From: Raja brachyura
Lineage: Eukaryota
Assembly (NCBI GenBank): GCA_963514005.1
Contig: OY740809.1
Span: forward strand, 28,830,001 to 28,894,000
Direction: 5' to 3'
DNA: 64,000 bases
Made by a program: the position numbers and the translations under genes. The notes beneath the pieces are model-generated. The model worked only from the letters and a program-made list of their open reading frames with translations. It had not been told where the DNA came from and searched no databases. This document shows, piece after piece, positions 1-64,000 of this stretch. Position 1 is the first letter of the stretch; each line of letters starts with the position of its first letter.

Positions 1-56
1 AGGACCCTCATGAAGGGCTACATTTCCACCAGCCCTTGATCCTACTGCACCCATCT

Positions 57-195
57 CCAGGTCTGACGAAGGGGTCCCAACCCGAAACGTCACCTATCCA
101 TCTTCTCCAAAGATGCTGCCTGACCCGCTGAGTTTCTCTATAACTTTGTGCCTCTCTTTGGTAAACCGCCATCTACAGTTCTCAGTTATTGCAGG
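57..195 (+). mobile_element. Short Penelope-derived element with minimal hammerhead ribozyme core
   Basis: AGGT-CTGACGA-AGGGGTCCCAACCC-GAAACGTC-ACCT (helix I AGGT/ACCT), followed by the family tail GATGCTGCCTGACCCGCTGAGTT...; same family as the terminal repeat after the GIY-YIG ORF at 35761. Confidence 0.75.
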
Positions 196-310
196 TTCCC
201 ATCATTGGTGAAGATCACTTTACAGCATCTCTAGACCTGGACCATTCCTGAAGACCCATTCCCCATTTCCCATCTGTTGCCCAGCCTCATGCCAACCTCA
301 ACAACATCTT

Positions 311-447
311 CAGACTCTGAAGACGGGTCGCGACCCGAAACGTCAACCATTCCCTCCCACCAGAGATGCTGCCTGTGCCGCAGAGTTACCCCAGCATTTC
401 GTGTCAATCTTCAGTGTAAACCAGCATCTGGAGTTCCTTCCTAAACA
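311..447 (+). mobile_element. Short Penelope-derived hammerhead element
   Basis: CTGAAGA-C-GGGTCGCGACCC-GAAACGTC at 317-344 plus family tail. Confidence 0.75.
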
Positions 448-528
448 TAACTCCAATCTTTGTTTCTGACTGCTAGTCTCCATCCATACAATGGAGTATC
501 CTGAGTTCTAGGTGGCCCCTGGTATCTG

Positions 529-812
529 AGTTCCAGAACCAGGGGCCACAGTTTAAGAATAAGGAGTAAGCCATTTAGAACAGAGAGTGGTGAGTCTGTG
601 GAATTCTCTGCCTCAGAGGGTGGTGGAGGCAGGTTCTCTGGATGCTTTCAAGAGAGAGCTAGATAGGGCTCTTAAAAATAGTGGAGTCAGGGGATATGGG
701 GAGAAGACAGGAACGGGGTACTGATTGGGGATGATCAGCCATGATCACATTGGATGGCTCAAAGGGACGAATGGCCTACTCCTGCACCTATTGTCTATTG
801 TCTATTGTCTAT
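529..812 (+). mobile_element. CR1 LINE 3' fragment
   Basis: ORF2 end motifs (RTRGHSL, LWNSLP), 3'UTR and (TATTGTC)n tail. Confidence 0.85.
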
Positions 813-1757
813 AGATGGCACATTTTCCATTTTAGAAAGGTACAATTTCTGTAGTGCCCATTTAACACGCCTATGGTTGTATTACAATTTCTACACTAAT
901 GCCTGATCTTTATCGCACTGTCTGATGAAAATTGGCACCTGCTTAGACGTTAGTAACTCTACAGTACATTGGGATGCCATGAATGACACTGTAAAAATGC
1001 TTGGCTTTTAAAATGAAAATAAAGTACAGAGTTCTCGCTAGCTTACCTTCCGTGAGCGGGACACATTTTCCAAATGATGTGGAGTTCTGCCATCTTTTTA
1101 AGTGTCACAAAATTAAAGGGCCAACACTATGATTTTCCACGTACAATGGCTTTCACCAAAAGCGAAAGGCAGATGCTGGGAATGGTTAGAGTCAGGGCTA
1201 AAGTTACGCTTCGGGTTCATCTTTGTTAGCTCCCCAAAACAAAGATTGTCCGGCACTTTTGAGATACAAATATTCCTTGCCACTTACCAGCCCATGCCTG
1301 AATGTTTACTTGGTCTTCTGCACATCTCATATCATTTATTTTCCATTCCTCTATTTGCTTCCCGTTTAACTCTACTCGGGCAGAGAGTGTATTTTGCCAG
1401 TGTCGCATTGTATAAAATGTTTAAATGTTAGGACAATTATTAATCATGCCCTGTCAGGTCCTTCCCGTTGCATGTCAAGACAAATGTTTTGAACTTGCAG
1501 TTGAGTGAATGTTTAGCTCTCACTTAAAGGAGCAGAACACCCAAGTCTCTAATGTACAGAGGGTGATGAGATGAGGATTTGCTCTCCCAAACATTTCTGC
1601 AGCATTATTAAAATGACATTTAGAATTGTACTAGAAGTTTATATCTCATTAAGTGGCATTTTGTTATGTACCACTGAGCAAATCTGAATTTTAGCAAAGA
1701 GGTTATGGCTAAATCATAAGTGATCTGTAATATCTGTTGTATATTGAAGACTGTGTC

Positions 1758-2061
1758 TAGTTTACGTTAGAGATACAGCATGGAAACAGGCCCTTCGGTC
1801 CTCCGAGTCCACGTCAACCAGCGATCCCTGCACACTAACACTATTCTATACCTATCCTAGGAAGAATTTACAATTTTGCTAAAGCTAATTAGCCAAACCT
1901 GTACGGCTTTGGAGTGTGGGAGGAAACCGGAGCACCCGGTGAAAACCCACGTGGTCACAGGGAGAAGGTACAAACTCCGTACAGACAGCACAGTCAGGAT
2001 CGAACCCTGGTCTCTGGTGGTGGGCAGGTTAGGCAGCAACTCTACCGCTGCGCCACCGTGC
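1758..2061 (-). mobile_element. tRNA-derived V-SINE (HE1-type), near full length
   Basis: Minus strand reads CACGGTGGCGCAGCGGTAGAGTTGCTGCC (A box), GGTTCGATCC (B box), V-domain GGAGTTTGTAC...GGTTTCCTCCCACAC and a CR1-like tail. Confidence 0.85.
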
Positions 2062-2147
2062 TGTTTCATCTTTCAATCGCAATGTTCTTTTTACATTTCA
2101 GTGTTCAATCTTTTAAATCTTGAAAACCTCACCAAAAACAAAATGGT

Positions 2148-3190
2148 AGAGGTTTATGGAAAGAGTTTTAAAGGAGATTTGAGGGAAAAGGTGTTTTACG
2201 CAGAGACTGGTTGATATCTGCAACTTGCTGCCAGACGAGGTGGTGAGATTGAAGCAGTCGTTTAAATAGAAAGACACATAAGGATATGAACCTATTGTCC
2301 TGGGATAAGTGTAGATCGGTAAAACAGTTGGCATGGATACGGTGGGCCAACAGGCCCTTTTCTGGGCTGTACAAATGTATGACTCTGTCACTATGAGAAG
2401 TCCTAAAAGAGCAGTGAAAGGACAATAAAACGCTCTTGACTCTTGACATCTCCTCACAAACCCCACACCACCTGTCCATCCCATCTGCCACCTCTTGTCC
2501 TTTGAGGAATCAACGTTTTCCCATATTGGCCGCCTCAGAGCCCAGAAATCCAGAGAGGGTGCAGATTATTCTTGTTCTCAAGGGACTGCCTAAGCAGACA
2601 AAAAAAAAAAATCAGCCCACACTCAGTTCTCAGCACTGCAGTCGATTTAAACTGTGAAATGGTGACACCAAGCTGTCAACTTTCTGATCCCTCCCTCATG
2701 AAAGTTATATCTATGCAGAAATATTTAACCAAAGTTTGAGAAAGCAATATTTAATGACAATTAACTCTTGCACCAGGTCTGATATAAAAAGGGCCTTGGC
2801 TATTTCTCTGCTCGCCGGAAGTTGAGAGGAGACTTGATAGAAGTGTATATAATTCTGACAAGCAGAGATGGGGTTGACAGTCAGAACCTTTTTCCCAGTA
2901 ATTGAAATATCAAATACTAGAGGGCACAGCTTTAAGGTGAGAGGGGTAAAATTTCAGGGAGATGTGTGGGGTACGTTTTCTACACAGACAGTGGTGAGTA
3001 TCTGGAGGGTGGAGGTGGACACAGACCCAATAGTGGTGTTTAAGAGACACTTAGATAGTCACATGGATATGCACAAAATGGAGGGATGTGGATTACTGTA
3101 TGTACAGGCAGAGAAAAGTTGGCTTTGTCATCATGTTCAGCACAGACATTGTGGGCTGAAGGGCCTGGTCCTACGCTGTACTGTTATACG
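2148..3190 (+). mobile_element. Two CR1 3' fragments (2148-2392, 2790-3190)
   Basis: Degenerate ORF2 end (NTRGHSFKVRG) and GGGCCGAAGGGCCTG-type 3'UTR. Confidence 0.8.
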
Positions 3191-3594
3191 TTGCCTCACT
3201 GAATCCTGTATTATGCATGGAAAGACTTGGAGAATAACATTCGCAGGGTCGGGGATGGGGGATGGGGTGTTTCAGATGGTGAGTGGTTTGTGTGCTCATA
3301 AACATGAAGTTACGGCTGACTTCACAGTGTAGATGTCTGGGGATGAGACTTGACTCGTGGCATCCTGAGTAAATGTACTGCCTTGGAATTGGCTCAGCTC
3401 AGATTCCCCGGCTGCTTTTTAGTTCAAATGCAATTCTACAGCTTTGCGTAATCCCTCCAGGATTATCTAAGGATCTTAGGAATCGATCTCCAGGGCAACC
3501 CTGGAGGAAAATTATTGCCTTTCTCTTTTATTTACAGAAGAACCTTGAAGACAAGGGATGAACTGTTTGACTGACTGAAAAATCATCCAAAACT

Positions 3595-4072
3595 AAAACA
3601 CAAAGTGCTGGAGTGACTCAACAGGTCGGGCAGCATCTCTGGAAAACATGGATAGGTTACGTTTCGGGTCGGGGCACTTTTTCAGAAGTCAGATCTTATT
3701 CGTAATTTTGTACAAGAAGTGGATGCAGTAACAGTCTGAGTTCATATGTAACCAAAACTTTGCATGTGTGGGAGTTTACAGTTGTTATACTTTGCGTGCT
3801 TAACAGTATTTTCAATAGCTACATTCCCAAAGTCATTTTTTATTTGGATCTACTTTACAATTATTTCAAAGATTAATTATATTCTGCATTACGCAATAAC
3901 TGATCTTCAAAGGTACTCCATTGTCTTCTTCAGAAGAAGAAGGTCTGAAGAAGGATCCCAACCTGAAACGTCATCTACCCATGTCTTCCAGGGAAGCTGC
4001 CCAACCTGCTGAGTTACTCCAGTACTTTGTGAGCTTTTCTGGAAACCAGCATCTGCAGTTCATTGCGTCTAC
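3595..4072. mobile_element. Two Penelope-derived hammerhead elements (3595-3690 minus, 3941-4072 plus)
   Basis: AGGT-CTGAAGA-AGGATCCCAACCT-GAAACGTC-ATCT at 3941 and a degenerate reverse copy. Confidence 0.7.
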
Positions 4073-4889
4073 ATTGAAAATCACCCAATCAGTATGTATT
4101 AGTTCAGATATATCAAGGTAGGGTGATCACGACACTAGGAATCAGTGTGGAGGTGGATTGTTGGAGGCTGAGCATTATGAGATGAAACCTCCAGGGAAAT
4201 ATTCAAGCAGAAGTGGCAATATAAATCTAATGTTCCTCAGTGTGCGGAATAACCTGTGTTCAATTCCGTATAACTGAAAGGGGAAAACTTAAATAGCATG
4301 TGTAGGAGCAGGACGATTTCTATTTCTGGAGAAGATATATTTAAAAATGAGTCAGAAGCACACTTTGTTTTGTGGTAATTTCCTTCCTGATGCAGAATAA
4401 AATGACAAGTTTATGAAGAATCAAAAATATTATTGTGCCACAGAAAGTGGTCCTTGTGCCCATTGAATCTTTACTGGCTTTTAGTAGAGTAATCTCATCT
4501 ATTTCATCCCCGTGCTCATTCCCCACTTGCCCTGCAAATTATCCCCTCTCAATTAACTATTCACTTCATTTTGAAAAGTCTATTTTGTGCTGTTTTCTCC
4601 ACCTTGAAAGGCAGAGTTCCAGGCCAAAATGTGAAACGGATTTTCCTCAACTCTCCCTTGAATCGTTTCTCCCTCGTCCTCGAACCATCTGTTATTGGGT
4701 ACATGGAACACTACCTCACTGGAGCAGTCCCCTCAGCCCACAATGTCCATGTGGAACATGTTGCCAAGTTAAACCAAGGTTTATTTGCCAAGGTTTGTTT
4801 ACGTGACTAAACTGGTCACAATCTGCACCGCTCCTTTCAACCTTCTTTGTTTTAAAGAAAACAGCCATAGTTTATCCAATCACTAACAG

Positions 4890-5515
4890 ATGCAGATCAC
4901 TAACAGTCTGACCTGGTCAAATAACATCCCATCAACAGTTAAGAGAGCGCAGCAGCGGTTGCACTTTCTGCGCCGGATGAGAAGAGCTCACCTCACCCAT
5001 CCCATCCTCACCACTTTCTACAGGGGCACCATAGAGAGTATTTTGACCAGCTGTATCTCTGTCTGGTTTGGGGACTGTAAAGCCTCTGACTGGAAGTCCG
5101 TGCCGAGAGTGGTGAGGACAGCGGAAAAAATCATCGGGACCTCTCTCCCCTCAATCGGGGATATTGCGACCAAACGTTGCGTGTCTAAGGCCAGCAGTAT
5201 TATAAAAGATCCCACACATCTCCATCACGGACTGTTCACTCTGCTGCCCTCGGGCAAAAGATATCGTCGCATAAGGAGCAGAACATCAAGGTTCTGCAAC
5301 AGCTTCTTCCCACAAGCCATCAGACTCCTGAATGCCATGTAATGGGCTGCCACTATTGTCTATTTATCCTTTTATCCTTTTTATCCATTTTATCCATGTT
5401 TATCCTTCTGTTAATTATCGTGTTGCACAGGGAGCCAAATGCAACTGAATTTTGTTTGGAACTGCATATATCGATGTATTTCTAAATGACACTAAAGTTT
5501 GTTTGACTTTTGACA
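4890..5515 (+). mobile_element. 5'-truncated Rex1/Babar-clade LINE with open C-terminal ORF (DUF1891-like, 4890-5342)
   Basis: LTWSNN..VKRAQQRLHFLRRM..LTTFYRGTIESILTSCISVWFG..LLPSGKRYR..NSFFPQAIRLLN is the typical post-RT region of this clade; followed by a 3'UTR with (TTTATCC)n. Confidence 0.85.
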
Positions 5516-5659
5516 ATCTTACTCTGAAGCTGAAATTCCTTATCCCACGCTGACCAGGAGGAGGATCTGCACCACAGCACTGAGGTAACTCATGGACCAT
5601 AGTCAGGTGCAGAACAATTCATTCCAATGAATCATTATTCCAAAAAACATATGCCTTCA

Positions 5660-5885
5660 TTTGTTCTTTGTGTCTGTTCATACCTCTGGTTTCCCTCTCC
5701 CCTGACTCCCGGTCTGAAGAAGGGTCTGGACCCGGAACATCACCCATTCCTTTTATCCAGAGATGCTGCCTGATCCGCTGAGTTACACCAGCATTTTGTG
5801 CCTATCTTCAGTGAAAACCAGCATCTGCAGTTCCTTCCTACACAGATGTTGCCTGGCCTGCTGAGTTCCTCCAGCACTTTGTGTT
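5660..5885 (+). mobile_element. Penelope 3'UTR fragment plus hammerhead terminal repeat
   Basis: GGTCTGAAGAAGGGTCTGGACCCGGAACATCACCC (core mutated) plus family tail. Confidence 0.7.
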
Positions 5886-6509
5886 TTTTTTTTCTCTTTC
5901 ATTACTTTAGTTCATTGGCAAGCCCTCTAACAGCCAATGGGAGACCATTTGAAGGTCAGTCACTGTGGTGCAGAATATAATTTAACCTTGAAGTACTTCT
6001 AAAGGAGATCTAAATACAAATGTCTTTGGGTATACAGCTATTAAAAATATTGTTCATCAGGCAAAGTACAACTGTAGGCACCCACACATGCAACATTTGC
6101 ATTACATGTGACCGTAAGCTTTTACTGCATCCATGTTGAGTACAAAATGAACAATAAGACCCAACCATTGAAAATTGTTCAAATCCACTGATAGCTTTCC
6201 CAGAATAAGCCATTTATAGAAATACAATTTGGAATGGTTTCAAGTTAAATTATTCCACTAATGGATGAAGATTTCACTGATAATGTAGGGCATATTAATG
6301 AGATTGACCTAATTATTTCATAATTTTAGAAAAATAAGTAGGTCAGAGCACTTTATAAGCAATTAATTATTTTTTTTAAATCAATCTCAATGTTATCCTA
6401 CTGGTAAACACAATGGCTAGAATCCCACAGACATCACATTATTGGAGGATCACTGGTTGGGTCTGAACCCTGGGTCCTAATTCATTGTCCGCCTAAGACA
6501 AGAAGAGAT

Positions 6510-6632
6510 CTCTTTTTAAACATCTCACCTAAAGGGCAATATTCGCTGTTGCCCCTTGGTCTCATACTGAGGTGTCAGCAAAGATTGTTGGCTCATATCC
6601 TAAAGTGAGACTTGAACCCAAAATTCCTGATG
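6510..6632 (-). mobile_element. Old DeuSINE (SacSINE1-like) 5' fragment
   Basis: Minus strand GGGTTCAAGTCTCAC...GCTGACACCTCAGT...GTGAGATGTTTAAA resembles recalled SacSINE1 consensus. Confidence 0.5.
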
Positions 6633-6636
6633 AATC

Positions 6637-7290
6637 GGACACAAAGTGCTGGAGCAACTCAGCAGGTCAGGCAGCATCTCTGGAGAACTGGGATAGGTGT
6701 TGTTTCGGGTTAAGACCCTTCTTCAGACTGAAGGAGTGTCCCAGACCGAAACATCACCTATCCATGTTCTCCAGAGATGCTGCATGCGTTACTCCTTGTT
6801 TACTGCATGGGATGCAGTAAAAGCCTGCGATCACATGGCGAGCGGGCCTGAACATCGGGCTGCCCGGGGGCGACAGCGGGGGTTTGGGAGACCCCCGACC
6901 ACGGGAGGACAACAGAGGAGGATGACTGAATTTTGGAGCCTTCCCTCACGGTGGGAAACTTTGATCCCGCTCTGTGGGGATGTCTGTGTTAAGACTTTGT
7001 GTTCTGTGCTCTTTATTACTCTTATGGTGATGTGGTGACCACACATTTCACTGTACCAACTGGTACTGTGGCTAATAAATGTATGTTGTATCTTGTATCA
7101 TGTATCTTGTATCTTGTATCTTGTATCCAGCACTTCATGACCTTTTGTGTATTAACCAGCTTTTGCAGTTCTTGGTTTCCACATCCCTGATGAAGAAGAA
7201 CCTCTCGAAAGAAAGGTCCCAACCTGAAATGGCACCTCCCCATTCCCTCCCCAGATGCTTCCTGACCCATAAGGTTCCTCCAGCAGTTTA
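6637..7290. mobile_element. Inverted pair of hammerhead elements interrupted by a GC-rich SINE-like insert (6793-7125) with Rex1-type tail
   Basis: Family sequence breaks at TTACTCC and resumes at TCCAGCAC (7126); insert ends ATTTCACTGTACC..AATAAA (TCTTGTA)n. Confidence 0.7.
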
Positions 7291-8286
7291 TCCCAAGTGA
7301 AGTGTTGACAAATCGTAACAGCTGAGGAACCTGATGTATATTGAGACAAGGGAAATATTTTCCATCAAAGAATTTTACGTGGAAATATATTAGCAGTGAA
7401 AACACGAGAGACAAAGGGACTATTGCAGTGATGGGCTAATTGATAAGCGGAGAACGTGAATTTAAGGTGATTATCAAAAAAAATCAGCAGGAGTCAGTCA
7501 CAGAGTCACACAGCCCTTCAGCCCAACTTGCCCACACCAACCAACATGCCCCATCTACACTAGTCCCACCTGCCTGCGTTTGGCCCATGCCCCTCTAAAC
7601 CTGCCCCATCCAAGTACAAGTCTAATTGTTTCTTAAACGTTGCGATAGTTCCTGCCTCAAAATATTTGTTTTAACCTAACAAATGATTGTGATTTGCAAA
7701 GCACTGCATTAGAGTGGAAGCAGACACAACAGTAGCTTTGAAACAGCAATGGCCGTACATGTAACTAGGATTACAAGGAAAACAGGACTATCTATCACTT
7801 CCACACAATGGGCCAGATTGATTCCTTCACTGCTTCATTATCTCATGATTCCAAAAGAAATTATCTAAATTGACACATACAGAAGTCAAAAGAAATTGAT
7901 TAATATTGATGTTGAGCAATGCATTCAGAGAAATCTATTGCCTGAGTGGTGAAATTCTCAAACCAAGCGAGATTATCAATATCATCACGGGCGGCACAGT
8001 TGCGCAGCGGTAGAGTTGCTGCCTGACAGCGCTATCCAAATTTACCATGCATAAATATAATCAAGACAAACTCAAGTTTAATAGATAGAGCAAAGGGTCA
8101 GACACTGAGTGCAGAGGGTTTTCAGCATTGTAATGCATTGGTTCCACAGATAAAATCCAATGTCCACACAATGGGGTGGAGGAGAATTGAACAGTACCCT
8201 AGCTGTGATAATATCCCTTCCCTTGTTTGAGGGGTGGCCAAGGGACTCTAACACTCAATGCCCAGCAGCGGACTCTAACCAAACAT

Positions 8287-8765
8287 TTTTTTTCTGAAAA
8301 TAATGTTTATTCAGAATAATAAAAATATTCAAAACAAGAACAGAGCAAAAACACTTTTGGTATTCTCAACGGTTATACATACATTCATTAGTGTTATATT
8401 TGGTAGTATTCACAAAATTATCATTATACCAGGTGCCTTTGCCACTCATGTGGTCCCTGGGGCGATATCCCTTCCCTTGTTTGAGGGGTGTCTCCACCAC
8501 ACTCCCCCCCCGCCCCCCCCCCCCCACCACCAATGTCCAGCAGTGTAAGGACCCTAGACTGTGGTCCTCTCCCACAGAGCCTTGGCGTTGGTTGCACTGG
8601 GTTTCAGTGCGTCCCTCAGCACGCACTCTTGCAGTCTGGAGCGGGCCAGTCGGCAACGTTCCCCGACGGATTTCTCACTCTGCTGGGAGATCGACGTTTT
8701 GAGCAGACCACAGAGCATCCTGCACCAAGTTGATAACATTCCAGCAGCACTTGGACCCTAACCAA
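8287..8765 (-). mobile_element. L1/Tx1-clade LINE 3' end
   Basis: Minus strand CCWNVINLVQDALWSA / ERCRLARSRLQECVLRDALK..AKALWERTTV* (frameshifted), then AATAAA and A-tail at ~8287-8311; part of the 3'UTR is duplicated at 8210-8280. Confidence 0.7.
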
Positions 8766-9469
8766 GTCATCTTTGATTTGAACGTACAGTCAAACAGGCT
8801 GAAATAATTGAATGGCTCCTGCCTGTTCCTATGTTTCTTTGCTTGTAATGGTTAAGCAAGACAGAGGAAAGCAATTTCAATGAGTGATACTGTAATCCTT
8901 GATAAGGTGATGTAGATTCAACAATGGTAGTGGGCTCCATTTCAAACTTGACCTTGGGTAATAGTTCTGTGCTGTGGAAATGATTCACAAATTAATCTGG
9001 ACACCTCAGATGTGCTTTTCCCCAATTAAGTGTTTCGCCAAACATTGCTTCGAAGTAAATTAGTGACTGCTACATACAAGAGATACACTGAAAAATATGT
9101 GACCATGTCAGTGATTTAATTAAGAACAAATTCCATAATTGTTAAGGCTCCATAATAATTAGTGACCTAGATATCCTAGATAAACCTACAGAGACAAAAT
9201 TAGTTAAAGAGCAGGGCATATTAATGGTGAAGTTTACTCATAGATGTGGCTAAGAGCAGCTTATTAAATTTCCCAATCCGATGAAGATCGTTTTTTTCCA
9301 GGGATAAATGGGTGCAATTAAACATCACCCATGACTTTCACATTTACATAAGCAGCAAAAGAATAGAAATGAATAGATGAACCGGAGTGTCTTGTTTAAT
9401 AAATCTACGTTGATTCTGACCACGCCAGAACTGCTCTGCAGAAACATACATTGTAAGCAGCACTCTATT

Positions 9470-10145
9470 AGAACAAAGGGATCTCATAGATACATAGGTA
9501 CATAGATCCCTGAAAGTGGCATCTCAGGCAGATAGGGTGGTAAAGAAGACATTCGGTACATAGGCCTTCGTCAGTCAAAGTAATAAGTACTGAAGTTGGG
9601 AGGTTATGTTACAGGTGTACAAGGCTTTGATACGGCTGCATTCGGAGTATTGCATTCAGCTTTGCTCACCCAGCTACAGAAAGGTATCATTAAGCTGGAG
9701 AGGGAAGATTTACGAGAATGTTAGCCAAGCTAAGACTTTATTTCCTGGAGCACAGGAGAGTAAAGGGTGATTTTATAGAGGCGTATAAAATCATGAGGGG
9801 AATTGATAGGGTGAATGCACAGTGTTTTACCAAGGAGAGGAGAATCAAGAACCAGAGGACATAGGTTTAAGGTAAGATGGGAAAAATTAAAGAAGAACCT
9901 GAGGGGCAACGTTTTCACTCAGAAGATGTTGGGGACATGAAACAAGCTGCCAGAGGAGGCAAGTTCTTCTTTCGTGTGGCGTGCACAGCCTAAAGTTGTT
10001 GGACAACTTGTTCTATTTGATCTTCCGTTTGTGTCGAGTTGATTGCATTAGTCGAAACAGGAAGGTTGCAATCTTCCACCCCGTTGAGGCAGATACAATA
10101 ACAACATTTAAATGACACTTGGACTGGTAAATGGGCAGGAAAGGT
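9470..10145 (+). mobile_element. CR1 LINE ORF2 3' fragment interrupted at 9962-10082
   Basis: Degenerate EYC.Q..SP.YRK and RTRGHRFKVR motifs. Confidence 0.8.
9962..10082 (-). mobile_element. Short (AAG)n-tailed retroposon with HDV-like 5' end, copy with internal deletion
   Basis: Reverse complement aligns end to end with 46895-47031; inserted in CR1 with GTT duplicated. Confidence 0.75.
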
Positions 10146-10872
10146 TTTTGTCATATGTCCCAAAACAGAACAATGAGATTCTTACTTGCAGCAGCAGCAG
10201 CACAATAAGTTGCAAACACAATACTCAATGGACATAAACAAATTGTATCTCGGTACTCGTGACAATAATAAACCAATCTTGATTACCAATGCCAGTAACA
10301 CCATGGAAGAATCTCCACCATAAGTGTTACCATAGTTCAAGAAGGCAGATTAGCCCATACTGCCTGTGTGAGATGGAAATGGTCATTGTTCTTTGAACGA
10401 AAATCTGAGAGAACAGACTTCAGACTTGGAGCCACCAAACAGCAGGAATTAGTGGACGAAAAACCGCCCAGATAATTTCAAATCGGAAAACGATTTCACT
10501 TTTTTTTCCAGCTTTAGAATAATGTGGCAAGCAAATTAAAGATGACAGTCTTTTGCACAAATACCGCACCACTGATTGCAGGTCAGATGCGATTCAATTA
10601 GCTGCTTATTCTGAGTTGATTTTCCACAACATTGAATGCAGGGATCTAAGATCACAGATAGTTTTAGGGTGAAGAGGGAAAATAATTGAACGATGGAGGC
10701 TGGATATAATTAGGGTGTAAATTCAACGCTGCAGATTCTACTATTATTTTTATATCTTTTGTTACATATTTCCTTTTGGTATGGGGGCTTGGAAAACATT
10801 CAGATGGCAGATACAAACAAATATCTTTAGATATCTTAAGATATACAGCTGGACATGAGAATTTTGCTGCAA

Positions 10873-11162
10873 TGGCACGGTGGCGCAGCGGTAGATTTGC
10901 TGCCTCACAGAGCCAGAGACCCGGGGTCAGTCCTGACGATGGGTGCTATCTGCATGGAGTTTGTACATTTTCTCCATGACCGGCGCGGGTTTTCTCCGGG
11001 TGCTCCGGTATTCCAGCACTATCCAAAGACGCGCAGGACTGTAGGCGAATTAGCTTGTTAAAATTGTCCCTCATGTGTGTAGGATGTGGTTAGTATGAGG
11101 GGGTCACTGTTCGACGTGGACTAAAGGGCATGTTTCTGCACTGTATCTCTAAACTAAACTCA
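10873..11162 (+). mobile_element. V-SINE (HE1-type)
   Basis: GGCACGGTGGCGCAGCGGTAGA head, V-domain, CTGTATCTCTAAACTAAAC tail. Confidence 0.85.
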
Positions 11163-11855
11163 ACATGTAGATTCCAGCACAATGTGATTGGATTCTACAA
11201 AATAATGAAGAGGCTTCATCGCTCGCACATTGATAAATTATTGCTATGGAAGCCGTTGTGTGGTCGTGCATTTACATAATGCAAGAGGCCAATCGGGTTG
11301 GATGTTGGGAAGTTGATGATGGGATTTCCTGGTTGGGACATTAACAACCAGGTACGATGGTCTCACAGTATTTGCTCATCCACCTGTACATGGAGGAGGC
11401 AATATTTCTTCACCCAAGATGGCCGTGGATATCAAGAGACCAAAGGGACATGGGGTGAGTTAAAAAAGCATTGCTGAGGAATGAAATCTGCCATGATCCT
11501 ATTAAAGGGCAGAGGAGGCATAATGGACAAACGGCCGACTCCAGCATTTATTTTGAGGGTTCTTCTGTTCTCTGTAACTTGTTCTACAGGAACAATTCTC
11601 CAGCATCAATAAGCTCCTCTAATTCTGGCATCTTGCAATCTCCGCTTTCACCTTTCCATACCTGGTGCCAGGGCTTTCAGTTGTCAAAGCTCCAAGCTCT
11701 AGAATGTATTCTCTAGTTCTCTGCACCACCTCTTTAGTCGTTTATGATGGTATTTGTAACCAACCAGTTTCCCCAAACATTTGGTCATTTGCCCCAGGAT
11801 TCCTTAAGTGGACTGTTGCCACATTCACTTGCAGAACAGTGTGGAATATTTTATT

Positions 11856-12845
11856 AGTTTAGTTGAGTTAGGTTTGGGGATTCAGCATGGAAACAGGCCC
11901 TTCAGCCCACCAAGTCCACGTTGACCAGTCATCCCCCCCCCCGTACACTAACACTATCCTACATGCAACAGGGAAAATTTACAGTTATACCAAGCCAATT
12001 AACCTACAAACCTGTTCATCTTTGGAGTGTGAGAGCAAACCGGAGATCCCAGAGAAAACAAACGCAGGTCACGGGGAGAAAGTAAAAACTCCGTACAGAA
12101 AAGTACACGTATTGAGGATCGAACCCGGGTCTCTTGCGCTGTAAGGCAGCAACTCTACCGCTGCGCCACCGGGCCATCAAGCCTGTGCAAGACAAATGAA
12201 AGTTGTGGTTGAATGTGCGCGAGGGATGGAGGTCTGCCAATAAAAGCACTCATCAAGTGAATGAGCCAGGCATTTAATTCTGGGTTTAAGTAGCAAGACA
12301 AGCAAACAGCAGGAGGTGGTGGTTGTGCTTGTAGACATGGAGCTGGAGAAAATGCCGCCAAGACCCAAAGCCACTCACATTTCCATATGAATTTTGTCCA
12401 TTGGTATTCAATTCATATTGAACCACCCTACAATATCTGAAAATACATACACTGCCTGGATACATCATACTCCTAGAGAAACATTAAAAAAATGCGGACA
12501 CACTCCGAGGAAATCCCCTAAAGCACTAACAATGTCTGGAGCATCCCAGACCTGAAAAGTCACCTTTAGTTTTAACTTCATTAGAGATACAGCTCAGAAA
12601 CAGGCCCTTCGGCCCACCGAGTACGCACCAACCAGCGATCCCACACACATTAGCACTATCCTACACACACTGGGAACAATTTACATTTATGCCAAGCCAA
12701 TTAACATACAAACCTGTATGTCTTTGGAATCATGGGGAGAGCGTACAAACTCTGTACAGACAGCACCCGTAGTGAGGATCGAACCTGGCTCTCTGATGTT
12801 GTAAACGCTGTAAGGCAGCAACTCTACCGCTGCGCCATCGTGGCG
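11856..12845 (-). mobile_element. Two V-SINE copies (11856-12172, 12565-12845)
   Basis: CAACTCTACCGCTGCGCCA heads and GAAACAGGCCCTTC tails on + strand. Confidence 0.85.
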
Positions 12846-38705: not shown

Positions 38706-39025
38706 AGGGCCTGTCCCACTGTCCGAGGTAATTCAAGAGTTATCCCGAGTTTTCCCCGGATTTGAACTCGGAGAATGTCTGTAGCGGGTCCGTAGGAGTT
38801 TGTGGATGTCTCGTAGTGGCTCGTACGAGTAAATAGTAACCATTTTTGTTCATCATGAGTATTTTGTACAGTGTTGAAAAACGTCACGAGTTTACCAGAT
38901 TTCCCGTTACTCGTACGAGCCGCTACGAGACATCCACGAACTCCTACGGACCCGCTACAGACATTCTCCGAGTTCGAATCAGGGTAAAACTCAGGAGAAC
39001 TCTTGAATTACCTCGTACAGGCCCT
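38706..39025. mobile_element. Palindromic MITE, probably PIF/Harbinger
   Basis: TIR AGGGCCTGT; 3-bp TSD TCA (38703-38705, 39026-39028); ~120-bp inverted arms (38706-38832 / 38907-39025). Confidence 0.85.
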
Positions 39026-39384
39026 TCACTAAGGGAAATGGCATGTTGAGAACTCCAGATATCCATATTCTTGCCCTTATACTTGCTCTACACATGTAAG
39101 ACAGAGTTAGCGTCAATGTTTTGCTGATGGTTTTCCACTCAGAAGAAACCTCCCTGACTTGAAGCATCAATCTTTGATTTCTCCTCTGCACAGTAGATCT
39201 CAACCCTGCTGACCATTAAGTCCTTCCTCAAATTAGGAGACCACAACTGTATGCAATACTCCAGATGTGGTCTTACCAGAGCCCTATACAACTGCAGAAG
39301 AACCTCTTTACTCCTATACTGAAATCCTCTTCTTATGCTCCTGGTCTGGCATTGCTTGGTCCCCAACCCAGTGATGAATTACGT

Positions 39385-39975
39385 TTGAGAGAGAAAGGAG
39401 AGGGAAAACGTTGGGAGAAAGGATATTAAGACCATGACTGAGCGAAAGAAGGAAGGTGTGGAAACGAGGAGGGAAGTGAGTGATGGTGAAGATAGTGAAG
39501 GTGAGGAATGAAGCTAAGAGAGAGCGGAGAAATGGGAGAGGAGAGAGGAGTACAATAAGGGAGGAGAATGAAGTGAAAGGAAGAGTCAGCGGAAACAGAA
39601 GGTATAGGGAGGAGACAGGAAGGTCGAGAATAAGGGAGAGAGAAAAGTGGTGAGCGGGATAGTGAGGGGGTGATGGAGGGCTGGGAGGTTTTGAAGGGGA
39701 AGAGATTGTAAAAGTGGATGAAGAGTGAAGGGGAGAGGATTAACAGGAGATGAAGCAAGGAAGAAGAGGAAAGAAAAGATGTGAAGGAAAGGAGAGAGAA
39801 CTAGGAGTGGTAGAAATAGGGAAGGGGGGAAGAAATGGGAGGGGAGAGAAATGAGAGGCAGGAGAGAGACAAAGGAAAGAAGGGCCGATTGATAAGGAAT
39901 GAAATGCACTGAGATGAGAGAGGCGAAGGGTAAGGGAGATAGAGGGGAAAGAAGGGGTAAGGGGACTAGAGGAGG
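39385..39975 (+). repeat. ~600-bp purine-rich (G/A) low-complexity tract
   Basis: Strongly G/A-biased with no fixed period; followed by a C/T-rich stretch to ~40110. Confidence 0.9.
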
Positions 39976-40849
39976 TTCAGTGCAGCCATGGGCTCTCCGA
40001 GGCCATTCCCCCCTTCTACCCCAGCCCCTCTCTATTCCTCTCCATACTCCCTGCTTTACGCCCTGCCTTTCACACCACCTTTCATTCACTTCCTCACAAA
40101 GACTTCCTCACAAATATTTTCCATTCATGCCGTTCAAAAATATTGGTGATATATTTTTGTTTTACAACCCCAATTAAAACCACAATTTACTTGTCATTTT
40201 TTATAAATGCACAGTTAATTGCAACTAATTTTTAATCGCTCAGTAGTCATAATTATATTGCTACTACATTAAAGATGTTGATTATGATATTACATTGTGT
40301 TGTGATATTATGTTAACCATGCACACTACAACTAATAAAATCATATTTCATTTCTGATTCCAGTGGTAACTGGTCATAGATCTCTGTTTTGCCGATTATA
40401 TTATACCATGATTTTTGGGCCATTGTTATATTTAGAAATGTGCTTTATGAGTGACTGCCACATTTCCTAAGGGGTTGAATACTTTTAACTATAAAACAAG
40501 TTCAGAAGATGGTTAATAGGATGTCCTTGAAAGTCTTTCCGTGTGACTGATTGCAACAACTGCAATACTGGTGGTGCTGATAATTCCACACTGCTATTTG
40601 AGCTGTGAATTCCAGTACCTGGACTCAAGGAAATATTTTTCATATGTGTGCAACATGCAGGCATTAAACCTCATTAAACTTCTGTCCTTTTTCTCCTAGC
40701 TGGTGGACATAGCGGTTTTTGGAGGCATTGCTGATGTATCATTAGGAACACGGTGCAGTGCTTTCCGTTTGAGATTTAGAGGACAGGATTTATGGATGTT
40801 AGGGACTAAGGATATGCGGTCTTAGCTGGGGCAAAACATTTGATATTCG

Positions 40850-41245
40850 TGTGGAAACAAGGAACTGCAGATGCTGGTTTATTTTTTAAAAAGGCACAAA
40901 GTGCTGGAGTAACTCAGCGGGTCAGACAGCATCCCTGGAGAACATAGATAGGTGTCGGTGATGAAACATTGGCACCTATCCGTGTTCTCCAGAGATGCTT
41001 CCTGATCTGCTGAGTTACTCCAGCACTTTGTGACGGAAGAATGGTCCTGACCTGGAACGTCACCTATACTTTATCTCCAGAGATGCTGCCTGACACGCTG
41101 ACTTACTCCAGCACTTTGTGTCTATCTTTGCTTCCTGACCCACTGAGTAACTCCAGCACTTTATGTCTGAAGAAGGCTCCCAACCCAAAACGTCACCTAT
41201 ACTTTATCGCCAGAGATGCTGCCTGACCCGTTACATCACTCAAAC
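40850..41245. mobile_element. Multimer of Penelope-derived terminal repeats (one inverted, three to four direct)
   Basis: Repeated GATGCTGCCTGACNCGCTGA.TTACTCCAGCACTTT units. Confidence 0.8.
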
Positions 41246-41399
41246 AATTTGCATCCTTTAATATTCATGTTCATGTTTCTTCTTCTCTTATGCGACAGAA
41301 TTTGAATGATGCCACTCATGCTGCCTTGTGGAAAGGCGGATCCTATTTCACACCTACGCTGTCCGAAGGTAGTCATCTCCCCTTTCTAAGGCTATCACA

Positions 41400-43480
41400 T
41401 TTGCACATAAAGGGATGACTGGCAAGTGGGAAGCTTTCAAAAGTGAGACAAGATGAGTTCAGGGTCAGCATGTTCCTGTTAGTGTGAAGGTCAAGTGTAG
41501 GAGTGAAGGTCAAGGCTGGCAGAATTAAAGAGCCTTGGCTGATGAGGGTTTATCAGGAAAAATGAGACATATGTCAGGTTTTAAGCAGATAGGATCAAGC
41601 GCGTGCCTTGAGGAGTAGAAGTACATTTAATAAGGAAATTTGAGGGCTAAAGGGACTAGGAGATATCCCTGGAAGACAAGATAAATCAGAATCCTATGAA
41701 GATTTCATGTATATTAAGAACAAGTGGGTAGCTAGGGAGAGTCATAGTCATATATTCATAAAATGTCAAAACCTGCCTTTTAGCCCAACTTCACATGCCG
41801 ACCAACATTCCACATCTATACCAGTTTTGTCTGCCAGCATTTGGCCCATCTCCCTCTAAACCTCCCATATTCATCTACCTGTCCAAATGTTTCTTCAACA
41901 TTGTGATAGCACCTACCTCAACGACCTTCTTGTTCCATACACCCACCACCCTCTGTATAAAAAAAGTTGCCCCTCAGGTTCCTATTAAATCAATCCCCCC
42001 TCATCTTAATAGACAATAGACAATAGGTGCAGGAGTAGGCCATTCGGCCCTTCGAGCCAGCATCGCCATTTGATGTGATCATGGCTGATCATCCCCAATC
42101 AGTACCCCGTTCCTGCCTTCTCCCCATATCCCCCGACTCTGCTATCTTTAAGAGCCCTATCTAGTTCTCTCTTGAAATTATCCAGAGAACCGGCCTCCAA
42201 CGCCCTCTGAGGCAAAGAATTCCACAGACTCACAACACTCTGTGAGAAAAAGTGTTTCCTCGTCTCCGTTCTAAATGGCTTACCCCTTATTCTTAAACTG
42301 TCGTCCCTGGTACTGGACCCCCAACATTGGAAACATGTTTCCTGCCTCTAGCGTGTCCAAACCCATAACCAATAAGATATCCTCTCATCCTTCTAAACTC
42401 CAGTGTATACAAGCCCAGCCATTCCATTCTCTCAGCATATGACAGTCCCGCCATCCCGGGAATTAACCAGTTCTCTGGTTTTCAATTCCCCTACTCTGGA
42501 TTATAGAGTCTATGCATTTATCCTATCTCTTCATGATCTTGTACAACGCTATAAGATCACCCCTCATCCTCCTGCGCTCCAATAAATAAAGCCCCAGCCT
42601 GCACAACCTCTCCCTGTAGCTTAGGCTCTCGAGTCCTGGCAACACCCTCATAAATCTGTTCTACACCCTTTCCAGCTTAACACCACCTTTCCTATAACAT
42701 GGTGACCAAAACTGAACACAGTACTCTAAATGTGGCCTCACCAATGTCTTGTACAACTGTAACTATACCTCCCAACTTCTATAGAGTAGGTCCCTATAAG
42801 GATTTGTTTTGGTGACCTATGTGTGGAACCATAGGAAATGCTCGAGGTTTTAACTTAATACTCTCAGCAGTATTTACTGTTAACATGGCATGCAAGCTAG
42901 TGAGCTCAGGGGGTGAAAGTCATGTTGTGGCCTCTCAACATCATGAAAGAGGAGGGTTTGGAGGTCTTGAAACATAAAAGCTGTTTCAACGTATAAAAGT
43001 GACAGGACAGAGGTACATAAAATTATGGGAAGCATAAAAAAATAGCCATGCCTGTTTCCCAAACTCTGAAACTCGAGTCTCCAGTTTTATGGCCAGAGGG
43101 AGGAGTTTTAAAGGGGGTCTGTGAAGACTAGATTTTTCACAGGCAGAGAGAGGGTAGACAGTCAAAACCTTCTTCCCAGTGTGGAAATGTCAAAATCTAG
43201 AGGATAGCTTTAAGGTGAGAAAGAGAAAGTTAAAAGGAGATGTGCTGAACAAGTTATTTTACACAGAGGGTGGTAGGTGCCTGGGATGTGTTACCAGGGT
43301 TGGTGGTAGAGGCAGATTGGATAGCAGTGTTTACGAGGCTTTTAGATAGGTACATGGCTGTGCAGGGATGAAGGGATATGGATCACCAGCAGGCACAAGA
43401 GATCATGTTCAACATGGTATCATGTTCGGCGTGGACATTGTGGACCGAAGGGCCTGTTCCAGTGCTGTACTGTTTTATGT
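41400..43480. mobile_element. CR1 fragments including a nested CR1 (42008-42468) within CR1 (41740-42785)
   Basis: AATAGACAATAGACAATAG tail of the nested copy; ORF2 end motifs. Confidence 0.8.
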
Positions 43481-44056
43481 TATTTAATAAGCAAGCTACT
43501 CGGTCATTATGGCCATCGCAGGTGCATTCACTCTGCAGCAACTAAAGCAAAGGCAAAGGAGATTTATTTTATTGGCACATACACCAATTGGTGCAGTGAA
43601 ATTGATGCAGCAACTGCTGCTGAAGTGAGAACTGGAACCCATGTGTGAATCCCAGAGCTTGAGAAACAAAGGGCAGATTTAGTTAAAGGTCAAGTGCATG
43701 AGGTCGTAGGGTCATAAGTGATAGGAGCAGAATTAGGCCATCCAGCCTTTTAAGTTTACTCCACCTGATCTATCTCTCCCACTTAACCCCATTCTCCTGC
43801 CTTCTCCCCATAACCCCTGACACCTAATCAAGACTATATCTAGCTCTGCCTTAAATGCAACGTCTCGCATCTGACACCTTCATTGTTTCTCTTTCCGCAA
43901 ATACTGCCTGACCTGTTGAGTGTTTCAGTGAACGAGGACGGACCGCCGCGACCCCGGGAGGATGCAGGGAACAGCAACTCCTGTCCATCAGTTATACGTA
44001 CAATTTACGCAGGGAACAAAGGGGCCTGAAATCACCCTCGATGCACGTCCCTGCAG

Positions 44057-44910
44057 AGCACACAGATACAAACACACACACACTTACTCACACACAGACT
44101 CACCCACACACTTACTAACTCACACACACACACACAAACTTGCTAACACACACACACACACAGAATCACACACACTCACACTGACACACACACATACTAA
44201 CACACATAGAAACATAGAAATTAGGTGCAGGAGTAGGCCATTCGGCCCTTCGAGCCTGCACCGCCATTCAATATGATCATGGCTGATCATCCAACTCAGT
44301 ATCCCGTACCTGCCTTCTCTCCATACCCTCTGATCCCCTTAGCCACAAGGGCCACATCTAACTCCCTCTTAAATATAGCCAATGAACTGGCCTCAATTAC
44401 CCTCTTTGGCAGAGAGTTCCAGAGACCCATCACTCTGTGTGTGAAAAAAGTCCTTCTCATCTCAGTCCTAAAGGATTTCCCCCTTATCCTTAAGCTGTGA
44501 CCCCTTGTCCTGGACCTCCCCAACATCGGGAACAATCTTCGTGCATCTAGCCTGTCCAACCCCTTAAGAATTTTGTACGTTTCTATAAGATCCCCTCTCA
44601 ATCTCCTAAATTCTAGAGAGTAAAAACCGAGTCTATCCAGTCTTTCTTCATGAGACAGTCCTGACATCCAAGGAATCACACACACACTAACACACAAACA
44701 CACACACACTAACACAACATCCACCCACACACACTCACTCGCACACAAACACTCACTGGCACACAATCCCTCACACACACACACACACACACTCACACAC
44801 AAACACACACACACACACAAACACGCACACTAACACGCACACACACAAACACTCACTAACACACACACATTCACTCACACACAGACACACACTCACACAC
44901 ACACTCTCAA
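44057..44910. repeat. Imperfect (CA)n tract split by a CR1 insertion
   Basis: CA repeats at 44057-44205 and 44678-44910. Confidence 0.9.
44205..44677 (-). mobile_element. Young CR1 3' end with uninterrupted ORF2 C-terminus
   Basis: MSGLSHEERLDRLGFYSLEFRRLRGDLIETYKILKG...IRGYGEKAGTGY*; (TATGTTTC)n tail. Confidence 0.9.
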
Positions 44911-45189
44911 ACAACATGCCACTTCTGACAGGTTACCCCCATATCACCCCGCTCCCTTCAAATTATAGCTTATACTGAACTAATTCCTGATCTTTATTGG
45001 GTGTGTTTTATGGGCGGCACGGTCGAGCAGCGGTAACGACACGGGTTCGATCCCGACCACGGGCGCTGTCTGTGCGGAGTTTGTACGTTCTCCCCGTGAA
45101 CCTGGGTTTTCCACAAGATCCCCGGTACAAGGAACGGGGAAACGCCACATTTTAGACACAGGAATGTCATCGGAATGAGGGAGAGATAA

Positions 45190-46520
45190 AGCGGGTGGAT
45201 TGGCGGGGAGGGAGGGAGCGGGAGAGAGGGGAGGGGTGGGAGCACGCAGGGGGTGCGGGGAGGGAGGAAAGGGAGTTGTTGCGGGGGGGGGGGAGCGCGG
45301 ATGGGGGGGGGGAGTTGTTAAGAAAGTTAATAACTAGCATCTTTAATAAATGCCACCGAGCTGCCAGGGCGCCGCGGCGATGGACCAGACGCCTTGTGTC
45401 CTCCGTTTTGTAACAGATAACCCCCTTCCTTACCTTTGAGAGCTTTCAGTTGAGTCACTTTCAGCGGTGTCCATTGTCTTGTGTCTCTTCATTCTCCGCA
45501 CCCCTTATTGTAGAGTGTGGGAGACGTTGTCTCGTTCCTCCTATGGTCAGGTAATGTGTCTTTTCTTACCCCCCCTCCCCCGCCCCAAAACCCCCCAAAC
45601 CACAGTCCTTTGAACCACTTCTGCCAAACAACAAGAGTTTTGTCGCAAACTTCTCCCGGCTCCTTTCTCTGGCAGGGAGTGAATGGGCCGCCTCGATACC
45701 ATCGCCAGGACAACGGCTAATCCACTCAGCGCTGCGCCGTCTAACTCCAAGAGAAGGAAATGTTGGCTTGCGTTTTTAAACTAACTTTAACATAAACAAA
45801 CAGAACTTGCTTCCCCTTCCTTTCCTGTTGGTTCAAGGGCTTGGTTCGCCTCCTTTCAATAAAATCCAGGTTGTTCCCAAGTCACCTGTAGCACAAGGAG
45901 CGAGGGGAAAGGGATTATTTGTGGGGAAAGTCTCGGACAATTTTGCATTCCACAGCTTCGTCGGAATGCCCCTCCACGCCGGAGAACTTAAAAAAAAACT
46001 CCAGACAGGGTGTGGGATAACTCAAGGCCACTTCAAAACAAAAAGTCAATTTACACGCCCCCGCCCCCGCCCCCGCCCCCACCGCATTCCCCTCGCCGTT
46101 CCCATCTCGCCCAAAATTTCCAAACTCATTTTCCCAAGACTACCAATGAAAGACCCAAGACATGTAAAAACACGCCCCACGGCTTCGGTGTCCCCTGCTT
46201 TTTTGTGTCCATCTTCAGATATGTTCTGTGGAAGCCTATCTCCTTCGCTCCTTAGATGCTGCTGCACCCGCTGGGTTTCTCCAGCCTTTTGTGTACCCCC
46301 TTCAGATATGTTCTTATATTTACAGTCTTCTTAACTTATCTATACGCGCAACCCTAGTCATTCACGCGTTCATTGTCGCGGCGTCTAAATTCTGGGCCAT
46401 CCCGTCCAACACTGTTGAGGAAACGTTTCCATCTGAAGAACTGTCGCAGTCCAAGCAGGCGACTCGCCACTACTTTCTGAAGAATATTGAGGGAAGTACA
46501 ACGCACTCTGGCGTTGCCAA
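45190..46520. promoter_or_regulatory. Second CpG-rich, mostly unique island with GC boxes
   Basis: CG-rich; tandem CCCCGC repeats at ~46055-46080; G-tracts at 45200-45315. Confidence 0.5.
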
Positions 46521-46894
46521 CTTCACTCCGCCTCTGAAATAATAAACGAATGGGACATGTCAAACCCTCATACTCCTCTCCAGAGAGCGCCTGCCCATTG
46601 CCTCCACAGATGCTGCCTGACCTGCCGAGTTCCTCGAGCACGTTGCGTATTGTTCAAAAGATTCCAGCATCTGCTATTTCATGTATCCGCCTCCCATAGT
46701 GAGTGCACTGGCAACTAGTCAGCGTCAGTTGAGCGTTTAGAGATTAACATCTCGTCTGAAAGATGTCACCTTCGCCAGAGCAGCCCCGGGCATTGAGAGT
46801 TGAATTGGGAAGCATCCACATAGAGGTTCAGATGGTGATCTCCTGACTCTCGGCCATTGGTCTATCCAGTTCAATTGAGTCAGTTTAGAGAATT

Positions 46895-47031
46895 GGGGTG
46901 GGAGATCGTAACCTTCAATTGTAACCCTGTTTCAACGAATGCAATCGACCTGGCGTGCACAATCAATTAAGATCAAATAGAACACGTTGTCCTACACCTT
47001 TAGGCTGTGCACGCCATACGCAAGAAGAAGA
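46895..47031 (+). mobile_element. Full-length 137-bp retroposon with HDV-like 5' end and (AAG)n tail
   Basis: 13-bp TSD AGTTT(A/G)GAGAATT at 46882-46894 and 47032-47044; second copy at 9962-10082. Confidence 0.85.
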
Positions 47032-48332
47032 AGTTTGGAGAATTGATGAACAGAACCCACACAGGAGGTGCTCGTTGTACCTGGCCATTACAACTAAACC
47101 CTCTGATGAAATGATAGGGAATGGTTTGTTGGCCCATCGAAGAGCAAGGGCGGTAACATCTATGAGCAGCGAAGGGGCTACAGAGGGTGCAACCACAAGT
47201 CCACTGTGGCAGAACCACTAGTTATGTACCGGGTTCCATGATATAACAAGTCCATCTCGTAGCTGGTTCTAAGATGTCGAACACCTATTGTACAGCAAGA
47301 ATAATCAACTCACAAATATTTTGTGTTATTAGTTTGACACAATTAGCCGTATGATGTGAGTTCATAAGTTCACAAGTTGTATGAGCAGAATTAGGCCATT
47401 TGGCCCATATTGTCTACTCCGCCAATCAATCCTGTATGATTTATCTTTCCCTCTCAATCCCATTCTCATGAGTTCAGCCAGAGTATGTCCATAGTCTTAT
47501 TGAATATTTGAAGGGGCAAATTGGTTTGGCACGAGAACCCAACTGAAACCAGAATCGAAGAATAGATGAAGTAGTACATTTCATAAAACGCGGCTATATC
47601 TTCAACGATGTAAAATATGTAGAATATTCCATTCTTTCCCAACTTTATATATATATATATACATTCTCTTTGTTTAATCTTTTTCTACTATTTTCTACCT
47701 TTATAAAAAATGGAAAAAAATATATAGAAGCACAATTATTAAGCACCACCACTGTCCACCTTCCATGTAAGACGTGAAATGAGATTATGCCTGTATCCGC
47801 ATCCCTGTATCCCTTCCTTATCACCTGTTCCACAGCTAACAATGGGTCATTATGGGCTTCACTCTTCCTTGGTCATCTGTTGCTGGTCCTGATTGACCCC
47901 CCCCCCTCCCCTGATTGCCTGAGGGGGCAACCTTTGCACTGAGTGGGTGGTGGGCATACGGAATGTACTTCCAGAGGAGGTAGTTGACAACCTTTAAAGG
48001 ACAGCACAACAACAATAACACATTTAAAGGACAGGTACATAGATAAGAAAGGTTTAGAGGGACATGTGCCAAATGCGGTCAAATGGGACTAGTTTAGATG
48101 GGGCCTCTTGGCCGGCATGGGCCGAAGGGCCTGTTTCTGTGCTACATGACTGTCTCTATAACTAATTGAAAAATGAGTTGACACGGGGTGCTGGGATCTC
48201 TCAATGATTGCAATGTGGTGCATACGCATAGATTATATAAACGTATAGTGCGTGCGTACAGTTATTGCTTGCTCGGTATTATTAATCAACAGTTGCATTA
48301 ATAATGTTTGTCACAGATCTGAAAGTTAGGCT

Positions 48333-48352
48333 GCGGCTCCCTCTGGTGACAG
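48333..48352 (-). promoter_or_regulatory. Candidate CTCF site
   Basis: Minus strand CTGTCACCAGAGGGAGCCGC matches the CTCF core (CCACCAGGGGGCGC-type) in unique sequence. Confidence 0.6.
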
Positions 48353-48600
48353 AAATGAAGTACCTCACGTTTCGTCATGTTTTTTATATAAGAGCTATTT
48401 GCTCCTTAATTTGATGGTTTTACAACTAAAGATTTTAAGCAGTAACATATCTTTTCAAGTAGTCCTACCTAGCCCATTCCTTTCCCACAGCTCTGTAATT
48501 TTATTTGCTGGATTGTATCCAATTCCCTTTTTGAAACTTAAGACATCAATACTAAGCCCCCATTGAGGCCAATTTCCTTGGATAGTGTACAATATGTGGA

Positions 48601-50740
48601 ATCTGAAGAAGGGTCTCGGCCCGAAACGTCGCATATTATTTTTCTCCAGAGATGCTGCCTGACCCGCTGAGTTACTCCAGGTTTTTGTGTCTATCTATGG
48701 AATCCATGAGCCAACTTGCACTGCGTGTGTGGAGCATTGTTTCAACACAGCAGCACATTGCAAAACCCCCCAGGAACAAAAGAAGACTGGGCCCAGGTAA
48801 TCAGATCTGACCGGTTCAAGAACAATTACTTTCCTCCAGCTAGAAAAGACAGAGTGCTGGAGGACCCCAACGGGTCAGGCAGCATCCCTGGAGAACATGG
48901 AAAGGTGCCGTTTCGTTCACCAGCCTGAAGGGCCCCGACCCGAAACGTCACCTTTCCATGTTCTCCAGGGATGCAGCGTGACCCGTTGAGTTATTCCAGC
49001 ACTTTGTCTTTTTTTTGTAAACATGTATCTGCAGTTCCATGTTCCTACTTTCCCACAGCCATCAGGTTCTTGAACCGATCTCGACAACACTAATCTTACC
49101 TTAGCATGGAATACCACAGAGCATCTCTTGCACTACCATGGACTTGTTTCCTAATTATCTATCTTTGCATTAATGGCAGTATTTGGCATAATCTTTTTGC
49201 ACACTTCCAGATTTTACGTGTAATTTATGTATTTTTGTATATGACGATGATCTCCACTTGACTTGCCGTAGACTTTCAGTGAAGGAAAGTGGATCACTAT
49301 GACTGAAGCCCAAAGGAGGACATACTTGTTTCATCTTCAGCGAAGGAGGGAATGCATCTTGCCTTCCTCCTCCTCTCTACAGCAGCAACTGATGCTTCTT
49401 AATCCTCCTTGTATTCCTCATTGATACCAGAAAAAAGGAGATGATCAAGCAAGTTCTCGATGCTGGTGGCCTGATACCAAGTTAGCTCTTGTGTTAGATT
49501 AGTTTATTGTCACGTGTACCAAGGTACAATGAAAAACTTTTTGTTGCGTGCTAATCAGTCAGCGGAAAGACTATACATTATTACAATCGAGCCATCCAGT
49601 GTACAGATACAGGGTAAAGGGAATAACATTTAGTCAGTGTGAGATAAAGTCCAGTCAAGTCCGATTAAAGATAGTCCGAGGATTTGCAATGAGGTAGGAT
49701 GGTTCAGTTGCCTGATAACAGCTAGGAATAAACTGTCTCTGAATCTGATAGTCACAATTCATCCAATAGTCAAAATAATCCACGAGAAAGCTATTTCTTC
49801 TTCATATCAATAGATGTCGGCCATAAAAAAATGTCCCATTGAATCAGAGCTTGAAGGGGCAACCACCTAAGAGAGCTACATAGAATACAGAATGGAATCA
49901 GGCTCTTCAACTCGCAGTGCCTGTGCTGACCATAATGCCAAATTGAGCTAACCCCATGTGCCTACACATGGTGTCTTTCCTACCATTCCCAGCCTGTTTA
50001 AGTGCCAGTCTAAATACCTCTGAACAGCGCTACCTTATCTGCTCTACCCCTTTAGCTCTGGCAGTGTGTACCACATACCTGAAAAACCTGCCTCATAAGT
50101 ATGATTTGAACTTCTCCCTCTCATCAACAAGCTAACCCCTTTGGTGTTTACCCTGGGAAAAAGATTCTGACTGCCTACATTAATTCTTCCTCTCCTATAT
50201 ATTTTATATACTTCCAACAGCCTCTGAAGTTCCAGAGAAAACAATCCAAGTTTATCCAACCGCTCATTGTAGCCAATACATTGTAATCCAAGCAACAACC
50301 TAACAAATTACTTCTGCATCCTCTGCAAAGCTTCCACATTTGCCAGCTGTAATGTTGCCAAAACTGCACACAATACTCCAATATAACCCAGGCAATCATC
50401 CCCACACAAGCTGCCATTCTTCCTTTTATTACTCCCATTGTTGATATTTTGCTAGATGAATTCACAGCTCAAAAAGTTTAAGGAAGACCTTCAATAACAT
50501 CCCTTATATGGCATTAATTATATAATGAATGATTCTTGATTCCAGAATTCTCACCTCTCTGTCTCCTTAAAAAAAGCTTCAAATCAACCTTTGTTCCAAG
50601 TTTTGGGCAGCTTGTCATTACCAAAGATCTTAGAGTGGTTCTTTGGTCATTACATCCTCGTAAGTGGCTTGGTTTGATAATACTGTTGTGAAACGTCTTG
50701 GTGTGTTAAAGGCACCATAATAATGTAAATTGTTGTTACA
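48601..50740. mobile_element. Mixed TE cluster: hammerhead elements (48602-48697, 48845-49045), Rex1 3' pieces, CR1 (-), L2 tail
   Basis: CTGAAGAAGGGTCTCGGCCCGAAACGTC at 48603; TTTATTGTCACGTGTACC Rex1-type tail at 49503; GTGAAACGTCTTGG..AAAGGCACC L2-type end at ~50690. Confidence 0.7.
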
Positions 50741-51019
50741 CAGGGATCTCAATGATCTCATATATAAGTCCATCTGATCAAATACTCTGTGTTTAAGAAG
50801 GAACTGCAGATGCTGGAAAATCGAAGGTAGTCCCATTCACCCTACAATGGGTAAAACATTAGGGCTTCTCATGGCTGATGGAGTGGAAGGCCTAATGTTC
50901 CAGGTGACATATTTGACAATCATCAACATGATTCCCCTCACCTGACTGCTGAAGGGTCAACAGGAAGTCAAGAAGCAAGCCTCTCACCCGCTCAAAAATA
51001 GCACCTTCTGTGTATTAAT

Positions 51020-51625
51020 GAGTGCTGGCCTCCATTCTGAGTTAGAAGGCCATGACCCAGGTTGCACTCCACGGGTCAGTCCATGTAATCTAAATCCACA
51101 CACCAATGCTGTCTCGTCAGGTTCGTGAATGCTATACAACTCAACAATAATCTTCCATGCACTATCTTTAATTGTTGCATTGTTCTGCACAGGTTAAGTG
51201 TTTTGCGCAGGTTATTAATTTGTTGAATTTTTGTTCATTATTTGTTATCTACATCTGTTGTGTTTACAGGCGCATTATGTTGCTGTAAGTAAGAATTTAA
51301 TTGTTCCATTGTCGGTACATATGACAATTAATCACTCTCACTAGAACCCATTAAACAGAGATGGTTCTCATGGGTAATATAAATGATCCATTGAGTTGAT
51401 TTCAACAAAGAGAATGGGAGTATTCATCATCTCCCAACCAATAATTATTCTGCAGTCAACATCACGAAAATATGGATAATCGATTGTTTTTATTTTGGCA
51501 TATGTGGGAGAATGCTGTGAATAAATTGGCTGCTGTTTATTCTATATTACCGTAGTCACTGTCAAGTACTTGATAAGTTGTTAAGTCCTACAGGATATCC
51601 TGAGGTTATAAAAGGGTCGTACTTT
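51020..51625 (+). mobile_element. Old DeuSINE (SacSINE1-like) with an internal Rex1-type insertion
   Basis: GATCCATTG..CAACATCACGAAAA..TGTGGGAGAATGCTGTGAATAAATTGGCTGCTG..GGATATCCTGAGGTT resembles the Deu domain and L2-type tail. Confidence 0.65.
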
Positions 51626-51844
51626 TCCTTTCCATGACTCGATGGATAAACAGAATGCCAAATATCCAATGCGACTGCCAGGTTTTTGTTATGGTACCAA
51701 TATGGTATCCAACTGGGGTTTGAAAATACTTCAGTTGATCTCAGTGTCTCTGGAGAGAACATAAAATCAGACGACATCTTGGGGGAATAAGCAAAAGAAA
51801 TGACAAATCTGCTTGGGCTCCTATCTATTATCCAATAACTCCAA

Positions 51845-54800
51845 GGCGGCATGGTGCCGCAGCGGTAGAGTTGCTGCTTCACAGCGCCAGAGACCCTGGT
51901 TGGATCCTGATGCTGGGTGCTTGGCTGTGCAGAGTTTGTATTATCCTCCTGTGACTGTGTGGGTTTTCTCTGGGATCTCTGGTTTCCTCCCACATTCCAA
52001 AGATATACATGTTGGTAAGCTAATTGCTTGGTATAATTGTAAATTGTCCCTAGTGCGTGTAGCATAGTGTCAGTGTGCGGTGATCACTGGTCAACCTGGA
52101 CTTGGTGGGTCAAAGGGCCTGTTTCTGCACTGTATCTCTAAACTAAACTCCTCCAGAGAACTGGGAAATCTCACAATGTATAGATAACACCTGGTGCTTG
52201 GCAAGAAGGCACCATTCTCTAGCAGAAATCCCCTCAGGATCAGCAGAAATAGAAGGAAATATAGAACATGTTTACCTCAAAAGCAAAAAGCTCACTTTTG
52301 AGTATGGCAATTTCACCTTGAAAGCTACTCTGCAATTGGCCTCAATTCCTCACAGAACATTTCATGGGGCAATTACTCACAATGTTTTAGCTCTAGAAAG
52401 CTGTCCATCATTTATTGTCCTTAATATGAGTTTATCATTGCGTGGTGTAACTGCAATCCGAAGGATTCTGACCCAAAACGTTGCCAATTCCTTTCCTCCA
52501 GAAATACCGCTGGACGGGTTGAGTTGCTCCAGCATTTTGTGCCTATCTTCGGTATGAGTCTGTTCGAGTTAAATCTGAGATGTAAATAAAGCTTGAGGAA
52601 CACACCTTATCTTTCACCATAGACACATTGCAGCTTGTTGGATTGATATTGATTACCAGCTTCAGGCATGATTTGTCTGAATCAGCAATTAGTTATATTA
52701 GCTGTTTGTTTCCCCCCCCTTTTTCTTCATCTGGGACTGAAGGACACGTCGAGCCTGACCTGCCAGGTAAGCCTCCACATTTCGCACATTCTTTTGTCTA
52801 TGTTTTCACTCTCCCATTCACTCATTGACCAGATAAACTTATACCCATGGGCGTCCTGGTTTTATTGTCAGAGACATCCCTCCTACCCATCCTGCAACTA
52901 AATGAGCTTGCTTTCTCTTCTGATGGAGGATTTTCAATCTGTAACATTAACTTTCTCTTTCCCGTGCACTGGTCTTATATTTGCAGCATTTTCCGTTTTG
53001 ATTGTGTATCAAGGTTGGTTTCAGAACTGAGAGGTTATAATCATTACCAAAGACCAAACCTGTTGAAGTCTTAACCAGAGGTTTAACAATTAGTCTTGCA
53101 GGAGTATTTAAAATTACTCAAGAGTATTTACAGCATAGATTATTCAGCATAACTAATGAAGTAGTCTTATAGGGTAAATGTACAGTTTTTTTTTTGCATT
53201 TCTGGAAGGTCAGAACAAGATGCTAAGAGTAATGGCTTGATTAATAAAAAGGATACTTCTCTAAAAAAAAGCTTTTGCTGAGAGAATCATCATAAATCAA
53301 AGAGTGGGCTTCGGTCTTTTGGTGCAATGTATTTCTATGCAATGAGAGTAGAGCTCGGGGAATCAAGAGCTGGAGGGCATAGGTTTAAGGTGGGGGGAGG
53401 AAGATTTAAAAGGAACCTGAGGGGCACCTTTTTCACACCTGATGGTGGGTATATGGAACGAGCTGCCAGATAAAATAGTTGAGGCAGGTACAATAACAAT
53501 ATTTACAAGATATTTGGACAGGAAAGGTTTAGAGGGATACGGGTCAAAGTTAGGCAAAGATGGGGTACCTTGGAAACCCAAGGAACAGTATGTGGAACTT
53601 GTGTGTATTGGCAGTAGTTGAGACTACAGAGCTTGCATAGAACATGGGTTTTCTCCGAGATCTTTGGTTTCCCGAAGCATGGATTTTCTCCAAGATCTTC
53701 AGGTCCCCAAAGCATGGATTTTCTCCGAGATCTTCGGTTTCCCCCCACACTCCAAAGACGAACAGATAAGTAGGTTAATTGACTTGGTAAATGGACAAAT
53801 TGTGCCTTGTGTGTGTAGGGTAGTGTTAATGTGCGGGGATCGCTGGTCGGCGCGGACCAGGTGGGCCAAAGAGCCTGTTTCCGTGCTGTATCTCTAAACT
53901 AAACCACACATAGGTTGGTCTCAATACTGTTTTCAATGGTTGATAAAGCAAAGAATGGGATGAGGTGAGATGGATGAGGTGGGAGGATACAGATGAGGGG
54001 TATTACCACCAGCACAGAAAAAGGGGCTCGACACCCTCACCACTAAATGTGAGCGTTCTGTATGATTGTATAAGCAACAAGAGGTGGCTTATTCTGAAAG
54101 CTATTGTATTTGTAAATCAACTACACTTTGTAATCAAAAACACTGGGAAGCGTAACTTAAATGGAGTTATGTCAAACAACAATTCAGCCACCCACTGTCA
54201 GAACTGCAACATGTCAACCAGTGTGGCAATTAGTATAACATTTTGCAATGTGATTAGCTGTTATTGACATATTAATAAATGAGCCATTACATAAATAGAG
54301 AAAGAAATTGCCCAAAACTTTGCAATGGAACACATAGATAAACGTTAGCGTTCAAACAGCACCGGAGACCTGCCGCAGTTTAAAGATGATCAGTTTGTAG
54401 CCTACTTCAGTAGCTATGCTAAGTAGTCCATCTCCCATGAAACTACATTCAAGGGACTTGAAACCAAATGTAGGCTTTGGGTGAATTGGAGTTAGAGGGC
54501 AGGAGTTAATTAGAACAGTGAACAGAAAAATCATACACTCTTACTTTCCTCTAAAAGCCTTGATTTTATATTGCACTTTAAGTTACACTGCAAACCTTGC
54601 ATCCATTTACAGAGCAAAGTGAAAGTGGCGGAAGAGGGGTAAAGTTTGAGGGCAAGTCACACAACTGAGAATGCAACTTAACTGGCAGATCAAACAATTA
54701 CAATGTGGGGGGGATTGTCATTTTGTATGCTTACACTGGAATTTGTAACACAGTGAACCATACACTTGAGACAGTTAATATGTAGTGGACCAGTTACTCA

Positions 54801-55195
54801 ACTGAATCTTTGCCTGTAAATCACAGCAGTTTAATGACGATGAGGTTGACCTTGCAATAACTGGTTTAGTTTAGTTTAGTTCAGAGATGTAGCATGGAAA
54901 TAGGCCCTTTGGCCCACCGACTTCACGTGGACCATTGTTCACCCATTCATACTAGTTCCATTTATTCCACTAGTTATCCAACTTTGTCATCTACTCCCTG
55001 CACACAAGGGAGTGATTAACAGTGTCCCATTAACCCACATATCTTTGGGATGTGGGAGGAAACCGAAACACCTGGAGGAAACCCACACAGCCACACAGGG
55101 AGAACATGCTAACTCCACATAAACAGAATCAGAGGTCAGAATCGAACCTGGATCTCTGGCGCGGTGAGGCCACAGATCTATCAGGTGTGCCATCA
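51845..55195. mobile_element. V-SINE copies at 51845-52150(+), 53643-53903(+, partial) and 54862-55195(-), with unique sequence between
   Basis: tRNA-like head, V-domain and (TAAAC)n tails. Confidence 0.8.
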
Positions 55196-55208
55196 CAGGT
55201 GGGGATCT

Positions 55209-55347
55209 CACAAAAAGCTGGAGAAACTCAGCGGGTCCAGCAGCATCTAAGGGGCTTAGTTGCCCCTTAGATGCTGCTGCACCCGCTGAGTTTCTCCAGC
55301 TTTTTGTGTAACCCTCAATTCTCCAGCATCTGCAGTTCCTTCTTTAA
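55209..55347. mobile_element. Fold-back Penelope-derived insertion with 15-bp TSD
   Basis: CACAGGTGGGGATCT at 55194-55208 and 55348-55362 flanks an inverted plus forward tail copy. Confidence 0.85.
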
Positions 55348-56417
55348 CACAGGTGGGGATCTACTGGACAGGCCTAAATTATGTTGCCTGATCGGTACAC
55401 AATCAGCCTTTATATTCCCAGTCTAAGCACAGACACCACTTAAATTTCAAAAGCTAAATAAGTTCCATTCTGGACCAACTGGTGCCAGAGGTTATGGGGA
55501 GACGGCAGGTGAATGGGGTTAGGAGGGAGAGATAGATTAGCCATGATTAAATGGCGAGCAGACTTGATAGGCCCAACGCTGCCCGCATCACTTGAGATCT
55601 TTACTACTGTTCATGGGAGCAGTAGGCTCATTCAGCTTAGTGAATTCAATCTATAATTTCTCACAATTAATTTTAATTCTCAATTCCCCATTGAATGCAA
55701 AAGAGGACACACCAGTAGTTTCTCACTGTATCAGTTTCTGAACTTCAGCCCGTGACAAAGCACCAATGGGAAATTAAAATGTTCTTTTCAGCAAAATATC
55801 ATCCAATGTACTCCCATAATGTGGGGAGTATTGCAGGTACCAGAAATACTTGCTTCCCAAGGTCGATTTGCTCCAGTTATTCTTATGTTCATTCACTACT
55901 GCCACGTTAAAATGGCAACTCGCTCACCTCTTATTCTCCCCAACTCACCAGGGGCTAATTATAATGGCCACCCTCGCCTGTTATTCTTCCCCGCACACCG
56001 GCAGCAATTTACAGTGGCCAACAACCAACCCGCAAGTCTTTGGGACGTGCAAGGCAACTGCGGGACCCAGGCGAAACTCACACTGTCACAGGGAGCACAT
56101 GCAAACTCCATAGACAGCGACTGATATCAGGATTAAACCAAGGTTATTGGAGATGTGAGGGGATGGCATCTACTAGCAGCACTCGTTGAATAAAGGTCAG
56201 TCACATTAGTTTGACTAATCTGCTCCAGAATCTGGAAATGTCACCATTCCCCTCTGATCTTTTGTGTTCAAGGTGCAAGATGGAAGTGCCTACTGGCATT
56301 GCAAGGAGTGTCAGCACCGAATGCTAACCCTACTCTTCCTCAAATGTCTCTTACTGACTCATGTTAAAAAACAGGAAGAATGAAAGACCAAACAAAAATG
56401 CATTTGACGCATCCATT

Positions 56418-57283
56418 CTGCTGAACAGGATATCACATTTATTACTGAGAAGTGATTAATAATGAAGGGTAAATTCCCAGTTGTTCCACTTGACGAGGAT
56501 TGAAAAAAAGATTCTAAGCAGTTTTTATTTCTCAAAGTTCAGTGTTCAAAAAAAATTCCTTACAGTATTCCTTTAGTCCAGTCTTCACTTTTTAAGGATT
56601 TAGACTTCATTGGTGGCATCTTTTTTCTTAAACTTGCTCACGTGAACTTTTGTCAAGAGTAACTTGCTTTTAATATTTTTGGAACGAAAGGCGGGACAAA
56701 CACAAAAGTAACCGCTCTTCCCAGGAGCCTTTTTAAAACAAAAACAAGCAGCATTTTCAGTAAAACGGAGGGCGAGGTGGGGTGGACAGTCCTCAAAAAG
56801 GCCTGAATGAAACAAATTAGATCTCCAGTCCAGTCGGAGAAGGTATCTGTCCACGTTCTGACCCAGCTGGGCGATGACAATTCAGATGTTGCGAGGCAAC
56901 TGGTCTCTTCTCCGTAGAACCGCATTTAATTGCAGCCCATAAAAAAAAATTCAAAAAGCGATTCAGTTTTAAATTTTGTTTAAACAGAAGGAAAACAAAA
57001 TGCACCACTTTGCAAAGTCACAACCGATAGTTGAGAAAGGATCCTTAAAACGTTTTTGTTTCCCCCACCTAGATCTTGCTATTATTACCATAGTTCTACA
57101 GAAGAGGATTAAGTTTGACAAGTACAAGGCTAAAAGCCATAGGATTCACTGGAAATGAAAGAGGGTAGGTTGGTGGGTGGGAAGGAAGGTGAGGAGTGGG
57201 GAATCTTCATTGTCATTCAATTTCTTGAAGAAAATTCAGGATATGACTTTTAGGTCGACGTCGCTTTTCCAGAGACTGCAGTA
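56418..57283 (-). other. ythdf2: ythdf2 3'UTR with poly(A) signal
   Basis: Minus strand ATTAATCACTTCTCAGTAATAAATGTGATATCCTGTTCAGCA closely matches the recalled human YTHDF2 mRNA end (ATTAATCACTTCTCAATAAACGTGAGATCCTGTTGAGCA); AATAAA at 56443-56438; U/GU-rich downstream. Confidence 0.85.
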
Positions 57284-57307
57284 TTATTTGACACGACCTT
57301 GGCGTTC
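57284..57307 (-). CDS. ythdf2: YTH domain family protein 2 (m6A reader), last coding exon ERQGRVK*
   Basis: cttacttttacag|GAA CGC CAA GGT CGT GTC AAA TAA; human YTHDF2 ends ERQGRGK* in an equally short phase-0 last exon, unlike YTHDF1 (ERQSRNKQ) and YTHDF3 (ERNRNKQ); supported by the 3'UTR match. Confidence 0.88.
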   Translation of the reverse strand, partial: ERQGRVK

Positions 57308-58217
57308 CTGTAAAAGTAAGGAGAAGGTTCAATATACAATTTCCAAAAGTTGCTTCCATTTATCCTGTACCTGTGCACTCTGGATGGCTCGATTGTAATT
57401 ATGCATTGTCTTTCCGCTGACTGGTTAGCACGCAACAAAAGCTCTTCAATGTAACTCGGTACACGTGACAATAAACTAAACTAAACCAAGATTTCAGTAA
57501 CAAGGGCAGTAGGGAATTGAGACTTTGGATCGGCTACAAGAATAGTTTGCTAGAGGAGCTGATAAAATTATCTTAAAAGTGAAGTTGATATTTTGAAAAA
57601 GACCAATTGTTAAATATATGAGAAACTCTAAAAGAACTATTGCATCATTAGTTTGCATTTAGTTTTAGTTTATTGTCATGTGTACCTAGGTAGAGTGAAA
57701 AGCTTTTATTGCGTCCTAATAGTCAATGGGATAATACTCAACCATTTATTCCTTAATTGGGAACAACAAACAGATGGAATGAAAACTGGCTTCATTTATT
57801 GATTGCGAAAAGACAGCAATTTAACGACAATTTAACAAACACTAACAGAGATTGTGCCCGTGTTGGAACAACCTTTCATTCGTTTGATCATAAATACAAA
57901 ATTTGAGAAAGATAAAACTTATTTTTCTTTGATCCTTGGCAAGTGTTTGTAAAAGTGCTAATGCCCCAGTTGATGCAAGTAGTGCAAAACTAAGATTTCT
58001 AGACCTATAGTAGCTCAGATTTACTGAGCAACATGTACTTTGTTATGAGGGATTAGAGGGATTAAAGGACAATTAGACAATGGTCCATGGCTTCAGAAAC
58101 ATAAATGATTTTACACCCAAAGAATCACATCTCAAAGTCTATCTCCCTTTTTTTTTAATTATGAAGACAATTAGTAAACACCAACAATCAACACCCGCAT
58201 CCAATTTATATATTTTT

Positions 58218-58420
58218 TGGACACAAAGTGCTGGAGTAATTTAGAAGATCAGGCAGCATCTCCGGACAACATGGAGAGTTGACGTTTCGGGTCGGGATCC
58301 TTCTTCAGACCCGAAACGTCACCCAGCCATGTTCTCCAGGGATGCTGCCTGACCCGCTGAGTTACGCCAGCACTTTGTGTCTATCTTTGGTATAAAGCAG
58401 TATTGGCAGTTCCTTCGTAT
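58218..58420. mobile_element. Inverted pair of hammerhead elements
   Basis: Reverse copy to CTTCTTCAGAC joined directly to forward CCGAAACGTCACCC. Confidence 0.8.
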
Positions 58421-58859
58421 CACTTCTTTATTTTTTTGTTGCTCGTAAATAAGGGAAGAAAAATTGGCGAGAATAATTTCCTTTAGTCCCCTTCGCCTAT
58501 TATGAGAGGCACACAAAATGGAGTGTAAAACCGAGGGCGAGAGGAAGCTTAAAAAAAAAAACTTGAGTTAAACATCCATGTTGGGCATGTAGTTTGGAAG
58601 ACTAGTCCGGCCAAGTGCTAATTTTTCACAGGTGAGTAATTTGGGTCTGATTCAGTACTCAAGTTTAACTGTGAATGGTTATAGGTGAACTCTTGCAGGA
58701 TTAGCAAGGGCAGAAATGTTAAAGGTCAAGATTAATAAAATGTTAGTGCCAAGAATAGTGGCTTTGCGAGATTGGTTAACAATGGACATCAATTCATTCA
58801 ATTCTTTGTGAGTCAAACCTGTTTCTGACTCAAGCAGATTTTTTAAAAACAGGTTATCA

Positions 58860-59820
58860 AAATTACAGCAGGATCTTGATCTGCTAAGTAAATGGGCAGA
58901 GGAATGGTTAATGCAAGTGAGGGCGAGGTGCTGCAATTTAGGTAGTCATAAACCAGGGCAGGACCTTCACTGTAAATGGCAGCACTCTAGAAACATAGTA
59001 AATAGGTGCTGGAGTAGACCATTCGGCCATTCAATATGATCATGGCTGATGTTTTGTAGAGCTCAGCGATTTAGAAGTGCAGGTACATTGTTCCCTGAAA
59101 GTGGAGTCACAGGTAGATGGGGTGGACAAGGTGGCTTTCATGACATTGGCCTTCATCAGACAGGGTACGGAGTATAGAAGTCTGAAGAAGGGTCTCAACC
59201 CGAAACGTCACCCATCCCTTCTCTCCAGAGATGGAGTTACTATAGCATGTTGTGTTTATCTACTGAGTATAGAAGTTGGGATGTTACGTTACTGTTGTCC
59301 AAGATGTTGGCGAGGTCACAATTTAGAGTATTTGGTTCAGTTTTTGTCACCCAGCTATAGGAAGGATGTTGTTAACCGGGAAAGAGTGCAAATAAGATTT
59401 ACGAGGATGTTGCCAGGACTAGAAGGCCTGAACAATATGGTAAGGTTGGACAGGCTAGGACTTTATTCCTTGGGAGTGCAGGAGGCAGAGGGGTAATTTT
59501 ATAGAGGTGTATAAAATCACAAGGAAATGCAGTCTTTTACCCAGAGTAGGTAGAACAAGAGGTCATAAGTTTAAGGTGAGAACCCAAAGATTTAATAGGA
59601 ACCTGAGGGGTAACTTCTTCACACACGTGGTGGGTATATGCAGCGAGTTGTCAGAGGAAGTAATTGAGGCAGGTAATAACAACATTTAAAAGACAGTTGG
59701 ACAGGTACATGAATAGGACAGGTTTAGAGGGATATGGGGCAAATGAGACTAGTGCAGATGGGGCATCTTGATCGGCATGAGTAAATTGGGCTGAAGAGCC
59801 TGCTCTCGTGCTGTGTGACT
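58860..59820 (+). mobile_element. CR1 ORF2 3' fragment with nested hammerhead element (59182-59264, 12-bp TSD)
   Basis: LEYLVQFLSPSYRKDV..RFTRMLPGLEGL; GAGTATAGAAGT at 59170-59181 and 59265-59276. Confidence 0.85.
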
Positions 59821-61759
59821 TTCCCACTGCACCTTGTGTTATTTAAAACCACGGGAGATTGCTGCCTTAGCTTTGACTGTCCCGGTGACTAAGAACTTTG
59901 ATACAATTAGCTTTTTTAAATAAATAGATCTAGTTCTCCACCTCCACCAGCATCCAGCAAATGGGATGCAGAGTGCCTGTGTTGAGATACACACACCACC
60001 CCAGCTATGTGGATCAGGTTAGTTGGGCCTGAATGTCTTTTTGCCATTTTTGTTTTTCAGGTGCACGTGATTGCAAACCAAATACCTTAAACCATTGGCA
60101 ATGAGACAAGAAGAACTCACGCAACTCTGCAATCGGTGTTCTCTTTCCCACTATCAAAATTCATGAGATGGCAAAGGTGGTTTAAGAAAATACAAAGCAT
60201 TTCTCCGAACACTTAGTTTTCTAATTATCTCTTAAGCAGGTTCTGGTACATTTGTTCACCCAGACTGACAGGTTGAGCATGTCTTTACCTCATGCTGACG
60301 AAAGTAATAACACCACCCAGTCAGAAATAATTCAAGTCTTTAAGCCCAATTGCAGGCATCTGAAATGAAAACATTTCAGTTCACCCTAAGGTAGTACTTT
60401 AAATCTGCCATTCCTCTCGCATTCCCTGATCTCTGTCAACATTTAATCTAACGCTAACATAAGCAACTTTTTAATTATGAGGTATTATAAAGGAAAACAT
60501 TTACTTATATTCTTCCGCCCTTCTCTTCCATCAGCTGTTTAGTGTTGGCGAGAATAGGTTCACTGGAATTTACTTGGGAACAATTTTCCATACTAAGGCC
60601 CAAAAAGACTTGTGGACAAGCCACAGAAGGAACCCCACTCACCTCTGAGACATTTATTCAGCATGAATTGTTAACAAACTGAATAACCTTGGACCCTGGA
60701 AAGTTACTCTGGGTTGGTCTAAAAAGTCAACACTTGTTTTTATTGTGGCCCACTTCACATCTTCAACTGTGGCCATCGCAGGTTTCAGAATTGAATGAAT
60801 GACCAACATTCATACTAGGTTGTACTGCATACATCTGAATGGGAGGCCATCAGAGTATAACTGCAATTTCTTCCCCTTCTCTCCTCCCCTCCCCCCCGCA
60901 CAAAGTCATTTTAAATCAATATTTTTGTGCGAATTATGCAAAACTGTGGTTCAGGCACTGGCATCAAAAAAGGTATGGAACAATGAAAATGTGCTTCAGT
61001 TTTTGCATATAATACAACTATTATTTGGGATTTTATGCATTATTTTACAAATTTATATAACATCAAGAACGCAATCCTATTGGATATAGATTCCCACTGC
61101 ATTCCAAATAGGACTCAACATGGTCCAGTGGGGAAACTGAACAAGCTGATGAGGAAGTGACTGATTATGCAAATACAGAAAGAGTTCAGGAAGTAGGCGC
61201 TTCATCTCTCATGCCTCGACTGGTTCTCCAGAACTACCAATGAATTGAAAGGCTTTACTCTTTCCCACCCGTACAAAATTATTTTCCAGATATATCAAAT
61301 TCCTTTCCAAAAGTTACCATTGAACGAGCTTTCAATGTCCTTTCAAGCAATTCAAGCATTGCTGTTTCAGGAGAATTTAAAAAAAAAATCCTAGCCTACT
61401 CTTCTTCCCAGTTTTCTTTTGCATTGGTAAAGCACAATAACATTTCTGATTCGCTATCCCCAAGGTGAAGACAGTTATATGATGTATCCCTCTTGGGATA
61501 CATCAAACTGTCCCTGGACAACAATCGGCCTATCAATAGTAATCTGGGAGCCCGGACTGCAGTTTATGAAATCACATACATATCAACATGATTGGTGAAT
61601 CATTAAAAGGTATTTGAAAACCAAAAAAAAATCACCACAGTTGGCAGTTACAAAATATACTTGTGCCAAAAATTGAAAATAATAACAATCTTGCTTTCAG
61701 AAGTCATAACTAAGTGGGAATACAAGAAGACAAGATGGTACAGGTTGAATTAAGTCACA

Positions 61760-62900
61760 CTTGCCTCAATTGGTCTAGGCATTGAGTTATAGAGATGGGA
61801 CGTCATGTTACTGCTGCACAACACGTTGATGTACTATACTTAAGTATTGTGTGCGGTTCTAGTTGCTTCCTCCAGGTAGGATAACATTCAGTTGCAAAGG
61901 ATGCAGAAAAGATTTACAAGGGACTGGAAGTGCTGTGATAAAAGGAGAGCCTGGATAAGCTGCGGCTTTTTTCGCCTGGACAGAAGGCCAAAGGTGGCCT
62001 TTTAGAGGTATGCAAAATCACGAGGGGCATAGATAAGGTGAACGGTCACAGTCGATTTCTTAGGATAAAAGAGACTTAAAGTCAGATGGCATAGGTTCAA
62101 GAGGAGAGGGGATAAATTAAAAGGAGCCCGAGGGAGAAGAATTCCCCCATAGAAAGTGGTGGGTACTTGGAATGAGCTGCTGGATCAAGTGTCACCATTA
62201 CAGTATTTAATGGACACTTATGGAAAGGAAAGCTTCAAGGGGATGCAAGCCAAATATAGGCAAATGAAACTAGCTGAGCGAAGCAACCCTGTCAGCACAG
62301 AGAACTTGGCCTAGACCGTCTGCTTCCATGCAGTACGACAGATTGAATAAGTAGGATTTACAGCTAAAAACAACAAAAGTTGATTCTGAGTATAAAGGGA
62401 AATTAATGATTGGAAATGCAAAAATGCAAAACTTGCCCCCTCACACTCACTGACACTATGCACTTTATAATTTGCTTACATAAAGCTGCTTTGGTGAATA
62501 TAGCTGGTTAAAACAAAATCTTCTTAGACTCACAAAGAATAACTTTCACAATTTAATAGATCGCATCATGCTTACAAAACAACTAGCTGGGTCAACTTCA
62601 CGATTTTGTATTTTGAACCCCAAGATAATTTTTGTATACAACACATATAATTACATTTAATAATGCAAATAAATCTCAAGATTGCCAGATCTTTCCTTGA
62701 CCAAATCAGAGCCAAATATTTCCAGGGATTTCTTATTCCAATCCACTCTCTCTTTGGTGTAGCAAGGAACTGTAGATGCTGGTTTACATAGAAGACAGAC
62801 ATAAAATGCTGGAGTAGCATGCTGGACATCAGTAGGTTGGACAGTATCTCTAGCGAAAATAAACAGGTGACGTTTCAGGTCGGAGCCCTTCCTCAGACTT
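61760..62900. mobile_element. Old CR1 fragment (61760-62340 plus) and hammerhead element (62757-62900 minus)
   Basis: Degenerate ORF2 end; AGGTGACGTTTCAGGTCGGAGCCCTTCCTCAGACT. Confidence 0.7.
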
Positions 62901-64000
62901 TTTTTCCCCCCATTTTCATAAATTAGGGGGCAATCAATTAGCTTTTGGTTCCATTAAGTACGTGGAAACAAATGCACATATACAATGGCCTTCATGCCTT
63001 TGCCACAAACAGAGCTAAAATATCCTCACTTAAAAACCAAGCCCGTCATTTCAAAAGCTGATAATGGTCTGGGTATAATAGCTAATTTACCACAGATGCA
63101 TTTGGGGGAGGGAGCAAGGGAGGGAGTAAATCCTCAATGTGTGTGCTATATTATCCTTGTAATTTAGTATGGGTGCGTTGGAGATGGTAGCTACTTATTT
63201 ACATAAGGTATACAATTTGGAGCTTGATACCATAAAGAAAAGGGCACAAGGTAGGGAAAAGTTTCCTCATATTAAACTTTACACGCATTACTGCACCCTT
63301 ACCAAGGAATTCCCTGAAATCTATTTTTGCAGCACAAAGTAGAAAAGAAGTGTCTTGAGAAATTAGATGACAGAAAGATCATCTTTCCGGATTTGATCCA
63401 TTTTTCCATTCCATTTTCTCTTCAGTCAGTCTAAGCAATCATTTCACAACAGATATTACTTGGATCCAAATCATCTTGTCTGTACCAGGGTTTGCAATCA
63501 GGCCTTTTATGTTGGTCAAATTCCAACTTTTCTATCCAAAGGTCAAAAATCTAAACCCAATTCTAAAATTAGAGTCTTTCAACTCTTCTAATGGTGGAAG
63601 GATGAGGAACGAGGGCCATCCTGCTTCTTCTGACAGGCTCTGTTGCAGGGCCTTCTATCAACATAATATGATGAATTTCTGTACATGAATAAAGAACAAG
63701 CCTTTTACAATAAGTACAATGGTGCCAACAAAATAATATTCCAACCATTCTTTGGGTGTAAAAAAATATATTTTAATTAATTATTAGAATATATTTTATT
63801 TGGGATCATAGCATGTTCGCTTCCATTCTAGTTTGTGCTCTGTGCTGCCTGATGAAGCAACATGGGATCTGCAGCTTCTGGCAGTGGTGCGGCAGACTAT
63901 ACTTGGCAGGTCAGCCGAGTCGGTAGTTTGAGGGGCAATCATTTCCATCATTTATACTTTGCTTCTGTGTTCTCCTGAAGAATGGACTTCAGGAGCTCAA

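What the first reader, a model, noticed from the sequence alone, without database searches (positions are those of the whole stretch)
46882..47044. 137-bp mini-retroposon that begins with an HDV-like ribozyme fold
Seen: a 13-bp TSD defines a complete element starting at GGGGTGG and ending CATACGC(AAG)n; a second copy (9962-10082, minus) starts at the same base. Together the copies read P1 GGGGTGG, then GA/AA, P2 GATTGCA, P3 ACC, loop TTC.., P1' ..ACCCT, G, short P4 TTTCRA, J4/2 C(G/T)AA, P2' TGCAATC. P2 is a perfect 7 bp in the 9962 copy and the presumed catalytic C is kept in both. Known: HDV-like ribozymes define the 5' end of R2, RTE and ingi/L1Tc retrotransposons and of their short internally deleted derivatives. 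Inference: a non-autonomous, non-tRNA 'ribozyme + LINE tail' family, possibly Vingi/ingi- or RTE-mobilised. Both copies are damaged in P3'/P1', so activity is predicted only for the consensus.
Basis: partly seen in the sequence, partly recalled or inferred. Interest (0 to 1): 0.85.

Follow-up and report, generated by a model that had tools for sequence, protein, structure and literature searches.

The report
Tiny ribozyme-headed offspring of a LINE
This is one of more than 11,000 copies of a 140-base jumping element made of the first ~80 and last ~35 bases of a 3.1-kb Vingi-like retrotransposon in the same vertebrate genome, and its head is a predicted self-cutting RNA of an unusually small kind, though both copies in this window are damaged in that head.

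Summary
Confirmed and extended. The element (46895-47031, 13-bp TSD) belongs to a family with at least 11,739 copies. Its parent was found: a ~3.1-kb single-ORF endonuclease/reverse-transcriptase LINE of Vingi build ('V5') that shares its first ~80 and last ~35 bases. Intact copies carry a 54-nt HDV-like fold with a CPEB3-type core and only 5 nt where P4 lies. Four Vingi-like families in the genome keep P1, P2, P3 and P1.1 through compensatory changes. Cleavage is untested; neither window copy passes my descriptor. New: of 57 V5 copies picked by their 3' part, 9 carry the head inverted at the 5' junction (0.7 expected); independent deletions join the same two places; and the bases just after the ribozyme pair, moderately, with each family's own 3' end. 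This suggests the RNA's two ends are held together, which would explain why this clade spawns two-part minis. Side finding from printed sequences: the mammalian CPEB3 ribozyme matches a gharial Vingi 5' end at 52 of 54 bases. New variant of a known kind (RIME/NARTc/SIDE-like).

The parts
46882..46894 (+). left target-site duplication (13 bp, 1 mismatch to the right copy)
   Evidence: family median TSD 11 bp, range 8-18, found in 74 of 86 full-length copies against 2 of 60 mismatched controls
46895..46946 (+). HDV-like ribozyme head, damaged in this copy (54 nt in intact copies): P1 5' strand 46895-46901, P2 5' strand 46904-46910, P3 46911-46913, P1' remnant 46925-46928, J1/4 46929-46930, 5-nt P4 stub 46931-46935, J4/2 46936-46939 with the presumed catalytic C at 46936, P2' 46940-46946
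   Evidence: catalytic role of the C is inferred from HDV/CPEB3
46918..46924 (+). lesion: 7 nt in place of the 9 nt that form the end of L3, P3' and the start of P1' in intact copies
   Evidence: alignment; copy fails descriptor
46947..46973 (+). rest of the parent LINE's 5' UTR start; holds the left arm (46951-46961) of an 11-bp inverted repeat
   Evidence: matches V5 5' ends up to about nt 80; inverted repeat; helix in MFE and centroid folds of 3 of the 4 full-length copies folded
46974..46986 (+). 13-nt junction filler, found in neither end of V5; resembles a repeat of the preceding bases
   Evidence: table 5c; origin inferred
46987..47021 (+). 3' end of the parent LINE: last codons, stop codon TAG at 47001-47003, 18-nt 3' UTR; holds the right arm (47006-47016) of the inverted repeat
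47022..47031 (+). (AAG)n tail
   Evidence: same tail on V5 copies
47032..47044 (+). right target-site duplication
9962..10082 (-). second copy, another subfamily, 12-nt deletion across L3/P3'/P1' and a 5-nt deletion further on

Best explanation
It is a dead copy of a non-coding, two-part derivative of a Vingi-like LINE (V5), made of that LINE's first ~80 and last ~35 bases, whose intact form likely cuts itself out of a host transcript with a minimal HDV-like ribozyme and is likely pasted back by V5's protein. Shown: family size, shared ends with V5, sharp 5' start, TSDs, AAG tail, covarying fold. Inferred: (1) read-through or self-started RNA is trimmed to G1 by the ribozyme; (2) V5 protein recognises the 3' end and primes reverse transcription at a nick, giving ~11-bp TSDs; (3) the 5' module is held next to the 3' end in the particle, probably helped by an 8-11-bp helix between the bases after the ribozyme and the 3' UTR, so the polymerase can jump from the tail to about nt 75-95 (giving a direct two-part mini) or the second nick can prime there (giving an inverted head). 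Step 3 is the least certain (about 0.5).
For: Parent predicted from the Vingi C-terminal pattern and found: 250 matches; V5 copies begin with the same GGGGTGG and match the mini to about nt 80 (L305, L311; L281); V5 is colinear with ~1000-aa single-ORF proteins from end to end that have endonuclease and RT domains and no RNase H. Fold: P1, P3, P1.1 97% paired over 9 heads from 4 families, 6 of 11 pairs changed on both sides, slid controls 44-55% paired; P2 7 of 7 in 6 of 6 heads with four different sequences. 5' start: 26 of 30; 489 and 480 contigs stop matching at G1 against 92 one base earlier in two other runs. End-holding: 12 of 57 V5 copies have an inversion at the 5' junction, 9 of the 12 lie within the first 111 nt (outer ends 42-111, seven at 73-81) whatever the length of the 3' part, 0.74 expected, maximum 6 in 200,000 draws; 11 of 30 loci picked by LINE-only 5' UTR show the same head-to-head joint, so the inverted piece is LINE RNA; TSDs enclose head plus body in 10 of 19, control 2 of 57; at least ten different direct joints from nt ~74-95 to the last 22-36 nt in four other runs and de novo deletions L134, L305. 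Own-family 5'/3' duplex is best in 4 of 4 rows at windows of 25 and 30 nt.
Against: No cleavage or RNA-end data; no RNA holder on record. Rfam gives only 16 bits against a gathering score of 44 (E 0.92) on an intact head and nothing on a V1 head. Only 9 of 30 copies pass the strict descriptor and the presumed catalytic C is kept in 20 of 30, lost mostly by C>T. Whole-element folding is no better than shuffles (z -0.83 to +0.83; pseudoknots are not modelled). The covariation rests on four families, V2 and V3 on one decayed copy each. The 5'/3' pairing was not significant in the first test on decayed copies (p 0.04-0.77), the post-ribozyme window was not the best partner along whole elements (beaten or equalled by 319 of 602, 16 of 611, 213 of 592, 187 of 570 windows), at 40 nt the V2/V3 cross pairs beat the own pairs, and window sizes were chosen afterwards (p 0.0075, 0.04, 0.034, 0.085 at 25 nt). 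In V5 the helix core is a palindrome, so it may be a repeated binding motif. Vingi membership was not tested on a tree with named references.
Confidence: 0.85

Rival explanations
1. Same origin, but the shrunken head no longer cleaves: the sharp 5' end comes from an internal Pol II promoter (as Pr77 does in L1Tc/NARTc) or from the polymerase stopping at a stable fold.
For: The L1Tc head is both promoter and ribozyme (PMC3383444, passages). P4 is reduced to 5 nt; P1.1 has one pair; Rfam score is low. Sequence cannot tell a start site from a cut site.
Against: All core positions (G1-U, U20, C22-G37, G25, J4/2 C) are kept in the parent and in sister families while helices covary; P4-less HDV-like ribozymes are active (PMC10879173, passages).
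Confidence: 0.1
2. The inverted heads and two-part forms arise because the RNA is broken internally and a stable 5' fragment (protected by the ribozyme fold) stays in the particle or comes from abundant mini RNA, with no end-to-end pairing.
For: Pairing statistics are mixed; most short inverted heads are identical in LINE and one mini subfamily, so their source cannot be told; an A-rich patch at nt 73-81 could attract priming by microhomology.
Against: Long inverted heads (to nt 245-490) and L255, L221, L263 hold LINE-only sequence; own-family pairing seen in four unrelated sequences.
Confidence: 0.4
3. It is an ordinary SINE with a small-RNA head and a borrowed LINE tail, and the ribozyme look is chance.
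For: Size, tail and copy number are SINE-like.
Against: No tRNA; head is the 5' end of the same LINE that gives the tail; covariation; 0 descriptor hits in 5.0 Mb of shuffles.
Confidence: 0.02

Closest known systems
RIME (from ingi) and NARTc (from L1Tc) of trypanosomes
   Same: Non-coding, 5' end plus 3' end of the parent LINE, HDV-like ribozyme in the first ~77 nt that cuts before nt +1 (PMC3383444, passages)
   Different: Vertebrate host, Vingi-like parent without RNase H, 140 nt, at least 11,739 copies, P4 reduced to 5 nt, AAG tail
Internally deleted derivatives of Vingi-1_EE (hedgehog); Vingi-derived parts of SINE2-1_ACar and SINE2-1_AMi
   Same: Two-part non-autonomous forms from Vingi are on record (PMC5786205, parts 1-4 of 5 read)
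   Different: [quoted passage not shown] The original Vingi paper was not held, and Repbase/Dfam could not be searched, so this family may already be deposited
R2 SIDEs of Drosophila
   Same: Ribozyme head joined to a LINE 3' end by internal deletion; template jump discussed as one route (PMC3414825, passages)
   Different: SIDEs are site-specific in rDNA and rare; this family is dispersed and abundant
Minimal HDV-like ribozymes (drz-Mtgn, theta ribozymes)
   Same: P4 absent, same nested double pseudoknot (PMC10879173, passages)
   Different: Those are nearly 99% in phages and often next to tRNAs; the paper's search of human, mouse and protist genomes reported none; here the fold heads a vertebrate retroelement
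Mammalian CPEB3 ribozyme
   Same: 7-bp P1 with G1-U, 3-bp P3, 7-nt L3 with U20 and G25, one G-C plus U-U in P1.1, C-G-A-A in J4/2 (PMC4836649, passages; sequence printed in bioRxiv 2022.09.22.508989)
   Different: CPEB3 has a full P4 and a longer J1/2-P2; single intronic copy
Twin-priming 5' inversions of L1
   Same: Inverted piece joined head-to-head to a truncated 3' part inside one TSD
   Different: In L1 (recalled; paper not held) the two pieces are usually near neighbours on the RNA; here the inverted piece is nearly always the extreme 5' end, 0.9-2.8 kb away from the 3' part

Membership tests
HDV-like ribozyme | 7-bp P1 beginning with G1-U (or G-C) | tested here: met
   20-25 of 20-28 copies per pair; 4 of 7 pairs change on both sides across families. 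Not met in the two window copies
HDV-like ribozyme | 3-bp P3 closing a 7-nt L3 with U20 and G25 | tested here: met
   U20 in 29 of 29, G25 in 25 of 29; P3 100% paired across 9 heads
HDV-like ribozyme | P2 and P1.1 forming the nested double pseudoknot | tested here: met
   P2 7 of 7 in 6 of 6 heads of four families; C22-G37 in 28 of 29 copies, U-A in V2
HDV-like ribozyme | catalytic C opening J4/2 (C-N-R-A) | tested here: met
   present in all four families; 20 of 30 mini copies keep it, 8 have T
HDV-like ribozyme | score above an Rfam HDV-family gathering threshold | tested here: not met
   16 bits against 44 for RF02682 on L200; nothing on L116 or the window
HDV-like ribozyme | self-cleavage 5' of G1 | not testable with these tools
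   needs a bench assay; only contigs were available
Minimal (P4-less) HDV-like ribozyme | P4 absent | tested here: met
   5 nt between J1/4 and J4/2 in V5 and minis, against 40, 36 and 19 nt in V1, V2, V3
Theta ribozyme | cleavage site next to a tRNA in a phage genome | tested here: not met
   vertebrate repeat
Two-part non-autonomous LINE (RIME/NARTc/SIDE type) | 5' end and 3' end both from one autonomous LINE, middle deleted | tested here: met
Two-part non-autonomous LINE (RIME/NARTc/SIDE type) | amplified as a unit with TSDs and the parent's tail | tested here: met
Vingi clade (for the parent V5) | compact single ORF, AP endonuclease + RT, no RNase H | tested here: met
   definition from PMC13708176 (passages). 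All V5 copies seen are broken, so 'single ORF' rests on colinearity with intact relatives at 30-48% identity
Vingi clade (for the parent V5) | placement with named Vingi elements on an RT tree | not tested
   no named Vingi protein among the 120 listed hits
Pol III SINE (tRNA, 5S, 7SL head) | small-RNA-derived head | tested here: not met
   head is the LINE's own 5' end

The most novel reading that the evidence does not exclude
Vingi LINEs as a clade start with an HDV-like ribozyme and fold their RNA end to end: the bases right after the ribozyme pair with the 3' UTR and the head is parked at the second nick. That one geometry would produce both the inverted-head insertions and the repeated birth of two-part minis, answering why only Ingi/Vingi/RTE/R2 make them; V5 would carry the first P4-less ribozyme amplified to five figures in a vertebrate; and the mammalian CPEB3 ribozyme would be a domesticated Vingi 5' end.
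Probability: 0.45. Interest if true: 0.82.

Novelty: new variant of a known kind. Interest (0 to 1): 0.62.

Why it matters
Two-part LINE derivatives with ribozyme heads are known, so the element class is not new. Three things add value. First, it extends HDV-like ribozymes to Vingi, with four families as a natural covariation set, and gives a 54-nt P4-less version in a vertebrate, a form so far reported almost only from phages. Second, the insertion scars of the parent (inverted heads, clustered joints) give a testable handle on a question Kojima 2018 left open: why only a few LINE clades spawn two-part elements. Vingi is already used as a gene-writing tool with both UTRs on the template (PMC13708176), so inverted-head products and a minimal template of ~120 nt matter there. 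Third, the same trail points to a Vingi origin for the CPEB3 ribozyme, which PMC8233481 says has not been found outside mammals. Searches for 'Vingi'+'ribozyme' (6 papers, none making these points in the three I opened or by title), 'Vingi'+'twin priming' (0) and 'CPEB3'+'Vingi' (0) cover open-access text only; patents, Repbase notes and subscription papers were not seen.

Tried and rejected
Top PF14529 hits were a young 5.1-kb two-ORF LINE with RNase H-like C-terminus (Nimb/I-like, label recalled): no shared ends, rejected as parent. Four other Vingi-like families V1-V4 share only the last few bases of the tail: rejected as parent. A pattern for a parent with a longer P4 found only indel variants of the mini (78 matches, 30 read). 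A pattern placing the junction 28 nt further upstream gave 0. Idea that the mini's middle is a piece of zinc-knuckle codons: rejected, V5's knuckle DNA differs. Idea that P3'/P1' is a deletion hotspot: the many 8-13-nt deletions were selected by the query; unselected rate is 2 of 100 and no control interval was counted, so it is open. Expression: no RNA holder listed; two runs guessed as RNA hold contigs of the element, which says nothing on ends or level. Rfam CPEB3 model did not appear for the two heads scanned. Earlier scan notes: nothing.

Full report
Observation. The window is G000:C31:28830001-28894000 of a 2.70-Gb vertebrate genome (mir-124 at 24953). The 137-bp element, its 13-bp TSD and the second copy are as described. 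Both are damaged in P3'/P1' and fail my HDV-like descriptor.

Family. A DNA search gave 1626 candidates, 40 scored. Two 9-mer anchors match exactly 11,739 times, reversed control 3, a lower bound; V5 5' ends are few (39 candidates), so nearly all are minis. Copies average 94-95% identity to one copy, so the burst is old. Of 30 copies picked only by their 3' 63 bases, 26 reach nt 1-3; TSDs of 8 bp or more were found in 27 of 30, 21 of 26 and 26 of 30 copies in three sets (median 11), mostly touching G1, against 2 of 60 mismatched controls. At least three subfamilies differ after the head. Contigs of four runs labelled as four organisms hold the parent and the joined form, two also show the sharp start; the labels are coded and one may be the source species.

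Parent. PF14529 led to a 3.1-kb single-ORF element with a similar head (V1); its protein found V2-V4; none shared the mini's ends. Intact relatives end in a Trp nine residues before the stop, which predicted a pattern that returned 250 matches of a fifth family, V5. V5 shares the last ~35 nt and the AAG tail and the first ~80 nt; L305 and L311 begin with the same GGGGTGG. V5 is colinear with ~1000-aa endonuclease-RT-zinc-knuckle proteins lacking RNase H, the Vingi build as defined in PMC13708176 (passages). All V5 copies seen are broken; the longest matching open frame is 426 aa. No tree with named Vingi was made.

Ribozyme. Intact heads are 54 nt. Nine heads from four families align without gaps: 97% of cells pair, 6 of 11 pairs change on both sides (P1 four, P3 one, P1.1 one), slid controls 44-55% (related rows inflate the shuffle control, and V2 and V3 are single decayed copies). 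P2 is 7 of 7 in four different sequences; the P4 region is 5 nt in V5 and minis, 40, 36 and 19 nt in V1-V3. The core matches CPEB3's features (PMC4836649, passages). Against: Rfam's best is 16 bits of 44, 9 of 30 copies pass the strict descriptor, 20 of 30 keep the C, and folding z-scores are null. Activity is inferred. Kojima 2018 (PMC5786205, parts 1-4 of 5 and supplement passages) does not list Vingi among ribozyme-bearing clades; PMC10879173 (passages) places nearly 99% of minimal forms in phages.

How minis are born. Of 57 V5 copies picked by their 3' part (the reference copy left out; my note's '58' was a miscount), 12 have an inversion at the 5' junction; 9 are the head (outer ends nt 42-111, seven at 73-81), one spans 65-368, two are ordinary neighbours. 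Uniform second priming predicts 0.74. Among the 30 picked by pattern alone, 6 show it; only 1.5 kb of flank was held for most, so some may be missed. Of 30 loci picked by LINE-only 5' UTR, 11 join the 5' end head-to-head to a distant 3' part (one shared with the first set), and 4 show direct internal deletions. TSDs enclose the whole in 10 of 19, control 2 of 57. In other runs at least ten distinct direct joints leave at nt ~74-95 and land 22-36 nt before the tail (15 of 101 joints shown). So the head is copied as a separate module at the same place in both outcomes. A helix between the post-ribozyme bases and the 3' UTR (8 bp in V5, 11 in the window's subfamily) could hold the ends together. 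Evidence is mixed: with the most typical natural copies own-family duplexes win 4 of 4 rows at 25 and 30 nt (p 0.0075-0.085 at 25 nt) but only 2 of 4 at 40 nt; with decayed copies and whole-element scans there was no clear signal. I put end-holding by protein and/or pairing at about 0.5, a retained broken 5' fragment at 0.4. L1 twin-priming geometry is recalled; that paper, the 2011 Vingi paper and Ruminski 2011 were not held.

Side finding. Kojima's supplement prints nt 2-74 of Vingi-2_Gav; a preprint prints the chimpanzee CPEB3 ribozyme template with P4's loop replaced. By eye they agree at 38 of 40 bases before that loop and 14 of 14 after it. PMC8233481 (passages) says the ribozyme is unknown outside mammals; 'CPEB3'+'Vingi' found 0 papers. 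A Vingi origin of CPEB3's ribozyme is inferred, not tested.

Verdict. A real, abundant, RIME/NARTc-like derivative of a Vingi-like LINE with a predicted minimal HDV-like ribozyme: new variant of a known kind. Other papers seen as passages: PMC5753468, PMC3414825, PMC3383444, PMC6007223. Repbase, Dfam, patents and bioRxiv supplements were not seen and may already hold the family or the Vingi ribozyme.

Noticed in passing
Kojima 2018 supplement and bioRxiv 2022.09.22.508989; not in the window: The printed 5' end of gharial Vingi-2_Gav matches the printed CPEB3 ribozyme at 52 of 54 bases outside the P4 loop (by eye), which suggests the mammalian CPEB3 ribozyme is a Vingi 5' end; the alligator SINE2-1_AMi carries a slightly changed version behind a tRNA head.
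   Followed up: partly
L216, L221, L227, L236, L241, L244, L255, L258, L270; L289-L311: V5 LINE copies with the ribozyme head inverted at the 5' junction inside one TSD; the inverted heads usually lack the first 4-13 nt.
   Followed up: yes
L101:3358-6494, L106-L135, L312-L318 (V1); L166-L185 (V2, V3, V4): Four more Vingi-like families; V1, V2 and V3 have HDV-like heads with long P4 regions; V4's head was not found.
   Followed up: partly
L186-L215; window 9962-10082; L317: Independent 8-13-nt deletions with varied ends across L3/P3'/P1' of the head, also in one V1 copy; could mark polymerase jumps across the folded core, but the unselected rate is 2 of 100 and no control was counted.
   Followed up: partly
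L091-L094, L097 (e.g. L091:2024-7140): A young 5.1-kb two-ORF LINE of I/Nimb type (label recalled) with copies 96-98% alike, long open frames and an AAG-rich end.
   Followed up: no
L134:3815-3944; L305; L290; L296; L286: Single de novo internal deletions of V5 with junctions other than the mini's, one (L305, ~500 bp) with a clear TSD.
   Followed up: partly
window 24953-25023: mir-124 precursor (Rfam RF00239, 81 bits).
   Followed up: no
base before 46895 and L031-L060: T is the commonest base before G1 (11 of 26 copies picked by 3' end); usually it is the last base of the TSD, so it may reflect a target preference.
   Followed up: no
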